From a virus (taxonomy: Duplodnaviria > Heunggongvirae > Uroviricota > Caudoviricetes): a stretch of 64,000 nt of DNA. Position numbers and translations under genes: made by a program. This document shows, in pieces, positions 1 to 64,000 of the stretch. Below the pieces are notes generated by a model that did not search any database, was not told the DNA's origin, and worked only from the letters and a program-made list of their open reading frames with translations. The stretch spans positions 287,171 through 351,170 of the IMG/VR virus record IMGVR_UViG_3300028833_000001; one strand, given 5' to 3'. How positions within the stretch are numbered: the stretch's first letter is position 1; every line of letters starts with the position of its first letter.

Positions 1-1207
1 TTCGATTAAAAATTTATTACTACCTACAAGCACGAATGATAATTCTCTTGTTGTTGAAACCGTTGACGTGCATGAATTTTTAGAGTGTTTAGTTCGTAAT
101 GGATTAACATATAAGGGCTTTTATTCTGGAAAATCATTTATAAGTGGTGCGTTCAAGTATATGCCGTACAGTGAAATTGTAGCTAAAAATGGTGAAATAA
201 GAAAGAAAGCAAAACCAAATATGTCACTTTTTTATCTTGGCGAGAATTATGATATGGCTGGCATCGGGCCACAATCAACTTCAACTAGTATATTTGAGTT
301 TTCAGAGGTAAATGCGTTTCCAGATTACAATAGGCATTACGAGTTCATCGAGGGTTTCCCATTGCATAAAAGTGGAAGCACGTATTTAGCGTATTCTGCC
401 ACAACTGGTAGTTTATATGAAAATGCTTCGTTATATGAAGATGTCGCAGAAAAAAGGTCATTGCAATTATCACCGAATTTTTATGATGAAATTAACTACG
501 CAATAGATTCTGCGTCAACACATCTTAGATTTGTAGGCGTTGGAGCAAGCGATTATGATGTTGAATATTATTATTGTGATAGGAGTGATGAAGATTTGCA
601 AAGATTAATGATAACTGGATATTTACCGCTTGACCGTAAATATGTATATGCCGTTAGAGATGAGTATGATAATTTTAGGGAATTTTATATGTTGTGTAAA
701 TATACATCAAAGAACCCGACAGCGTTAATCGGGGCGGAGTTTTCGATAAAAGTTTCTAAAGTTGCATTTAAGAAGTGGTATATGGCAAATGTTCCAGTGT
801 TTACAGTTACTGAGGATGAATTAGGAGAGAGTTCTTATACACCAACATTTGTTGAATGCTTATACGAGAAAGGTAGCGACTACGATGTCACTGATATGCC
901 AACAATGGCCACTATAATTGAATATCACACAAGTGGTCATGTTAAATGTGTACATAATGTATCACCAAAAGTAGAGAATATTATAGAGCCTGGAAAACAA
1001 ACTGACTTGAATTCTTTTACGTCAACATTATTACCAAAATTAACTAATGATAAAAAAATAACGCTAAATACAACGTTAGAAAATACTGGAATAAATCCAG
1101 ACGATATTTTTATTGTTGGTATAGCAAGATATAATAGTGATATGTTGGCTAGCGGAAATGTATGCAAGATTTATTCTACATTAAGACAGATAGCATATAT
1201 TGAATAA
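1..1207 (+). CDS. hypothetical (probable virion structural) protein, 5'-partial
   Basis: The frame of ORF 68..1207 is open back to the window edge (tcg att aaa ...). It is co-directional with the structural block. Confidence 0.7.
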   Translation, partial: SIKNLLLPTSTNDNSLVVETVDVHEFLECLVRNGLTYKGFYSGKSFISGAFKYMPYSEIVAKNGEIRKKAKPNMSLFYLGENYDMAGIGPQSTSTSIFEFSEVNAFPDYNRHYEFIEGFPLHKSGSTYLAYSATTGSLYENASLYEDVAEKRSLQLSPNFYDEINYAIDSASTHLRFVGVGASDYDVEYYYCDRSDEDLQRLMITGYLPLDRKYVYAVRDEYDNFREFYMLCKYTSKNPTALIGAEFSIKVSKVAFKKWYMANVPVFTVTEDELGESSYTPTFVECLYEKGSDYDVTDMPTMATIIEYHTSGHVKCVHNVSPKVENIIEPGKQTDLNSFTSTLLPKLTNDKKITLNTTLENTGINPDDIFIVGIARYNSDMLASGNVCKIYSTLRQIAYIE

Positions 1208-1230
1208 ATAAACTAACACAAGGGTTATAC

Positions 1231-3942
1231 ATGGAAAGAAAGATTTTTTTGGAGAAGAACAACAGCGTTAATTCGATTAATCGTGAATCGAGAATGTCTA
1301 TAGGATTGTCTGTTAATGAGAAATTGTTAAAAGGTAATAATGTAGACACAGAATTTTCTTTGTTTGAAGAGTATAACGCTGAAAGGGATTCGTGCGACAA
1401 ATATCGTTTCTTGCTGAAAATAAATCCGATATGCACGAATGTTCTGTTTAACACTCAAACAGAGGTTGTTTATCTTGAGGGCTCTGATAGTGCTACTGTT
1501 ATATCTGACCAATCAACTATTTCGCCAAACACAATTAATGGTGGGCAAAATAACATACAAAATTCAACTGTCATAAACAGAAAACAAGCTATACGAGATA
1601 CTGAATATTCTCATAATAGCAATGGCGATTTTTCTTATCATTGCGGTGTTGATATGTTCAATAACCATCAAATACGTAATATAGGTTTTTCGCATGTTAA
1701 CCAAATTAGTACTTCAATGTCCAATCAGGATTATGCAATGCAAAAGGGTGTTTATAACACCATTAAAGATTTTATGAGAGACGGAAGCGGTATGCCTATT
1801 ACTGGGGATGTCAATCCAAGGTACAACAGTAATAGTTATAACACTAAATTACATTTATACACTACTGATAACATAAGAACGATGAAAAGAGCTTATGTTG
1901 AAGAAATTTCTGAACAAAATGGGTGGATAGGTTTTTTTAATAAAAGCAATATTGACATTAAGAACAATGAAGAGGATACAGCGAGGATTAATTGTGTTAT
2001 AAACAACAAAAAACCGTGCGAATATATTGATTTGTATCCAGATAGAAGTCTATTTTCATTTGTTCCAAAGTATAACAAATATAGGAAAAGGGACGAAAAA
2101 AATTGGGATTATTGTATAACATACCCATTTTTAAAGGATTACGATTTAGTTGATACTATTTGTTGCGGTAGAACTCAAGCCATTAGATGTTCAGTTAAAG
2201 AAACGGTAACGCCAACTGGAAATGCCGTTATAGAATGTTCATCGTTATTTAAACATACCTTAAAAGAAGGAAGTGTAATAAACGTGTATTATTATGAGGT
2301 GGGTATGCACAATACACTGACGTTCAAAAAGTATCCTGGTAAAGTAACTGTATATTATGTTGGTGATGTTAACGGTTTAAACAATGATAATGTATTCAAT
2401 ATTAGATACGATGAAATTAGCGACATACTAGACAACATAATAAATTATGGACTTTATTATAAAAAAGTTGAAAACGGTGAAGAATGTGAATACTACTTTA
2501 GAAAATATAAGAAATTATTTGGTGTTAATAATAGCGGGAATAGAACAAAAGAACTCAAAAGCAATGTCGGGGCAGTGGCTTTTGGGCAGACAATTTACGG
2601 AGATGCAACAGCCCAAGTAACGTTTATTGATGATATTGACGTTTCTGGGTTAGTTGACCATCATGGAAGGCCGTTGTCTGAAGTGTATTTTACTGTCATT
2701 AAAAGAAATGCTGGGCACAATTTATGGTATTATCAAGACAATACATCGTCATCAGCCATCGAATTTTCGCATTGTTTCGGAAAAGTAACCAGCGGAGTTA
2801 AACTATATGGTGATAATAAAATTAATTTTGATTACAATATTAATAAATTGCATAATATTAATTCAAAGGTAAATATCCATCCGATTCCGTATAACCACGT
2901 TTATGACGTTCTTGGAGATGCAGTATTGTCTGGCACGCCAAAAGTTATTGAAAATAATATAACAAATTTAGATTCAATATTTTACGGGAATTTAGTTGAA
3001 TTTAATAAATCTGAGTATGAAGAGACTGAGTTAACTCCAGTTTTTCACAGATTTAATACTGAGCAGCGCGAATATTGTAAAGACAATAAATACGCTGAGA
3101 TATTTCATGATGAAATTAGGTTTGACGATTATGATTTTAAGAATTCTAATAATACTCAGTTTGAAGTAAATGAGCTTGATTATTCTAATATTTCAATTAG
3201 CGGAACAAATATTAAAGTATTCGGAAATTTACGGCCAGAGGGTTATTTTTATAACCCGCACACAAAAATCGCAATAAAAAAAGAAAGCGAAATAGTAAAA
3301 ACAGCAAAAGCCAAATATTTGAATTTTATTTCAATATCTGGAGCGTTTTACACAGTAAAAAACTGTACCATAGTATCTATTGAAGTGCCAACTGGTTATC
3401 AAATTTTGCGTGGAGAGCATATTGCCGTGTATGATAGAGGTGATGGGATAAATATACATGATATTAAATGGGGTGAAGTATGCAAGGTAAACGGTAATTT
3501 ACTTGAAATAGAATTTCAAGGAAGCCCATTTGGGTCGTTTCCAGTACAATATGGCGGAGTATACGATATAACATACATATTGCAAGAAGAAAGTGATGGG
3601 GTTAGGAGATTTTATATGTTCTACTCGAATGATGGTGTTCCTAATTATGCCACATTTGTTAAATCAAATTTAACATTTGTTTGGAGGGGATTAGATTTGA
3701 TGTCTGAATGCAATTATGGAGATGAATTATATAACATACCATTTGCCAATGGCAGATTGTATGTTGAGAAAAACATTAATTTTTTTGTCAAAAGACAAGA
3801 CCCTAACGGAAAATTCGGCTTATTATATGGGCTAAATGCAACTTATAACAACCCAGTGAATTTATTTAGTTTACCAGGGACAGAATTTGATATGTCACAA
3901 GCAGAAGAATTTTACAATAATTTAAATAATGTTTGCTATTAA
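1231..3942 (+). CDS. large hypothetical, probable baseplate/tail structural protein
   Basis: 903-aa ORF in a tightly packed + strand operon. No recognised catalytic motif. Confidence 0.6.
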   Translation: MERKIFLEKNNSVNSINRESRMSIGLSVNEKLLKGNNVDTEFSLFEEYNAERDSCDKYRFLLKINPICTNVLFNTQTEVVYLEGSDSATVISDQSTISPNTINGGQNNIQNSTVINRKQAIRDTEYSHNSNGDFSYHCGVDMFNNHQIRNIGFSHVNQISTSMSNQDYAMQKGVYNTIKDFMRDGSGMPITGDVNPRYNSNSYNTKLHLYTTDNIRTMKRAYVEEISEQNGWIGFFNKSNIDIKNNEEDTARINCVINNKKPCEYIDLYPDRSLFSFVPKYNKYRKRDEKNWDYCITYPFLKDYDLVDTICCGRTQAIRCSVKETVTPTGNAVIECSSLFKHTLKEGSVINVYYYEVGMHNTLTFKKYPGKVTVYYVGDVNGLNNDNVFNIRYDEISDILDNIINYGLYYKKVENGEECEYYFRKYKKLFGVNNSGNRTKELKSNVGAVAFGQTIYGDATAQVTFIDDIDVSGLVDHHGRPLSEVYFTVIKRNAGHNLWYYQDNTSSSAIEFSHCFGKVTSGVKLYGDNKINFDYNINKLHNINSKVNIHPIPYNHVYDVLGDAVLSGTPKVIENNITNLDSIFYGNLVEFNKSEYEETELTPVFHRFNTEQREYCKDNKYAEIFHDEIRFDDYDFKNSNNTQFEVNELDYSNISISGTNIKVFGNLRPEGYFYNPHTKIAIKKESEIVKTAKAKYLNFISISGAFYTVKNCTIVSIEVPTGYQILRGEHIAVYDRGDGINIHDIKWGEVCKVNGNLLEIEFQGSPFGSFPVQYGGVYDITYILQEESDGVRRFYMFYSNDGVPNYATFVKSNLTFVWRGLDLMSECNYGDELYNIPFANGRLYVEKNINFFVKRQDPNGKFGLLYGLNATYNNPVNLFSLPGTEFDMSQAEEFYNNLNNVCY

Positions 3943-6335
3943 TGGAACACATTAAAATTAATCTTGTAAATCCAGTTTATGGCGTTCGTGAAATGCCAAT
4001 ACATTGTTTTTTTATTGAAAACAATATGTTAAAGATAGTTTTTGTTGACGATGAAAACCATAAAATGAATATTGGACAGCATTTAACGTTTGTGCGGTAT
4101 ATTTACGACGATAACGACATATCTACATCTATTCAAGATAATATAGAAGTAATTTCGTTTGATAAATACTATGATAATGGTGTTGAGTACGATTGCGTCT
4201 ATACAACAATACCGCAAAAACGTCGTTTATCGCTAGATAGGACTACGACAGAAAATGTTGTATATTGGGATAAAATTGATAACAGGTATGTTGTTGTTGA
4301 TAATCCGACATTAGGATTTTATGATTATGTTTTCGATGAAAATAATGTTACTGGAATTGATTTATCGTCATTAACAAACGAAGAAATCGATTCTCTTCCA
4401 GAGCATTTATACACAATTGAGGAAAGTATTTACGGTATTAGAAAATTCAAAACGCTGTTCCCAGCTGGAACAATACCAAGTTCAGATATACTGACTTCTA
4501 TTATTATAGAAGCTATGACTAATGAAGGCATAGAAATTCCAGAAGAATATTTAGGAGATAATATATATGATTATATCGATGAGGGCCTTGGTGGCGATAA
4601 TTATGATGGAATGGATTCTACTTTGGACCATTTATACGATATAGGCGCATTTGACATTGATAGATATGACGAATATTTCGTTTTAACGTTTAATGAAAAA
4701 CATGATATCTATCAACAAGATATCGATTTACTGGCCAGCAGCCAAATGACTGGAGAATATTATATTAATGTGTACGATTCAGAAATGAGTAAAATTGGTT
4801 ATTTTCTTGCATTGCATATTCCTTACGTCGATAATTTGCTTCCAGTAGATAAAAAAACGACTTTAACTGAATGGGTTGAACAAACATGCGGTATGTTTGA
4901 TATGGATGGAAATCCATACGATATTACGTATCATAAATATGTTTTTGCCCCAAACAGATTTAGCAAAAAAAGTATTATAGTTAGAAAAGCTGAAACTGGA
5001 TATGTCAGTGAATCACCTATAGATACACCACAAACACTTAATATAAAAAAAATAGAATATCTTTTAGAGCATGGTTTCTGGTTTGAGCCAGCATATACAC
5101 CGTTTTTTTATACAACAACAATTAATAACTCAGAATGGTGCACAATGTGGGACGATATATGGTGGGATTATTATGAAAACAACAACGGAGCTATCCCACA
5201 AAAAAACATTTGGTTTAACAGTGGTAATACACATGTGGCTCTTACAATAGATAATAGTTATTGGAATGTTCCGACATTATTTTCATCTAATGATGAATTT
5301 ACGTCGCTTAATACCGACGAAGACGGTGTTTATAATTTCATTGAAAATACGATATCAAACTCATTACCAAAAGCTATTGATTTTGAAAGAGTTAAATATT
5401 TTCCAGTCATTTTTAATGAAACGCCATCTGGAAACTACACTAAAGCAAGTGAAATAATATATAGGCTACATTTCAGACAGAGAGTCAAAAAAAATGGGCA
5501 AGAAGTGTCTAATATTCCAGAAGAATATAGGCCATATGAAGATGGTTGGTATGTTAATCAAGAATCAGGAAGTACTGTGTGGTGGAATGAAATGCAATAC
5601 TCTTTAACAAAACTAACCAATTCAGAAATGACGGCTTTTGTTTTATCGCAAAACAAAAAATCCGATATGTTGGGGTATCTTAATTTTAATGATGATGATG
5701 TGTTTTTTAGCAAAACTAAACTAACAAAATCTTTTGTTAGATTTTCATTCTACACATCAAAAGACCCTATAGAGCAAAAACTTCTTTATTATTCTACTTC
5801 GTTTTTTGATATTCATGAATTAAGGCAAAAATATATTAAACTTTTGATAAAAAACGGTAGAAAACCAGAAAAAAATGAGCGACCGTTTGTGCTAACTGAT
5901 GATAATGAAAATAGACTTGACAGTACAATAAAATTAACTGATGAACATAATTCAGATAAGTCCAGCGATGGTTTCAATATATACCTATTTTTAGAAGATG
6001 CTCCAATAGAAAATAGTGAAAAAACTATTTATATGAAAGTTGAATTTAACCATGCTGGGAACGGAAAAACTATACCAATGATATTATGGCCTAAAAACAA
6101 TAACGGAAATTATGTCAGTCTTACAACGTCTAATTTTCTTAGTAGTCTTTACATTCCAATTATAATTAAATACATTAATGGAGAATATGTGTATGAAATA
6201 GTTGGTTCACAAGTAAATGGCGATATAATTGAGGTTAGTTTATTTGAGCCAAAACTTGATATAGAAGGTGACGATTTCGTACCAACAACTGGTAATACAG
6301 ATTCAACGAGTGATACACAAACACAAAACACATAA
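3933..6335 (+). CDS. large hypothetical, probable structural protein
   Basis: 800-aa acidic ORF overlapping the previous stop codon. Confidence 0.6.
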   Translation: MLLMEHIKINLVNPVYGVREMPIHCFFIENNMLKIVFVDDENHKMNIGQHLTFVRYIYDDNDISTSIQDNIEVISFDKYYDNGVEYDCVYTTIPQKRRLSLDRTTTENVVYWDKIDNRYVVVDNPTLGFYDYVFDENNVTGIDLSSLTNEEIDSLPEHLYTIEESIYGIRKFKTLFPAGTIPSSDILTSIIIEAMTNEGIEIPEEYLGDNIYDYIDEGLGGDNYDGMDSTLDHLYDIGAFDIDRYDEYFVLTFNEKHDIYQQDIDLLASSQMTGEYYINVYDSEMSKIGYFLALHIPYVDNLLPVDKKTTLTEWVEQTCGMFDMDGNPYDITYHKYVFAPNRFSKKSIIVRKAETGYVSESPIDTPQTLNIKKIEYLLEHGFWFEPAYTPFFYTTTINNSEWCTMWDDIWWDYYENNNGAIPQKNIWFNSGNTHVALTIDNSYWNVPTLFSSNDEFTSLNTDEDGVYNFIENTISNSLPKAIDFERVKYFPVIFNETPSGNYTKASEIIYRLHFRQRVKKNGQEVSNIPEEYRPYEDGWYVNQESGSTVWWNEMQYSLTKLTNSEMTAFVLSQNKKSDMLGYLNFNDDDVFFSKTKLTKSFVRFSFYTSKDPIEQKLLYYSTSFFDIHELRQKYIKLLIKNGRKPEKNERPFVLTDDNENRLDSTIKLTDEHNSDKSSDGFNIYLFLEDAPIENSEKTIYMKVEFNHAGNGKTIPMILWPKNNNGNYVSLTTSNFLSSLYIPIIIKYINGEYVYEIVGSQVNGDIIEVSLFEPKLDIEGDDFVPTTGNTDSTSDTQTQNT

Positions 6336-6362
6336 ATAATAATATGATAGTTAATACTATAA

Positions 6363-8849
6363 ATGGATATTATACGTAAACAAGTAAGTGTTGATAGAGG
6401 CATTTCCCACACACCTGGGCTAATTCCGTATTATCCATATAATGATATAAATTCAAGCATTAGATTCGTTACTGGAATCGATGTTGATGGCAATTATAAT
6501 GAATATGTATGTGATTTTGGGAAGGTGGCCAGTTGTGTGTGTGGCGTAACAGAAACACTATCGTATTATAAAGAAGAAATCTGCACATCTGGCATTTCAG
6601 AGTCTGATAATTCTATAGAGGCTAGATTTAGGTATTGTGATGCCATACATCATTACCTGAAAATTTCGGAATCTCTTAGAACTGGTGTTTTCGGAAAGGT
6701 TGTTAAACATACAGAAACTACTGTTGTTAATGTAAATTGTTCAACTTCTGACCATAATTGTTCTGAAGGCCCAATAGAAGAAACAAATTCTGAAGACTAT
6801 TATGATATAGTGACTTGTTTTCATGAAACACCATCAAAATTTGAATTTAAACCGTTAGATTGTGACTTGTTTTCGCGTATTGACCAAAATATATATAGAT
6901 TAACTTATCCAGAAATAGACCCAGACGAACCACAAACAAGTGACGAGCCAGTTCAAATAGATATGAATATGGTTTTAAAAAGACAGGAAGCCGTCGAGTC
7001 GCTTGTAGAAGGGAATTTCGTTGTTTTAATTTCAAATTATGACGAAATTATTGGTTACGAAAACGAATGGAAGTCTTGGTGGGAAAAGTGGTTTGGAGAA
7101 GGATGGGAAACAATAGCATATGGTGAGTCATATGTTCAACCCAATGAGCCGTCTTTTTTCCCTTTTTGTCAGAATTTTGAAAAATATTTTTTAGGAAAAA
7201 ATTATGTACCAAATGAATTTGCTGAAAGCGCTATAACTGGGATTTACGTTCCAGAATATGTATATAATGCCGATTTATATAATTATATAACTTGGTTTGA
7301 AGAACGTAATATCGAAAGGGATGATGAACTGCAAAAAGATTGGGATAAACATGGCGGGGATGTTTTTTTTGAATATTTAAAGACACTGTCAACACGGTGG
7401 ATAACAGGAAACACAGAGCATGATTTTTCGATACAAGAGCCACAAACAAGGTTTAAATTTTTAACGCCATATGTTAGTGTTCCTATAGTATTGACGCAGT
7501 CAAATGACGTTGCCTGGAATTATGAAAGTTATTTAGATTCAAGTAGACCGTTTTTGCCAGAAGGGGAGTTTAGCGGATATTCGATTTTTAACAGTGGGCA
7601 TTTTGTTACGTTGTCTGATTCTGGCTATGTAGAATCAAAATTATCATTTGTAGCCGACAAAAAAGCAACATTTGTTGACGGTATTTTTGGCGTGTGGGAT
7701 GAAATGAGTATCAGTAATAGCAGTTCGAAAATTTTTGCTGGAACATATCATACAGGCAACAGTGCAACCATAGGTGTATCTGTTATTCGGAAAATTTATC
7801 ATAGTGGCGGTACTGTTGATATTATTCAATTACAAGAGCAAAATGTTTTAGAAGAAGCCCCAACCGTACAACCATCAACTTCAATGGTGCTATTGGTTAA
7901 TAAATTTTTGGATGCTACAGATGGTGCCAACACGCAAAATACAACACAAATAACAAGTGGCCCAGAAATTAATGGTGATATTGTTCTAATTGAAGAAATT
8001 ACAGCAACAACGAACTACAAATATGGCTGGTGGGAATTTCAAGAAACTGATGCTAATGTGTCTTGTGGAGATGGTGAAATAATACATCCTAACGACGAAA
8101 AGTATCAAACAGTCCAAACGATATCAAACGTTAAGACGATAGTTAAAAACCCACAAGAAAATGATTTGTATTACTTTTATGTTCAATATAACAACGGTGT
8201 TGTATGTACTGGAGGTACACAAGTAAAGGTGGACTCTAAAAATACAACAAAAAATTTCATGTTGCCATATAAAAGTGATACATATTTTGACATGGAATAT
8301 ATAACAACGGATAATAACGGTGATTTGTATGTTGGTAACTATATACCTCCATCTGGTGTGACAATTGAAAGCGGTTTTTGTACTATAAATTATGTCATTG
8401 GTGGTAGGGCATATTATAATTCACAAACATCAGCATACACACCAGTGACTTATAGCGGAATACATTATTCCGAGAGTTATCCATATATAACTGGGTATAA
8501 GTTAATTACGCTTGACGGTTATAAAAATCTTGATTTTTATTACGAAACACTTCAATATGATGCAAACATAGAAACTGCAATATACGAAGAGTATAAAAAA
8601 GAAAGAAAAGTAATTAGAGCAAAGCTTGTTGGGATGGAAGTCGGTACAACGTGGACCAGCGGAAATTCAATAATAGCGCCTATATTCACTGACGAATTTA
8701 CATCAACACAACAATATGACAATAAAAGCATAATGGATATTTCAATAGATAGAGGAGTTGCGGCTGCATTTGAAACTAATTATAAGTTAGGTGAATGTAA
8801 CACACTTGAAGATATTGAAAATTATTCAAACAACTTTTTTAAAATTTAA
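6363..8849 (+). CDS. large hypothetical, probable structural protein
   Basis: 828-aa ORF in the operon. Confidence 0.6.
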   Translation: MDIIRKQVSVDRGISHTPGLIPYYPYNDINSSIRFVTGIDVDGNYNEYVCDFGKVASCVCGVTETLSYYKEEICTSGISESDNSIEARFRYCDAIHHYLKISESLRTGVFGKVVKHTETTVVNVNCSTSDHNCSEGPIEETNSEDYYDIVTCFHETPSKFEFKPLDCDLFSRIDQNIYRLTYPEIDPDEPQTSDEPVQIDMNMVLKRQEAVESLVEGNFVVLISNYDEIIGYENEWKSWWEKWFGEGWETIAYGESYVQPNEPSFFPFCQNFEKYFLGKNYVPNEFAESAITGIYVPEYVYNADLYNYITWFEERNIERDDELQKDWDKHGGDVFFEYLKTLSTRWITGNTEHDFSIQEPQTRFKFLTPYVSVPIVLTQSNDVAWNYESYLDSSRPFLPEGEFSGYSIFNSGHFVTLSDSGYVESKLSFVADKKATFVDGIFGVWDEMSISNSSSKIFAGTYHTGNSATIGVSVIRKIYHSGGTVDIIQLQEQNVLEEAPTVQPSTSMVLLVNKFLDATDGANTQNTTQITSGPEINGDIVLIEEITATTNYKYGWWEFQETDANVSCGDGEIIHPNDEKYQTVQTISNVKTIVKNPQENDLYYFYVQYNNGVVCTGGTQVKVDSKNTTKNFMLPYKSDTYFDMEYITTDNNGDLYVGNYIPPSGVTIESGFCTINYVIGGRAYYNSQTSAYTPVTYSGIHYSESYPYITGYKLITLDGYKNLDFYYETLQYDANIETAIYEEYKKERKVIRAKLVGMEVGTTWTSGNSIIAPIFTDEFTSTQQYDNKSIMDISIDRGVAAAFETNYKLGECNTLEDIENYSNNFFKI

Positions 8850-8877
8850 TGAAAATAAATAAAAATTATAACGTAAT

Positions 8878-9741
8878 ATGAGTAGCGGAATATTTGGAAC
8901 AGTAAAACCTGCAAATATAACACCACATTTAGATGTGGAAATTCTTTATTATTATAGGCCGACGAGAAGCAGAACTGACGCAAGTTTTGACGGATATAAG
9001 GCCCTTGACCCATCTGAATGCCTGAAAAAATCAGTAATCACAGAGTCGCATGACGCAGTTGAGGGGCTGTTCGAATTGAGATTGCCGCTTGACAAATTCA
9101 ATATGAAAGGCTTTTATACCGTTTACATAAGGCCAAAAGAATGCCAGGCAAAAATTATAGATGTAAGTGTATTGGCTAGTTATCCAGACATAAAAGGTGT
9201 TGTTTTTAATATATCAAATGGCCCACTTGCTGGTATAAATGATTTAACTGGCTATAGAATGGAATTTGAAGATGGGACAACAAGAATTATTAAATCATGT
9301 AATAGATGCGAGCCAGTGTCAGTGAATAACGGAGACGGTTACCCTAACGTTACTCGTTACATTTTGGTTGATACATCTAGCGATTATGTATTTTGTACTG
9401 TAAGCCCGTCAACAGCCCCGACGTTTAAGCCAAACGCATTGCCTTATATAGGTACACCAGGTGAGACCGTCAAAATTATGAACACTAAATTTACGCCGCA
9501 ATTAATTGAGTTCGAAATGGTTGACCATGATGCTGATACTATTTCTTATATGCTTGAAGGTGAACAGGTTAGAGATAGAGATAATGGTATTTTGACAACA
9601 TATAACACAGATAATGAAATTTATCGCCAATTTGATTTCTATTCTATTAAGAGTACTCTTGGTGAACCTCTTTATGATGTTAAAAAACGTAGAAATGATA
9701 TTGACGGAACACAATCATATGAAAATATAATGAACAAGTAA
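8878..9741 (+). CDS. hypothetical, probable baseplate component
   Basis: 287-aa ORF coupled to the next gene by a TAATG stop/start overlap. Confidence 0.55.
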   Translation: MSSGIFGTVKPANITPHLDVEILYYYRPTRSRTDASFDGYKALDPSECLKKSVITESHDAVEGLFELRLPLDKFNMKGFYTVYIRPKECQAKIIDVSVLASYPDIKGVVFNISNGPLAGINDLTGYRMEFEDGTTRIIKSCNRCEPVSVNNGDGYPNVTRYILVDTSSDYVFCTVSPSTAPTFKPNALPYIGTPGETVKIMNTKFTPQLIEFEMVDHDADTISYMLEGEQVRDRDNGILTTYNTDNEIYRQFDFYSIKSTLGEPLYDVKKRRNDIDGTQSYENIMNK

Positions 9742-12701
9742 TGGCAAAAAGTAATCAATATATTAAAACAAAAGCCAATTATACGTTAGTCAAAAAACAC
9801 ATGACAACGTATAGTGGAGATATTTTTGAACAGGACCATCTTACAATATCTGCTCCGTATGATGGGGTGTATGATGACTCCGTTACTATGTTTTCCGATT
9901 CAAATTTTAAATTTAGAATCAGGGGTAAAGAAAATGCAAAGAAAAAACATTTTAACGGAAATTGGTTAGAGTCTGATAATGGGTCAACATATTGGACAGA
10001 GGCAGATTGCAATCAAGTCAATACATCAGAGACTTCAATTAAACTTAAACCGAATTACACATCATTAAAGGATTTTGCTTATTTTGGGTCGGCAAGCCAA
10101 TTAGTTAAGGCTACAATTACAGATATAATTATGCATTATCCAGGTGGAATATATTATTTAGGTGATTCATACCCAATTGATGTTAATGGTGACACATATT
10201 ATTTGGTTGCTAACGATTTTGATATTGATATAATGTCGATGGGGTGTGTTTTCGACGAAGAGGAAAACCCGATGAGAGTTTTAAGTGCTTCGTTGGATAA
10301 ATACAATTTCAAAACCACAGACAAAAAATTAACCGAACTGACATTTGAATATATAAATGGATTATGTAATGGCGAAATTTTAGGAAAATCAACAATTGTG
10401 AGTGATGGCGGTGCAGTTGTGTTATATGTTTATTTGGACAAAAACGGAGAAAAAAAGATATTAACCGATGACCCTGGAGCTTTTGGTAATCCTATAATTG
10501 TACCAACAAAAGAAGTTTTTGATGAAATGTATGATTCGTTAGATGATTTTTCAAAGGTTTTACTTGATTATACAACGAATCCATTGTTTGTGGCAAAATT
10601 TGATACCCCACATTTTAATCGCGACGGTAGATATTGGGTACTAGAAAAATATATATTTCCAAGTATTACCAGTTCAGACGGTAAATTTTTCAGTCCAAGA
10701 ACATCTGGCCCAGCATTTTCTGGGTATTTTGCCAAACTAATGGCATTGGCTGAATCTTTGGATGAGTTTGATTCTAATAATTTGATTAGAATGTTGACTC
10801 ACGAATCAATTTTGAATTTGGATTGGAGTGTATTAAACACGAAATATGCCGATGACGAAGATAATTCTGTTGACAACTCCAGAATTAAAGCTATGCTTGA
10901 AATTTATGCTAGACAGTTTGATGACATAAAAAGATATGCTGACAACGTTAAAAACACTACTAAAATTTCGTATAATGAATCTAGTAATGTTCCTGACTAT
11001 TTTCTTTCTGATAAAGCGAATAATGATGGGTGGGATTTGCCAAATATGGCCCCAATAGAGGATACAAGTATATACACTAATGTTTTATACCCGCAATCAA
11101 TGTCTGTCGGGTACAATAGTTCTGATTATAATATAGAGTTTGAAAGAAGACTAATACTTAATAGTCGGTTCATAAAATCATTAAGGGGTACGAGATATGG
11201 TGTTGAAACGCTTCTTGGCTTGCTTGGATTGAAAAATGGCGCAAAGGAAACAGACCAATCCATAAACACTGGTTTGACAGCTGGATATTATGAATTGCAT
11301 GAACATATTGCGGTTGCAACTACATTTCCGTCATTAATAGACATTAATTTAGCCATTGAAAATAGCGATGATTATGACGAAACTTATTCTCAATATTTTG
11401 ATTACCCAATAGCTATCGTAAACAGGGGTGAAACGCCTAGTGCAAATTTTGTTGTTCCGTGGTACGACAGAAAAAATAGCTATACAAATTATATGTACTT
11501 TCAGATGAATGGAGGTTGGGGGCACGTTCCGTCTAAAAAAATTAATCTTGAAATTAGTACGGCTTCGTCAATAACGGAAACTGCAATAACATCAATCTAC
11601 GATGAAACTATACAATATTTGAAGTATGCCACCACAATAGATGAGTTGACTGGATACACGCAATCAAATATTAGGAGAAACATGGTTTGTTATGTCGAAA
11701 ATATAGAGGGTATTTACGGTGGATACAATGCGGATGAGGAAGATAAGGCTATAATAGAAGAAACTAGTGGCGAATGTTTTTCTCACTATTTTATATTGAA
11801 AAACACAGCGTTGTCTCCGTTTATAGGATTTGTAACTCCAGATGAAAGTGGGGGGAAATATAATTGTTATGGGTGGAGAAACGTATTCAGACATGAATTT
11901 GATGGAACATCGGCCATAACTTGCGATGGAACTTGCGTTTTGTATTTAGAATCAATACAATCGGATAACAGTGGAAATAACATGCACGCTGGATTTGGTG
12001 AATATGACGATGGGTTAGAATATCTTGAATATTTCAATCAAATTTTTAAAAACAAATTAGAAAATAACCAATTTTCACTAGTTTCGTCAAACGATGGGGC
12101 AGACCTACCAATTTCAATTGACACAATTAAAAATATTGGGTTTAATGTTGATTTTAATTTAGTTGTTGACGATACAAAATGCCATTGTTTCATTAATACA
12201 GATTCAACTGGAATAGAAATAATTGACCCGTCTGTGCTTGGAGATGATGCGAATGATAGCGAACAGACTGATAGTGAAACTTTGGTTATAGTTGGCGATG
12301 AAGTTGACGATGATATGGATTTAACAAATTGGGATGATATATATGATTCTTTTGTTAATCCTATTGATGGTGGTGATTCAGTTGATGAAATGGCTGCTCT
12401 ATCGGTTATTAATGTTAAAAATACAAATATTAATTTTATAACGAACAATAATATTCATTATAGGGAATACATACAATATATCATAATACCTTTATTAGAG
12501 CAAATGATTCCGTCTACAACGATTTTTTCATACACATTTGACGGAGAAGAAAGCCCAGCAATTGCTGAACCGTTTAGTAATGCTCAACCAATTTCAATAA
12601 CCACATTGTATGCCGATGCTGCTGTTCCGTCAGAATATGAACCATTGACCGAGTTTGACATCAATACAAATACAATACCGACAATAATAGAAGTAGAATA
12701 A
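9741..12701 (+). CDS. probable baseplate wedge protein
   Basis: 986 aa. The segment NVPDYFL...GW...RRLILNSRFIKSLRGTRYGVETLLGLLG resembles the KGT..G.E.LL motif of P2 gpI-type wedge proteins. Confidence 0.5.
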   Translation: MAKSNQYIKTKANYTLVKKHMTTYSGDIFEQDHLTISAPYDGVYDDSVTMFSDSNFKFRIRGKENAKKKHFNGNWLESDNGSTYWTEADCNQVNTSETSIKLKPNYTSLKDFAYFGSASQLVKATITDIIMHYPGGIYYLGDSYPIDVNGDTYYLVANDFDIDIMSMGCVFDEEENPMRVLSASLDKYNFKTTDKKLTELTFEYINGLCNGEILGKSTIVSDGGAVVLYVYLDKNGEKKILTDDPGAFGNPIIVPTKEVFDEMYDSLDDFSKVLLDYTTNPLFVAKFDTPHFNRDGRYWVLEKYIFPSITSSDGKFFSPRTSGPAFSGYFAKLMALAESLDEFDSNNLIRMLTHESILNLDWSVLNTKYADDEDNSVDNSRIKAMLEIYARQFDDIKRYADNVKNTTKISYNESSNVPDYFLSDKANNDGWDLPNMAPIEDTSIYTNVLYPQSMSVGYNSSDYNIEFERRLILNSRFIKSLRGTRYGVETLLGLLGLKNGAKETDQSINTGLTAGYYELHEHIAVATTFPSLIDINLAIENSDDYDETYSQYFDYPIAIVNRGETPSANFVVPWYDRKNSYTNYMYFQMNGGWGHVPSKKINLEISTASSITETAITSIYDETIQYLKYATTIDELTGYTQSNIRRNMVCYVENIEGIYGGYNADEEDKAIIEETSGECFSHYFILKNTALSPFIGFVTPDESGGKYNCYGWRNVFRHEFDGTSAITCDGTCVLYLESIQSDNSGNNMHAGFGEYDDGLEYLEYFNQIFKNKLENNQFSLVSSNDGADLPISIDTIKNIGFNVDFNLVVDDTKCHCFINTDSTGIEIIDPSVLGDDANDSEQTDSETLVIVGDEVDDDMDLTNWDDIYDSFVNPIDGGDSVDEMAALSVINVKNTNINFITNNNIHYREYIQYIIIPLLEQMIPSTTIFSYTFDGEESPAIAEPFSNAQPISITTLYADAAVPSEYEPLTEFDINTNTIPTIIEVE

Positions 12702-12714
12702 ACACTATACATAT

Positions 12715-13791
12715 ATGGCTAGAATATTTAGTTGGAAAATAACAAACGGTAAGTACGCCTATCTTGTTAAAGATGAGGAAAATAACACTTATATTAGAAA
12801 TAGAATAAACGACAGCCTTACATTATTGGCTTTTTCAAAAACAATTTTAGGCTTTAGTGAAAATCAATATATGGCTGAATATAATAACCTAAGGAATGAA
12901 GTATTAAGCCTTTACGGGAAAGATATTGGTAGTGATTATAGCGTATATTATGATACTGGAGAAGATGGAGGCTCTAACAGGCTAATACTTTTAACTGGAA
13001 AAGATGGTGAAAATGCAAGTAGTGTACAAAACAATAATGGAGTCATATCTAATAATGATTATGAGACTTTATCTAGTATTATAGACACCAGAATTGACGA
13101 ATATCAAGAAAGGGAAAATTTGTTACGAGACGATGTTAAGGAATATATTGAAGCTTCTATAGGCTCATCAGTGTCAAATGCTATGGAAAATATAATTGCG
13201 ACAAACGCAAGACTAGATGCATTACAATTAGAAGTTAATGATGTCATATCCAACGACTCTGATATAATTAATGCAATTGATGTTTTTACTGGCGCAACGC
13301 AAAACAATATGGCAACACTTTTGTCAGACACAACTGCGTTGAAAGGTTGGATGAATGATTATAGTGGAAGTATCAGTGGAATTGTTCATGATTATAATGA
13401 GGCAAATTATACAATTGGTTCTATGGATGGGGCCAACCCTTCTAGTGGCTTATTCGCCAATATTGGAACATGTTTCAACAAATTAAACAATAAAATAGGT
13501 AAAGTTGAATCTCAATGCTATGAATTATCTGGCACTGTAGAAACTATAAGAAAACCTATATCGAACGATGATATAACTCAAATATTATCTTCAAAGTCTG
13601 TAATAAATAAAGATTCGTGCGTGCAGCAATTATCTTCAGAAGATGGGATTGTTTTTAAATATAGCGACAACGCTTTTATGTCGTTTTTGAGCGGCGAAAT
13701 AACACTACAATCTGGCGATTATGGACTGAAAATAACTAATGATGGTATTTTTGTAAGAAAAAAAGGTGGTGATTACATAAAACAAAAATAG
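12715..13791 (+). CDS. hypothetical coiled-coil tail/fibre-associated protein
   Basis: 358 aa with a heptad-like centre and a beta-rich C-terminus. Ends at TAG followed by a terminator. Confidence 0.5.
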   Translation: MARIFSWKITNGKYAYLVKDEENNTYIRNRINDSLTLLAFSKTILGFSENQYMAEYNNLRNEVLSLYGKDIGSDYSVYYDTGEDGGSNRLILLTGKDGENASSVQNNNGVISNNDYETLSSIIDTRIDEYQERENLLRDDVKEYIEASIGSSVSNAMENIIATNARLDALQLEVNDVISNDSDIINAIDVFTGATQNNMATLLSDTTALKGWMNDYSGSISGIVHDYNEANYTIGSMDGANPSSGLFANIGTCFNKLNNKIGKVESQCYELSGTVETIRKPISNDDITQILSSKSVINKDSCVQQLSSEDGIVFKYSDNAFMSFLSGEITLQSGDYGLKITNDGIFVRKKGGDYIKQK

Positions 13792-13801
13792 AATAAAAAA
13801 T

Positions 13802-13834
13802 GCGTGGCAAATAAAATGCCACGCTTGTTTTTTT
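13802..13834 (+). terminator. intrinsic terminator
   Basis: Hairpin GCGTGGCA-aataaaa-TGCCACGC followed by a T-run. Confidence 0.85.
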
Positions 13835-13841
13835 ATGACAA

Positions 13842-13850
13842 ACTATTTAT
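13842..13850 (+). promoter_or_regulatory. putative late promoter motif ACTATTTAT
   Basis: The same motif recurs upstream of at least 8 other genes (see findings). Confidence 0.5.
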
Positions 13851-13895
13851 GTTAAATGAATAATAACCACAAGACTTCAATATAACAACATATAC

Positions 13896-14870
13896 ATGGC
13901 AAGAATAGTTGTAAATCCCCATAGAGATACTGAAAGTGTAATAAGACATGAGCAGAGTAAAGGCAAAATACTTAATAACAGAGGGGAGATTTTAATTTGT
14001 AACGAGCCTGGAAACGAGGGGGTATACGTTTTAAATTCAAGGCATGAACTTGTCAAAGTTGGAACTAATTTATCAACAGCAACAAGCGCTATAACTAAAG
14101 AATATATCGACCAAAGAATTGTTGAATTAATGTCTGGCTATAGCGGAACAAGTATTGATGAAAATGTCGTTAGACAGATAGCTAATGACAGTGTTAATAC
14201 GGCTATAGAAGAGTTAATTGATAATGCTGATGAGAGGTATAATACACTTGGCAAAATTTCTGAGTGGATTATTAATAATTCTGGTTCCGATGTTACTTGG
14301 GTTATTGATAGTATTTCAGCGCTTACAGAAAATATTACTAACATTGAAAATGATGTTTCTGGTATAACAGAAAACATGTCAGGTCTTGATAATAGAGTTG
14401 GGTATCTTGAAGGGGTTGTTTCAGGCAAAAGTACAGACCATTTTGTGATGACTTTAAGTCAATATCAAGAATTATTGACAAACGGTATTGTTAATGTGGA
14501 CAAATATGGCACAATAACATATAATGATGACCATTTTTATTGTATATATGAAGATGATACCCCTCAACCAACACCATCAAGTGGAACTATTATAATGAGT
14601 GGCGACACAATAAGTTTTGATGCAAATTATCCGTATGAAAATGGCGAAGTTCCATCACTATACATAGGAGAAATAGAAACATCTGGAAATGGTGTAGTTC
14701 AAGTTGATTGGCTCATTGATAACGGAAATGATGATAGTCAAACTGAAGATGTTGATATAGAAGGTGATAGAATATCAATTAGCAATGCAGTTTATAACTC
14801 TGGTGAACTAAACATAGGAACAATAAACGATAATAAATATGGTATTGTTGATGTACCATGGGAAATTTAA
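13896..14870 (+). CDS. putative tail fibre-related protein
   Basis: 324 aa. Has an N-terminal GEI.. motif, a NTLGKISEWI segment related to other fibres here, and a coiled coil. Confidence 0.5.
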   Translation: MARIVVNPHRDTESVIRHEQSKGKILNNRGEILICNEPGNEGVYVLNSRHELVKVGTNLSTATSAITKEYIDQRIVELMSGYSGTSIDENVVRQIANDSVNTAIEELIDNADERYNTLGKISEWIINNSGSDVTWVIDSISALTENITNIENDVSGITENMSGLDNRVGYLEGVVSGKSTDHFVMTLSQYQELLTNGIVNVDKYGTITYNDDHFYCIYEDDTPQPTPSSGTIIMSGDTISFDANYPYENGEVPSLYIGEIETSGNGVVQVDWLIDNGNDDSQTEDVDIEGDRISISNAVYNSGELNIGTINDNKYGIVDVPWEI

Positions 14871-14907
14871 ATTAGAAGTGAATAATAAGTAAAAAAGAAA
14901 TAAAAAT

Positions 14908-16947
14908 ATGTCATACGTAAAACAATTTAGAGCAAAAGCAAAAGATACTGGCGCAGATGTAATTCTTGATATTTATGCTTCATCAGCAGATACATCTATA
15001 AGCGCAGTAACTTCTTTAAATACAGAAGCTATTGGTAATGTTGAAAAATACTCAGAATATGATGGTGAGAAATATCATGAAGGTTTGACATTTGTCAATG
15101 GAGCACAAAGAGGTGTGATAGAGCTAAATGATAAGGGTAATTTGGCTGTGGAATCGTTATCAAAGCATCTTAACCTTGAATCAGCAAAGGGTGTGCAAAT
15201 TAAACCAACAACAAACATAATATTAGACTCAACAAGAAGAATTGTTTCAAATAAGGGTAACGAAATTCAAGTAGAAGCAAAGTTTGATGATTATGGAAAA
15301 GTAACTGGTTTTGACGGCTCTGATGAACCTTGGGCGGAATTAAAAATAAACTCAAGAAATCTTGATTTACGCTGTCACGACCACGGTGGAATTGCATTGC
15401 AAATTGCTGGGCACGATGGAAGCGGTTTTGAAAATAAAATAAAATTTGAAAGCGATAGAACAACGCAAATCGGTGCGACAAAACATTACAGTGGAGAAGG
15501 CGGAAAAGGCCTTGAATTTGGAACCTTTAATAATGAACATGCATCTCTTTTCTGTGGTGATTATAGATTTAAGGGGGACGCTAATGTATATGGAGTAACA
15601 AGACAAACACCAACACAAACGTCAACTGGAAAAATAGATTACCCAACACAAAATGATGATTTTAAGGATGTTATAGACCCAACAAAGGCTGCTACTTGGA
15701 ATGAAATTATAGATGCAGCTAAAAAATGTGCAAATCTTGATGAAACTGTTAGGGCTGAAGTTGCAAAAGCGGCTTTGAGTGGCGAAATAGACACTAGTAT
15801 ATTCGTTACTAAGAGCGATGTTAACGATATTGTAGCGTCCGCAATAAGCGAAGCACATATTGATTTAACTGGGCTAGCAACAGAAGAGTGGGTTCTTGAC
15901 CAAAATTATATTGACGCTTTACCAGATGGTGTTCAATATATTAAAATGGGTAAGAGCAAAGGCAATTTCGCCGTTGATGTTACTGGCAAATATACTTGGG
16001 AGTTAACAAGTCCTAAATCAGCAACGACAGTTGATGAATATGATGATGTACACGCAAAAGGTGATAGGGTTATAAATTACACAAATGAAGCGTTTTATAC
16101 CGACCCAAATAAGGTGTACTACAAAGCTGGAATGGAGACCAAACTAGCTGATAACGTTACTGTTGTACCAGCAGATACAATTGTTTACAACCAAGCATGT
16201 AATTTAACATTTGATGTTCCTGAAGGTGCATATCAATATTTCCCATGCACAAGTGCAGATACATCATTTTATGAGGACCCAACTAAATTTGCTTATAAAT
16301 GCCTAATTAAGGACTCTTTAGATTTTGAAGGAAATCCAAGGCCGAAAAAATATATGGTTGATGGTGCTGGCCTTTCTGAATCAGCAATTACATATTATAA
16401 CAGTAAAGCAACAGTTTATGATGAAGATGGTGTTACCGTTTTAGTTCCTGGCGAATGGGAACGTGTTGATGTTTGGAAAAAATCGACATTGTGGTCACAA
16501 AACGAAATCAACATTAACCTTGAAACAGATAGTAAAATAAAATTTGCTGGAAAGAAAATAGAAACTGTATGGACCTATGATGATGTAGACCATAAAATGG
16601 ATGATATTTTACTTTCAACCAATACATTATCTACAGATGCAAATGAAGTTGTGTTTGAACAAAAGATTTCTAAAAACGGTGATAGAGAAGGCCAAGATAG
16701 TGAAATAGTGTATTCATTTGGAAATAATGTTGCTGACACTGAAAAGGTTCCAGATTTTGAAGCGTTTAAGGCAAATTACAACGGAAAGCATACACCAAAA
16801 ACAGATGAAGAACTACAATCAATGTATGATGCTTTCTTAGCTGAAGGTCAATCGTTTGAAATTAGGGTAAAAGTAAGTGAACTTCTTGGATTGGTTTCCA
16901 GGGTTGCTGAACTTGAAGCAAGGTTGAATGCATTAGAAAATAATTAA
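14908..16947 (+). CDS. putative tail fibre/spike protein
   Basis: 679 aa, beta-rich, with LTGLATEEWV and a C-terminal coiled coil (RVAELEARLNALE) typical of fibres. Confidence 0.5.
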   Translation: MSYVKQFRAKAKDTGADVILDIYASSADTSISAVTSLNTEAIGNVEKYSEYDGEKYHEGLTFVNGAQRGVIELNDKGNLAVESLSKHLNLESAKGVQIKPTTNIILDSTRRIVSNKGNEIQVEAKFDDYGKVTGFDGSDEPWAELKINSRNLDLRCHDHGGIALQIAGHDGSGFENKIKFESDRTTQIGATKHYSGEGGKGLEFGTFNNEHASLFCGDYRFKGDANVYGVTRQTPTQTSTGKIDYPTQNDDFKDVIDPTKAATWNEIIDAAKKCANLDETVRAEVAKAALSGEIDTSIFVTKSDVNDIVASAISEAHIDLTGLATEEWVLDQNYIDALPDGVQYIKMGKSKGNFAVDVTGKYTWELTSPKSATTVDEYDDVHAKGDRVINYTNEAFYTDPNKVYYKAGMETKLADNVTVVPADTIVYNQACNLTFDVPEGAYQYFPCTSADTSFYEDPTKFAYKCLIKDSLDFEGNPRPKKYMVDGAGLSESAITYYNSKATVYDEDGVTVLVPGEWERVDVWKKSTLWSQNEININLETDSKIKFAGKKIETVWTYDDVDHKMDDILLSTNTLSTDANEVVFEQKISKNGDREGQDSEIVYSFGNNVADTEKVPDFEAFKANYNGKHTPKTDEELQSMYDAFLAEGQSFEIRVKVSELLGLVSRVAELEARLNALENN

Positions 16948-16961
16948 TATATTGTTTATAA

Positions 16962-17141
16962 ATGATAATTCACGGTAAACAAGAAATAATTGACTTATAT
17001 CATGGTGCACTTCAATTAATAGAAGTGTACCATGGTAAATTATTGATTTATAAGTTAAAAAAGGAAATAGATTCATGTTTTGGTAATGGGTATTGGATTA
17101 ACAATTTACCGTGGTTAAATACAGATGGGTGGAAAAATTAA
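16962..17141 (+). CDS. small 59-aa protein (SCFGNGYW...PW...GWKN), missed by the ORF track
   Basis: Translated by hand: MIIHGKQEIIDLYHGALQLIEVYHGKLLIYKLKKEIDSCFGNGYWINNLPWLNTDGWKN. Fills the gap before the giant gene. Confidence 0.75.
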   Translation: MIIHGKQEIIDLYHGALQLIEVYHGKLLIYKLKKEIDSCFGNGYWINNLPWLNTDGWKN

Positions 17142-17179
17142 ATTTTATTAATAACAAACAATATTTTCATTAAGGAAGA

Positions 17180-20100
17180 ATGGCAAAAACGTATAACGGA
17201 AATATTACAAAGCATACTGATTGGGGCGGGGATGCCTCAACAAGCGGATTACCAGTAAGCGGAAAAATCGTACAGCAATTTATAAAAGATGAACTTGATA
17301 GCAAGATTGGCGCTTTCTACAAACCAGAAGGCAGCACAACAATATATTCGTTTCCAGACGATGAAACTAAAGAAGCTTATATTCTAACTGGAGATGAATC
17401 ACTGATTATTGATAGTTTTGAAACAGTGTCAAAATATAATGTTGTCATCAATCAAGAAGGCCTTGATTTGTCGCATAGTGTTTTAGCTGGTTCTACTGGA
17501 AATACGGTTGAATTTTCTTTTAAGATAGTTGACGATAACAACATGAGTTCTGACGCGTCAGCTAAAATTGAGTTTTCTATTACTGGGTCTGGTATTAATA
17601 ATAAATTCACGACAGAAGTTGCTGTTGCGGCTGGAGAATGGACCGTTGTACGGGAAAATATAGATAAATATTTGAGAACTGGGGCAAATAGTGTGTCAAT
17701 TAAGATTGTAGGTTTGACAACGTTTACAACCACACAATTTATTATGACATATAATTTGTTTGATTTAACTTTTATCCCTAATTTTGAATATCAGACAGTC
17801 AAAACTGGTAACACAATTTCTGTTCCTTATATTATTGCTTGTAGTGATACAAAATACCTGGAATTTTATATTGATGGAGAACAAGTTCATAGTTCAGAAT
17901 CTGAAACAATCACAGATATTAGAAAAGATGGGACTGCGACTTTGAATATATCTAATTTGTCGATAGGCCAACATTCATTGCAGGTTAGAGCGTATGTACG
18001 TTCAGGAGACGGAACGGTTTTTTATACACCGATACATTTTTATACGTTTGCAAAATATGGCGAAACATCCCCGTCGTTTTTGTTTTATAAAGAATTACCA
18101 AATGACAATGCTATTGTTTTAAATAATGAGGTTTTAACCATTACTGGAAACCAGTTTGAAGAAATATCGTTCGATTGGTCTTTATATGATTATCTCGAAA
18201 GAAAAACCACTGTTTATTTTGAATTTAATGGTCTTGTAATCGGTAATACTGTTGTTTTGTCAAATGGTGTGCTAAATTCATTTTCATATAGGCCTATGGA
18301 TTTCGGTACCAATTTGCCTTTGCGTGTATATGCATATAATGAAAATGATGCGTTACTATTCGATTATTTGATTCATGTCAACGTAATTGAAGCCGTTGGC
18401 GGTATTAAGGAAACTAAAGATGGTTTGCTATTAAAATTACAAGCTATAGGAAGAAGAAACACTGATTTGGATAAAGATGTTTGGTCTTGTGTTGGCAGCG
18501 ATGGGCAAACATATAAGGCGACATTTAATGGTTTTGCGTGGAATTCACAACAGGGATGGAATGAAGAACACGAGGCTCTTGTAGTGTCAAACGGGGCCAC
18601 TGTTGATTTTAATATCCAGCCAATGATATCTGACTGGGCAATTAACGGCGGAACATTTGAAATTGATTTAGAAACTTTCGATATTGATGATGATAATGCA
18701 GTAATTTGCGAATGCGCTGATGAAGTTAACGCATCAATGTTCAGAATTACAGCAACAAAAGCTGAAATATCCACAAACCAAGGGGTTTCAATTAATACGA
18801 GATATAAAGATAATGAAAAATTAAAAATATCCTTTATATGTAATAGGTCTGGAAATTTCGATGACGGAAATCTGTTATACATAATGGTTAATGGGGTGTT
18901 GGAACGTGCAGCATTATATCTTGATAGCGACAGTGTAAGGTCGTTGGGTTATTTAAAAATTGGCGACCCAACTGGAAACAGTAAAGTTAGAGTTAAATCG
19001 ATAAGAGTATACAATAGAGCAATTTCAATTGATGAAGCATTTAACAATTATGTTGTTGATTCTCCTAATGTTCAAGAGATTTACGATAAAAATGACGTTT
19101 TAGGCGCTGGAACAACTGAAGTTGGTTTTGATGAGGTAGCTAATAAAATTCCAGTAATGATTTTTACTGGCAATATGGATGATTTAAGGACTAATGGGCA
19201 AGATAAGGAGTGGAGGTATTTTGATGTTGAATATGTTAACAGACAAACACCAGAATTAAATTTTGTTTCATTTAACTGTAGACTAAAATTACAAGGTACA
19301 TCGTCTTTAGGCTATCCTCGTAAAAACTTTAAATTAAGCACTAAAGAGTCTGATTTTACACAGGAAATGTATGAGGCTTCAAATTACGAACTTGACCCTG
19401 ATAGTACTATAGGTAATAAAATGCTTCGTAATAAGAGGACACATGAATTGATTGATTTTGATGATTTTAAGAATGGTGGAACATTACACAATAGCTATTG
19501 TTTTACACTAGATTCAGATGGAAAGGCACTTAAAAAAGGTAAATATAAATTTAAAAAGGGTGCTCATAAAGCAAATAAATGGACATTGAAGGCCGATTTT
19601 ATGGAATCTTCATGCTCACACAATGTCGGAGCTGGTAGAAGTTGGAACGATATCTTTGAAAATACAGAACTATTAGCCAATGGAGATGCTTCTTACACTA
19701 ATCACACATATAGAGATGAGGCATTGGTAAGCAATAGCCCATATTTGAATTACACTAGACAAGACGGTGTTCATTGTTTTATTGAGAACAACACACAAGC
19801 TATTAAAGACCAAAAAAAATATGTTTGTAGGACAGATGCCCAAAAGATTTGTATTGCAAATTTGAGCAATGGAGTTGATGATATTAGAACAGCAATCGAT
19901 GGATTTCCTATGGTTTGTTTTTACAGAACATCACATGCAGCAAACGATTTGGTTTTCATGGGCCAATATAATTTCATTGACGACAAGGGTTCTTATGAGG
20001 TGTTTGGATTTGAAGACATTGAAGACCCAGATGATGATAGTACTATGATTTATGATGCCGATAAAGTTGAATGCTGGGAAGGGTTAAAAAACACTAATCC

Positions 20101-23100
20101 AATTTCATTATTCAAGGTGTCAGACACATTTTACGATACTGTTGATTTGGGTGACGGTAAAACCATATATAAATGGGAAGAAACTTATGAGTCAAGATAT
20201 CCAGACCCAGATGATTATGGTAAACCAGGGAAAAAACAATACAATCCAGAAGCGTTATATGAATTAACCAAATGGCTTGTATCGACCAGACATGAATCCG
20301 ATAATATAAATTCAATCAATAGTTCTAATACCATAACAATTGACAGTTCTTTTGCTGAACGTATTAATGAGTACCAATATGGTTATACACCAGATACAGC
20401 TAGTAATTATATTTATGACAGTGGTACAATGCCAGATACCCCAGAAAACAGACAAAAGAAATTCAACACTGAAAAATGGGAGCATTTTGACGTGTGGAAA
20501 CTTGCTGGGTATTATATATTCTTAATGAGATATGGAGCTGTTGACCAATTTGTTAAAAATACAATGCTGTTTACTGATGGTAACGGAAAATATGATTTAA
20601 GAACTGATAAAAAATATAGGAAATGGTTCTTTATTAACTATGATAATGACTGTTTGTTTGGATTGAGGAATAACGGACAGTTAGCGTTTGATTGGACGCT
20701 TGATAGACAGACAATCGATTCCGCTTCTGATATAATAGTTGACGACCAGGCCGATAATGACGATTCTAATAATGCGTATGCTATGATGGGCCACGATTCT
20801 ACATTGTGGAACAATCTTGAACGCGATGATGAATTTATGAGAATGGTTCGTGATTTGGATTACTCGATGAGTAAATACAAATTAAATTACGATAACATGG
20901 TTACCGAATTTGATACCAACCAAACTGAACGTTGGTGTGAAAGAATTTACAATGCCAACGAAAAATACAAATATATTAACTCAGCAAAGGGTATTGGTGA
21001 TATGAGCGGAAGCCCAGTAAACAACTTGTGGATGCTACAGGGTACGAGAAGGTCACATAGACACTGGTGGATAGCTAACCATTTTAACTTACTTGATGCA
21101 CGTTGGTTGTCAGGAGATTATAAAAATACTTATGTTGAGATTAAAACTAACTGTAAAGCTGGGACCGCGATACATGCAGTCGCTTCAATGAAATATTATT
21201 ACGCTTGGGGTCAACAAAAGAAAATATACGAAAGTAATATGGTGCGCAATGAGGGCGAACCAATCGATTTTATTTTCGATACAGACCAATCACAAGGCGA
21301 CCCAGTATATATTTATGCGTTTAATAAGTTTTCTGAACTTGATTTTTCAGAAATTGCACCGTTAGCGTATGAGGGTTGTTTTAAGTTTGTTCTTGGCGAC
21401 ACATTAGTATCAAACAGCCTTAAAAAGTTAGTACTTGGTAATCCTTCTGTTGTTAATAATGCCGCCCAAGACACAACGACTTGGATTAATTTACCTAATT
21501 TGGAATATCTCGATATAACTAATTGGGCAGGTATTACAAGCGTTCCGTTACATGCATTTAACAATTTAACAGTATTTAAGGCTGGTGGGTCAAGAATTGG
21601 CTCATTTGAGCCTTCTGAAGGTTCTAATTTTTCACAGGTTGTATTGCCGACAACAATTAGACATATTAACTTAAATAACGTTAAATTTGGTAATAATATG
21701 AACCAAAATTTGGAATATACACCAAATACTACGTTAGATAATTTAATTATAAGTAATAATGACGGTGTTGGGTTAAATTATTATAATAAATTAATATTGC
21801 CGTGGATTACCTCAATCGAAAATTCAGTGCAATCAGATTTATTGTATGCAAACAAAACATTATCAATTAACAATGTTGATTGGGTCTTTAATAATATGAA
21901 CTCCGTTCGTATTTTTAAGAACTTCAAGACCAAAGGAATGTCGTTTAATATTACTGGTAGAATTGATTTAACTCGTTGCGGTAATTTATCAATGGAAAAT
22001 ATTGATGAGTTAAAGGAAATTTTTGGTGAAAATTGCTTCAACCCAGTAACCGCTAAACTATATGTACTTACTCCAGAGAGTATTTTTATTCAATCCGATT
22101 CTGACCATATGGTTGCTGGACAAACAGCAATATTTCGTAGGGAAATTTATCCAGACGAAACATCTGTTGACGGTAAATTGCAATCGTTAAGATTTTTATT
22201 GGTTAAGGAAACGGACCAGGATAAATCAGATAACCCAGAAGTTATTGAGGATAATGTAACACAAAAGAGATATTTGGAATTGACTCCAGATGAAATTGAG
22301 GCTAAAAGACATGGATTGACACTGGTTAACAATGCTTTGTTAGCTGATTATGCAACGTTGTATGTGCCAGAAGAGGTGACAGGAGTGGATACTGAGTGTC
22401 TTGTTATGGTATATATGGATTTAACTGGTGGCGGAGAAAAAATAGCTGTAATGAATTTCACGATTAAAGACCCTACTTACGCCACAACAGCAACCATTAA
22501 CGGACAAACATCACAATACCATAACACTGAGTACGTTTATAGTATAGATTTAAGAACGCCAAGCAATAACGTTCCTATTGGAAGTTATACTGTTGAGTGG
22601 AGCCTATCTGGTAACGGTGTACAATACGTAGAATCAAGCGGTATCATAGATGGTAATCAATTAAGGTACAGTATTGTAATTGGAAATGACCAGCCAGAGG
22701 TATCAGAAGAAATGGTTTTACTGGCAAAAGTGTATAACCATAATGGCACGCAAGTCACTAGAACTGTTGAAATTCTCGTACTAAATGAAGAAGTTATTAT
22801 GACGTCGCAAAGCAACCAATTTGTTTTAAGTAGATTAAACGCAGCTGGTTGGACATCTGACCCTTATGCGACTGCAATGAAAAAACAAGAGGCAGAAGCT
22901 GTTACAGTCGAAATGTTTGCCAATGACATGCCGTTTTATCAACAGACGCCAGAAAATGGATTTTCTTTTACAGAATTACAGTATTTTACTGGTTTAACTA
23001 AATTGCCAGATAACGCATTTGCTGGTTCTAATATAAAACATATATCATTGCCATTAACAATGACTGGGCTTGGCATTTCTTGCTTTGAATCATGTTCAAT

Positions 23101-25399
23101 GCTAACTGGAATAACAGAAAACGGTGTGGCTGAATATACTGAAAATGATATTCCGTTTAACGTAATCCATAGTGGTATAACAACAATTTCCGAGGCTTGT
23201 TTTAGAGGTTGTTCAATGCTTAATGATTTAACTTTGGATAATGTTTTAACAATTGAAAATTTTGCATTTGGTAATACTGGATTTAAGGAAGTAAGATTTA
23301 GAAATGACCAAAGAGGCCAAAATATTTTAAGAGTATCAGATAACCTCGAAATGTTTAGGCAAAATGCTTTTGAAGCTGAACGTTGGTCGCAAAACACGAC
23401 ATCAAATAAAATTGAGGTTTTATCTGTACCAAAAGATGCTAGATTTGAAACAAATTATTTATTATATGGTAAAAATTATGTCGAATTCATAACACATGAT
23501 GAAAACATTCGTTATAAGGCGATAGACGGTGTTTTGTGGACGGCAGATGAAACAACATTATTAAGATTTCCTCCAAAAAAACAAACTAGTGGTGATTTGT
23601 ATTATTCATATATACAAAACGTTGGTAATTATGCGTTTTTTGGAACTCAATATGTCAATGATATTACAATAGATTTCACATTAAGTTTAGGCGAAGGAAC
23701 GTTTAGGGATTCTAAATTTAAAAATATTGACATTTCTAATTGTGATGCCGTGTCATTAATACCAATGCATTGTTTTTATGGGTGTACGTTGCTTGAGTCT
23801 ATAGTGTTACCAGATACTGGGGCGCTTAAAGAAATTGGTGTTGGAGCATTCCAAAACTGTTCCACGCTAACTGAAATTAATATACCATCTAGTGTTGAAA
23901 AATTCTTGTATGGAAATTCAGGCAGTTTGACATTTGCTGGATGTTCAAATATAACACACCTGGAATTGCCAGAAAATGCTTCTGTGCTGGGTAGTAACGC
24001 GTTTGATTGGTGTACATCGCTAGAAACATTAGTTCTTCCAGGAATGGTACCGCAATTAACATCGCAAACTAATATAGTGACTAATTGTCAATCATTAACT
24101 GCATTAACAATGCCAATATTCTCATACACGGCAAATTTGAAGTATTTGGTATATAATGAAAATAATGAATTGGTTGGAGAATTTGTTAATATAGAAGACG
24201 CAAATGCCGCTATGGCTGAAGGTTATTCAATGGTTGAGACTGGTGATAATATAATATTAAACACTGAAATTAAATCAGAAACAGGAACTACTGGAGGCTA
24301 TATGATGAATAACACTCCAGAAATTATAAATTTCTATTGTAACGAAAAAGACAATAATCAATTGGTTTATGAGTATGATGGTAATCTTTATAAAAAATTG
24401 TTTGACGAAAACAATAACGAGATTCCGAACGAACATATGTTGTTAAAGGTTGCTTATGGAAAAACAGTGTTTAATCAAAAGAATATTATGCGAGAAGTCG
24501 CTCCATATGCGTTTGACGGATGTAATAAATTAACTTCAATAACGTTGGACGATAATGTAACATATGTCGGCGATAGAGCGTTTGGCGGATGTACGCATAT
24601 TCAAAATATCGTATTTGGAACGAAAATAACAAATATTCCTACTGAGTGTTTTTATGGCTGTACTGAATTGCGGTCAATTACTTTACTTGGTGACATTGTA
24701 AATATAGATTCAATGGCGTTTGCTGCGTGTCCAAATCTTGGTGCGATTTATTTGAATTCTGTTGTATCACCATCTATTTTCACTTTCATTTATTCATCGT
24801 TTATCCAAACTATATTTGGCAGAACTGGAGTACTAGGACCAATTAACCCTAAAACAGGTAGCTATAATATTAATAACTATGTTTATGTTCCATACAATGC
24901 CGAAGGCTATGATAGTGATAATTGGGAATTAGTTAAGGCTAACAATGAGTCTGGTTATAATTTTACTGTACAGACAATGGAATTAAATGGTGATTATAAT
25001 TTTAAGATATATATTGATAATCAAGAAATAGTTGACCCGTCTGCAATTTTTTATGTAAAAAGTGAAAGCGGCAACTTGACATACGACAATGGAAACGCTA
25101 CAGCAAATACTATTTTTAATAGTGACGTTAGTGCACATACGTTAGTTGTTAATAATAATGTTTATAATGGAGAACAATTAACTTTTTATACTGATTACGA
25201 ATGCACAAATAGCATAGGTTCTATTTCTGTTTGGAATGGTAAAAACAATTATGAGGTTGGTGAGCGTATATTATCTCGTTCAACATTTAAGTCTCCAAAA
25301 ATTCTTGGTACAAGTGATGATACCATAGAAATAACAAAACAAGATTATTTGACAATGGTTTCAAAATTAAACTTCTTAATGGAAAAAATTAAAAAATAA
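17180..25399 (+). CDS. giant virion/adhesin-like protein: LamG-like + CotH-kinase-like + BspA-type leucine-rich repeats
   Basis: 2739 aa. CotH-like motifs QGTSSLGYPRKNFK, TLKADFMESS, GQYNF, VDQFVKN and YDND. Many C-terminal BspA repeats (AFxxCxxLxxIxLP). Confidence 0.75.
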   Translation: MAKTYNGNITKHTDWGGDASTSGLPVSGKIVQQFIKDELDSKIGAFYKPEGSTTIYSFPDDETKEAYILTGDESLIIDSFETVSKYNVVINQEGLDLSHSVLAGSTGNTVEFSFKIVDDNNMSSDASAKIEFSITGSGINNKFTTEVAVAAGEWTVVRENIDKYLRTGANSVSIKIVGLTTFTTTQFIMTYNLFDLTFIPNFEYQTVKTGNTISVPYIIACSDTKYLEFYIDGEQVHSSESETITDIRKDGTATLNISNLSIGQHSLQVRAYVRSGDGTVFYTPIHFYTFAKYGETSPSFLFYKELPNDNAIVLNNEVLTITGNQFEEISFDWSLYDYLERKTTVYFEFNGLVIGNTVVLSNGVLNSFSYRPMDFGTNLPLRVYAYNENDALLFDYLIHVNVIEAVGGIKETKDGLLLKLQAIGRRNTDLDKDVWSCVGSDGQTYKATFNGFAWNSQQGWNEEHEALVVSNGATVDFNIQPMISDWAINGGTFEIDLETFDIDDDNAVICECADEVNASMFRITATKAEISTNQGVSINTRYKDNEKLKISFICNRSGNFDDGNLLYIMVNGVLERAALYLDSDSVRSLGYLKIGDPTGNSKVRVKSIRVYNRAISIDEAFNNYVVDSPNVQEIYDKNDVLGAGTTEVGFDEVANKIPVMIFTGNMDDLRTNGQDKEWRYFDVEYVNRQTPELNFVSFNCRLKLQGTSSLGYPRKNFKLSTKESDFTQEMYEASNYELDPDSTIGNKMLRNKRTHELIDFDDFKNGGTLHNSYCFTLDSDGKALKKGKYKFKKGAHKANKWTLKADFMESSCSHNVGAGRSWNDIFENTELLANGDASYTNHTYRDEALVSNSPYLNYTRQDGVHCFIENNTQAIKDQKKYVCRTDAQKICIANLSNGVDDIRTAIDGFPMVCFYRTSHAANDLVFMGQYNFIDDKGSYEVFGFEDIEDPDDDSTMIYDADKVECWEGLKNTNPISLFKVSDTFYDTVDLGDGKTIYKWEETYESRYPDPDDYGKPGKKQYNPEALYELTKWLVSTRHESDNINSINSSNTITIDSSFAERINEYQYGYTPDTASNYIYDSGTMPDTPENRQKKFNTEKWEHFDVWKLAGYYIFLMRYGAVDQFVKNTMLFTDGNGKYDLRTDKKYRKWFFINYDNDCLFGLRNNGQLAFDWTLDRQTIDSASDIIVDDQADNDDSNNAYAMMGHDSTLWNNLERDDEFMRMVRDLDYSMSKYKLNYDNMVTEFDTNQTERWCERIYNANEKYKYINSAKGIGDMSGSPVNNLWMLQGTRRSHRHWWIANHFNLLDARWLSGDYKNTYVEIKTNCKAGTAIHAVASMKYYYAWGQQKKIYESNMVRNEGEPIDFIFDTDQSQGDPVYIYAFNKFSELDFSEIAPLAYEGCFKFVLGDTLVSNSLKKLVLGNPSVVNNAAQDTTTWINLPNLEYLDITNWAGITSVPLHAFNNLTVFKAGGSRIGSFEPSEGSNFSQVVLPTTIRHINLNNVKFGNNMNQNLEYTPNTTLDNLIISNNDGVGLNYYNKLILPWITSIENSVQSDLLYANKTLSINNVDWVFNNMNSVRIFKNFKTKGMSFNITGRIDLTRCGNLSMENIDELKEIFGENCFNPVTAKLYVLTPESIFIQSDSDHMVAGQTAIFRREIYPDETSVDGKLQSLRFLLVKETDQDKSDNPEVIEDNVTQKRYLELTPDEIEAKRHGLTLVNNALLADYATLYVPEEVTGVDTECLVMVYMDLTGGGEKIAVMNFTIKDPTYATTATINGQTSQYHNTEYVYSIDLRTPSNNVPIGSYTVEWSLSGNGVQYVESSGIIDGNQLRYSIVIGNDQPEVSEEMVLLAKVYNHNGTQVTRTVEILVLNEEVIMTSQSNQFVLSRLNAAGWTSDPYATAMKKQEAEAVTVEMFANDMPFYQQTPENGFSFTELQYFTGLTKLPDNAFAGSNIKHISLPLTMTGLGISCFESCSMLTGITENGVAEYTENDIPFNVIHSGITTISEACFRGCSMLNDLTLDNVLTIENFAFGNTGFKEVRFRNDQRGQNILRVSDNLEMFRQNAFEAERWSQNTTSNKIEVLSVPKDARFETNYLLYGKNYVEFITHDENIRYKAIDGVLWTADETTLLRFPPKKQTSGDLYYSYIQNVGNYAFFGTQYVNDITIDFTLSLGEGTFRDSKFKNIDISNCDAVSLIPMHCFYGCTLLESIVLPDTGALKEIGVGAFQNCSTLTEINIPSSVEKFLYGNSGSLTFAGCSNITHLELPENASVLGSNAFDWCTSLETLVLPGMVPQLTSQTNIVTNCQSLTALTMPIFSYTANLKYLVYNENNELVGEFVNIEDANAAMAEGYSMVETGDNIILNTEIKSETGTTGGYMMNNTPEIINFYCNEKDNNQLVYEYDGNLYKKLFDENNNEIPNEHMLLKVAYGKTVFNQKNIMREVAPYAFDGCNKLTSITLDDNVTYVGDRAFGGCTHIQNIVFGTKITNIPTECFYGCTELRSITLLGDIVNIDSMAFAACPNLGAIYLNSVVSPSIFTFIYSSFIQTIFGRTGVLGPINPKTGSYNINNYVYVPYNAEGYDSDNWELVKANNESGYNFTVQTMELNGDYNFKIYIDNQEIVDPSAIFYVKSESGNLTYDNGNATANTIFNSDVSAHTLVVNNNVYNGEQLTFYTDYECTNSIGSISVWNGKNNYEVGERILSRSTFKSPKILGTSDDTIEITKQDYLTMVSKLNFLMEKIKK

Positions 25400-25466
25400 A
25401 TGTTTTTTTTCAATACTATACAGCTATTTATTGTGTAGAAAATAATAATATAATATATAATTAATA

Positions 25467-27038
25467 ATGGCAAATAGAAAATCTCAACAATTAATCAATT
25501 ATCATAGTCCTGGCCCACTGTCATCACATCAGCCATCGTCAAGTGATGTCCAATATGGCGAAATACTTGTTATACACAACCAAACAGAGCCATTACTAGG
25601 AATAAAAGTAAATTCAGCTGGAACAAATAGCGATTTTGCATGGTTTATTAGTTCAGCAGCAGTTGCGTCTGCTATTGCAACGGTTGATGGTGGCGCTACT
25701 GATGCGTTAAATAAAGTATTAGCATTGTCTGGTTCTGTAACTGGATTTAGCGCTTCAGTTATAAGTACTTACGCTACTAGTTCTAATACTGTTGCAGCTA
25801 TTAACTCTGCAATAGAAGGCTTGGATTCTGGTCCGTTTAATGGCACATCAGCAAAGACAATTACAAAGGTACAGGAAGTTAATGGTAAACTTACAACCGT
25901 AGAATTTAGCCCAATTTTTATTGAACAAAGCCAAGTTAATGGTTTACCAACAATAGCTAGTGATGTAGCGACCAACACTAGCAATATAACTAAACTAACT
26001 ACTGGGCTTAGCGCAACAGTTGTTTCTAGTTATGCCACAAAAAGCCAAGTAAGTGCTCATGTAAATACTGAAATTCAAAAATTAGACGTAAGTAATATTA
26101 GTGGTTTTGGTGCTGGTAAAACATTAAAAACGTTAACAGAAACTGACGGTAAAATTGCGGCAACATTCCAAGATATCGAAATAGCTCAATCTAAAGTAAC
26201 AGGTTTGGAATCTAGATTAAGTGATATTGACGAGACATTGGTGACGCATACAACAAACATCGGAGCAGTTAGCGGGTCGTTAGTTGCATTGTCTTCAAGT
26301 GTTATTACAACATTAAGCACTGTGTACCATGTTATGGGCACAAAGGGAAGTAAATCAGATTTACCAACAACTGGACAGAAAACTGGTGACGTTTGGAACG
26401 TTACAAATGCCGAAGGTACTCCTGGAACTACTGGATATACGCCAGCAGGTACGAACTATGTGTGGGATGGAACTAAATGGGATGCACTTGGAGGTACGGT
26501 TGATTTAACTAATTATGCTACAAGCGCTAATACATATAACGCCATAAAAGCAGTTGCTGATGACTTAAGTGGCCACATTACTGGTAATTTTAAAACTCTT
26601 TCTGGTAATGTATTTACGTTAAGCGGACAAGTTGTGACTAAATATGCTACTAGTGCAAATACTGTCAATGCTATAAACGCAAAAGTTAACGCCTTAGATT
26701 TTGGCCCGTTAAGTGCAGAAACTGTTAGCGGTTTTGTGATTTCAGCAATTAAGCAAGTTGATGGTAAGATAGACGCCGTAAAATCAAAATTAAGAATTGA
26801 TACAAGTCAAATTGATGGCTATAGTGCAGTAACAAGCGATATTGCTAAACTAAGAAGTGATTTGAATGCGGTTTCTGCTGTAACAAAAACAGCTTTACAA
26901 CAATACAAGCTTAATACTATTAGTGGCACTGGTGGAAATATAACTCAACAAAGTGGTGCTAAGGCTACATATGATAATTCAACAAATATAGCTACTTTAG
27001 ATTTAAGTGGTTTGATTATTGATTGTGGTGACTTCTAA
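25467..27038 (+). CDS. tail fibre protein
   Basis: 523 aa, Ser/Thr/Ala-rich, with repeated E/QxDGKI units, GDVWNV...YVWDGTKWDALGG and C-terminal IIDCGDF. Confidence 0.65.
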   Translation: MANRKSQQLINYHSPGPLSSHQPSSSDVQYGEILVIHNQTEPLLGIKVNSAGTNSDFAWFISSAAVASAIATVDGGATDALNKVLALSGSVTGFSASVISTYATSSNTVAAINSAIEGLDSGPFNGTSAKTITKVQEVNGKLTTVEFSPIFIEQSQVNGLPTIASDVATNTSNITKLTTGLSATVVSSYATKSQVSAHVNTEIQKLDVSNISGFGAGKTLKTLTETDGKIAATFQDIEIAQSKVTGLESRLSDIDETLVTHTTNIGAVSGSLVALSSSVITTLSTVYHVMGTKGSKSDLPTTGQKTGDVWNVTNAEGTPGTTGYTPAGTNYVWDGTKWDALGGTVDLTNYATSANTYNAIKAVADDLSGHITGNFKTLSGNVFTLSGQVVTKYATSANTVNAINAKVNALDFGPLSAETVSGFVISAIKQVDGKIDAVKSKLRIDTSQIDGYSAVTSDIAKLRSDLNAVSAVTKTALQQYKLNTISGTGGNITQQSGAKATYDNSTNIATLDLSGLIIDCGDF

Positions 27039-27080
27039 CAAGAATAATGTATAATCAACCAAAAGTTGAATAAAAAAATT

Positions 27081-27110
27081 AACGCAGTCTAAACGGCTGC
27101 GTTTTTTTTT
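27081..27110. terminator. bidirectional intrinsic terminator
   Basis: AACGCAGTC-taaac-GGCTGCGTT with A and T tracts, between convergent genes. Confidence 0.85.
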
Positions 27111-27128
27111 ATTGAAATTAATAATGTT

Positions 27129-27629
27129 TTATTTTGTTTTGTTCTTTTTTTTGTCTTTTTTTTCAGCTTTTTTTCGCTCGGCTTCTTTTTTTTTCATTTT
27201 TGTAATTTGTGCCATAGTGTATAGTCCCAATCTTGCAGCGTCAATTGTTGGTTCTTTGAATTTTTCATAAAAACCAAGTGGTACTGAAATCATTGGGCAG
27301 CTAAGAATAACTTTATCTTTTTCTGAGTCATAAGAAATAACTTCCATAGCATTTCTAATCCACATATATTTTGTTTTTTCATCCGCCAATGGATGGCCCA
27401 TAGGGTCAGTACCATTAAAAACTTCTTCATTGCACATAACAAAAATAAGGTTGTCGCGAGCTGATACATATTCAGCAAGTTGGTTTGCCCTAACTACTTT
27501 ACATACTTCTGATAGTTTTTCGGCGCATATTGGTTGTACATCTATGTTATAAGCACTTAAACCTAGCTCATTTGAAATTTCTTTAACAATTTTAACGATA
27601 TCTTCCGTTGCTTCAATAAGTTTACCCAT
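27129..27629 (-). CDS. hypothetical protein (possibly degenerate phage metallopeptidase-like fold)
   Basis: 166 aa with a basic tail. No HExxH motif. Confidence 0.5.
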   Translation of the reverse strand: MGKLIEATEDIVKIVKEISNELGLSAYNIDVQPICAEKLSEVCKVVRANQLAEYVSARDNLIFVMCNEEVFNGTDPMGHPLADEKTKYMWIRNAMEVISYDSEKDKVILSCPMISVPLGFYEKFKEPTIDAARLGLYTMAQITKMKKKEAERKKAEKKDKKKNKTK

Positions 27630-27717
27630 AATTAATAAAGTAATTGAAAATTATTTATATATTTATTATAATATTATGTATTAATAATACATTTTTTTCA
27701 ATCAAAAAACAAGGCCG

Positions 27718-28761
27718 ATGGAAAATAGCGAACACATATCAAAGAAAGAATTAGCTAGGCGAAAAAAAATTTCTAGGTACAGAAAACGTGTAATCAAAGA
27801 ACGCCAAAAACGCGGATACAGAGAATGGTTAAAATTAAAAAGGCGAGAAATTAGAAAACGAGAAACTAAAAAACGTCATGAAAAGGAAAAAGAAAAATTA
27901 AGAAAAGAACGTGAACGTTTAAAAAAATTAAAATTAAAAAAGAAAAAGTCTGTTGGCAGACCCAAAAAACGTGGACCAAAGAAAAAACGAAATTACAAAA
28001 AGAAAGAATCAGAAAAAAAGAAATGCAATAGGGTCTTGCAGAAATTGCCAAAAATAGAATACAGAATAGTACAATTCAGAAACGGTAAACACAACACAAC
28101 AGTTGGAACATATGATAGTATTGTTACGGCATATGAAACGTTTCATCGCATTTTAGAAGAAAGTAAAAACGTCATATTTCAGGCTACTATAGATGCAAGA
28201 GAATGGAATATGCCAGAAGCTATTGACGAATATGTTATAATAACAAATGTTCCGCCAGAAAATCAAAAAGGAAGCTATTTTAGAAATGAATTCGGAAAAT
28301 TATGCAAGGCTGAATTAACGAATGACAGATGGTTTATTGTTGACAAGGCAAGATTTTATAAAGAGGAAACGTTTTGGGTTTGGGGGTATAATAAAGTATC
28401 AGACAGAAAAACGTTTTTATGGATTTATGAGAATTTGTTACCTTCTGGCATAAACACGATATATGACCATAAAAGAATATTAACATTTAGAAATAAAGTT
28501 ATATTTAAATCAGATAATGGTGAAATTGATTTAATATTGTGTAAGCACACAAGCGATGCTGTTAAATTTTACAATAAGTTGTATGAGTTTGTAAAAAGAG
28601 ATAAGTTAAAGCAATTTTTGTTTGTTGGTGATTTTAGTAAATTAACCCCAGCAAGAAAAAAATTGGAGGAAGATATTTTTAAACTTACTGGATGGCCATT
28701 AAAAAAAATAAGAATGTCTTCAACAACTTTTTATACAAAAGAAAAAACAAAAACCAAATGA
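27718..28761 (+). CDS. Lys/Arg-rich hypothetical protein with AT-hook-like motif
   Basis: The first ~105 aa are extremely basic and contain VGRPKKRGPKKKR. Confidence 0.65.
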   Translation: MENSEHISKKELARRKKISRYRKRVIKERQKRGYREWLKLKRREIRKRETKKRHEKEKEKLRKERERLKKLKLKKKKSVGRPKKRGPKKKRNYKKKESEKKKCNRVLQKLPKIEYRIVQFRNGKHNTTVGTYDSIVTAYETFHRILEESKNVIFQATIDAREWNMPEAIDEYVIITNVPPENQKGSYFRNEFGKLCKAELTNDRWFIVDKARFYKEETFWVWGYNKVSDRKTFLWIYENLLPSGINTIYDHKRILTFRNKVIFKSDNGEIDLILCKHTSDAVKFYNKLYEFVKRDKLKQFLFVGDFSKLTPARKKLEEDIFKLTGWPLKKIRMSSTTFYTKEKTKTK

Positions 28762-28821
28762 GGTTTCGTTTGTAAAGACTATTTATTATTGGAAAATAAT
28801 AAACATAATATATAACATATA

Positions 28822-30888
28822 ATGGCAGCAAACGAAAATAGGCAAAAATTAATTCATTTACACAAATCTACTAGCGGGTCGCCAGCGACAAGTGATTTAA
28901 ACTTTGGCGAAATAGCGGTCAATCATTCGATAGACAAGCCTGCTTTGTATATTAAAAATAATGATGGTATTATTGAATTTTTACCAGCGACAGCTATAAC
29001 CCAAATATCAAAAATTTATGCCGATGGGTTGATTGATGCTTTGGATGTATCAGCTCAAACTATAGCGTATGTAACATCTGGCGATAACGTTATAATTTAC
29101 CCAACAATCACAGAAGATGACGGAAAAATATTAATTTCTGGGGACCCAATAACATTGGCAAAGGTGGCTAAAACTGGAAATGCGGCTGACATCTCTATAG
29201 ATGATACAAACGATAATTTTAGTGCTACAACAGTAGAGGGCGCATTAGCTGAATTGGTTGCAAAAGTAAGTTTTGGTACAACTATCGATGGAGAAGGTGG
29301 AGTTTTTACTACTGGTAATGGTATTGACGATGTAACATCTGAAAACAAAGTATTATCTGTTAAAGTAAAAGATAATGATTACATATCAGTTGACAGTACT
29401 GGCGTTCAGTTAGACTCATCAAAAATCGATTCTTCTTATGAGACAGGAACAACTGGAAATCTAGCGACAGTTGGAACTGTTAAAAGCGCTATTGAAGATT
29501 TAGACACTGATGGTTTTAGAATGCTTGACGTGGTTGCTAGTGCTCAAAACGAAACAACTTTAATTGTTAGAGGAATAAAAGAAGTTGACGGAAAAATTGA
29601 ACTTGATTCACCGACTAACGATTTTGCTATATTGGTTGACGGTCAATATAACAATACAACAAATAAACTTGCAACAGAGCATACAGTTTTTGAAGCTATT
29701 TCTGGTTTGGATGTTACTGCTATTACTGGCTCGGCTAATCAAACTATTACTTCAGTAAGTGAAGAAGACGGTAAGATTTCAGCAACTTATAGCGATATTT
29801 CAATAACAAAGAGCCAAATTTCTGACTTGGGAGATTTAGACAGTCTTTATGCGCCGAAATCATTAAGTGGTACTGTTGAAACGCTTAACGGAAAAATTGA
29901 TACTTTAATAGGAAGCGATTCTGGAAAATCTGTTAGAACAATAGCAAATGAAGAACTTGTTGCGCAATTAATTCCAGCAACAGCACAAGAGTCATTAGAT
30001 ACGTTACAAGAAATTGCGGATTGGATTCAGCAACATCCAGACGATGCTTCTGCAATGAATACTGCGATAACATCACTAAGTGCTGTATCAGCAAGCACAA
30101 GATTATCGGCCCTTGAAACTTCTACTCACACACACGAAAACAAGTCAACACTTGACACTATTAGTGCGGAAAAAGTAACAGCTTGGGATGGTGCCGTAAC
30201 AAACTCACATACTCACAGCAATCAATCTTTATTAGATACCTATACTCAAACTGAAGCTAATTTGGCTGACGCAGTTGATAAAAAACACGAACATTCTAAC
30301 AAATCCGTTCTTGATGGTATTACAGCAGAAAAAGTTGCTGGATGGGATGCAGCTTCAGCAGATACTCACACACATGAAAATAAAGAGGTTATTGATGCTA
30401 TTACAGCAGAAAAGGTTGCTGGTTGGGATGCCGCTTCGGCAGATTCTCATACTCATAGCAATAAAGCTCTGTTAGACACATATACACAAACAGAGGCTAA
30501 TTTGGCAGCAGCTGTAGCAAGCGCTCATAATCATACAAATGCAACCGTTCTTGATGGTATTACGGCAGAAAAGGTTGCTGGTTGGGATGCCGCTTCGGCA
30601 GATTCTCATACACACACAAACAAATCCATTATTGATGATATTGACCAAACAGACATTGATAAGTGGAATGCTTCTGTTACTGGCGCAACTGGAGACACTT
30701 ATGTTGCCGCATCGGTAGCTGATAATGTTGTTACCGTTTCATCAACAACAGCAGCCACAAATGTGTTTACAAATGCAGTTTTAGGCGTTAATAACACGTC
30801 ATCAGCAACATCAGCTAATGTTACAGTTGATAGCACATCAAAATTGTTAGATTTTTCAAATCTGTCAATTGATTGTGGAGAATATTAA
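28822..30888 (+). CDS. tail fibre protein with His-x-His repeats
   Basis: 688 aa with ExDGKI units, 7 HxHxN repeats and C-terminal SIDCGEY. Confidence 0.7.
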   Translation: MAANENRQKLIHLHKSTSGSPATSDLNFGEIAVNHSIDKPALYIKNNDGIIEFLPATAITQISKIYADGLIDALDVSAQTIAYVTSGDNVIIYPTITEDDGKILISGDPITLAKVAKTGNAADISIDDTNDNFSATTVEGALAELVAKVSFGTTIDGEGGVFTTGNGIDDVTSENKVLSVKVKDNDYISVDSTGVQLDSSKIDSSYETGTTGNLATVGTVKSAIEDLDTDGFRMLDVVASAQNETTLIVRGIKEVDGKIELDSPTNDFAILVDGQYNNTTNKLATEHTVFEAISGLDVTAITGSANQTITSVSEEDGKISATYSDISITKSQISDLGDLDSLYAPKSLSGTVETLNGKIDTLIGSDSGKSVRTIANEELVAQLIPATAQESLDTLQEIADWIQQHPDDASAMNTAITSLSAVSASTRLSALETSTHTHENKSTLDTISAEKVTAWDGAVTNSHTHSNQSLLDTYTQTEANLADAVDKKHEHSNKSVLDGITAEKVAGWDAASADTHTHENKEVIDAITAEKVAGWDAASADSHTHSNKALLDTYTQTEANLAAAVASAHNHTNATVLDGITAEKVAGWDAASADSHTHTNKSIIDDIDQTDIDKWNASVTGATGDTYVAASVADNVVTVSSTTAATNVFTNAVLGVNNTSSATSANVTVDSTSKLLDFSNLSIDCGEY
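30124..30669 (+). repeat. 7 intragenic ~26-28-aa HxHxN repeats
   Basis: THTHENK/SHTHSNQ/KHEHSNK/THTHENK/SHTHSNK/AHNHTNA/SHTHTNK, with near-identical DNA copies (gcagaaaaggttgctggttgggatgccgcttcggcagattctcat). Confidence 0.9.
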
Positions 30889-30909
30889 AAATTGGAATTT
30901 TATTAAAAT

Positions 30910-30941
30910 AAAAAAGGAAACCTGATGGTTTCCTTTTTTTT
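30910..30941. terminator. bidirectional intrinsic terminator
   Basis: AAAAAAGGAAACC-tgat-GGTTTCCTTTTTT between convergent genes. Confidence 0.85.
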
Positions 30942-31338
30942 ATTTTTCATATCTTTTGCGCTTTCTACGCATTGGCCTTCCAGCGATTACATCACCGTTT
31001 GATTCTTCATCAATAGGTTCGTCTTGGTATTCAAATTTTTCAGACCAAGCTTTTGTTATACCAGCGCTTAAAAATAGCGAAGCAACTGCGGTGATATATG
31101 CCGCCATTCCAGTTAAATCGGTTGCTATTGTATGAGTAAATATAACTTCGACAATAAGTGTTATTGCTGGAACTAAAAGCAATAGGAAGCCTATAAGAGT
31201 TACAACAACTAGAAAAAAACTCTTAGAACTTACTCCACTATTATTAGATACTAATTTTTTAAAAAAACTTTCTTCTTTATTAACGTTCTTACTCATAAAA
31301 ATCGTCCTTAAAATTCTCATTAAATTGCCCTTGTTCAT
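30940..31338 (-). CDS. two-TM membrane protein, putative holin
   Basis: An SSKS motif, two hydrophobic helices and a basic C-terminus. Confidence 0.5.
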   Translation of the reverse strand: MNKGNLMRILRTIFMSKNVNKEESFFKKLVSNNSGVSSKSFFLVVVTLIGFLLLLVPAITLIVEVIFTHTIATDLTGMAAYITAVASLFLSAGITKAWSEKFEYQDEPIDEESNGDVIAGRPMRRKRKRYEK

Positions 31339-31582
31339 GTTGTTTGTGATATTTTTTAGCCTTAGATTTACATTTTTGTATTGTTATCCATCTTTGTATT
31401 CTTAACAATAAACCATGAAATCTATTTTTTTTAGGCGGATTATTTAGTGTTTCAATCATATCGTCTCCGAATGAAGTTTTAAGTAACTTTGCGAACTCAG
31501 TCTTTTCAGCTTCAAGTTCTCTGTCTTTACTTAAAATTTCGCCCTTTAATGCGTTCAACTCAGTCCTGATTCTAAAGTCCAT
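31289..31582 (-). CDS. hypothetical protein
   Basis: 97-aa ORF overlapping both neighbours. Confidence 0.6.
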   Translation of the reverse strand: MDFRIRTELNALKGEILSKDRELEAEKTEFAKLLKTSFGDDMIETLNNPPKKNRFHGLLLRIQRWITIQKCKSKAKKYHKQHEQGQFNENFKDDFYE

Positions 31583-32007
31583 TATTTATGTATTTCAATT
31601 GAATCGTTATTATTATCAATGTATTCTACATTTTGTTGCTGTGAATTTCCGTCGGCAATACTTTCAAAAAAACTTTCAAAGTTATGGATTAACCACACAA
31701 TACCAGATGTAAATATACAGTCCCCAATAATCGCAACCCACCATAAATTAGTTCCTATTAGTAAAATGTTAAATGGTGTTATTGCTATTTGTTTAATAAA
31801 GAACCAATCAATTAAACTTGCGACCCATCCTATATTGGCTGGAAAACACATCATGCACTGAAACATTGAGCCAAAATGTTCTGATATGTTTGTTGTTATG
31901 CTTCTTAGGTGTTCAAAAACACGAAACGGGCCGCTGCCAAACACTGTCATATTTGAGAGTCCGTATGCGGCTATTGAATATATTAAAATAATTAACCAAC
32001 TATTCAT
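31582..32007 (-). CDS. membrane protein with CxxC (DUF1360-like)
   Basis: Three hydrophobic segments and FQCMMCFPANIGW. Confidence 0.55.
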   Translation of the reverse strand: MNSWLIILIYSIAAYGLSNMTVFGSGPFRVFEHLRSITTNISEHFGSMFQCMMCFPANIGWVASLIDWFFIKQIAITPFNILLIGTNLWWVAIIGDCIFTSGIVWLIHNFESFFESIADGNSQQQNVEYIDNNNDSIEIHK

Positions 32008-32488
32008 TATTTTTTATTTCGTTTTCTTCTTTTTTTTTATTTTCGCTGTTTTTTTCATCAATAACATTGGATTTTGTTATTTCATTTAATAAATTTACTT
32101 GGTTTTCGTCTGTACACGAAAAAGTAAATGACAATTGTCTTAGTGTGTCAATAGATATATTATCGTCGCTAAACATTTCTTTTAGCTCTTTTGTTTTTTC
32201 GGCCAACAATTTTGCCCTTTCTATCGCGTTTTTCATTTTACTTATGCAGAACGATATGGCGTCAAAAACAATGTTTTCTCCGTCATCAATATCACAACAA
32301 AATGCGTATTCGTTTGAATTTTTTAACGGTAAAACAGTGACGTTAAATTTTTCTTCTACACTTGAATCGATAACCCATCCATTTGGAAAATTTACAATTA
32401 CGTATATGATTTGTTTGTCAGCGACAGTTCGTACTTGCATTTCCTTGAAATATTCTTTAATTTCAGATATCCTTTCGTTTATGCTCAT
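32000..32488 (-). CDS. hypothetical protein
   Basis: 162-aa ORF in the - strand operon. Confidence 0.65.
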   Translation of the reverse strand: MSINERISEIKEYFKEMQVRTVADKQIIYVIVNFPNGWVIDSSVEEKFNVTVLPLKNSNEYAFCCDIDDGENIVFDAISFCISKMKNAIERAKLLAEKTKELKEMFSDDNISIDTLRQLSFTFSCTDENQVNLLNEITKSNVIDEKNSENKKKEENEIKNNE

Positions 32489-32580
32489 AGATATAATTTT
32501 AAATCACTAAAATATAAGTATTTTAAACAATAAAAACAAGAATTTACTTATTAAAAAAAAAACCCGATTAAATCGGGCTT

Positions 32581-33276
32581 TTAATCAGCTGAAATCATAT
32601 CTGTTATTATATTTCCATACTTTATTAAAGATTTTTTGATTGATTGTTCTCTTGGCACATGTGTTTCGTCTGTATATGTCGCCCCGATTGCCCCAACAAC
32701 AGTTTTTTCGTTATATAGCATCATCATACACAGATATTTAACCCCATTATGATTAAGTCTATAATACATTTCTGGGTCAATTTTTTTCATGTCATCAATG
32801 CCAATAAGTAAAAATGATTCTTCAAACAAATTGGTGGCGCTTGGGTATCTTGAAAGTCTTACATTGGTGTATTCATCAAGTAACCAAGAAGTTGAATTTT
32901 TAGGCTCGGCATATGTTAAATCAACATATAAAAACGGCAGATTGCTTAGGTTTTCTCCGCCATTATGAGCTTCCATGACAAAGACTCTGTCTGCGTTTAT
33001 TTCATTTTTGAAATCAAGCATAGCCTCTCTTATTTTTGGTGTAGCTTCGAGTCTTTTATTTACTGATTTTTGGTGCTGTTCTTGTTGTATGGTTTCTATT
33101 TTTTTAACGAAACTTTCTGGGTTGAATGCTACCTGTCCTACAACTATAACTAGAAAAAGCATCATTATAGTTAATATTATATTCTGAATTCCAGCCTTTT
33201 TCACTAGAGAGAAAAGTTTTTCAAGCCATCCTATAATATTACCAGCATTGTTCGAACCTTGTGGTGTTTCTGCCAT
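32581..33276 (-). CDS. putative holin (single N-terminal TM + GAF-like domain, T4 T-like architecture)
   Basis: One TM helix (IILTIMMLFLVIVVG) followed by ADRVFVMEAHNG...VGAIGATY, a GAF-like pattern. Confidence 0.5.
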   Translation of the reverse strand: MAETPQGSNNAGNIIGWLEKLFSLVKKAGIQNIILTIMMLFLVIVVGQVAFNPESFVKKIETIQQEQHQKSVNKRLEATPKIREAMLDFKNEINADRVFVMEAHNGGENLSNLPFLYVDLTYAEPKNSTSWLLDEYTNVRLSRYPSATNLFEESFLLIGIDDMKKIDPEMYYRLNHNGVKYLCMMMLYNEKTVVGAIGATYTDETHVPREQSIKKSLIKYGNIITDMISAD

Positions 33277-33310
33277 TTTTTTTTGAATTTTAATTTATTG
33301 TGTATTATTG

Positions 33311-34210
33311 TTATTTTGTTTTTCTTATTGTATTTAACGTTTTTGAAAACATTTCGTCGTCTTCTTTAATTCTTGATGAGTGATTTGATGTAGATTCTGG
33401 AGAAGTATACTCAACTAGATGTTTTATTTTATTAATAGATTCTCCAAATCCAGATTTATTAGTGTGATTAATTATGTTTCCAGTATTATTTTGCCATTCA
33501 ACAATATATTCATTTCCAGTTTTATCTTTCATTTTAACTTTTGTTCCGTTAACCTTGAATTCGTCTGGAATCTTTGATAACATGTGCTGTTCGGTAATGA
33601 ATTCTGTTTTTTTGTAATATATAGTTTTTAATGGTTTTTCACTTGTTTGTGTATTTTGCTCCATTTCAGATATACGTTCAGACATTTTTGACATCATTTG
33701 CCGCATGTCAAATCCATCTTTACTTTCGTATAGTGTTTCTTTGTCAAATGTTTTATCATCCATTTCACGAGCCTGAAGTCCTGTTTTTTTGAATTTTTTA
33801 ACATTATCATCCATTTCTTTTTCGTTTTTGGTTATGGTGTTAAAAAATTTTTCATTGTCAGAATAATCGGCGGCTTTTTCATAGTCGTTATTCATTTCTT
33901 GTTCTGATGAATACCCAAGGGCATTTGCCTTTACTCGTTTTTTGTATTCTTTAGACGCGTTTTCTGGGTTATGACCAAGTGTCGTATGGTTACCATCGGT
34001 TTTTTCATATTCAGCATCACCACGTGCCCAGTTTTTCTCGTCTTTCAAGCCGTTGTCATACTTTTTCACCTTATCCATAGAGTCTTTGTTGGCCTTACCG
34101 TTGTTTTTCTTATTGTCACTTTCAACGTTTTTGCCAATAACTGGTTTGAATTCGTTGGAACTCTCAGCAATAAGCTTTCTAATTTTGCCTACATTATAAA
34201 CTTTATCCAT
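33311..34210 (-). CDS. hypothetical, possible internal head protein
   Basis: 299 aa, highly charged, with LIAES/LYESK motifs. Confidence 0.55.
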   Translation of the reverse strand: MDKVYNVGKIRKLIAESSNEFKPVIGKNVESDNKKNNGKANKDSMDKVKKYDNGLKDEKNWARGDAEYEKTDGNHTTLGHNPENASKEYKKRVKANALGYSSEQEMNNDYEKAADYSDNEKFFNTITKNEKEMDDNVKKFKKTGLQAREMDDKTFDKETLYESKDGFDMRQMMSKMSERISEMEQNTQTSEKPLKTIYYKKTEFITEQHMLSKIPDEFKVNGTKVKMKDKTGNEYIVEWQNNTGNIINHTNKSGFGESINKIKHLVEYTSPESTSNHSSRIKEDDEMFSKTLNTIRKTK

Positions 34211-34240
34211 AGTATTGATGTAATTAATGTTATTGTTTAT

Positions 34241-35044
34241 TTATGATGCCATTTTTTTTGCATTTTGAGCAAATATGGCCCTTTTCCTCGTTAATTTATT
34301 TTTTGAATGTGTTAGCTCTTCGGTAGATTTACCAGTTCTTTTCTTTGTCTGTGTAAATTTACCTTTGTTTTCTGGTTTAATGTTTATATCTTCTTCAACT
34401 TCACCAGCCCAACTTTTTTCCATCATGTTTTTATGGTCTAATGTTGGGTCATTTTTTTTAACGTTCATCGGAACATCATAACCAAAATCACCGATTTGAG
34501 TGTTCATTACAGACTCCTCTTTAATAACTTTACTTATGGAGTCCATTTGTTCCTGTGTAACAAAAAATGTTCTACTGATTGGTTTATTGTTCAATTTGGT
34601 TGTAAATTGGCCAGAAGATGCCGCATTTGTTGCCCCAGCAATATCGCCACATCCTTCACCGTCTTCATCTATGCGTTCAAAACCAATGTTGTTATCAACA
34701 ACATGAGCATATTCGTATAACTTTCCGTATAATTTTTTGATTTTTCGCAAGATATCCTTGCGAGGAGCTTTATATGTGATTTCAAATGTATCTGGTAGTC
34801 GTTTTCCGTTTTCATCACTACCATTATCTTTAATTTTGCTTTGTTTAATTAAAATAGCTGAAAAATCATCATCTTTATCTGGTTTGTCAAGTAATAAGTT
34901 AAGCACTTTTTCATTTGTAAAATTATGTTGTTTAAGAAAATCATCAATATCAGCTTTTAATGGGTTTTGTAAAAGCTGTTTGATATAGTCTTTTATATAA
35001 TTTACAAAAGCGCCTCTAGTTAATTCATTATGTTCGTGATACAT
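34241..35044 (-). CDS. hypothetical, possible internal head protein
   Basis: 267 aa, with IDED/IKEES/VEED motifs and C-terminal INIKPENKGKFT...KRAIFAQNAKK. Confidence 0.55.
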   Translation of the reverse strand: MYHEHNELTRGAFVNYIKDYIKQLLQNPLKADIDDFLKQHNFTNEKVLNLLLDKPDKDDDFSAILIKQSKIKDNGSDENGKRLPDTFEITYKAPRKDILRKIKKLYGKLYEYAHVVDNNIGFERIDEDGEGCGDIAGATNAASSGQFTTKLNNKPISRTFFVTQEQMDSISKVIKEESVMNTQIGDFGYDVPMNVKKNDPTLDHKNMMEKSWAGEVEEDINIKPENKGKFTQTKKRTGKSTEELTHSKNKLTRKRAIFAQNAKKMAS

Positions 35045-35049
35045 TTTCC

Positions 35050-35280
35050 CTATTTTTTAATTTCATCTTCATAAAAGTTACGCCTTTGCCATAAAGTTCT
35101 AAATAATAAGTTAACTGATGCGGCAACAACCTCTTTAACACGCTTTTCGATGTTCTTTTGTGTTGTTTTGTCATTTTTTAAAACATCATTAACAATGGCT
35201 TTAATTTCCGATTTTGTGATGTCTGATTCCAGTAATAAATCATTAATCTCTTTTTCCGTAAAAGTTCTTGTATTATTCAT
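35050..35280 (-). CDS. hypothetical small protein (start revised to MNNTRTF)
   Basis: The ACTATTTAT motif at 35306-35314 and a terminator at ~35329-35352 lie inside the longer ORF call, which favours the ATG at 35280. Confidence 0.55.
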   Translation of the reverse strand: MNNTRTFTEKEINDLLLESDITKSEIKAIVNDVLKNDKTTQKNIEKRVKEVVAASVNLLFRTLWQRRNFYEDEIKK

Positions 35281-35374
35281 ATGCTTGAGGCGTATTTTAT
35301 CTTCTATAAATAGTATTGTGTAATAAAAATCCACCCCCAGTAGAGGTGGATTTGTCTATAAATATGCTGTTTAA

Positions 35375-35914
35375 TTAATCTTCGCTAGCAGCCTTTGCCA
35401 TTTTTTCGAGGTCGGTTACTTCCATGTTCCATTCTTCTCTCCAGTTCATGTAAAATCCATATAATTTTTGTAATGTTTCCATGTTATCTTTTGTTAACAC
35501 AAGAGAGTCCGCCCAAATAAAACAGCCAAATTGACTATCGGTTTGTAAAACAAATTGAAATTTTAAATTTTTTAAACTAGGTATTACTCCACTAAATATT
35601 AAATTGGATACCGACTTTTTACTATTTTCGCCGACATTGGCTGTCTTTGGCACAAAAATTAATGGTGATTCACTAACATCATTCTCATTTGGTTCAGAGA
35701 ATTGAGCCCCACTATCGACTTGCGACCTAAATTGCTCTATTTGGTTACTTAAAACATTATTACCAAATTTTATATCGTCTGTAATGGCAATTGCCTTATC
35801 TGACTTAATATCAGCTTCTACAAGAAGTTGCTGACTTGACTGTTTATAGTTTTCTTGCAGTTTTCTGATTCTTGATAAAATACTTCTTGTTATATCGATT
35901 TCTTCGTTTTTCAT
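35375..35914 (-). CDS. hypothetical protein
   Basis: 179-aa ORF. Confidence 0.6.
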   Translation of the reverse strand: MKNEEIDITRSILSRIRKLQENYKQSSQQLLVEADIKSDKAIAITDDIKFGNNVLSNQIEQFRSQVDSGAQFSEPNENDVSESPLIFVPKTANVGENSKKSVSNLIFSGVIPSLKNLKFQFVLQTDSQFGCFIWADSLVLTKDNMETLQKLYGFYMNWREEWNMEVTDLEKMAKAASED

Positions 35915-35919
35915 CTATA

Positions 35920-36351
35920 TTAAAAATCTAAACCACTGCCATTCCACCATGTGGTGAACCCGCCTTTAAAGCTAGTTTTATTTGGCGATGACATTATTTT
36001 TTGAACCTTCTCTTTTAATTCTTCGGCCTTTTCAAGTTCTTCTTGAATGAAATTATTAACTTTGTCAGGCTCTTTTGACATAAGCGATTCTAATTCCTTT
36101 TTCTTTTCGGAAATTTTATCAGTTTCTTCTATAACCTCGTTTACTGGTTCTAACGCACTTTTAATTTCATCTGTTATATTTTCCAAATTATCATATTCTA
36201 TATTAATTTCAGTATTAACAGATTCAATTTGTTTTTTAACCTCATCAACGATATTTCCAGATTCTTCATTTGTTGTTACTGGTTTACTTCGTCTAGTTTT
36301 ATTTGGGGTTTTTTTCTTTGTCGTTTCTGTTTTCTTTTTTGTTTCAGCCAT
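35920..36351 (-). CDS. hypothetical coiled-coil protein
   Basis: 143 aa with C-terminal FTTWWNG. Confidence 0.6.
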   Translation of the reverse strand: MAETKKKTETTKKKTPNKTRRSKPVTTNEESGNIVDEVKKQIESVNTEINIEYDNLENITDEIKSALEPVNEVIEETDKISEKKKELESLMSKEPDKVNNFIQEELEKAEELKEKVQKIMSSPNKTSFKGGFTTWWNGSGLDF

Positions 36352-36374
36352 ATTTGTATTCTATTAATATATTA

Positions 36375-37079
36375 TTAAATAGTTTGTACACCTAAATTAA
36401 GTGCTTCGCACCTCATTTTGTTAAATGCGCCGCTTTTAATTTGCCTAACACGTTCTTTAGTCAACCCTAATTCATTGCCAATTTCTTCTAAAGTCATTTC
36501 GTCATTGTTATTTAACCCAAAATATTTGGAAATTACTAGTTTTTCTCTATCAGTTAAGCATCCGCACAACAATTCAACGGTATGTTTATTGTCTTTATCG
36601 TTGATATAATTATCATAGTCATAGCAAATATAATTATCTGACTCGCTTTTATCAACATTTTCTTCCGATTTTTCATTATCGTAATCAAACGATTCTTCTA
36701 TGTCATCACAGCAGAGTCTGTTTCTTTTATGCAGGGCTTCAAGAATTGTTTGGCGTATCCACCATACAGAATAACTAATGGTCTTAAAACCTTTAGTATA
36801 ATCAAATTTATCAAAAGACTTAATAAGCCCAATATTACCTTCTGCTATCAAGTCAGAATATGACAAACCAAGTCCCTGGTACCCTTTTGCTATACTTGCT
36901 ACAAATTTTAAATTGGACTTAAGTAGTTTATCACGGGCATTTATGTCGTTATTGTTTTTATATTTTTCCCATAGACTTAATTCCTCTTCTCGTGAAAGAG
37001 GATTTAGTTTACCTATATCTCCGAAATACATTAATGAGCTTTTATCAAAATCAGATTGTATTCTTCTATTTTTACCCAT
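36375..37079 (-). CDS. RNA polymerase sigma-70 family factor (regions 1.2, 2, 4; short region 3)
   Basis: NLKFVASIAKGY..DLIAEGNIGLIKSFDKFD..GFKTISYSVWWIRQ and MTLEEIGNELGLTKERVRQIK. Resembles the small Bacteroidota primary sigma. Confidence 0.92.
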   Translation of the reverse strand: MGKNRRIQSDFDKSSLMYFGDIGKLNPLSREEELSLWEKYKNNNDINARDKLLKSNLKFVASIAKGYQGLGLSYSDLIAEGNIGLIKSFDKFDYTKGFKTISYSVWWIRQTILEALHKRNRLCCDDIEESFDYDNEKSEENVDKSESDNYICYDYDNYINDKDNKHTVELLCGCLTDREKLVISKYFGLNNNDEMTLEEIGNELGLTKERVRQIKSGAFNKMRCEALNLGVQTI

Positions 37080-37090
37080 CCATATATGAA

Positions 37091-39472
37091 TTAATTTTTA
37101 TTATTTTTAATTCTTGAAATGTTGTTTTCTTTTATAATAGTCACTACATTCCCTTCATCATACCAATCAAGGTCAATATGACATATATGTAAAATAAATT
37201 CAAATTCTTTTGCTATTTTATCATAAATTTTTTTCATATCGTCATAGTTTTCTTTAGCTACAGTACCAAGTACTTCATCAAGCAGAATAAAAGGAGGTTT
37301 CGGCATTTTTGACAGCTTTCCAAGTACAACTCGCAATGCAAGCGCTGCTTGAGTTGTTTCTAATCCAGATGCGGCAGATAATCTTGTTCTAACGTCATCA
37401 CGGATAAGAATAAAATCAATGTCATTCTTGTCGTTCATCGTAACCTCTACCTTGAAATCCGTGGTGTCACACAACAGTCTGTTTAGTTCGCTGTTTATGA
37501 TTGGTAAAGTGTTTCTAAGTACAATTTTAGAAATACCATCTTTTCCAATCATTTGCAGATAAAGTTTCCAGTATTTTTCGATTTTAATTTCTTCGTCAAT
37601 TTTTATAATATAACCCTTCTTTGTGCTTATGGTTTCGTTATTAGCGCTAATCTCTCTTTCATATGAAGAGTTAGTATTAGTTAATTGTGTTTTAAGATTG
37701 TTTTCTGTTGAAATATTAGCGTTTATGACATTTATTTCGGCATCAATTTTATTGTTCTTCTCAATATTTTCTTTATTTAAATTTACTTCATTCAAAGTAT
37801 TCTTAGCTTCTTGATATTCCAGTCTTTTATTAGTTATTTCAGTTGTTATAGCGGCTATTTTCAATTCTATTTGTGTTTTTTTCATGAATTGTGTTCGTTT
37901 TTCTTCGATTTTTTCCATAGCACTGACAACTTTTTCATTTTCAAGTTTCAATTGAACACCTTCTTCCGTGTATTTTTTGATTTTTTCATTGTTTTCTGCT
38001 ATAATCCCGCTATTATCAACATTATCAAGTTTTCTATGACATGTTGGACAAATTTCAGCATTGGCAAGGTTTTGATTTGTGGCCTTTAATCGTTGAATTT
38101 CACTTCTTAATTCGGCCATTTTTGTAATTTGGTTGTTGTTGGTTGTTTTTAGAGATTTATATTCTTCATCAGAGAACGAAATATCACCAAAATCTTTTAA
38201 TAATTCTTTCTGGCTGTTAAGTTCTGCGTTTTTTCTTTTACCAGTTTCGATTATGGTATTAATTGTCGATTCAAGTGTATTAACGTCTATTTTCAGCAAT
38301 TTATCGTCAACATTTTGCTTTGCTAACAATAAAGCATCTCTACTTTTATTAAACGAATCAATTTTACTTTCTGATTCGGCAATTTTATTTTTATTGTTTT
38401 TGATTTCTTCGTTTAATTTACAATTAGTATCCTCAAGAAGTGAAATCTCATTAATCAATTGTTCTCTATTGAACATGTCGCAAACGCGTCCAACAGAGAT
38501 ATCTTTATTCCATTTTTCCCTAGCCTTTATATCTTTATCTTCAATAACAGAAAGACCAATCCATCTTGATAAAAGACGTCCGCGTTCTGTTTCTGTTAAT
38601 TTAATTAATGAATCAAGGTCTTTTGCATTTGCACTGATAATCAAATCAAAATCACTTTCATTTCCAATTGCATCTTTAATTGTTTTGCTTGTAGCTTTGC
38701 TACTTTCACCACTGTTATTCTCATCTGGAAGCAATTCTTCTTCTCCGTTTGGCAATAATTTATAATATTCAACCTTATTAGTTATGGTTTTGGTTTTCTT
38801 TTTTGAATTTGGTCTTGTTAATGTCCTTTTGATTAGATAATCCTCACCGTCAATGGAAACACATCCTTCAACTGTTAAAGTTTTTTCATCTGGAAGATAG
38901 TTGTTAAACAATTCAGATAATGTTTTAGCTTTATCCGTATTTGTTTTGCCAAATAGCAAAAAGTGCAGTAAGTCGTAAGCAAAAGTTGATTTTCCACTTT
39001 TGTTCGCTGGTTCTCCATTTAATAGGACGATTCCGTGCAATTTTGTAAAATCAAAATAATTATCTTGTCCATATGATAAAAAATTGCTCCATTTAATCCA
39101 TTTGATTGTATATTTTTTTGAGTTATGATATCTATCGGAGTCAACCATTGAATTAATTTGAGAATCAATTTTAACAATTTCACTGAAATCCTCATCAGTT
39201 AGTTTTAGTCCGTTATTTTCAACCCATTGTTTCATTAGTTCATGCTGAAATTGAGGGTCGTAAATGTCATCGACAACATCTCCAGCCAACGCGCCTTCCT
39301 GGCCTTTTTTATTGGAAAAATTAACATCGACACTAATGTTTTTTTCTGGAATCCCATATTTTTCAGCCATTTTGGATATAACATTCTTCTGTTCCTCAAC
39401 AGTTAGAAATGAATTAGTCGTATCAATTCTAATTAAAACTTTTGAATCTTGTCCTATATCAATTTTTTTCAT
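37091..39472 (-). CDS. sbcC: SbcC/Rad50-like ATPase (gp46-like)
   Basis: Walker A GEPANKSGKST, coiled coils with a CPTC zinc hook, signature ASGLE, Walker B ILLDE and H-loop ICH. Confidence 0.9.
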   Translation of the reverse strand: MKKIDIGQDSKVLIRIDTTNSFLTVEEQKNVISKMAEKYGIPEKNISVDVNFSNKKGQEGALAGDVVDDIYDPQFQHELMKQWVENNGLKLTDEDFSEIVKIDSQINSMVDSDRYHNSKKYTIKWIKWSNFLSYGQDNYFDFTKLHGIVLLNGEPANKSGKSTFAYDLLHFLLFGKTNTDKAKTLSELFNNYLPDEKTLTVEGCVSIDGEDYLIKRTLTRPNSKKKTKTITNKVEYYKLLPNGEEELLPDENNSGESSKATSKTIKDAIGNESDFDLIISANAKDLDSLIKLTETERGRLLSRWIGLSVIEDKDIKAREKWNKDISVGRVCDMFNREQLINEISLLEDTNCKLNEEIKNNKNKIAESESKIDSFNKSRDALLLAKQNVDDKLLKIDVNTLESTINTIIETGKRKNAELNSQKELLKDFGDISFSDEEYKSLKTTNNNQITKMAELRSEIQRLKATNQNLANAEICPTCHRKLDNVDNSGIIAENNEKIKKYTEEGVQLKLENEKVVSAMEKIEEKRTQFMKKTQIELKIAAITTEITNKRLEYQEAKNTLNEVNLNKENIEKNNKIDAEINVINANISTENNLKTQLTNTNSSYEREISANNETISTKKGYIIKIDEEIKIEKYWKLYLQMIGKDGISKIVLRNTLPIINSELNRLLCDTTDFKVEVTMNDKNDIDFILIRDDVRTRLSAASGLETTQAALALRVVLGKLSKMPKPPFILLDEVLGTVAKENYDDMKKIYDKIAKEFEFILHICHIDLDWYDEGNVVTIIKENNISRIKNNKN

Positions 39473-39484
39473 AATATTTTTATT

Positions 39485-39835
39485 TTATAATCTTCTTTTT
39501 CTTATAATGATTCCGTTTTCTTCTATGTTTTTTGTAGTAATTTCTGACTCGGTCTTAATTTCGTTTTTGCCTGTTTCTGCATCGTTTGCTGGCTCTATTT
39601 TGTTTTTCTCAATGTGTTGGTTATAGTCAATCATTATGCCAAATGGAGTTTCCCCGTATTGTTCTATTAAAATCGCTTTTTCAAGTTTTTCGCTACAAAA
39701 ATCGCTTATTTTTAAGTTATTTGATTTACAATAGTCGGAAATCTTTTTGAAAACATCTTCTTTTATTTTAACGTTTTTAAAGTTCATTTTTAATATATTA
39801 TATTTAATAATATAAAAATAAATTTTCTTAACCAA
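39485..39835 (-). CDS. small putative ribbon-helix-helix DNA-binding protein
   Basis: KNVKIKEDVFKKISDYCKSNNLKISDF fits an RHH-like pattern. Likely start is MNFKN. Confidence 0.5.
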   Translation of the reverse strand: MVKKIYFYIIKYNILKMNFKNVKIKEDVFKKISDYCKSNNLKISDFCSEKLEKAILIEQYGETPFGIMIDYNQHIEKNKIEPANDAETGKNEIKTESEITTKNIEENGIIIRKRRL

Positions 39836-39890
39836 ATTATTGTTGACTAATAAGATATGTTTTTTTATTTTTTAATAAAATTAGAATTTT

Positions 39891-40709
39891 ATGGAACAAA
39901 TTGACTCATATAGTGACACGTATCCAAGATATATTTTAGGGTTAGATGTTAGCACTGCGTGTATTGGCGTGAGTGTTGTAAAGGATGACGGAATAAATAA
40001 GCCAGAAATATTATATTTAAGCCATAAAACACCGATTGTGCCAAGAAAAATAAAGGGAATAGAATCTTTATTTCTTAAAAAACAAATTTTTGAGGATGAA
40101 TTTATAAATGAAATTTCCAAACAATTTAAAATTACCGATGTAATAATAGAGGAACCGTTATTGTCATCAAATAATATAAACACGGTTGCAACTTTATTAC
40201 GTTTTAATGGAATGGTTGCCGAATCGATATATAGAATCTTAAAATTGGTCCCATCGTTTATTTCTTCTTATGATGCAAGAATGTATTCATTTCCAGAATT
40301 AATTTCTATTAGAAAATATAACAAAAAAGGCGAGGAATATACATTATCTCATATAAAATCGGCGATTAAAAACAATAAAATTGTACTATTTGGCTCGTAT
40401 CCGTTTGATGTAGATAAAAAAACTGTTATGATGGATATGGTCAATGAAATGTATTCTGAAAGCGGTATAGAATGGATTTTAGACAAAAATGGAAATCTAA
40501 AAAAGGAAAATTTCGATGCGTGCGATTCTTTGATATGTGTGTTGGCATATATTAATGTTAACAGATATGGGTTAAGTGAACCAAAAATAATTAATTATGA
40601 GATAAACGATACTGAAACTGGCATAAATATTAATTATTCAACACAAATTTGGGATAAAATTTACAATAAACAATTGATACTTTCAAAAAAAATAACTAAT
40701 ATGGCTTAA
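39891..40709 (+). CDS. ruvC: RuvC-like Holliday junction resolvase
   Basis: Acidic catalytic motifs ILGLDVST, VIIEEP and NFDACDS. Confidence 0.75.
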   Translation: MEQIDSYSDTYPRYILGLDVSTACIGVSVVKDDGINKPEILYLSHKTPIVPRKIKGIESLFLKKQIFEDEFINEISKQFKITDVIIEEPLLSSNNINTVATLLRFNGMVAESIYRILKLVPSFISSYDARMYSFPELISIRKYNKKGEEYTLSHIKSAIKNNKIVLFGSYPFDVDKKTVMMDMVNEMYSESGIEWILDKNGNLKKENFDACDSLICVLAYINVNRYGLSEPKIINYEINDTETGININYSTQIWDKIYNKQLILSKKITNMA

Positions 40710-40876
40710 TTTACTATTTTTTTAACAGTTATCTGATTTTATTTCCCATAACACTTACTATTTATTCTAAGAAAAAGAATATTATTTAAATTAATATTTT
40801 ATACAAATTTTATAGTTTAAAATTAATAGATTTAAATAGTGCTATATATTAATAATATTATTATAATATACTTGTT

Positions 40877-41935
40877 ATGGGATATTTAAACGACCCAAGG
40901 GAATTACAAATAAGACCAGAAAGCGGAGTTACTCTTGAACAGGATAACAGATTTGAAGAAATGTATCATTGGGGGGCCGCTGTTTTAGATTTATGCAATC
41001 TACCAGTCGATGAATATATGAGGCCTATGACAGTTAACATAGGAGAAGGTGGCGGTGGCATATCCCCAACTCCAACTGTTAAAACATATACGCTTAAATA
41101 TTATATTAACGGAAGTGTTAACAAAACAATAACACTTGCGGCTGGAGACGAAATAACGCAATACACTCCGAGTACTGTAGGATACACGTTTAATGGGTGG
41201 TATACTGATTCAAGGCTAACCGCTAAGTTTACAGATACTGTTATGCCTGAAAGAAATGTTACCGTGTACGGCGAAATGGTTCCAAATGAATATGTTTTGG
41301 CATTTTATAATGAAACAGAATTAATCTCATCGGCAAATGTTGCATATAATACAAATATAACATACCCAAATATGCCAGATAAGATTGAAAGCGGTGTTCA
41401 ATATACTTTTGTGTGGGACGACGGTATATATAACGTAATGCCGAATAATGATTTGGATGTATATGGCCATTACGAAATAGTTTCAACGTCAGATACGTTT
41501 TATTATGGTGTATTAATGAACTCAAGCCTTGGTAATAATTTGAATGGTATCGAGAGCTCATTGACAGAAGCATTAATAAGCCAAATAGAGCCAAATGACT
41601 ATTATCCAATGGAAATTCCAGCAATTACCGACCAAGAGTTTTCTGAATTTGAAGAAGAATGGTTTGATAAATTTGAAGAAGACGATGAATTTACTGAAAA
41701 TTGGGTAAATAATTATTCATTTTCAGTAGTTATTGTAGTACCAAGCGATAGGGAAATATTATCGGTCAAACAAGGCGATATTGACGCTGTTGATTGGGTT
41801 GGAACAAATTATGAGACAAATTATGGTTCTATAAACATAAATGGTATAGAATATAATGTCTATGGCTATAAGACTAAAAATTATTATGTGCAAGACGATA
41901 GTAAACCAAAACAAATTTATATCGACATAAAATAA
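40877..41935 (+). CDS. InlB B-repeat (Flg_new) containing virion protein
   Basis: GYTFNGWYTD...MPERNVTVYG and a second copy ...YTFVWD...MPNNDLDVYG. Confidence 0.7.
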   Translation: MGYLNDPRELQIRPESGVTLEQDNRFEEMYHWGAAVLDLCNLPVDEYMRPMTVNIGEGGGGISPTPTVKTYTLKYYINGSVNKTITLAAGDEITQYTPSTVGYTFNGWYTDSRLTAKFTDTVMPERNVTVYGEMVPNEYVLAFYNETELISSANVAYNTNITYPNMPDKIESGVQYTFVWDDGIYNVMPNNDLDVYGHYEIVSTSDTFYYGVLMNSSLGNNLNGIESSLTEALISQIEPNDYYPMEIPAITDQEFSEFEEEWFDKFEEDDEFTENWVNNYSFSVVIVVPSDREILSVKQGDIDAVDWVGTNYETNYGSININGIEYNVYGYKTKNYYVQDDSKPKQIYIDIK

Positions 41936-41951
41936 AAACACATATTAAAAT

Positions 41952-45023
<3,072 letters not shown>

Positions 45024-45047
45024 TAAGGTTAACAAACACAACAAGAA

Positions 45048-45623
45048 ATGGCTAGTTATACAGAAGAAAATATAAAATCGACAATGTCTTGGGCAAATTC
45101 GTTCTCAAGACTGAATCCAGATGTTTTGGATAGAACATCATTATGGGGCTCTTTGATTGATGCACAAAAATACGCTAAAGGTGATAAAAACGACCCAGAT
45201 TCAAGGGGTTTATTCGGAACGTCATACATTGGTCAAATATTAACTGTTTACGAAAATGATGAAGTAACTGTTTATAAAATTGATTCAAACAGAAATTTAA
45301 TTGAAATAGGCGCTGCATCAAATGTTTTAACGGCCCAAACATATACGGCTGGTCTTGTATATGCAACTTCTGACAATGTAGGAAAAATTATAAGTGTTGT
45401 TGAATCCGAAACAATAGAAGAAGGCGGAGAAGAAGTTACATACACTGACGGATTATATATTGTTGTAGGTGCTGGAACTTTGGCTAAAATAGCAACAAGC
45501 ACAGCAACTGGAGATGTTACGGCTGATATTATTGCATTACAAACAAGAGTTGGGGCATTAGAATCGTCTCAATCAGAGCAAGACGGGGCTTGCTATTGGG
45601 AAACGGATGGAATAATAGTTTGA
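45048..45623 (+). CDS. hypothetical fibre-associated protein
   Basis: 191 aa, with SYIGQILTV and a C-terminal coiled coil. Confidence 0.6.
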   Translation: MASYTEENIKSTMSWANSFSRLNPDVLDRTSLWGSLIDAQKYAKGDKNDPDSRGLFGTSYIGQILTVYENDEVTVYKIDSNRNLIEIGAASNVLTAQTYTAGLVYATSDNVGKIISVVESETIEEGGEEVTYTDGLYIVVGAGTLAKIATSTATGDVTADIIALQTRVGALESSQSEQDGACYWETDGIIV

Positions 45624-45638
45624 AATTAAAATATACAA

Positions 45639-46073
45639 ATGGCAAAACAATTAGTAAAACATTGGAAAGGTACTGCGTCATCATACAACTTTTTAAAACA
45701 AAACAACGCATTAAGTCCGTGGACAAGATATGTTGTTGTGGATGAACAAAGTGGAAACGTAATATCAGAATATTATGGAGAGAATGTAATTTCTGTTCCA
45801 GCAGGACAGTTATTACCAGTAAACGATATTGTTCCTGATATTTCATCAATTCCACAAAATAAAAATCCGTTTGACAGATATCTTGTCGGAACAAATGAAT
45901 TAGGATATTCATTAGTCGAATTCCAACCGATAAGTGGAGGAACACTTGTTATGACCACGACTGAATTTAATGAAAAATATGGTGTTAGAGTTGCTTCGCG
46001 AGGATATAAAAACTATATATACTTCAACAACCGATTAATTACGTACGATGACGTTGATTGTGGGACTTTTTAG
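45639..46073 (+). CDS. hypothetical fibre-associated protein ending in VDCGTF
   Basis: 144 aa, sharing the C-terminal DCGx[FY] motif with two fibres. Confidence 0.6.
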   Translation: MAKQLVKHWKGTASSYNFLKQNNALSPWTRYVVVDEQSGNVISEYYGENVISVPAGQLLPVNDIVPDISSIPQNKNPFDRYLVGTNELGYSLVEFQPISGGTLVMTTTEFNEKYGVRVASRGYKNYIYFNNRLITYDDVDCGTF

Positions 46074-46102
46074 TTCTATGTATTTTTTGTACTATTAATT
46101 TA

Positions 46103-46130
46103 AAACGTGCAATCGCACGTTTTTTTTTTG
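46103..46130 (+). terminator. intrinsic terminator
   Basis: AACGTGC-aatc-GCACGTT followed by a T-run. Confidence 0.8.
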
Positions 46131-46159
46131 TTACAAAAAATTTTTGTATCATAGATTTC

Positions 46160-47152
46160 GTGAGAAGAATTTATAATATATTGGTTAGTCTACTTGGTGA
46201 AAGTAAGCAAGGTTGGTATGATGATAATGAAACACAATACCAATTTAATTGTCCATTTTGTGCTGAAGAAAAAGGAGGAATTGACAACAAATATAATTTA
46301 GAGGTATCCTTTTCTCTTGGAAAATTTCATTGCTGGTCGTGTGGTAATGCTGGGTCAATATCTAAATTGATTAGAACAGTAGGAGGAAAAGAATTAGTTA
46401 GTGAATATTTCAGTATTATTCAAGAATTAAAAGAGTCGAATTATTATAATATCGACATGTTTAAAGATTATTCCGATATAACATCTGAAAAATTTTTAAA
46501 ATTGCCTAAAACATTTCAAAAAATCAACTTGAAAACAAATAGAGATAAACAATTAATATCTTATCTTGAAAAACGTAAAATAACACAAGGCATAATTGAT
46601 TTTTACAATATAGGTGCAACAAAATGGGATGGCGAGGATTACAAATGGAGAAATAGAATTATAATTCCATCATATAATCGCGCTGGTGAATTGAATTATT
46701 TTATAGGAAGGATATACAAAAATAACGATAAAAGAATTAAATATAGAAATTGCGATTTTGATAAAAATGAAATAATTTTACACGAAGACAAAATACAATG
46801 GGATGCCGATATATATTTGGTGGAAGGAGCAATAGACTGTATCTATTATCCAAATTCAATAGCCCTTATGGGAAAGGTTTTAACCAATAAAACATACCTT
46901 TATAAAAAACTGTATGAAAATGCTAATGCAAATGTTGTTATTTGTCTTGATGGAGATACAACTTTGTCTGAAATAAAGTCTGTTTATAAAATATTGAATC
47001 ACGGTAGGTTATATGGCAAAATAAAATATATTCAACTTGGAGAACCAAATACGCCATATAAAGATTTTGGTGAACTTTATGAAAATGAAGAAAAAAAAGG
47101 TATAATTAGAGTAATGAAAGAACAGAAATCCTTCAAGGATTTTGAATTATAA
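46160..47152 (+). CDS. DNA primase (zinc finger + TOPRIM)
   Basis: CPFC..FHCWSC zinc finger, RIIIP, LVEGAID, CLDGD and KDFGE. Start moved to the in-frame GTG at 46160 because a terminator lies in the longer ORF. Confidence 0.88.
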   Translation: MRRIYNILVSLLGESKQGWYDDNETQYQFNCPFCAEEKGGIDNKYNLEVSFSLGKFHCWSCGNAGSISKLIRTVGGKELVSEYFSIIQELKESNYYNIDMFKDYSDITSEKFLKLPKTFQKINLKTNRDKQLISYLEKRKITQGIIDFYNIGATKWDGEDYKWRNRIIIPSYNRAGELNYFIGRIYKNNDKRIKYRNCDFDKNEIILHEDKIQWDADIYLVEGAIDCIYYPNSIALMGKVLTNKTYLYKKLYENANANVVICLDGDTTLSEIKSVYKILNHGRLYGKIKYIQLGEPNTPYKDFGELYENEEKKGIIRVMKEQKSFKDFEL

Positions 47153-47186
47153 TTTATTTTTAGTAAAATTAAAAAAAAGATAAATT

Positions 47187-47402
47187 ATGTCAGAAAATAT
47201 TGTAGAAATAAGAAACGAAGATGCCAAAAATATAGTAATGTGTTGTGGTAACGTTGGTGTATTATCAATCGTTGATAACGATGAATTATCTGATAACCAT
47301 GATGTACAGTTGCGGCACAAAATGGCTTCAGACAAGGCAAAAAAATATGGAAACAGTCCAGAAGTTCAAGCAATTTATGCAAGAATATTTGGGCTAATTT
47401 AA
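47187..47402 (+). CDS. hypothetical small protein
   Basis: 71-aa ORF in the operon. Confidence 0.55.
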   Translation: MSENIVEIRNEDAKNIVMCCGNVGVLSIVDNDELSDNHDVQLRHKMASDKAKKYGNSPEVQAIYARIFGLI

Positions 47403-47416
47403 TTAAAATTTGGAAT

Positions 47417-47593
47417 ATGGGAAAAACTTGCGCAGATTGTGTGTATTTTAGTTGTGCTTTGTTTGTATGTTTTCATCCAGACAATGAGGGGAGGAGAGTG
47501 TTTCCAGACATTCCAGGATGTGGAAAACATAGAACAGAATTAAGCGAACAAGAAGAAAAAGAATTTAAAAATCAGTTATTTAATCAAGAATAG
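47417..47593 (+). CDS. small Cys-rich protein (58 aa), missed by the ORF track
   Basis: MGKTCADCVYFSCALFVCFHPDNEGRRVFPDIPGCGKH... fills the gap before sbcD. Confidence 0.6.
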   Translation: MGKTCADCVYFSCALFVCFHPDNEGRRVFPDIPGCGKHRTELSEQEEKEFKNQLFNQE

Positions 47594-47594
47594 T

Positions 47595-48443
47595 ATGGTA
47601 ACAAAAATAATTGCATGTTCAGATATTCATATACCATCGTTAAAGGGTATCGATTCGTTAAAAGAACATTTAAAGAAGTTTATTAAGAAATGCGCCAAAG
47701 TAGTTAAAGATGAGGGCGGTCCAGAAAATGTTAGAATTGTTGTTTGTGGTGATATTTTCCATTCCAAGCTAGCAATAACAAATGAATCAATACTTTGTGT
47801 TGATTGGTTTTTCAAAGAATTAGACAAGTTATGTAAAACATATATTATCGCTGGAAACCACGATATGCTGATGAACAATCTTGACAGGGTTGATTCTATT
47901 AGTTCATTATTTGAAATTGGTGACTATAAACAAGTTGTTTATCTTGACAAAGAATTAGGGTATAATTCTGGAATTTTACATGATGATAACATCAATTGGT
48001 GCTTATATTCTTCATTTTCAGGGTTTAATACACCAGATATTGAACCACATAAGGCATCAAACAAAAATTCAGAAAACGAAATTTATGTAGGGTTGATACA
48101 TGGCGACGTTAATGGGGCTATTACAGTTACAAACTATGTCACTGACCACGGAATCGACCCAGCTGTGTTCGATGGTTGTGACTTTGTGATTGCTGGACAT
48201 ATCCATAAACGACAGGAAATTAAAAAGAATGGCGTCAGAATAGTCTATTGCTCAAGCATAAAACAACGTGATTTTGGCGAATCAGTAACTGGACACGGAT
48301 ATGTTTTATGGGATGTCGAAGATAAAGATGATATTACATACAAATATGTTGATATTAAAGACAATGACGGTGGTTTCTTTAAATTTACCATCAAATCAAT
48401 AGAAGATATAGATAACGATAATGAAGAATTAATTAATTATTAA
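47595..48443 (+). CDS. sbcD: SbcD/Mre11-like metallophosphoesterase nuclease (gp47-like)
   Basis: SDIH, GDIFH, AGNHD, HG and GHIHKRQ motifs, plus Q.DFGE. Confidence 0.88.
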   Translation: MVTKIIACSDIHIPSLKGIDSLKEHLKKFIKKCAKVVKDEGGPENVRIVVCGDIFHSKLAITNESILCVDWFFKELDKLCKTYIIAGNHDMLMNNLDRVDSISSLFEIGDYKQVVYLDKELGYNSGILHDDNINWCLYSSFSGFNTPDIEPHKASNKNSENEIYVGLIHGDVNGAITVTNYVTDHGIDPAVFDGCDFVIAGHIHKRQEIKKNGVRIVYCSSIKQRDFGESVTGHGYVLWDVEDKDDITYKYVDIKDNDGGFFKFTIKSIEDIDNDNEELINY

Positions 48444-48459
48444 CAAAATACATAAATTT

Positions 48460-49143
48460 ATGAATGATTTTAGAAAATTTGCTGTTAGCAACAATGTGAA
48501 TGGAAATACTCTTGATAGTTACACGAAAAAGGTTAATAGTATTATCAGTCCTACAATTATTGAAGAACGACAGCTTAATGCTGTAACAATTGATGTTTTT
48601 TCCGCGTTGATTAGAGAGAGAATTATTTTTTTAGGGACAGCTATTGATAACGATGTAGCAAATATTGTTAATTCACAATTAATGTATTTGAATTCGCTGG
48701 ATAATGAAACGCCAGTTAAACTGTTCATAAACAGTTGCGGAGGCGTAATCGACTCTGGCTTAGCAATATATGATGTCATGAACTGGGTTGATTGTGGCGT
48801 TGAGACCTATGTTATGGGTATGGCAGCATCAATGGCATCTGTGTTATCTTCCTCTGGAATGAAAGGTCATAGGTATGCACTGAAAAACAGTAGAATTATG
48901 ATTCATCAACCTATGATGGGAATTCCTCCTGGCACACAGGAATCTGATATTGCTATTGCATATAATGAAATTAGAAAAGATAAGGAATTGTTACTTGGAA
49001 TTCTTGCTGAAAACTGCGGAAAAACCATAGAAGAACTTAGAGCTGACGCAGACAGAGACCATTGGCTTACTCCAAGCGAGGCGCTTCCTGGTGTTTATGG
49101 TGAATTTGGACTTATTGATGAAATTATCACCAAGAAAAAATAA
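48460..49143 (+). CDS. clpP: ATP-dependent Clp protease proteolytic subunit
   Basis: ERIIFLG, INS.GG, AASMAS (Ser), IMIHQP (His), DRD (Asp) and FGLIDEI. Confidence 0.95.
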   Translation: MNDFRKFAVSNNVNGNTLDSYTKKVNSIISPTIIEERQLNAVTIDVFSALIRERIIFLGTAIDNDVANIVNSQLMYLNSLDNETPVKLFINSCGGVIDSGLAIYDVMNWVDCGVETYVMGMAASMASVLSSSGMKGHRYALKNSRIMIHQPMMGIPPGTQESDIAIAYNEIRKDKELLLGILAENCGKTIEELRADADRDHWLTPSEALPGVYGEFGLIDEIITKKK

Positions 49144-49147
49144 ATAA

Positions 49148-49729
49148 ATGAATACAATTGAACAATTAAAGGAAAAGCACGAACTTGTGAAAAATAATCC
49201 ATATTGGGTTAATTTCGATGAGAAATATCTTCCAGGGATGCTTAATTTGTTCAGAGATATGGTGAATAATGTTTGGGGCACTGGTGATACTTCAAATCCG
49301 TATTATGTAATTCTTCGATGCTGCACACATGATGTAAATGCAATGATTTCCACAATTCAATATATGATTGAGGAAGAAAAAGAATTTACAAAGGATGAGT
49401 TTGGAAATGTTATCACAGCGTTACAGACTTTTCTTACAAATGTACACGCTTTCGTGAATGGAGACAGGGCGAAAGATAATGTGATTGGTTATCTTTTCAC
49501 ATTTGACAAAAGTGGTTTGCGTAAATACAAGTCAGTTTATGACAACGAAAAAAACGAATGGAGAGCTTTTAATATTATCAAGCCAACCGATATTGAAAAA
49601 GTCAGAAAAATGGTTAAACCATATCTGAAACTGAAAGACACAAGAGCGGTGAAACAATGGGCCGCTGAATGTATAGATGATATAGATTCTGGAAAAAAAA
49701 TTATTGGCGGCTGTTATATGATTGAATAA
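49148..49729 (+). CDS. hypothetical protein
   Basis: 193-aa ORF. Confidence 0.65.
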   Translation: MNTIEQLKEKHELVKNNPYWVNFDEKYLPGMLNLFRDMVNNVWGTGDTSNPYYVILRCCTHDVNAMISTIQYMIEEEKEFTKDEFGNVITALQTFLTNVHAFVNGDRAKDNVIGYLFTFDKSGLRKYKSVYDNEKNEWRAFNIIKPTDIEKVRKMVKPYLKLKDTRAVKQWAAECIDDIDSGKKIIGGCYMIE

Positions 49730-49747
49730 TAAACAAAATAAAAATAT

Positions 49748-51367
49748 ATGATAAAAATTATTGTTGCAGTAGGTAATTATATCCCAGAAAAGGGGTTTCC
49801 AATTGGAAAAAACGGTGGCTTGGCCTGGAATTTTCCAGAAGACCTTAAATGGTTCAGAAAAACAACTGAACACAATATAGTTGTAATGGGCAGAAACACG
49901 TATAAATCATTCGGAGGTAAGCCATTACAGAATAGAGACAATTATATAGTTTCAAATTCAATGACCGAAATCCCAGAAGGATTTTGCGGGATTTTGCACA
50001 GCATTGATGAAATTGTTGACTTATCTAAAAACCAAATAGGAGACGTGTATATTATTGGTGGCGCAGAGTTATACAGGTCAGTTCTTGACGCTGATATTGT
50101 TGATGAAGTTTTAAACGACTTTATTGATGTTGAAGTTCCAGATGCAGACACATTTTTCCAGCCTTTGGATTTGAATAAGTGGAAAATTGATGAAGAGGGT
50201 ATAAGATTAAGCGATAAATGCACTGTCAATACATTTAAACATGCAAAATTTTTTAATGATGTTGATGAACAATATTTGAATTTGGTGCAAGATGTTATAG
50301 TTAATGGTGAATTGAAAGAAACACGGGCTGGAATGACAAGGTCTGTTTTTGGAAAGCAACTTCGTTTCAACCTTAAAAATGGTTTGCCATTGCTAACAAC
50401 AAAAAAAGTTTACACAAACGGTATCATTCATGAACTTATTTGGTTCCTTAAAGGCGATACGAATATTAAATATCTTGTTGACAATAATGTGCATATATGG
50501 GATGATGACGCATACAGATATTATCTTGAGCTTGTTGAAAAAAACAACGAAGTCTTTAAATGTGATGACACACCATTGTTGAATGCTCATTACTTTGAGC
50601 CTATCACAAAGGAAGAGTTCTTGAAAGCTGTCATTGAAGAAAAAGACTGTTGGTTATACCTGGATAGATTGGCTGGTTTTATGTCATACTATCCAAACAA
50701 CTATTATATTCATTATAAATTTGGCGACCTTGGTCCTGTTTATGGTGAACAATGGAGAAACTGGTATGGCGTTGACCAAATAAAGACAGTTATTGAAACA
50801 TTAAGAACAAATCCAGATGACAGAAGAATGATTGTCTCTGCTTGGAATGTTAAAGAATTGGATAAAATGGCTCTTCCTCCTTGTCATTACTCATTTCAAT
50901 TTTATACAAAAAAAATGGATATTGTAGAAAGAATGAATTGGGCCTTAGAACATAATTTAAATTGTTGGGATGAAAAATCTTTGGATGACAATAATGTACC
51001 TTCACGGAAATTAAGTTGCCTCTGGAATCAACGTAGTGTAGATTCAATATGCGGATTGCCGTTCAATATAGCATCATATGCAATTCTTACTTATATGATT
51101 GCACAATGCTGTAATATGAAACCAGATGAATTGATATTTAATGGTGGAGACGTTCATGTATATGAAAACCATATAGAAGCATTTACAGAACAATTATACA
51201 GAAATCCACATAAATATGCATTACCACAATTGGAGCTTAATCCAAACGTAAAAGAAATTGATGATTTTAGGGCATATGATATTAAAATAGTTGGATATCA
51301 ATCATACCCAGCGATAAAATATCAATTAAATGTAGGCCTAAATAATAACAATGGCGAAGCTAAATAA
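49748..51367 (+). CDS. thyA: bifunctional dihydrofolate reductase-thymidylate synthase
   Basis: N-terminal DHFR (IGKNGGLAW..PEDLKWF, VVMGRNT, IIGGAELY, DTFF) in frame with ThyA (LPPCH, QRSVD, GLPFNIASY, GDVHVY). Confidence 0.95.
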   Translation: MIKIIVAVGNYIPEKGFPIGKNGGLAWNFPEDLKWFRKTTEHNIVVMGRNTYKSFGGKPLQNRDNYIVSNSMTEIPEGFCGILHSIDEIVDLSKNQIGDVYIIGGAELYRSVLDADIVDEVLNDFIDVEVPDADTFFQPLDLNKWKIDEEGIRLSDKCTVNTFKHAKFFNDVDEQYLNLVQDVIVNGELKETRAGMTRSVFGKQLRFNLKNGLPLLTTKKVYTNGIIHELIWFLKGDTNIKYLVDNNVHIWDDDAYRYYLELVEKNNEVFKCDDTPLLNAHYFEPITKEEFLKAVIEEKDCWLYLDRLAGFMSYYPNNYYIHYKFGDLGPVYGEQWRNWYGVDQIKTVIETLRTNPDDRRMIVSAWNVKELDKMALPPCHYSFQFYTKKMDIVERMNWALEHNLNCWDEKSLDDNNVPSRKLSCLWNQRSVDSICGLPFNIASYAILTYMIAQCCNMKPDELIFNGGDVHVYENHIEAFTEQLYRNPHKYALPQLELNPNVKEIDDFRAYDIKIVGYQSYPAIKYQLNVGLNNNNGEAK

Positions 51368-51380
51368 GCTTCGCTTTTTT
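51354..51380. terminator. intrinsic terminator
   Basis: GCGAAGCT-aaata-AGCTTCGC followed by a T-run. Confidence 0.8.
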
Positions 51381-51381
51381 A

Positions 51382-51522
51382 TTAAATGGGCCTTTTGTAG
51401 ATTATCCTACGTTGTACGTTCTTGCGAGGGCCAGTAGCAGAACTAACTGGCTTTTTCTTTACTACTTGCTTTCCAGCAACAATTTGTTTTCCAGATGACC
51501 CACCTTTACATGAACATGCCAT
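51382..51522 (-). CDS. small basic protein MACSCKGG... (46 aa), missed by the ORF track
   Basis: Clean ATG..TAA, preceded by a TATTTAT motif at 51554-51560 (- strand). Confidence 0.6.
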   Translation of the reverse strand: MACSCKGGSSGKQIVAGKQVVKKKPVSSATGPRKNVQRRIIYKRPI

Positions 51523-51642
51523 TTCTTTAAGTATTAATATTCTTATTCACAAGATAAATATATCACATTTGTGAAAAAATTTTGTTTTTTCGTAAAAAAA
51601 ATATAGAATAGCCATAAACGTGTTTAATTAATAAAAATTAAT

Positions 51643-52263
51643 ATGGAAAAATTATTTTACAAATGGCTTAGTAGCAGTAAGTATTTGAAGTTTCATCAAG
51701 AAATAAAAAACGCTTTACGCGTTATTAATGAATATAAACTTTATGAATCGCCAAAATTCTTTTCTGAAAATATTCAATTTGATAAAAACAATGAAACCTG
51801 TCTGATTGATTCTTCAAGTGAAAGTATTACTATTTGTAAAACTGTTGTTGAGTCTAAACAATCATATAACATATTTATCGGCAACATTCAAATTAGAGTT
51901 GAAGAAAATAATATTAATAAAGAACAGGTATATAGTATCCATATTAAAGAAAATAATGGGTTAAACTGGGAAATTAAAAGAAATGACGAAGATTTGGATT
52001 ATTGGGACTATTCACACCCGACAAACAAAACACTTAGAATTTTTGTTTGGTATGATGTACCAGTGTTAAACATCGCTCGTTCTGTTGGAGAAGTTTATGA
52101 AGCTGGAAACTGGAATAAGTATGTGTGCAAAACAATCGACTTTTTTACTACTGAAATTGATAAATGCACAGACTCATCAAGTTTCAACACAATGTATGAA
52201 GAATCGGATTGGGAAAATTTCAAAAATTGGTTTAAAAATTTGTTCAATAAAAAACAAATGTAA
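51643..52263 (+). CDS. hypothetical protein
   Basis: 206-aa ORF. Confidence 0.65.
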   Translation: MEKLFYKWLSSSKYLKFHQEIKNALRVINEYKLYESPKFFSENIQFDKNNETCLIDSSSESITICKTVVESKQSYNIFIGNIQIRVEENNINKEQVYSIHIKENNGLNWEIKRNDEDLDYWDYSHPTNKTLRIFVWYDVPVLNIARSVGEVYEAGNWNKYVCKTIDFFTTEIDKCTDSSSFNTMYEESDWENFKNWFKNLFNKKQM

Positions 52264-52379
52264 TAATAAATCAAATATGAAAAATACGATAGAATAATTT
52301 AAAAAAAAAACTTGATTTTTTTAAAAAATAATACTATTTATATTTTTGAAATCACATAAGAATTTTATATCATTGAAAT

Positions 52380-52505
52380 ATGTTAAATAACATCTTTAGG
52401 AATATAGACCCATTATATTTGGACGCCCATAACGGTATCCAACAAGAAAGTCTTGTTCCAACAAGAGCAAAAAATGAAAAACGTCTGAGGATGGTGGGAA
52501 AGTAA
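52380..52505 (+). CDS. possible 41-aa small ORF
   Basis: MLNNIFRNIDPLYLDAHNGIQQESLVPTRAKNEKRLRMVGK, followed by a strong terminator. Confidence 0.35.
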   Translation: MLNNIFRNIDPLYLDAHNGIQQESLVPTRAKNEKRLRMVGK

Positions 52506-52549
52506 ACAAACACAAAAACACATAGGTTTCTAACCACAACATATTTACC

Positions 52550-52590
52550 ACCACTGAAGACAATATAGAACATGTTTCAGTGGTTTTTTT
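52550..52590 (+). terminator. intrinsic terminator
   Basis: ACCACTGAAGACA...TGTTTCAGTGGT followed by a T-run. Confidence 0.85.
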
Positions 52591-52610
52591 ATGCCTGAAC
52601 CTATGTAAAC

Positions 52611-52691
52611 TGTCATTTTGACGTATTAAATGTCAATTTGGCACATAAGCATGACAAAATGCCATAAATTTAAATTGGCATGATGTTTGCA
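52611..52691 (+). promoter_or_regulatory. sigma-54 (-24/-12) promoter with upstream TGNCA-n3-TGNCA boxes
   Basis: TTGGCATGATGTTTGCA at 52675-52691. Boxes TGTCATTTTGAC, TGTCAATTTGGCA and TGACAAAATGCCA lie upstream. Confidence 0.65.
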
Positions 52692-52709
52692 TAAATAAAA
52701 AAACGACAT

Positions 52710-52782
52710 GGTGCCGTTAGCTCAGTGGGTAGAGCGCATGTCTGTGGAACATGAGGCGTTGGTTCAAATCCAACACGGCACC
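52710..52782 (+). tRNA. trnH: tRNA-His(GTG)
   Basis: Cloverleaf with G-1/C73 and anticodon loop CTGTGGA. Confidence 0.95.
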
Positions 52783-52794
52783 CGAAAAAAAAAG

Positions 52795-52852
52795 TTTGGA
52801 AGTTTAAAAAAAGATTTGTAATCTTACAAACACAAACGAGAGTTCTTTGAAA
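52795..52852 (+). promoter_or_regulatory. Bacteroidota-like promoter (TTTG...TAATCTTAC) plus boxA-like GTTCTTTGAAA
   Basis: A near-identical arrangement recurs at 53611-53643 and 53736-53747. Confidence 0.5.
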
Positions 52853-52865
52853 AAATTGAAATATA

Positions 52866-53310
52866 AAGTGATTGTGAGAATGATAGCAAAACAACTATCA
52901 TGCATAGGCGAGAAATCCCTATGTAGAATCTCCTAAATTCGGTAGAATCCTTAAAGGCGTTAGCCTTCGTAAGAGAGAAAATATGTAACCTCACTAAACA
53001 ATAATGTGGAAGGACTAACCGAGCGAAAATGTAATGCGGAATTTCAATAAGTTAGGAAGATATTACATAATCGTGTAGAGGCCAAACGGGAGATACCTAA
53101 GTTGGAATTTGTATAATTGAGGGATAGCGCAAGCAAGTATGTTTTCTTTTAACAGTTAACAGAACAATCAAATTATACATCTTGCAAGAATTCCAATATG
53201 GTAAGATGGTCCAGGCCACAACAACACTACAAGCAGTGTCGAAACCAGACATAAGTACTGTTGTAACAAAGTGTTGGCTATGATAACATAGTGTGGCATC
53301 ACAATTACTT
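52866..53310 (+). ncRNA. group I intron-like RNA, free-standing (no exons found)
   Basis: P3 ATCTCC/GGAGAT, P4 TTCGG/CCGAG, P6 CGA/TCG, P7 GAGGCCA/TGGTCC, P8 TACC/GGTA and P9 GCCAC/GTGGC. Closed by a terminal helix AAGTGATTGTGA/TCACAATTACTT. Confidence 0.75.
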
Positions 53311-53316
53311 TTACTT

Positions 53317-53389
53317 GCGCCCGTAACTCAGCTGGTAGAGTACATCCCTTTTAAGGATGGAGTCGTGGGTTCGAATCCCACCGAGCGCA
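53317..53389 (+). tRNA. trnK: tRNA-Lys(TTT)
   Basis: Cloverleaf with CATCC-CTTTTAA-GGATG. Confidence 0.95.
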
Positions 53390-53416
53390 CAATAATAAAT
53401 TTAAAATTATAATAAA

Positions 53417-53594
53417 ATGGAAGACGGGGCAAAAATTAAAAGAGTATCTTAAAAAAGAATTTGAATGGAATAATCATAAGAAGTATAGGAAATATTTTGA
53501 TGAATGGTATTCAAATTTAACAGAAAATCAAATACTATATTATAAAAGTTATTCTATTGGACAGAAATCACCATGGATTAAAATTGACAAATAA
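53417..53594 (+). pseudogene. small ORF with apparent frameshift in an A5 run
   Basis: ATG GAA GAC GGG GCA AAA A then stops. The shifted frame reads LKEYLKKEFEWNNHKKYRKYFDEWY...IDK*. Confidence 0.35.
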
Positions 53595-53654
53595 AAAAAA
53601 TGTAAGAAGATTTGGAAAATTTAAATTTAAATTGTATTCTTACATAGCGTTGAA

Positions 53655-53727
53655 CGGGTAGTGGCGCAGTTGGTAGCGCGCTTCATTTGGGATGAAGGGG
53701 TCGCAGGTTCGAGTCCTGTCTACCCGA
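53655..53727 (+). tRNA. trnP: tRNA-Pro(TGG)
   Basis: Cloverleaf with CTTCA-TTTGGGA-TGAAG. Confidence 0.95.
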
Positions 53728-53811
53728 CAAAAAAAGTTCTTTGACATATTGGAGAGAAGCTATTGAAATATATGTGGTAAAAACAATTTTTTGTTTTTAA
53801 AGCCAAATTAT

Positions 53812-53848
53812 ATCGTATAGTGGGCCTTTGTCTGCTGTACGATTTTTT
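53812..53848 (+). terminator. terminator-like hairpin inside the tRNA array
   Basis: 14-bp hairpin ATCGTATAGTGGGC/GTCTGCTGTACGAT followed by a T-run. Confidence 0.55.
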
Positions 53849-53849
53849 C

Positions 53850-53939
53850 GGAGGGGTGGCCGAGTGGTTTAAGGCAGCGGTCTTGAAAACCGCCGAGGTG
53901 TAACAGCCTCCGTGGGTTCGAATCCCACCCCCTCCGCCA
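53850..53939 (+). tRNA. trnS: tRNA-Ser(TGA)
   Basis: Long variable arm, loop CTTGAAA, encoded CCA. Confidence 0.95.
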
Positions 53940-54001
53940 TAATATAATGAAAACGTATATACATTTTGATTATCACAAATATTTATTAATAAACCAATAC
54001 T

Positions 54002-54718
54002 ATGAATCAGAAAAGAGAATACGTTAGAAAAAATTTGGATATAATAAACAAAATGATAGAAAACAAACGACCTAAGTTTGAAATAGCTAGGGTTTTGGGA
54101 GTTAAATATTCCACATTAGATAAATATTTAAAAGAATTTGGTATTGATTATAAAGGAAACCCAAATAGAAAGGGAATTCCGCATATGGAAGGAAGAATGC
54201 TAATTGAAGAATATTTAAATGGAAATAGAAACATACAAGCATCTAAACTAAGACAAAAACTAATAGAAAATGGTTTAAAAGAAGAAAAATGTGAATGCTG
54301 TGGGTTAACTGAATGGATGGGTAAAAAAATTCCGTTAGAACTTCACCATAAAAATATGAACCATAACGATAATAGTTTAGACAATCTTCAAATACTTTGT
54401 TCTAATTGTCATTCTTTAGCACATGAATATAATAATACAAAAGGTAAACCAGAAAGTTCTATTGATACTATTTTATTAAAAAAACGTGTTAAAGAGGTTG
54501 GTCATTGCAAACAGTGCGGAAAAGAATTAACAAATAGCCAGAAAATTTATTGTTCACAAGAGTGCGCTCATTTAAATGTTAGTAAAATACCACAAAAAAA
54601 CGAATTAATTGATAAATTAAATGAGTTTAACTGGAATAAAACAAAAACTGGTAAGTATTTTGGCGTAAGTGATAACGCAATTCGTAAATGGATTAAAAAG
54701 TACGACATAAAAAAATAA
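54002..54718 (+). CDS. HNH homing endonuclease with HTH domains
   Basis: CECCG...LELHHKN.NHNDNSLDNLQILCSNCH, a second CxxC..YCS..C finger and a C-terminal HTH. Confidence 0.9.
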   Translation: MNQKREYVRKNLDIINKMIENKRPKFEIARVLGVKYSTLDKYLKEFGIDYKGNPNRKGIPHMEGRMLIEEYLNGNRNIQASKLRQKLIENGLKEEKCECCGLTEWMGKKIPLELHHKNMNHNDNSLDNLQILCSNCHSLAHEYNNTKGKPESSIDTILLKKRVKEVGHCKQCGKELTNSQKIYCSQECAHLNVSKIPQKNELIDKLNEFNWNKTKTGKYFGVSDNAIRKWIKKYDIKK

Positions 54719-54719
54719 T

Positions 54720-54796
54720 ACCGCTGTGGGCAAATTGGTAAAGTCGGCTATTTTAGGGGTAGCGTCATATTGTCGGTTCGACTCCGACCAGCGGTA
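54720..54796 (+). tRNA. trnL: tRNA-Leu(TAG), short variable arm
   Basis: Acceptor ACCGCTG/CAGCGGT and GCTAT-TTTAGGG-GTAGC. Confidence 0.85.
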
Positions 54797-54809
54797 CAAT
54801 AAATAATTT

Positions 54810-54893
54810 GGCTCTGTGGTGGAATTGGTAGACACGACAGACTTAAAATCTGTTGTCCGAAAGGACGTGTGGGTTCGAGTCCCATTGGAGCCA
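54810..54893 (+). tRNA. trnL: tRNA-Leu(TAA)
   Basis: ACAGA-CTTAAAA-TCTGT with a long variable arm. Confidence 0.95.
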
Positions 54894-54898
54894 CATAA

Positions 54899-55044
54899 GC
54901 TCCTATAGTTCAATGGACAGAACAGAAGTTTCCTATACAAGAGTAAACTTGTTTAAATCATTTCTATGTGAAATTGGTTTTATTGGGTTCGAGTCCCACA
55001 CATAGAACAAACTTCAAATCTTGGTTCGAATCCAAGTAGGAGTA
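54899..55044 (+). tRNA. trnR: tRNA-Arg(CCT) interrupted by a 74-nt insert in the anticodon loop
   Basis: GAAGT-TTCCT[insert]AA-ACTTC. Acceptor, D and T arms are intact. Confidence 0.8.
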
Positions 55045-55063
55045 CTAAACACATAACATATAT

Positions 55064-55148
55064 GGGAGTGCGGTCACGATGGTGGAGTGGCGGCGGTCTG
55101 TAAAACCGTTACAACGAAACACAGTAGGTTCGAATCCTACCACTCCCA
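55064..55148 (+). tRNA. trnY: tRNA-Tyr(GTA)
   Basis: GCGGT-CTGTAAA-ACCGT. Confidence 0.9.
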
Positions 55149-55167
55149 CGAAACAGCGAACATGCAC

Positions 55168-55305
55168 AAGCGCAAACTGAAGGGGAATTGGTAAACCCTC
55201 GCCCCTAGATAACATCAGAGCAGGGAGGTTTGGTGAGGCAACCGTAAAAGTAATCCAGCATGTGTAGCAAGATGGAAGTTCTGGTTCGAGTCCAGATGAG
55301 CGCTT
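55168..55305 (+). ncRNA. enlarged tRNA-like RNA
   Basis: Ends AAGCGC/GCGCTT, D-arm AGGG-GAATTGGTAAA-CCCT, T-arm TCTGG-TTCGAGT-CCAGA. No canonical anticodon loop. Confidence 0.55.
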
Positions 55306-55315
55306 ATTTTATGAT

Positions 55316-55389
55316 GGGCCCATAGTGATAGTTGGTTAGCACGGGAGCTTTGCAAGCTCTTAGCCTGGGTTCGAGTCCCAGTGGGTCCA
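55316..55389 (+). tRNA. trnA: tRNA-Ala(TGC)
   Basis: G3.U70 pair and loop TTTGCAA. Confidence 0.92.
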
Positions 55390-55395
55390 CAAATT

Positions 55396-55568
55396 AAAAA
55401 CAAACAAGGAGAGTGGGCTCGGTGATAAAAAACCTTGTATGAAATGGGTTACAGGGGAAAACCGAAAAATAATGTCCTGCAAAGGATATTCACACGTAGG
55501 CTGGTTAATTATCGTGGCCAGGGCCTTTGCTATCAGGTGACTACGCAAATCCTGATGTGTTTGTTTTT
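55396..55568 (+). ncRNA. unknown multibranch structured RNA
   Basis: Terminal helix AAAAACAAACA/TGTTTGTTTTT enclosing four hairpins. Confidence 0.55.
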
Positions 55569-55606
55569 TTTGGTTCTATGGCTGAACTAGTAGACGCGAC
55601 AGAGTC

Positions 55607-55662
55607 ATCAAGGCAAAAGAACGGTTCGACTCCTTAGTGTAACGGTAGCACATTGTCTTGAT
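55607..55662 (+). ncRNA. circularly permuted tRNA-elbow-like RNA
   Basis: Helix ATCAAGGCAA/TTGTCTTGAT encloses a T-loop (GGTTCGACTCC) followed by a D-arm (GTGT-AACGGTA-GCAC). Confidence 0.5.
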
Positions 55663-55670
55663 TTTCTCAC

Positions 55671-55758
55671 GGAGGGTTACCCAAGCTGGTGAAGGGGACG
55701 GTTTGCTAAACCGTTAGGTCACGAAAGTGGCGCGAGAGTTCGAGCCTCTCACCCTCCG
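55671..55758 (+). tRNA. trnS: tRNA-Ser(GCT)
   Basis: ACGGT-TTGCTAA-ACCGT with a long variable arm. Confidence 0.95.
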
Positions 55759-55892
55759 CAAACAAATTTGGCTTTATAATACACATAAAGGACACACTCG
55801 CCAATACCAATTGGCAAGCGAGAGAAGTTAGCGCAGGACGGAATTGAGGCCGTAAGTGTGATAGTGAAATGTAAAGTGTATTTTTTGATAAA

Positions 55893-55963
55893 TGCTGTGA
55901 TGGTGTAATAGGAAGCATCACCAGAATATCTGGAGGTACAGGTTCAAGTCCGAAACACAGCAT
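55893..55963 (+). ncRNA. tRNA-like RNA with 3-nt anticodon loop
   Basis: Acceptor TGCTGTG/CACAGCA, CCAGA-ATA-TCTGG and a weak T-arm. Confidence 0.55.
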
Positions 55964-55977
55964 TGTTTTTAATATAT

Positions 55978-56092
55978 GTGTTGATGGCGCAATGGTAGAC
56001 GCACACATGCACGTGGTTCGCGGTTCGAGTCCGCAAGTAGTTGGGCACAACGAAAAAATGGTAGAATGATGGTTCGAATCCATCTCAACACA
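55978..56092 (+). ncRNA. tRNA-like RNA with two T-arms
   Basis: Acceptor GTGTTGA/TCAACAC, D-arm, internal GCGG-TTCGAGT-CCGC and terminal GATGG-TTCGAAT-CCATC. Confidence 0.6.
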
Positions 56093-56099
56093 CAATAAA

Positions 56100-56279
56100 T
56101 CCCCTATTAGTTCAATTGGCAGAACGTAGTTATATCAATTCTTTGACGAAAGAATAAATTGTATAACTAAGGTTGTAATTATTTTGTGAAGTAGTGACTT
56201 GTTGACAATGGGTGCGCAACAGAATCAAAGATTAGAGCTGTGAATCATTTTAACGGGGTTCGAATCCAACATAGGGGAC
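56100..56279 (+). ncRNA. giant tRNA-like RNA (~180 nt)
   Basis: Acceptor TCCCCTAT/ATAGGGGA, canonical D-arm, extended TAGTTATA/TATAACTA arm, very long variable region, TTCGAAT loop. Confidence 0.6.
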
Positions 56280-56291
56280 AGGTATAAGTAT

Positions 56292-56361
56292 CGGGATGTA
56301 GTTTAATGTTAAAATAATTGTGCTTAGGACAGTGATATAGGTGCGAATCCTATCATCTCGG
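56292..56361 (+). tRNA. Pro-like tRNA paralog with non-canonical anticodon loop (GCTTAGG)
   Basis: Body nearly identical to the next tRNA-Pro and with the same 3' trailer CAAATATTTCATA. T-loop is TGCGAAT. Confidence 0.5.
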
Positions 56362-56394
56362 CAAATATTTCATATAGTATAAACATAATAGCAT

Positions 56395-56527
56395 CGGGAT
56401 GTAGTTTAATTTGGTAAAATGCGTTAATTTTTTCGTGTTTTGTTCTTTAAAAACACAGACAGCAACTTTTCTTTAAAATTATTGTTTTGGGGAAACCGTG
56501 TTATAGGTTCGAATCCTATCATCCCGA
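56395..56527 (+). tRNA. trnP: tRNA-Pro(GGG) with 60-nt insert between positions 28/29
   Basis: CG[56424-56483]GTT-TTGGGGA-AACCG, with C1-G72 and A73. Confidence 0.75.
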
Positions 56528-56541
56528 CAAATATTTCATAT

Positions 56542-56615
56542 GGGCCATCAGTCCAGTTGGAGTGGATGCCACCCTGTCACGGTGGAGAACGCGGGTTCGA
56601 GTCCCGCATGGCCCG
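56542..56615 (+). tRNA. trnD: tRNA-Asp(GTC)
   Basis: CCACC-CTGTCAC-GGTGG. Confidence 0.95.
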
Positions 56616-56625
56616 CTTTATAAGC

Positions 56626-56739
56626 AACATTCCCAGTGAAAAAGGGTTAGTAGTAGCGTTGTACAGCCAGTAACCCTGAGATAGTATCAAAATCAACGGT
56701 TAGACGTAGATGAACTGTAAGTACAACTTTGGGAATGTT
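56626..56739 (+). ncRNA. unknown pseudoknotted RNA
   Basis: Terminal helix AACATTCCCA/TGGGAATGTT. The loop segment GTTGTAC of hairpin AGGGTTA/TAACCCT is complementary to GTACAAC at 56721-56727. Confidence 0.6.
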
Positions 56740-56753
56740 TGTAATAATAAAAT

Positions 56754-56827
56754 AGCGGATTAGCTCAGTTGGTTAGAGCAGTACTCTTATAAAGTAAAGG
56801 TCCCCAGTTCAAGCCTGGGATTCGCTA
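56754..56827 (+). tRNA. trnI: tRNA-Ile(TAT)
   Basis: TACT-CTTATAA-AGTA with intact arms. Confidence 0.85.
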
Positions 56828-56837
56828 CAATCAATAG

Positions 56838-57018
56838 TGCGGGATGGAGCAGAGGTCAGCTCGTCAGGCTCAATACAGAGTGGTTTTCTGAAAAAAACTG
56901 TTGATGCCAATTGTTCAAGAGAAGAGCCGATACACAATCAAATTGTGTGTCGAGGCTGGTTCGAGTCCAGCTGGCGTCGCTAACCTGAAGGTCGGGGGTT
57001 CGAATCCCTCTCCCGCTA
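56838..57018 (+). tRNA. trnfM: initiator-type tRNA-fMet(CAT) interrupted by a 108-nt insert containing a nested tRNA-like fold
   Basis: 1:72 mismatch, GGAGCAG..GCTCG D-arm and TCAGG-CTCA[56873-56980]TAA-CCTGA. Confidence 0.8.
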
Positions 57019-57022
57019 CAAA

Positions 57023-57211
57023 TCCAGGTGCATAACGATTTGAAACCGTAGTGGGTGTTAAAACCACAGCCTGGAATAATAAGATTGCAGCAATACTAGT
57101 CAGGCTGGTCTTTCCGTGAAAGTCGGACGTATTACCATGCAACGATAGCGTTGATACCTGTATAATGGCAGGTGTAGCAAATGGCCCGTCAGGTCGCTAC
57201 TGACGGTTTTT
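57023..57211 (+). ncRNA. run of unknown hairpin/junction RNAs ending in a terminator-like hairpin
   Basis: TCCAGG/CCTGGA junction, ATACCTGT/GCAGGTGT hairpin, CCGTCAG/CTGACGG followed by T5. Confidence 0.45.
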
Positions 57212-57213
57212 AT

Positions 57214-57290
57214 GGGGCTGTAGCTCAGTTGGAAGAGCGCTGGACTGAAAATCCAGGACGTTAGCGGTGGTTCGATTCCACCCAGCCCCG
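57214..57290 (+). tRNA. trnF: tRNA-Phe(GAA)
   Basis: CTGGA-CTGAAAA-TCCAG with a slightly long variable loop. Confidence 0.9.
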
Positions 57291-57398
57291 CGTGAAAGGA
57301 TGTAGTGTTCTTTGCCGTGTTTCAACAAAGTGCATCAACCAGCCTTTTGGATGTGGCGCCCAAGTCCATGAAAGGAGGACAAAATGAAAGCGGAGTAT

Positions 57399-57473
57399 GG
57401 GCTCGTAGCTCAGTCTGGTAGAGCATCTGATTTGCAATCAGAGGGTCATTGGTTCAAATCCCATCGTGGTCCA
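57399..57473 (+). tRNA. trnA: tRNA-Ala(TGC), second copy (imperfect acceptor/T stems)
   Basis: TCTGA-TTTGCAA-TCAGA. Confidence 0.8.
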
Positions 57474-57528
57474 CAAGCGATATCCGAATCAGTGAAATTA
57501 TCGTTCAATGAGTTGAAAGAAGATATCA

Positions 57529-57601
57529 AGTGTTTAGTATATCGGAAGTACGTTACCAAGAACGAGTTGGTAAAAGTGTGAGTTCGAATCCCACAACACT
57601 A
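57529..57601 (+). ncRNA. tRNA-like RNA, 7-bp anticodon stem, loop GAACGAG
   Basis: Acceptor AGTGTT/AACACT, D-arm, TTACCAA/TTGGTAA and TTCGAAT loop. Confidence 0.55.
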
Positions 57602-57608
57602 TAATAAT

Positions 57609-57679
57609 AGGTTCCTAGTTCAATGGTAGAATAATGGTCTCCAAAACCATAGATTGAGGTTCGAGTCCTTGGGTTCCTG
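57609..57679 (+). tRNA. trnW: tRNA-Trp(CCA)
   Basis: ATGGT-CTCCAAA-ACCAT, with two U.U mismatches in the acceptor. Confidence 0.88.
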
Positions 57680-57688
57680 CAATAAAAT

Positions 57689-57771
57689 AGCCAAGTGGCG
57701 GAATGGTAGACGCGAAGGTCTCAAAAACCTTTGGGGTAACCCCCGTGCGGGTTCAAGTCCCGCCTTGGCTA
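57689..57771 (+). tRNA. trnL: tRNA-Leu(CAA)
   Basis: AAGGT-CTCAAAA-ACCTT with a long variable arm. Confidence 0.95.
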
Positions 57772-57786
57772 CTGATAGAAAAATAA

Positions 57787-57855
57787 AGGATACATACAGC
57801 AAACCTTTTTTTTAAGCATCAAACTTTTAATTTGAAAACGCTAAGAAAGTATCCT
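57787..57855 (+). ncRNA. free-standing ACAGCAA element displaying a Lys(UUU) anticodon stem-loop
   Basis: Closing helix AGGATAC/GTATCCT, ATACAGCAA bulge and TCAAA-CTTTTAA-TTTGA. Confidence 0.65.
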
Positions 57856-57862
57856 GTTTTAA

Positions 57863-57935
57863 CGCCCTATCGACAAGTGGTTTAAGTCATCACCCTTTCA
57901 CGGTGGAGTCACGGGTTCGAATCCCGTTGGGGCGA
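57863..57935 (+). tRNA. trnE: tRNA-Glu(TTC)
   Basis: TCACC-CTTTCAC-GGTGG. Confidence 0.95.
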
Positions 57936-57954
57936 CAATAAAAAAAAATCAAAA

Positions 57955-58497
57955 ATGGAACAAGACGAATTGAATCACAACAGGCGTGTTTTCGCAAATA
58001 TTAACAAATTAGATATTGAAGATGTCCATCCAATCCCAAAGGTCGAATTAGTTGTTGGGAAAACATATAAAGGCAATTGTAGGAATTCAGATAATGCGGT
58101 TTGGGATGGAAAAGTATTTTGGTACGACAGGCACAAGTTTGGTAGTACATTTAGGGAAAGTATAAATCACTACGAAGATGATGATGGTTACGATGTTTTT
58201 GTCCCATTTGAAACAGATGAATCGTTTATTGTTCTTCCAGAAGATTCGGTTAAGAAACTTTCTGATAGAGATTATTGGGGTACTATTGAGAAAATATTTA
58301 TGGAAATTACCAATTTGATGACGGAAAAAGCATTTATTAATGAAGCTAAACATATGTACCCAAATATGTCAGATGAAGACATTAGAAAACAATTGAAAAA
58401 CATGCTTTACGATAATTATGGAAATATTGTAAGAGGTGCTGATATGTTTGATTTTAGTGGTAAGTTAAAAGGTGAACCAGGAACTCCTGGAAAATAA
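57955..58497 (+). CDS. hypothetical protein within the tRNA array
   Basis: 180-aa ORF with YKGNCRN...W...F.Y.R.KFG....INH.EDDDGYDVFVP. Confidence 0.75.
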   Translation: MEQDELNHNRRVFANINKLDIEDVHPIPKVELVVGKTYKGNCRNSDNAVWDGKVFWYDRHKFGSTFRESINHYEDDDGYDVFVPFETDESFIVLPEDSVKKLSDRDYWGTIEKIFMEITNLMTEKAFINEAKHMYPNMSDEDIRKQLKNMLYDNYGNIVRGADMFDFSGKLKGEPGTPGK

Positions 58498-58512
58498 TAA
58501 AACAAAAAAAAC

Positions 58513-58585
58513 GCCGATGTAGCTCAATTGGCAGAGCGTTACACTTGTAATGTAAATATTGTAGGTTCGATTCCTATCATCGGCT
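58513..58585 (+). tRNA. trnT: tRNA-Thr(TGT)
   Basis: TTACA-CTTGTAA-TGTAA. Confidence 0.95.
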
Positions 58586-58653
58586 CTTAAAATAAAATTT
58601 ATCCCGAAACGTGTTTTTAGCTTTTTATGACTATTTATAAAAAAAATAGTAAT

Positions 58654-59358
58654 ATGAATAATTTTGAAAATTGCAAATCGTTAAATGACATTGCTAGGCA
58701 AGAATTTGGAAAAGCAAACTATACTAATCGTGAGAAAGCTAAAAAACTATTATTTGAACACGGAATAGATTGGTTAGATTGGCTAGAATCTATTAAAATT
58801 TCTAATAAAAAGTTTTGTCTTGTTTGTGGTAAAGAATTAAGAAATGGTCAAACAAAATTTTGCAGCCATTCATGTTCTGCTGGATATAACAATAAGTTTC
58901 GAAAAACATATAAAGATAATGAAAGCCGAGAACATCATGAAAAAATTACCAAAAGTGACAAATTCTGTTTGTATTGTGGCGCAAAATTAACAAATCAACA
59001 AAAATTATTTTGTAATAATAAATGTCAACAAGATTTCAAGTATAAAGAATATATAGACCGATGGATAAATGGTGATGAAAATGGTTTAAAGGGCCAGTAT
59101 TCTTTATCAAGGCACATCAGGCGATTTTTATTGGAAAAAACAAATTGTAAATGTGAAAAATGTGGCTGGGGAGAAAAAAATCCATATACAAACACAATCC
59201 CATTAGAAATACATCATATTGATGGTGATTATACAAATAACAAGGAAGAGAATCTTCAGGTTTTGTGTCCAAATTGTCATTCTTTAACAGAAACACACAA
59301 ATCACATAATAAGAACGGAAGACAAGGTAGAAGAAAATATTATAAAAAAACAGAATAA
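58654..59358 (+). CDS. HNH homing endonuclease
   Basis: Two CxxCG..FC..C fingers and CEKCG...LEIHHIDGDYTNNKEENLQVLCPNCH. Start set at the second ATG, downstream of ACTATTTAT. Confidence 0.9.
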   Translation: MNNFENCKSLNDIARQEFGKANYTNREKAKKLLFEHGIDWLDWLESIKISNKKFCLVCGKELRNGQTKFCSHSCSAGYNNKFRKTYKDNESREHHEKITKSDKFCLYCGAKLTNQQKLFCNNKCQQDFKYKEYIDRWINGDENGLKGQYSLSRHIRRFLLEKTNCKCEKCGWGEKNPYTNTIPLEIHHIDGDYTNNKEENLQVLCPNCHSLTETHKSHNKNGRQGRRKYYKKTE

Positions 59359-59361
59359 GCT

Positions 59362-59622
59362 AAAGCTCTTTACCGATACGTAGCGGTAAATGGTGCGTAC
59401 CCAGGGTCAGACGCACGGTTGTATTCTGTACCTATATATGGATGATGTACAGCTTTTATGTGTAGGTTAAACAAATATGGCCCGACCAATAATATCTTAA
59501 TGCTGAGCGTGAATGAAGAAAACGGAAACCAAAGGCAACATAGCTGTAGCAGAATTTGATTGCAATGGATAACAGTGAAACACGCAAGATTCAGTAGATA
59601 ATGCTTTGACGGTTGCATTAAG
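59362..59622 (+). ncRNA. two unknown structured RNA domains
   Basis: Hairpins TTTACCG/CGGTAAA, GTGCGT/ACGCAC and CTGTAC/GTACAG. A second domain is closed by CTTAATGC/GCATTAAG. Confidence 0.45.
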
Positions 59623-59628
59623 GTAGCA

Positions 59629-59699
59629 AGTGGAGTAGCTTTATAAGGATGAGCCTTGGATTTTACCAAGAGGTGGTAGTTCGAATCTGCCCTCCACAA
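59629..59699 (+). ncRNA. tRNA-like RNA with 6-nt anticodon loop (ATTTTA)
   Basis: GTGGAG/CTCCAC, CTTGG/CCAAG and GGTAG-TTCGAAT-CTGCC. Confidence 0.55.
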
Positions 59700-59917
59700 C
59701 AAAAGCAAACGAAACCAGTTGACCAGATGGGATAAAACGCATAGTCATCCGTGATGCCACTGCGGATTAATAAATAGATGGCTAAGACGGAGGTAACGTT
59801 ACCGTTTAAACAACTATATTTTTAATGCTGACAGAGCGGGCGTGGAAAGTTCTTGAAATGTTAATATAAAACTGCCAGAATCGCAAAATTGTACGGGTTT
59901 GCACGTGCAAAACTTTT

Positions 59918-59989
59918 GGGGAGGTAGCTCAACGGTAGAGCAACTGGCTGTTAACCAGTAGGTTGTGGGTTCGAAACCCACCCTCCCCG
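59918..59989 (+). tRNA. trnN: tRNA-Asn(GTT)
   Basis: ACTGG-CTGTTAA-CCAGT. Confidence 0.95.
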
Positions 59990-59994
59990 CGAAT

Positions 59995-60407
59995 ATACCA
60001 ATTAACAGTAGGCTTGAAAGCAGCCATCTGATAATGAGTTGCGAGAGGAAGTTTGCGTGGAAGTCATGACTCCGCAAAATAACAAGGCGCATGTGAGTAA
60101 CTTGGCAATAAGCATGTGAGAAACACCTCAGGAATAGCGAACGTGGAAATCCCCGATGCAAAGAAAGGAACACAGTTGAAATACTGTGCGAGGTTCCAGT
60201 AGCGTGACGGTGCATCGAAGCTATGTAGCTAAGTTTTATGTAAGCCCCAACAGTACGAGAGGAACCTGGGGTCAATGGGTGCCATGAATTTGGTTTCTAT
60301 GCCGTAAGTGAGTCGGTAAAGAACGCGAGAAGTATCAAGTGAAGACTCGCGCCCAAAAGCATAAAACAGTCCTTAGAGCATTTGGCGTGGCAGCACATAA
60401 TTGGTAT
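59995..60407 (+). ncRNA. 23S rRNA-mimic RNA: GTPase-associated centre (H42-44) + sarcin-ricin loop
   Basis: Closing helix ATACCAATTA/TAATTGGTAT, H43-like CAGTAGGCTTGAAAGCAGCCATCTG, H44-like GCGTGGCAGCACA, and SRL AGTACGAGAGGAACC at 60252-60266 in a GCCCCA/TGGGGT helix. Confidence 0.85.
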
Positions 60408-60410
60408 TAT

Positions 60411-60482
60411 GCGGGTATAGCACAACGGTTAGTGTGCCAGCTTGCCATGCTGGAAATGTCAGTTCGATTCTGATTACCCGCT
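60411..60482 (+). tRNA. trnG: tRNA-Gly(GCC)
   Basis: CCAGC-TTGCCAT-GCTGG. Confidence 0.93.
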
Positions 60483-60487
60483 CATAT

Positions 60488-60561
60488 GGCGGCATAGCGG
60501 AGTTGGTTTCATGCGCCGCTCTCATAAGGCGGAGACGGTGGTTCGAATCCACCTGCCGCCA
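60488..60561 (+). tRNA. trnM: tRNA-Met(CAT) elongator (or lysidine Ile2)
   Basis: CCGCT-CTCATAA-GGCGG with a paired G1-C72. Confidence 0.88.
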
Positions 60562-60562
60562 C

Positions 60563-60787
60563 AAGTCAAGAACAGACCACCGAGTAGTGTTCGGGGTAAA
60601 TTGAATGGGGATGTATACTTAACCAGTCAATGTAGTCTTGGGTGGTGTGACCCTCAGCCCGATGAAAAGTGTCAGTTATCGTGAGGTACTGTAGCGCAAC
60701 GCAACAGGAGGTAAAACCCTATGTGGTAACGCAATCCTCGTCTAGCCGAGGTTTCTCCAGTCCGTAGCTCGTAAATTTTCTTGACTT
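60563..60787 (+). ncRNA. unknown ~225-nt multibranch RNA
   Basis: Perfect 10-bp terminal helix AAGTCAAGAA/TTCTTGACTT enclosing several GC-rich hairpins. Confidence 0.6.
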
Positions 60788-60796
60788 ATTTTTTTT

Positions 60797-60915
60797 CGGG
60801 GAGTAGCTCAGTTGGTTAGAGCGCGTAATGTAGATTCTTGTAAAAGAATCAAACAGCAATGTTTACGAATGTCATTTGAAGACCGTGGTCGTGGGTTCGA
60901 GTCCCACCTCCCCAG
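60797..60915 (+). tRNA. Gln(TTG)-anticodon tRNA with 45-nt insert between positions 28/29
   Basis: CG[60826-60870]GTC-ATTTGAA-GACCG, canonical D and T arms, C1.A72 and G73. Confidence 0.7.
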
Positions 60916-60923
60916 CAAATTAT

Positions 60924-61078
60924 ATTTGGCTAATTTGAGGTTCAAGAAGGCCCCCGTAAGATGGACAATCGTGGGGGCAATGCTTGAGATGGATACTGTG
61001 AAGGGACAGCCATAAGTCATGAAGTACAGTTAGATGTGGGGTCTGGTGGAATGACAGACTGTGTAGGATTAACCAAAT
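60924..61078 (+). ncRNA. unknown ~155-nt multibranch RNA
   Basis: Closing helix ATTTGGCTAAT/ATTAACCAAAT, with GCCCCC/GGGGGC, TCAAG/CTTGA and GTCTG/CAGAC. Confidence 0.55.
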
Positions 61079-61082
61079 TTAT

Positions 61083-61153
61083 TGAGCCATCGTCTAACGG
61101 CAAGACACCAGATTTTGGTTCTGGGAATCGAGGTTCGAATCCTCGTGGCTCAA
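61083..61153 (+). tRNA. trnQ: tRNA-Gln(TTG)
   Basis: CCAGA-TTTTGGT-TCTGG with U1-A72. Confidence 0.93.
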
Positions 61154-61160
61154 CAAACAA

Positions 61161-61233
61161 CTTCCCATAGTTCAATGGATTAGAACGTGAGTCCACGAAA
61201 CTCAAGATTGGGGTTCGAGTCCCTGTGGGGAGA
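61161..61233 (+). tRNA. trnR: tRNA-Arg(ACG)
   Basis: TGAGT-CCACGAA-ACTCA (C33). Confidence 0.88.
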
Positions 61234-61271
61234 CTTAATACATATATCGAAATAGTTTCAATCCAGAATAT

Positions 61272-61346
61272 GCGTCTGTAGCTCAGTTTGGTTAGAGCAC
61301 TACACTGATAATGTAGGGGTCGCTGGTTCAAGTCCAGCCAGACGCA
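61272..61346 (+). tRNA. trnI: tRNA-Ile(GAT)
   Basis: CTACA-CTGATAA-TGTAG. Confidence 0.95.
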
Positions 61347-61379
61347 CTTGAGTTGATGCTAACATGGCACAACTATTAT

Positions 61380-61455
61380 GCGGGTGTAGCTCAGTTGGTT
61401 CAGTAGCGCTTGCCTTACAAGCAAGAGGTCGTAGGTTCGACTCCTACCATCCGCA
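61380..61455 (+). tRNA. trnV: tRNA-Val(TAC)
   Basis: CTTGC-CTTACAA-GCAAG. Confidence 0.93.
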
Positions 61456-61465
61456 CATTTATTAT

Positions 61466-61540
61466 GCTCCAGTAGCTCAATGGATGAGCGGCACCCTTCT
61501 AAGGTGCGGGTTGTAGGTTCGAGTCCTACCTGGAGTACCA
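61466..61540 (+). tRNA. trnR: tRNA-Arg(TCT)
   Basis: GCACC-CTTCTAA-GGTGC with encoded CCA. Confidence 0.95.
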
Positions 61541-61615
61541 TATATAGATAGGGCCGAATTGGTGATGGAATGCCAAAGTTAAATAAGCTTTGGTAAGTAA
61601 AGAAATGTTATCATT

Positions 61616-61861
61616 ATGAGTGAATTTGGAGAATTTAAAAGAAATAATTATTTGGTCAATCATCCGTATGGTAATCCATATGAGAATAAAGCATTTGTGC
61701 TTACTGCGGAGCAACAAAAAGAGCTTGAACGCAAAGTGGATTTAGAATGGACATTGTATTATTTGAAGAAAGCAATTAGATTGTTTGGTGATATTAAAAT
61801 CAGTGATGCAATTGCCAAAACAAAACACGAACTTGAGCCTAAAATCAATTTTAAGCATTAA
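61616..61861 (+). CDS. hypothetical protein
   Basis: 81-aa ORF after the array. Confidence 0.6.
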   Translation: MSEFGEFKRNNYLVNHPYGNPYENKAFVLTAEQQKELERKVDLEWTLYYLKKAIRLFGDIKISDAIAKTKHELEPKINFKH

Positions 61862-61877
61862 AAATGCATGTTTTAAA

Positions 61878-63542
61878 TTAAAAACCGCAATATGAAATTG
61901 TTTGAGATTGCATTTCAGCCCATATTGATGATGACCCGCTTAATTTAAGGTCGGTATTGTAGGCATGCGTCTTCCAGCATGGTTCGCATAGAATATATGA
62001 TATATCAGCGTTTAATTCAATTTGAAGTGAATAATTATGAGTACTTGACGTTCCAGTTGCAGTTAAAGACGCATCTGTAAGTGTTTGGTTTGTATATGCC
62101 ACGCCAGAAGAAGTTGATATTGTTGTAGTTGTATCAGTATAATATGGGGCGACATATGTTAATTCAAATGTTTCAGAGACTATTGAAGTGTTTGTTGTGT
62201 TGTCAAATAAGGTGTATATGGCGCTACCGCTAAGAACTGTTATTGAGTGAAATTTTGAATATGTAATACCACTTAAATAACAATTAATTATTGGTGACGC
62301 AATCATAATGGTTGTAGCGTTTGGGGCTGAAAATGTTGCAACATTTCCAGTAAGTGACATATTTCCTGAATATACACGCGCATTTGAAAACCATTCAGAA
62401 CTATTTTGGTCGAATGACCCAGCTAGGTTTGAAAAATCTTCAATTGAAGTATAGTTATTATAATCAGTCGATGGAGTGTATGTTTTAATACTTGTAACTT
62501 CACCGCTCCAGTAAGATGTAGTGATATACCCAGTAATTGGTGGGTTTTCAGGAAAATCATCTCCAGGGTTATAAGGATTAGTTCTTAAATAATCTTCAAT
62601 TCTAAGTGTAAGTATATCTTGATTTGTGGCTATTGTACTGTAAACAAAAGGTTGGTTACTCAATTCAGGCGGTTGCTGCACTCTTGAATAATTTTTATAG
62701 TTACCAAGACTTTGTGCTATATTTGGTATTATATCAGGAAACGTTTCTTCAAGTCTTAAATTTGATGCAACCTCTCCGTCTCCGCTTAAAATATGATTAA
62801 AGCTATTATATAGCGCAAAGATATTACTACTAGTTTGCGTTGCTTCGTATAGTCTTGTGGTTTTTATTGATGGTTTAAACCCATTACGTGATGCTTTAAA
62901 ATAAGATATAGTACCAGGTATCCCGCTTACATATGTGTTGTTTCCAGTATTACCTGTTACTACGATATTACCATCATGCCCAGAATATACATAATTTACA
63001 TTAGAAATTGAACAATTATTGGTGTCTATAAAGTTATGCGTTGTACTGATTGGGAATTGTCTGACATTAACTGAACCAATTTTAGGGTATGATGGCGAAA
63101 AAGTTTTAATACCAGTTTCAACACCGTCATATATTTCAGAATATATTGTCCAATAGAATGGGTTATCGTCACCGTGAATTTCGTCAGCCACATAATCAAA
63201 GTATCCGTTTTCCCTTGTAGAAAGCGTGAAAGGTATGAACGTATTCCCTGTCATGGTATATCGTTTGTCTCTTTGATATTTGTCTATTTCTCTAGAGTCC
63301 AACCAAGGAGGAAGATATAATGTATTCGTAATAACAACACCAGAATTCCAAATTGACACGTCGCGTCCGCTGTTTCTTTCTAACAGACTTCTGCATTGTG
63401 TAACATTTCCTCCGCTCACAATAAAAAATGGGTTTGTTTGTCTGTCAGTTATGATAATAGAGTTTTCTATTGGCGTTCTTCCGTCAGCATGATAAACAGA
63501 AAAATTAAATTCAAATTTCCAAAATAATTTATTTACAGCCAT
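61878..63542 (-). CDS. hypothetical Ser/Thr-rich, probable virion protein
   Basis: 554 aa, preceded by CTATTTAT (63561-63568, - strand). Confidence 0.7.
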   Translation of the reverse strand: MAVNKLFWKFEFNFSVYHADGRTPIENSIIITDRQTNPFFIVSGGNVTQCRSLLERNSGRDVSIWNSGVVITNTLYLPPWLDSREIDKYQRDKRYTMTGNTFIPFTLSTRENGYFDYVADEIHGDDNPFYWTIYSEIYDGVETGIKTFSPSYPKIGSVNVRQFPISTTHNFIDTNNCSISNVNYVYSGHDGNIVVTGNTGNNTYVSGIPGTISYFKASRNGFKPSIKTTRLYEATQTSSNIFALYNSFNHILSGDGEVASNLRLEETFPDIIPNIAQSLGNYKNYSRVQQPPELSNQPFVYSTIATNQDILTLRIEDYLRTNPYNPGDDFPENPPITGYITTSYWSGEVTSIKTYTPSTDYNNYTSIEDFSNLAGSFDQNSSEWFSNARVYSGNMSLTGNVATFSAPNATTIMIASPIINCYLSGITYSKFHSITVLSGSAIYTLFDNTTNTSIVSETFELTYVAPYYTDTTTTISTSSGVAYTNQTLTDASLTATGTSSTHNYSLQIELNADISYILCEPCWKTHAYNTDLKLSGSSSIWAEMQSQTISYCGF

Positions 63543-63620
63543 TTAATTTTAATATTTTCTATAAATAGAAATTTGGTTTTATAATTTTTTTTTTGTTTTA
63601 TTACAATAAAAATGAAATAG

Positions 63621-64000
63621 ATGAAAAAACTAAGAAATTTTAAAGTTGAAAATGCGTGCTCAAATTGTTCTACCCGTTTGTCTTGTCAGTTAAAAGAAAG
63701 AATAGAGGGTGACAGCGAAAACCCAAGGTTGAATTGTGATTATTACGAAATGGATGACGATGCATTATCGTGTGATAATTGTAAGATAAAGGATAATTGT
63801 CCTGGTTATTTACCACAAGCGGCCACATGTACTGAATTTGTCCTCGACTATCACTATACCTGTTATGACTGTGAAAAACAAGATACATGTAAAAGCTTCA
63901 AGGAAGACGGTGATATTTGTGATAAATTTGTAGAAGCCAGATACTATCTAACCGACAAGGGGTGTTTTATGCTTGCGTGCGTAAATGTTCTAGGTGAATG
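63621..64000 (+). CDS. Cys-rich protein with three CxxC-x5-C...C repeats, 3'-partial
   Basis: MKKLRNF...CSNCSTRLSC...C / CDNCKIKDNC...C / CYDCEKQDTC...C. Open to the window edge. Confidence 0.65.
   Translation, partial: MKKLRNFKVENACSNCSTRLSCQLKERIEGDSENPRLNCDYYEMDDDALSCDNCKIKDNCPGYLPQAATCTEFVLDYHYTCYDCEKQDTCKSFKEDGDICDKFVEARYYLTDKGCFMLACVNVLGE

What the first reader, a model, noticed from the sequence alone, without database searches (positions are those of the whole stretch)
57787..57855. Stand-alone ACAGCAA element presenting a Lys(UUU) anticodon stem-loop with no tRNA body
SEEN: AGGATAC-ATACAGCAA-...-TCAAA-CTTTTAA-TTTGA-...TAA..-GTATCCT. This is the same module as the two tRNA inserts but topologically permuted (the helix now closes the ends). 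It displays a textbook 5-bp/7-nt anticodon arm whose loop is identical to the tRNA-Lys loop at 53317-53389. KNOWN: tRNA-Lys(UUU) is the target of PrrC and of other anti-phage anticodon nucleases. INFERENCE: a minimal anticodon decoy or nuclease sensor. The ACAGCAA + anticodon module would be a small RNA family with interchangeable anticodons (Lys, Pro, Gln here).
Basis: partly seen in the sequence, partly recalled or inferred. Interest (0 to 1): 0.78.

Follow-up and report, generated by a model that had tools for sequence, protein, structure and literature searches.

The report
Handle-tagged lysine anticodon-arm small RNA
Between two tRNA genes of a 361-kb phage lies a real, conserved gene for a ~70-base RNA that shows only the anticodon hairpin of tRNA-Lys on a short conserved "handle"; the handle travels with a Ro60-like ring protein in many phages, so this is probably an undescribed Y-RNA-like particle used in the fight over tRNAs.

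Summary
Positions 57787-57855 form a 7-bp terminal helix, followed on the 5' side by AU + ACAGCAA. The helix encloses a 5-bp/7-nt hairpin whose loop, CUUUUAA, is identical to that of the phage's own tRNA-Lys(UUU).

It is not chance. The same "handle" (helix, N2-3, (A/U)CAGCAA, 3' GU) recurs in dozens of unrelated phage tRNA clusters:
- The helix occurs in 18 covarying versions.
- Of 36 non-redundant short members, 23 carry a YU-NNN-RN 7-nt loop, against 1.3 expected. Lys(UUU) is the commonest.
- Longer members enclose a circularly permuted tRNA body with YrlA-like architecture. Others carry the handle as a hairpin inside ordinary tRNAs, as two tRNAs in this window do.

The handle tracks a DUF2828/vWA protein: 31 of 48 handle-bearing contigs have it, against 0 of 29 controls. 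This genome encodes one about 25 kb away, beside an RNA ligase and a polynucleotide-kinase-like gene. Its model matches only Ro60 structures at the top of a PDB search.

Best reading: a Y-RNA-like partner RNA that presents a tRNA-Lys anticodon mimic. A role as a decoy or sensor for anticodon nucleases is plausible but untested. The handle also resembles Dictyostelium Class I RNAs. No Rfam family and no paper in the held library describes it. Earlier notes of this scan report the same family on other DNA in at least 75 genomes.

The parts
57787..57793 (+). 5' strand of the 7-bp terminal helix (AGGAUAC) of the handle
   Evidence: Pairs with 57849-57855. Helix covaries across the family: 18 variants, 91/103 perfect.
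57794..57802 (+). Single-stranded handle motif: linker AU + ACAGCAA
   Evidence: CAGCAA is present in 88 of 91 family members with a perfect helix. It aligns with the conserved motif of Rfam RF01414.
57803..57818 (+). Variable U-rich linker between handle and cargo
   Evidence: The only stretch with more than a single-base difference from the close relative L052; handle and hairpin are identical.
57819..57835 (+). Cargo: anticodon-arm mimic, 5-bp stem + 7-nt loop CUUUUAA (UUU at 57826-57828)
   Evidence: Loop identical to tRNA-Lys(UUU) at 53317-53390. 23 of 36 non-redundant short homologues have a YU-NNN-RN loop against 1.3 in shuffles.
57836..57848 (+). A-rich 3' linker before the closing strand
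   Evidence: The stretch before the 3' strand is A-rich in most of the family members listed.
57849..57855 (+). 3' strand of the terminal helix (GUAUCCU)
57856..57858 (+). Conserved 3' tail GUU (with the preceding C: CUGU)
   Evidence: The tail is GTT in 69 and GTA in 12 of 91 members. Class I RNAs of Dictyostelium end in CUGU.
57689..57772 (+). Upstream tRNA-Leu(CAA); forms a conserved unit with the element and probably defines its 5' processing
   Evidence: The tRNA-Leu + element unit is kept in L052 while both outer flanks diverge.
57863..57936 (+). Downstream tRNA-Glu(UUC), 7 nt after the helix; RNase P cutting at its 5' end would free the element's 3' end (inferred)
56435..56465 (+). Same handle in closed-hairpin topology inside tRNA-Pro(GGG) 56395-56527: 7-bp hairpin + AG + ACAGCAA
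   Evidence: Removing the insert restores a 5-bp anticodon stem (read from the sequence).
60833..60859 (+). Same handle in closed-hairpin topology inside tRNA-Gln(UUG) 60797-60915: GAUUCUU-GUAA-AAGAAUC + AA + ACAGCAA
   Evidence: An intact tRNA-Gln(UUG) also exists at 61083-61154.

Best explanation
Positions 57787-57858 encode a ~70-nt small RNA, co-transcribed with the tRNA array. It is probably freed by the enzymes that trim the flanking tRNA-Leu and tRNA-Glu.

It has two modules. The first is a conserved handle: a 7-bp helix formed by the RNA's two ends, an unpaired AU-ACAGCAA directly after the 5' strand, and a 3' CUGU. The second is a cargo, which here is only a tRNA-Lys(UUU) anticodon stem-loop.

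By analogy with Y RNAs, the handle docks the phage's Ro60-like ring protein (DUF2828 + vWA, encoded at G000:C1:8232-9836, outside the window). The anticodon arm is the exposed part and engages an anticodon-directed enzyme. The most likely such enzyme is a host anticodon nuclease, with the RNA acting as bait or decoy. This may be coupled to the RNA ligase and the polynucleotide-kinase-like enzyme encoded next to the Ro60-like gene.

Shown here: the element's anatomy, its family membership, helix covariation, conservation of anticodon-like loops, co-occurrence with the DUF2828 gene, and the Ro60-like fold of this phage's protein.

Inferred: transcription and processing, physical binding to the Ro60-like protein, and the decoy or repair role.
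For: Family and structure
- (1) The 15-mer scan and the covariance model recover the same architecture in dozens of unrelated phage tRNA clusters.
- (2) The closing helix is perfect in 91 of 103 matches, with 18 sequence variants and double compensatory changes at all 7 positions. The control gives 0.2. The core CAGCAA is present in 88 of 91 and the tail GU in 84 of 91.
- (3) 23 of 36 non-redundant short members show a hairpin of at least 4 bp with a YU-NNN-RN 7-nt loop, against 1.3 +/- 1.1 (maximum 5) in 300 shuffles. UUU (Lys) is the commonest triplet.
- (4) The loop is identical to that of the phage's tRNA-Lys.
- (5) The close relative L052 keeps handle and hairpin letter for letter. The 5' linker has changed, and the DNA upstream of tRNA-Leu and downstream of the element is unrelated.
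- (6) Long members enclose a permuted tRNA body. They hit Rfam YrlA over its full length, with the terminal helices aligned (31.9-36.8 bits).

Partner protein
- (7) DUF2828 (PF11443) is found in 31 of 48 handle-bearing contigs, including 7 of 12 contigs under 15 kb. It is found in 1 of 30 contigs where the 15-mer looked like a chance match, and that one (L012) is itself a handle-like element.
- (8) RNA ligase PF09414 is found in only 11 of 48.
- (9) This genome has a 534-aa DUF2828 + DUF7788/VWA_2 protein. Its AlphaFold model has pLDDT 80 and pTM 0.81.
- (10) The top 13 PDB matches of that model are all Ro60/TROVE structures: phage phiLo, Deinococcus Rsr, Xenopus and human (E 5e-7 to 2e-5).
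- (11) On the same strand as that gene lie, in order, an RNA ligase directly next to it, a DUF932 gene, and a polynucleotide-kinase-like gene.

Precedent
- (12) phiLo Ro60 binds phage-encoded Y-like RNAs that have a 5'-3' stem and an adjacent short motif (PMC12135203).
Against: - No expression or binding data exist; the phage is known only from a metagenome.
- In this genome the Ro60-like gene is not next to the element. It is about 25 kb away if the record ends join (an ORF runs across them), and about 335 kb away in record coordinates.
- 17 of 48 handle-bearing contigs show no DUF2828. Most are fragments, but one is a 90%-complete genome, G011.
- The control contigs are smaller and of other phage types, so the contrast is inflated.
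- The canonical Ro60 Pfam family TROVE gives no hit in this genome. DUF2828 scores just under its cut-off here (25.7-27 bits against 29).
- The handle lacks the GNCGAA/CGAA motif of known Ro60-binding Y RNAs.
- The fold energy of the element alone is not significant.
- Nothing here tests the decoy idea. The RNA-repair neighbours fit other roles equally well.
Confidence: 0.6

Rival explanations
1. Free-standing anticodon decoy or nuclease sensor. The RNA works on its own by soaking up or reporting PrrC-type nucleases. The helix + ACAGCAA only stabilises it and binds no dedicated protein.
For: - The loop is identical to tRNA-Lys(UUU).
- Anticodon-like loops are conserved across the family and dominated by Lys.
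- The Ro60-like gene is not adjacent here.
- A 90%-complete handle-bearing genome lacks detectable DUF2828.
- From general knowledge, tRNA-Lys(UUU) is a classic target of anticodon nucleases.
Against: - A mere stabilising clamp would not need an invariant single-stranded CAGCAA and a fixed 3' GU across 18 helix variants.
- The handle's linkage with DUF2828 (31/48 against 0/29 true controls; 7/12 contigs under 15 kb) argues for a protein partner.
- Many family members carry cargo without any anticodon, such as tetraloops or whole sealed tRNA bodies.
Confidence: 0.15
2. The handle is recognised by a different factor, either a host protein or another phage protein. An RRM protein would parallel Rnp1A, which binds Dictyostelium Class I RNAs. 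Co-occurrence with DUF2828 would then reflect a shared tRNA or RNA-repair island, not a direct contact.
For: - The handle matches Rfam Class I RNA (stem, UACAGCAA, CUGU) at 19.1 bits here and 35.4 bits in a relative. The known direct binder of Class I RNA is an RRM protein.
- The handle lacks the CGAA-type motif of Ro60-bound Y RNAs.
Against: - Tiny contigs of 4-8 kb hold both the handle RNAs and DUF2828.
- The neighbouring RNA ligase tracks the handle much less well (11/48).
- The terminal stem of long members aligns with the stem of YrlA that carries the proposed Rsr-binding motif.
Confidence: 0.13
3. Processing element or split intron. On this view the helix + ACAGCAA is a splicing or cleavage signal. 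The tRNA inserts would be introns, and the free-standing copy an intron-only or permuted unit that is cut out, perhaps circularised, and discarded.
For: - The same module interrupts tRNA-Pro and tRNA-Gln where its removal restores perfect anticodon stems.
- Lak megaphages have unexplained tRNA introns (PMC6784885).
- The element is packed tightly between two tRNAs.
Against: - The cargo, not only the handle, is conserved and anticodon-like. Discarded RNA would not need that.
- Long members have sealed acceptor stems with loops of a few nt, often with tetraloops in place of anticodon loops. They cannot become tRNAs.
- An intact tRNA-Gln(UUG) already exists.
- No ribozyme or intron family matches.
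- Mature Class I RNAs, which share the motif, keep it.
Confidence: 0.07
4. Chance hairpins in an AT-rich tRNA spacer, or a decayed tRNA remnant with no function.
For: - Fold z-score is only -1.35.
- The heptamer is not enriched genome-wide.
- The region is 29% GC.
Against: Family-wide conservation, helix covariation and loop statistics. The element is conserved letter for letter in L052 while its flanks are unrelated.
Confidence: 0.01

Closest known systems
Bacterial and phage Y RNAs with Ro60/Rsr: YrlA (Rfam RF02553; Chen et al. 2014, PMC4201824) and Yrl1/Yrl2 of Thermus phage phiLo (PMC12135203)
   Same: - Small RNAs whose 5' and 3' ends form a stem, with a short conserved motif beside it.
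- A second module that mimics tRNA.
- Encoded in genomes that have a ring-shaped Ro60-fold + vWA protein.
- Long relatives of this element align with YrlA end to end.
- The partner candidate's model matches only Ro60 structures at the top of the PDB search.
   Different: - The motif is (A/U)CAGCAA, not GNCGAA/CGAA.
- There is no second helix after the terminal stem.
- The cargo here is a bare anticodon arm; YrlA lacks exactly that arm and keeps the T, D and acceptor parts.
- Scores are far below Rfam's threshold, and there is no YrlA hit for this element.
- The protein is DUF2828, not Pfam TROVE.
- The genes are not adjacent in this genome.
Dictyostelium Class I RNAs (Rfam RF01414; Kjellin et al. 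2021, PMC7919456)
   Same: - About 60 nt long, with a short stem joining the ends that starts with an invariant G.
- An unpaired motif ending in UACAGCAA directly after the 5' strand.
- A variable interior and a 3' end CUGU.
- A relative of this element scores 35.4 bits against the 41.5-bit threshold.
   Different: - Class I RNAs are eukaryotic nuclear genes with a DUSE promoter.
- The linker is one base longer there.
- No anticodon-like cargo is reported.
- The known binder is the RRM protein Rnp1A.
- The family is reported as unique to dictyostelids.
- This element scores only 19.1 bits (E 0.13 in a 101-nt search).
tRNA anticodon stem-loop of tRNA-Lys(UUU), in the setting of phage tRNA repair (T4 Pnk + Rnl1 against PrrC; general knowledge, not tested here)
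   Same: A 5-bp stem and a 7-nt loop CUUUUAA identical to the phage's tRNA-Lys. The phage encodes an RNA ligase and a PNK-like kinase beside the Ro60-like gene.
   Different: There are no D, T or acceptor arms, so it cannot be charged or decode. The stem sequence differs from the phage tRNA-Lys. Whether U34 and A37 are modified is unknown.
Enigmatic tRNA introns of Lak megaphages (Devoto et al. 2019, PMC6784885)
   Same: Phage tRNA genes interrupted by short conserved inserts of unknown mechanism, including a possible tRNA inside an intron. This window has four insert-bearing tRNAs.
   Different: The paper names no ACAGCAA motif and no free-standing form. I did not test whether the Lak inserts carry this handle.

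Membership tests
Phage 'handle' RNAs (terminal helix + ACAGCAA); undescribed working family defined here | 7-bp helix formed by the two ends; second pair G-C almost invariant; other pairs covary | tested here: met
   AGGAUAC/GUAUCCU at 57787-57793 and 57849-57855. This is the commonest of the 18 variants (35 of 91).
Phage 'handle' RNAs (terminal helix + ACAGCAA); undescribed working family defined here | Unpaired N2-3 + (A/U)CAGCAA directly after the 5' strand, and GU(U) directly after the 3' strand | tested here: met
   AU-ACAGCAA at 57794-57802 and GUU at 57856-57858. The model built from 15 members gives 72 bits, but this copy was in the training set.
Phage 'handle' RNAs (terminal helix + ACAGCAA); undescribed working family defined here | Lies in a phage tRNA array on the tRNA strand and carries tRNA-derived cargo | tested here: met
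   It lies between tRNA-Leu and tRNA-Glu on the + strand. The cargo is an anticodon arm with the tRNA-Lys loop.
Phage 'handle' RNAs (terminal helix + ACAGCAA); undescribed working family defined here | Genome encodes a DUF2828/vWA Ro60-like protein | tested here: met
   G000:C1:8232-9836, with a Ro60 fold. It is about 25 kb away, not adjacent.
YrlA / Y RNA (Rfam RF02553) | Score at or above Rfam's gathering threshold (69 bits) | tested here: not met
   No YrlA hit on the element even at E up to 10. Long relatives score 29-37 bits.
YrlA / Y RNA (Rfam RF02553) | Ro60-binding motif GNCGAA(N)G / CGAA near the 5' end | tested here: not met
   The corresponding place holds GGAUACAUACAGCAA.
YrlA / Y RNA (Rfam RF02553) | tRNA-like domain with T arm, D arm and closed acceptor stem | tested here: not met
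   Absent from this element, which has only an anticodon arm. Present in long relatives.
YrlA / Y RNA (Rfam RF02553) | Bound by a Ro60/Rsr protein encoded nearby | not testable with these tools
   Indirect evidence only: co-occurrence and the Ro60-like fold. Pfam TROVE is not matched.
Dictyostelium Class I RNA (Rfam RF01414) | Score at or above the gathering threshold (41.5 bits) | tested here: not met
   19.1 bits, E 0.13. The best relative scores 35.4 bits.
Dictyostelium Class I RNA (Rfam RF01414) | 6-bp end stem starting with G; adjacent 11-nt motif with invariant U3, C6, C9, A10, A11; 3' CUGU | tested here: met
   The stem, C-AU-ACAGCAA (one base shorter than the 11-nt motif) and CUGU are all present.
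Dictyostelium Class I RNA (Rfam RF01414) | Dictyostelid nuclear gene with a DUSE promoter about 60 nt upstream | tested here: not met
   The element lies 15 nt after a tRNA in a phage genome.
tRNA (Rfam RF00005) | Cloverleaf with acceptor, D, anticodon and T arms | tested here: not met
   ARAGORN finds none. The Rfam tRNA model gives 10.8 bits against a 29-bit threshold.

The most novel reading that the evidence does not exclude
The helix + ACAGCAA + CUGU handle is a recognition tag shared across domains of life, used by phages, giant-virus bins and dictyostelid Class I RNAs. It mounts interchangeable RNA cargo on a Ro60-type (DUF2828) ring. On this reading the anticodon-arm versions, such as this Lys(UUU) one, are baits matched to particular anticodon nucleases. 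They let the phage sense or neutralise those nucleases and hand damaged tRNA to the ligase and kinase encoded beside the ring protein.
Probability: 0.2. Interest if true: 0.92.

Novelty: new variant of a known kind. Interest (0 to 1): 0.78.

Why it matters
If the reading holds, phages carry a widespread small-RNA/protein particle that is in no catalogue. It is built on the Ro60/Y-RNA plan but uses a different handle, and it displays exchangeable tRNA parts, down to a bare anticodon arm.

- It would give a concrete, testable function to DUF2828, a protein family with no functional characterisation in the held literature and thousands of members.
- It would explain many "broken", "permuted" or "intron-bearing" tRNA calls in large phage genomes.
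- It would add a new kind of player to the conflict over tRNA anticodon loops between phages and bacterial defence nucleases.
- The near-identity of the handle to Dictyostelium Class I RNAs, whose mechanism has been open for about 20 years, offers a new lead for those RNAs as well.

Tried and rejected
- Counting ACAGCAA alone: not enriched in the genome. The apparent excess in the window (18 against 9.4) is mostly coding matches.
- A permissive regex for stem + CAGCAA gave hundreds of chance hits. A stricter version left 7 against 1-4 in controls, of which only two look real.
- Rfam: at gathering thresholds it finds only tRNAs in the window, and no ribozyme or intron family matches the element.
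- Self-cleaving ribozyme or HDV-like 'theta' readings were considered from memory and dropped, because the helices and conserved cores do not fit.
- Pfam TROVE and RtcB: no match in the genome.
- blastn against deposited phages found only tRNA similarities.
- Literature searches for the motif strings, for permuted tRNAs in phages and for DUF2828 found nothing relevant.
- Pair counts on alignment A3 with its stored structure are not usable, because the stored brackets were out of register. I recounted the helix with a script.
- The ESM Atlas look-up only confirmed DUF2828/DUF7788 clusters in viruses and Bacillota. It said nothing about amoebae.
- Fold energy against shuffles is not significant.

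Full report
**Context.** The window is G000:C1:287171-351170 of a 361,445-bp virus record with 33% GC. From about 52.7 to 61.5 kb it holds 26 ARAGORN tRNAs on the + strand, plus three more that Rfam calls with large inserts. The finding lies between tRNA-Leu(CAA) at 57689-57772 and tRNA-Glu(UUC) at 57863-57936.

**Observation.** The sequence is as described.
- AGGATAC (57787-57793) pairs with GTATCCT (57849-57855).
- AT + ACAGCAA follows the 5' strand (57794-57802).
- TCAAA-CTTTTAA-TTTGA sits at 57819-57835.
- The 7-nt loop equals that of the phage tRNA-Lys(UUU), whose anticodon arm is CATCC-CTTTTAA-GGATG.
- No tRNA body exists.

Taken alone the element is unimpressive. RNAfold gives -10.3 kcal/mol with z -1.35, and the heptamer is not enriched genome-wide.

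**Comparative evidence changes the picture.** An exact scan of IMG/VR for GGATACATACAGCAA returned more than 116 stretches. About half are chance matches inside genes. The rest lie in phage tRNA clusters and are closed downstream by GTATCC + TG. Three layouts occur.
1. Short free-standing elements like this one, with 18-47 nt between the motif and the closing strand.
2. Elements enclosing 86-119 nt that read as anticodon arm, variable loop, T arm, acceptor 3' strand, a loop of a few nt, acceptor 5' strand, then D arm. This is a circularly permuted tRNA body with a sealed, covarying acceptor stem.
3. Ordinary-order tRNAs in which the handle helix is a closed hairpin, followed by AT-ACAGCAA, between the D and anticodon arms.

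Layout 3 is what the window's tRNA-Pro(GGG) at 56395-56527 and tRNA-Gln(UUG) at 60797-60915 show, with other helix sequences.

**Covariation of the helix.** A covariance model built from 15 short members found 104 matches in 51 loci. I parsed these with a script.
- 91 of the 103 matches with the core (window copy included) have a perfect 7-bp closing helix; random interior 7-mers give 0.2.
- There are 18 helix versions, with double compensatory changes at every position.
- CAGCAA is present in 88 of 91, and the first base of the motif is A or U.
- GUU or GUA follows the helix in 81 of 91.

**The cargo.** After removing interiors more than 80% alike, 23 of 36 short members have a hairpin of at least 4 bp with a 7-nt YU-NNN-RN loop. 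Shuffled interiors give 1.3 +/- 1.1, with a maximum of 5 in 300 shuffles. The triplets counted were UUU x7, GUU x3, and UCU, UUC, UGA and GUA x2 each, plus GCA, GGU, UAU, UGG and UGU. Long members carry either true anticodon arms or tetraloops.

**A close relative.** L052 keeps tRNA-Leu, the handle and the hairpin almost letter for letter. The 5' linker has changed, and the DNA upstream of tRNA-Leu and downstream of the element is unrelated.

**What it resembles.** Rfam has no family for it.
- The only near hit on the element is Dictyostelium Class I RNA (RF01414, 19.1 bits, E 0.13). A second free-standing member, L086:81-137, reaches 35.4 bits against a 41.5-bit threshold.
- The published definition of Class I RNAs fits point for point, apart from a linker one base shorter. 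That definition is a short end stem starting with an invariant G, an adjacent unpaired motif CCUUACAGCAA, a variable interior, a 3' CUGU and a length of about 60 nt (PMC7919456).
- Long members hit YrlA (RF02553) over its full length at 31.9 bits. The handle helix aligns to the YrlA terminal stem, but ACAGCAA stands where YrlA has GNCGAA.

**Partner protein.** Earlier notes of this scan pointed to DUF2828, and I tested that here.
- PF11443 is found in 31 of 48 handle-bearing contigs. These include 5 of 6 contigs that are at least 90% complete and 7 of 12 contigs under 15 kb.
- It is found in 1 of 30 contigs where the 15-mer seemed a chance match. That one, L012, is itself a handle-closed non-coding element, which leaves 0 of 29 true controls.
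- RNA ligase PF09414 occurs in only 11 of 48.
- G000 has one DUF2828-like ORF at C1:8232-9836 on the - strand. It is 534 aa, carries DUF7788/VWA_2 in its C-terminal half, and has more than 2,200 homologues.
- Its AlphaFold model (pLDDT 80.2, pTM 0.81) has only Ro60/TROVE structures as its 13 best PDB matches: phiLo phage Ro60, Deinococcus Rsr, Xenopus and human Ro60. E values run from 5e-7 to 2e-5 over the full length.
- On the same strand it is followed directly by an RNA ligase (6975-8222), then a DUF932 gene (5974-6858), then a polynucleotide-kinase-like protein (5040-5918).
- An ORF of 1,664 codons runs across the joined record ends. The record is therefore probably circular or permuted, which puts the Ro60-like gene about 25 kb from the element.

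**How many in this genome.** There is one canonical copy, this element, at 72 bits. A weak second candidate lies at C1:133538-133609 on the - strand (21.3 bits). It is intergenic, has a 7-bp helix + GU-ACAGCAA, and sits about 530 nt downstream of a lone tRNA-Gly. The two tRNA-embedded handles complete the set.

**Interpretation.** Anatomy, family membership, covariation, cargo conservation, gene co-occurrence and the protein fold are all shown. Binding of the handle to the Ro60-like ring is inferred from co-occurrence and from the Y-RNA precedent: phiLo Ro60 binds phage Yrl RNAs that have an end stem plus a short motif (PMC12135203). The role of the Lys anticodon arm as bait for anticodon-directed enzymes is a further inference. 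It rests on the loop identity, on the predominance of Lys(UUU) among cargo loops, and on the ligase and kinase neighbours. By general knowledge those neighbours recall the T4 Pnk/Rnl1 repair of PrrC-cut tRNA-Lys.

**Weak points.**
- The partner gene is not adjacent in this genome.
- One nearly complete handle-bearing genome has no detectable DUF2828.
- The control contigs differ in size and phage type.
- The handle lacks the CGAA motif of known Ro60-bound Y RNAs.

**Novelty.** No paper in the held library contains the motif in this sense. The few papers that mention DUF2828 do so only in passing and give it no function. Class I RNAs are stated to be unique to dictyostelids. The same family has been noted many times by this scan on other DNA (128 notes in at least 75 genomes). 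Those notes gave me the DUF2828 lead and count as leads, not as support.

Noticed in passing
window 56395-56527 and 60797-60915: tRNA-Pro(GGG) and tRNA-Gln(UUG) each carry a 45-60-nt insert at anticodon-stem position 28/29, made of a 7-bp hairpin + 2 nt + ACAGCAA. This is the handle in closed topology. An intact tRNA-Gln(UUG) exists at 61083-61154, so the interrupted copy may be a mimic and not a spliced tRNA.
   Followed up: partly
window 54899-55044 and 56838-57018: Two more tRNAs, Arg(CCT) and an initiator-like Met with a C1-A72 mismatch, have 74-108-nt inserts in the anticodon loop. The inserts begin ATACA(A)GAGT and contain their own T-arm-like GGTTCGAGTCC. This recalls the 'tRNA inside an intron' reported in Lak megaphages (PMC6784885).
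   Followed up: no
G000:C1:5040-9836 (outside the window), locus L128: Same-strand cluster of a Ro60-like DUF2828/vWA protein, an RNA ligase (PF09414 + PHA02142 OB fold), a DUF932 protein and a polynucleotide-kinase-like P-loop protein. It looks like an RNA-repair module.
   Followed up: partly
G000:C1:133538-133609, - strand (locus L134:14736-14811): Possible second handle RNA: GGGAGAC/GUCUCCC helix + GU-ACAGCAA, in an intergenic gap about 530 nt downstream of a lone tRNA-Gly(UCC). Its interior has a 4-bp hairpin with loop AUACCGA. The score is weak (21.3 bits, E 0.33) and the tail is GA, not GU.
   Followed up: partly
window 56292-56362: ARAGORN calls a tRNA with anticodon UUA (reads UAA stop), with C in place of U at position 33. 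It is a close paralogue of the exons of the insert-bearing tRNA at 56395-56527. The window's long ORFs are open under code 11, so recoding is not evident.
   Followed up: no
window 54002-54718 and 58627-59358: Two ORFs with weak HNH-endonuclease matches (below Pfam's cut-offs), plus HTH or zinc-ribbon matches, sit inside the tRNA island. They may be homing endonucleases that shuffle the array.
   Followed up: no
window 49748-51367: A fused dihydrofolate reductase-thymidylate synthase gene (DHFR_1 + Thymidylat_synt in one 539-aa ORF).
   Followed up: no
G000 record ends (C1:360554-361445 joined to 1-4100): A 1,664-codon frame with collagen-like G-X-Y repeats stays open across the joined ends. 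The assembly probably broke inside a repeat of a circular or permuted genome.
   Followed up: partly
L031:3690-3744 (contig labelled GVMAG, a giant-virus bin): A canonical free-standing handle element (GGATAC ... GTATCC AG) lies on a 7,955-bp contig binned as a giant virus. The family may reach viruses of eukaryotes, or the contig may be a mis-binned phage.
   Followed up: no
L014:3628-3721 and L027:10956-11120: A wcaG RNA (RF01761, above threshold) and a sub-threshold HEARO match (51.7 bits against 83) lie in the same tRNA/handle-RNA clusters of other phage contigs.
   Followed up: no

Follow-up and report, generated by a model that had tools for sequence, protein, structure and literature searches.

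In bacterial 23S rRNA, the GTPase-associated centre (GAC; E. coli positions 1051-1108, the 58-nt uL11/thiostrepton domain) and the sarcin-ricin loop (SRL; H95, positions 2653-2667) jointly make up the site where translation factors bind (PMC8661411). Copies of an rRNA site for a ribosomal protein are found outside the ribosome in the leaders of r-protein operons (L10_leader, L1/L11 operon leader), which belong to cellular genomes and act in cis as the 5' UTRs of r-protein genes. GOLLD and ROOL are highly structured RNAs of several hundred nucleotides, found in phages and in the neighborhood of tRNA genes (they often sit directly beside tRNAs), whose function is not known; neither, to our knowledge, copies a ribosomal functional site. 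The tRNA cluster of phage T4 encodes two stable non-tRNA RNAs, species 1 and 2 (rnaC and rnaD), which are released by tRNA processing and have been without a function for decades. In pseudo-ToxI antitoxin mimics (PMC3475682), as in phage tRNAs that make good the loss of tRNAs to defense nucleases, a phage RNA imitates a host RNA recognized by a host protein. We know of no free-standing, trans-acting copy of a ribosomal functional center.

Here we show the fold, family, conservation and genomic context of a 413-nt non-coding RNA located between the genes for tRNA-Asn and tRNA-Gly in a 361-kb phage genome (positions 59995-60407 of the window, the whole stretch of 64,000 nt that was analyzed; all features given below are on the plus strand unless stated otherwise). 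The RNA shares with the GAC of 23S rRNA its helices, the 1082-1086 T-loop pair, U1060 and A1088, the 1071/1072 base triples and the pattern of covariation. It differs in being free-standing and phage-encoded inside a tRNA array, closed after 10 bp, and split between 1090 and 1091 by a 345-nt insert with a conserved UUUG linker. Unlike the r-protein leaders, it copies a whole tertiary domain along with a second rRNA element and has no r-protein gene downstream. T4 rnaC and rnaD were considered as possible relatives and rejected, the H43/H44 motifs and the SRL both being absent from them. The logic proposed for the present RNA is that of pseudo-ToxI and the phage tRNAs, but the imitated molecule would here be a ribosomal site, and the cognate host protein is hypothetical. 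The structural mimicry of GAC and SRL is well supported by the existence of a covarying family of more than 200 contigs, an insert that is not colinear with rRNA, the lack of a matching Rfam family and the tRNA-array setting.

Ends of the RNA and the rebuilt GAC

ARAGORN places the end of tRNA-Asn(GUU) (59918-59990; Rfam tRNA, 76.9 bits) 4 nt before the element and the start of tRNA-Gly(GCC) (60411-60483; also detected with Rfam) 3 nt after it. A sequence-only reading of this locus had put the RNA between these two tRNAs and judged its position suited to release by tRNA processing, which agrees with the gaps measured. The G+C content of the element is 45.8%, versus 34% in the window; its whole-molecule minimum free energy gives a weak z-score (-1.44) and a scan for promoters and terminators returned counts no higher than in shuffled sequences. 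A minus-strand ORF spanning 59814-60275 was rejected as a gene because it matches no Pfam family and overlaps tRNA-Asn.

The outermost strands, ATACCAATTA (59995-60004) and its exact reverse complement (60398-60407), form a closing helix of 10 bp that corresponds to the H42 tip. A retrieved record of E. coli 23S rRNA was used for comparison; blastn aligned the element over 1059-1088, and window position 60000 was set equal to E. coli 1051. With this numbering, the 5' segment 60006-60039 and the 3' segment 60385-60397 together rebuild positions 1057-1103. The H43 copy (60006-60030, equivalent to 1057-1081, assigned from the alignment and covariation) forms all six pairs of the helix (1057-1059/1079-1081 and 1062-1064/1074-1076), namely C1057-G1081, A1058-U1080, G1059-C1079 and GGC/GCC, and its loop reads UUGAAAGCA, with G at 1067. 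There follow the T-loop AUAAU (1082-1086; 60031-60035), in which the tertiary pair 1082-1086 is A-U, and the sequence GAGU (1087-1090; 60036-60039), which includes A1088. At the other end, the H44 hairpin GC-GUGGCA-GC (1091-1100; 60385-60394, GCGUGGCAGC), with G at 1095 and 1096, precedes ACA (1101-1103), which has A in place of U at 1101 and brings the segment to 60397; the assignment of H44 relies on a sequence check and on base-triple covariation, that of the 3' closing strand on a sequence check.

Residues U1060, G1071, C1072, A1088, G1091/C1092 and G1099/C1100 are kept. A1067 and A1095, which on the ribosome are contacts for EF-G, the tRNA elbow and thiostrepton, are both replaced by G. 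Lower H42, the site of uL10 binding in the ribosome, has no counterpart in the phage RNA. On recheck, what had been said earlier about the closing helix, H43/H44, the T-loop and the kept and changed bases proved correct base for base.

Local identity to 23S rRNA is what one would expect of a captured rRNA fragment, an assembly chimera or a cis-regulatory r-protein leader, and among ten relatives compared with Rfam, the only match was a sub-threshold one to LSU (L066, 31 bits, model positions 1084-1153). However, the LSU covariance model does not match the window element at E values up to 10. As the sequence-only reading had argued in setting the RNA apart from a simple rRNA fragment, the insert is not colinear with E. 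coli 23S (blastn), and whatever else in it matches 23S is dispersed and no better than chance. More than 200 independent contigs have the split layout, and A1101, the UUUG linker and the 1090/1091 insert are absent from rRNA. Furthermore, the element lies between tRNAs, not ahead of an ORF, and an r-protein gene is found neither nearby nor elsewhere in the genome. We consider this explanation extremely improbable and, within the reach of sequence analysis, refuted. A 28-nt match between 60078-60105 and 23S positions 1634-1660 was likewise not accepted as rRNA-derived and was ascribed to chance, since 6 of 200 shuffles did as well and relatives do not keep it.

Family, distribution and covariation

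The family layout comprises the closing helix, a 1056-1090 core, the insert at 1090/1091, the UUUG linker and the terminal motif G(C/U)GUNNNA(G/A)CACA; the copy in the window shows every one of these elements. It is common to upward of 200 contigs from phages and metagenomes, with inserts whose size varies in a modular fashion, the smallest being below 100 nt and the largest above 450 nt. The family is almost confined to phages: a search of 185,579 species genomes yielded three matches, all in MAG contigs, and the identical search pattern found 28 in IMG/VR and 104 in metagenomes. Carriers include the cultured jumbo phages GAP32, CBB, Serratia BF and XacN1, where the element is unannotated; the pEa_SNUABM phages, XbC2 and pf16 are further cultured carriers. 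Hundreds of phages carry an unannotated GAC copy, and in a subclade the other half of the factor-binding site is present too. The usual place of the element is in a tRNA array, on the strand of the tRNAs. A tRNA is present within 60 nt of 67 of 157 elements and within 1 kb of 97, in all cases on the same strand. Blastp clustering of the ORFs up to 4 kb from these 157 elements brought out no recurrent neighboring protein: clusters covered 8 loci at most.

Comparison by blastn with 50,697 phage records gave no match to the element and single tRNAs only for the 10-kb tRNA island. No Rfam 15 family matched the element, either at gathering thresholds over the window or at E values up to 10 over 59985-60415, and the same was true of the models of GOLLD, ROOL, OLE, HEARO, raiA and the r-protein leaders; the earlier statement that the RNA has no named family thus holds. 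A description could not be found in the full-text literature outside subscription journals either, and we are apparently dealing with a large, undescribed phage RNA family.

Across 78 sequences, the GAC fold has 98% of its cells paired, and double-change cells number 99, as compared to 29.7 in shuffles (0/500). The H43 helix is 98.9% paired in this set, with double changes at four of the six pairs; all four Watson-Crick types occur at 1058-1080, and the tertiary pair 1082-1086 is UA in 32 sequences, CG in 28, AU in 12 and other in 6. The differences from E. coli at 1057-1081, 1058-1080 and 1082-1086, which had been read as compensatory in the window copy, are in fact family-wide covariations and not peculiar to that copy. 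The base triple 1072.(1092-1099) is C.(C-G) in the window; C-G accompanies C1072 in 47 of 48 sequences, and the 28 sequences with U1072 have U-A (25) or U.G (3) and never C-G. The identical exchange was reportedly seen in rRNA phylogeny by Conn, Gutell and Draper in 1998. The closing helix covaries as well, its mean uninterrupted run across the family being 7.0 bp, versus 1.96 with mismatched partners.

The long-range pair U1060 and A1088 is invariant in 76 to 78 sequences. Invariance of G1071, C1072, A1073 and A1077 is partly by construction, since the extraction anchor fixed about 1070-1075. An A occupies position 1067 in 63 of the 76 sequences of a set with unconstrained H43 loop, and in no more than 14 of 31 among the long copies (a set partly biased by one search pattern); at 1095, A occurs in 66 of 76. 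This combination of invariant parts essential to the GAC fold and relaxed factor-contacting tips at 1067 and 1095 would suit a sponge with the sole task of soaking up free or exchangeable host uL11, and perhaps uL6 at the SRL, so that uL11 is lost from ribosomes, RelA is not activated and a "relaxed" state ensues, the insert serving for stability or extra protein contacts. Activation of RelA requires uL11, and cells without uL11 are relaxed. The phage genome was searched and encodes neither uL11 (which fits a sponge) nor uL10, bL12, uL6, an EF-Tu-type GTPase or RelA/SpoT; therefore, any such partner would be host-encoded. A uL11 sponge, however, leaves the precise SRL copy kept in the long clade unexplained, and clearing tens of thousands of ribosomes per infection cycle would demand very high RNA levels. 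We view it as unlikely.

The SRL-like hairpin and its setting in the insert

The insert (60040-60384) begins with the 5' strand of helix Pa, UGC, and a GA junction (60040-60044); the partner strand GCA lies at 60378-60380, with a second GA (60376-60377) opposite the first, and the UUUG linker (60381-60384) terminates the insert. Pairing counts define domain A (60045-60129), closed by Pb (GAGG, 60045-60048, with CCUC, 60126-60129), and domain B (60130-60373), closed by Pc (AGGA, 60130-60133, with UCCU, 60370-60373). Domain B holds a hairpin with a conserved, T-loop-like UGAAAU loop (60167-60197), the SRL-like hairpin (60244-60272) and a hairpin CGCGAG/CUCGCG (60324-60351), the latter present in the MFE and centroid folds and confirmed by sequence check. 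Helix Pd, identified with RNAalifold, is formed by UUUUAUGU (60234-60241) and GCAUAAAA (60359-60366); within it lie the SRL hairpin plus two other hairpins. The window copy fits the long, SRL-bearing clade, having Pa and its GA/GA junction, helices Pb, Pc and Pd, and an SRL hairpin that follows Pd after 2 nt.

Support for these helices was scored as pair counts on the named structure in a whole-RNA alignment of 618 columns. Pa, Pb, Pc and Pd together have 91% of cells paired and 99 double-change cells, as against 32.5, and 22 pairs show double changes. All Pa cells pair (100%), and two of its three pairs show double changes; Pb is 92% paired over 14 sequences, with compensatory changes; Pc is 89% paired and undergoes G-C to C-G exchanges. 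Pd shows double changes at seven of eight pairs, its pairing of only 69% on MAFFT columns reflecting register shifts. The UGAAAU loop is kept in five relatives (L005, L140, L006, L010 and L078), and comparison of the window with L005 reveals double compensatory changes in its stem.

The SRL-like hairpin consists of a 6-bp stem (GCCCCA/UGGGGU), an S-turn (AGUA/GAA) and the closed loop C-GAGA-G, and was assigned on the basis of identity to E. coli and stem covariation. It shares with the SRL of 23S rRNA the bulged-G S-turn, the C-G closing pair, the GAGA loop and the Watson-Crick stem. Its motif AGUACGAGAGGAACC (60252-60266) had been described as an exact SRL. This is true of AGUACGAGAGGA, which is identical at 12 of 12 positions to E. 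coli 2654-2665 (blastn), and not of what follows, where one additional A makes the 3' strand GGAACC as opposed to GGACC in E. coli and bacteria. GGAACC resembles the eukaryotic form of the SRL, and the 15-mer is exact only against a loop of eukaryotic type. The flanks are unlike those in domain VI. The 14-mer occurs once in the window, where 0.01 occurrences are expected, and the 12-mer once in the entire 361-kb genome.

The SRL stem is 98% paired and has 29 double-change cells, versus 7.9 in shuffles. Every one of the 14 non-redundant long members collected initially has the hairpin at the equivalent relative position, and it is found with C1072 cores and with U1072 cores alike. Its 12-mer, allowing at most one mismatch, is present in 35 of 37 inserts of at least 300 nt, versus 4 of 50 shorter ones. 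Loop sequence is variable: GAGA is found in 18 of 34 distinct homologous hairpins and GNRA in 26 of 34, other loops among the relatives being GGGA, GAAA, AGAA, CAGC and AGGC, and the S-turn is degraded in some lineages. Covariation of both modules bears out the earlier proposal that GAC and an SRL-type hairpin are reproduced in one structured RNA. Conservation of the two together, on which the sequence-only reading had staked its proposal, holds in the long-insert clade. GAGA is not fixed, and the majority of family members have no SRL hairpin. It follows that the core function of the family cannot need the SRL.

Drift of the tetraloop and S-turn in some lineages, along with the modular inserts and a tRNA-side setting like that of GOLLD and ROOL, would be in keeping with an ornate scaffold, in which the GAC and SRL modules serve only as robust self-folding blocks in a large RNA of unrelated purpose (a ROOL/GOLLD-like multimer, or a processing or packaging signal). 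We find this doubtful. That the two modules should happen to make up, between them, a single ribosomal site would be an odd coincidence; rRNA-like identity in the GAC copy extends to unpaired positions; the 12-nt SRL core is an exact rRNA match in many lineages; and none of ROOL, GOLLD and other large RNAs in Rfam matches the element. Should the modules turn out to be only scaffolding, the family would still represent a large, ornate RNA class absent from Rfam and a striking instance of rRNA domains taken up by another RNA.

Around the hairpin, conserved features are the 2 nt that link it to Pd, closure by a G.U pair (13 of 14 sequences) and UUAA thereafter. Such a conserved local geometry, together with the fact that the factor-binding site consists of GAC plus SRL, would fit a particle of GAC, uL11 and SRL that directly engages EF-G, EF-Tu, IF2, RF3, LepA or HflX off the ribosome, as an activator or a sponge of GTPases. 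EF-Tu and EF-G are, however, much too abundant for titration, A1067 and A1095 are changed in the window copy, the GAGA loop is not fixed in the family, and the RNA has no site for the bL12 stalk, bL12 itself not being phage-encoded. Direct engagement of these factors therefore appears very unlikely.

Possible action off the ribosome

The RNA probably acts off the ribosome by imitating the docking site of translation factors. We infer expression and processing, uL11 binding and a decoy role, and lean, with caution, toward a model uniting them: a replica of GAC and SRL, released by tRNA processing, would bind host uL11 and serve as an off-ribosome decoy. A stable RNA of about 413-420 nt would be transcribed together with the tRNA array, its 5' end being freed by 3' processing of tRNA-Asn and its 3' end by RNase P cleavage at the 5' end of tRNA-Gly. 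The ends fold as a self-closed replica of the GAC (H42 tip, H43 and H44), tertiary structure included, and a conserved stalk and three-way junction between 1090 and 1091 present the sarcin-ricin-type hairpin. Like the rRNA domain in isolation, the replica would then bind host uL11, and the RNA-uL11 particle would act as a decoy for a host protein that docks on the ribosome, with the net effect that host ribosomes are kept working for the phage. We think that the captured protein is likelier to be a low-copy defense toxin or stress factor (e.g., a RelA-type enzyme) than one of the abundant elongation factors.

Toxins are known that act on either half of the site: Tre23 ADP-ribosylates H44 at 1095-1098 and VapC-mt20/26 cleave the SRL (PMC8661411). 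Tre23 modifies translating ribosomes only, leaving purified 23S rRNA unmodified (PMC8661411), so a naked decoy is not obviously a trap for such a toxin. The presence of G at 1067 and 1095 in this copy, the variable SRL loop and the many members without the hairpin also call for caution in considering a decoy. The functions suggested in the sequence-only reading, namely a toxin decoy, a sponge for L11/L10 or translational GTPases and a modulator of the stringent response, are likewise hypothetical.

If the RNA does bind uL11 and a docking protein, phages would be seen to counter host translation control or ribosome-targeting defenses in a way that is new. The RNA would then also lead to the host factors or toxins by which GAC and SRL are recognized, and structural studies would gain a compact, natural model of the factor-binding site that folds by itself. 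A bolder version, in which GAC-uL11 and SRL are held in a 50S-like geometry so as to trap or trigger GTPases, RelA or ribosome-directed toxins off the ribosome, seems distinctly unlikely; it would amount to a viral "ribosome-fragment mimic" and to a previously unknown control of host translation or immunity.

The SRL 14-mer was also used to scan IMG/VR. Among its 118 matches, no convincing case of an RNA with the SRL alone was seen; 104 were dismissed as chance or coding-like, having no hairpin, GAC or 23S context, and 4 were members of the family described here.

A copy of the GTPase-associated centre inside a tRNA array

The source record is a 361,445-bp IMG/VR virus genome (bases 287171-351170 taken), rated complete by CheckV and with a G+C content of 33.6%. 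ARAGORN placed 26 tRNAs, all on the + strand, at window 52.7-61.5 kb. Three additional Rfam tRNA matches in the array, 119-146 nt long (54899-55044, 56395-56527 and 60797-60915), are tRNA genes broken by inserts of ~45-75 nt. The element lies between tRNA-Asn (59918-59990, + strand) and tRNA-Gly (60411-60483, + strand), with gaps of only 4 nt upstream and 3 nt downstream, a placement from which tRNA processing is predicted to release it. Its G+C content is 45.8%, against 34% for the window. No + strand ORF of at least 80 aa covers the region, and a promoter/terminator scan was uninformative. A minus-strand ORF overlapping the element (59814-60275) was discarded; besides running into tRNA-Asn, it matches no Pfam family.

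Proteins near the element, a primase-like protein among them, are phage-like or uninformative. An HNH endonuclease-like ORF (58627-59358, + strand) sits within the tRNA array. Also on the + strand are a collagen triple-helix repeat protein (41952-45023; 1023 aa, E 7e-56) and a DHFR-thymidylate synthase fusion (49748-51367; one 539-aa ORF, dihydrofolate reductase at residues 15-159 and thymidylate synthase at 174-528), an arrangement characteristic of protist and plant genomes but unusual in phage. One tRNA (56292-56362), labelled 'tRNA-Stop' by ARAGORN, has a UUA anticodon that would decode the UAA stop codon, and the relative L005 carries a CUA (amber) suppressor tRNA at 4242-4311. Stop codons may thus be recoded in these phages.

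The 10-bp closing helix proposed in the sequence-only reading (59995-60004/60398-60407) is perfect on coordinate check. Comparison with the fetched E. coli 23S sequence, window 60000 being set as position 1051, reproduced the proposed H43/H44 alignment: 60006-60039 correspond to 1057-1090, and 60385-60397 to 1091-1103. All the changes listed in that reading are present (C1057-G1081, A1058-U1080 and A1082-U1086, with G at 1067 and 1095), and the bases it called kept are indeed kept (U1060, G1071, C1072, A1088, G1091/C1092 and G1099/C1100). In blastn, positions 1059-1088 of E. coli 23S align with the element and 2654-2665 are identical (12/12). The H44 motif occurs once in the whole phage genome.

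Distribution and covariation of the split-GAC family

The element is one member of a very large family of phage RNAs. When IMG/VR was searched with the H43 18-mer of the window, six relatives were obtained, of which L005 is close and the other five are distant. The 3' motif TTGGCGTAANAGCACA was found in more than 120 viral contigs among the matches listed, and an rRNA-like H43 could be placed upstream, in register, in 87 contigs having this motif, yielding 76 distinct sequences. A pattern running from H43 to the insert start matched 28 viral and 104 metagenome stretches; in one genome per species for 185,579 prokaryote species it matched 3 contigs only, all MAG. The U1072 form of H43 matched more than 118 further viral contigs, 33 of which were confirmed as complete elements. 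In the family layout, the closing helix and 1056-1090 are followed by an insert (~60 to >450 nt), a linker reading UUUG and the H44 hairpin with ACA, after which comes the other strand of the closing helix; element lengths are distributed bimodally (~235-300 nt and 365-525 nt). Short, unannotated members reside in cultured phages, among them Cronobacter GAP32, Pectobacterium CBB, Serratia BF, the Erwinia pEa_SNUABM phages, Xanthomonas XacN1/XbC2/XaC1, Pseudomonas pf16 and Aeromonas 4_4572. A tRNA lies within 60 nt of the element in 67 of 157 loci and within 1 kb in 97, always on the same strand; no recurrent protein family was found beside these loci, the largest blastp cluster covering 8/157.

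Covariation was analyzed in 78 distinct 5' halves. Because these were gathered via the 3' motif or downstream patterns, the H43 stem and T-loop were free of search constraint. The named GAC structure is 98% paired over the 78 sequences, dropping to 13-61% when partners are slid, and contains 99 double-change cells, as compared to 29.7 ± 5.6 in shuffled sets (0/500 shuffles reach 99). Pair 1057-1081 is AU in 67 sequences and CG in 11; pair 1058-1080 is UA (35), GC (20), AU (19), CG (3) or GU (1). At the tertiary pair 1082-1086 the states are UA (32), CG (28) and AU (12). Therefore, the three "compensated" pairs of the window are recurrent family states. Uninterrupted runs in the closing helix average 7.0 pairs, versus 1.96 with mismatched partners. 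The base triple was evaluated in elements retrieved by the 5' half only: with C at 1072, C1092-G1099 is found in 47 of 48; with U at 1072, U1092-A1099 is found in 25, U.G in 3 and C-G in none. The same CCG/UUA exchange is said to have first revealed the triple in rRNA, in the work of Conn, Gutell and Draper in 1998. Judging from these substitution patterns, selection acts on the GAC fold and on its tertiary structure as well.

Three fixed features set the family apart from every rRNA: an A at 1101, a linker reading UUUG, and the site of the insert. In addition, 1087-1090 read GAGU in GAP32 versus GAAA in E. coli-type rRNA. The family is thus an old lineage that evolves independently, rather than the product of repeated captures from hosts. 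Separately, in nine members (L018, L043, L052, L082, L083, L089, L111, L117 and L118) rRNA likeness ends after GCAGCCA(G/U), which suggests a second insertion replacing or splitting 1078-1086.

The insert and its sarcin-ricin-type hairpin

Insert structure was derived by comparative analysis, with pairs counted on a 14-sequence alignment. It comprises a stalk, Pa (3 bp, 60040-42/60378-80), prolonged by GA/GA dinucleotides that face each other, and a three-way junction in which Pb (60045-48/60126-29) closes domain A and Pc (60130-33/60370-73) closes domain B. Inside the latter is Pd (60234-41/60359-66), and the SRL hairpin comes 2 nt after Pd. The 37 named pairs are 91% paired (30-46% when slid), and double changes involve 22 pairs and 99 cells, versus 16.4 and 32.5 upon shuffling. 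Pd is 69% paired on the alignment columns, a figure lowered by MAFFT register shifts. Outside the GAC and SRL, the insert resembles 23S rRNA only in short, dispersed matches no better than chance. By sequence it is no captured fragment and no chimera, in line with the sequence-only reading that this is not a simple rRNA fragment. A 28-nt stretch (60078-60105) with 82% identity to E. coli 23S 1634-1660 is equalled by 6/200 shuffles and conserved in the closest relatives only; the likeness is probably due to chance.

Family inserts look modular from their sequences. Among those considered (L026, L038, L091, L023, L050, L037; L004, L068, L122, L135, L137, L148), otherwise unrelated inserts have in common the modules CGUACUA and CACCCC-GNAA-type-GGUAAGG, and another subset has a hairpin with a UGAAAU loop. 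In the SRL-bearing member L010 (3150-3165), the insert start, AAAGGAGG, is followed 6 nt later by AUG, an arrangement resembling a ribosome-binding site.

In the window the SRL 14-mer is found a single time (0.01 expected), and the 12-mer is unique in the whole phage genome. The hairpin sequence AGUACGAGAGGAACC had been described as an exact SRL. This holds for the 12 nt identical to E. coli 2654-2665; the 15-mer is an exact match to the eukaryotic-type SRL only, the 3' strand of the bacterial SRL being GGACC. GUAC-N4-GG recurs at one relative position in each of the 14 non-redundant long members of the initial collection (250-300 nt into 13 of them, and at 384 in the longest). Pairing in the 6-bp stem reaches 98%, double-change cells number 29 versus 7.9 shuffled (0/500), and a G.U pair closes the stem in 13/14. 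With metagenome members included and up to 4 mismatches allowed, 34 of 40 distinct hairpin contexts fit AGUACGAGAGGAAC; G2655, U2656, A2657, C2658, G2663, G2664 and A2665 are near-invariant. The tetraloop of the fitting hairpins is GAGA in 18/34 and GNRA in 26/34, the others being CAGA, CAGC, AGAA, AGGC, AAAA or CAAC. The 12-mer (up to 1 mismatch) is present in 35/37 inserts of at least 300 nt versus 4/50 shorter ones, with C1072 and U1072 cores alike. Joint conservation of SRL and H43/H44, the test proposed in the earlier reading, thus obtains in the long-insert clade, where by alignment the SRL-type hairpin is held within a conserved frame. For the family as a whole, however, the SRL is an added feature and not universal.

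Some long-clade members (L160, L166, L172, L178, L198, L246, L255 and L155) keep a hairpin at the SRL position with a degraded or lost S-turn, as in ACACC or AAUAC replacing AGUAC, or AAGC-GAGA-AAAC. The IMG/VR contig L361 (2350-2470) contains an apparently genuine 23S domain VI fragment (GACCGUCGUGAGACAG ... SRL) amid AT-rich sequence; capture of an rRNA piece, or misassembly, could account for it.

Candidate partners and relation to known RNAs

Whole-genome searches found no uL11, uL10, bL12, uL6, EF-Tu-type GTPase or RelA/SpoT domain encoded by the phage; the same families were recovered in 10 to 14 of 14 control genomes. Partners of those kinds must therefore be the host's. Since the isolated 58-nt rRNA domain folds unaided and is tightly bound by uL11, the same is expected of a faithful copy. 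The conserved RNA carries the signature of the uL11-binding domain in both secondary and tertiary structure and, by analogy, would bind host uL11. We favour, speculatively, an RNA particle that would serve as decoy for a protein obliged to dock at the factor-binding site, preferably a low-copy toxin or stress factor, since EF-Tu or EF-G would be harder to titrate. Toxins against exactly these sites exist, Tre23 acting on H44 at 1095-1098 and VapC-mt20/26 on the SRL; however, Tre23 modifies translating ribosomes only, not purified rRNA, which counts against a decoy (PMC8661411). So do the G residues at both 1067 and 1095 of the window copy (A1067 is found in 63/76 sequences of the least biased set but in only 14/31 long copies), the drift of the GAGA loop among relatives and the lack of an SRL in most family members. 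An invariant fold core with relaxed tips is more in keeping with uL11 binding than with factor docking and thus keeps alive a plain uL11 sponge, or anti-stringent, role; a scaffold-only role for the RNA is possible too. Our confidence is high for the structure and moderate to low for the function.

The closest structures to the element are the rRNA GAC and SRL themselves. Nearest in concept are the rRNA-mimicking leaders of r-protein operons, which are cellular and act in cis, as well as decoy RNAs of phages, for example pseudo-ToxI (PMC3475682); by genomic setting the nearest are GOLLD, ROOL and the T4 RNAs rnaC and rnaD. Neither covariance models nor motifs matched the element to any of these, and no description of the family was found in Rfam 15 or in the full-text literature searched, whose coverage leaves out most subscription journals.
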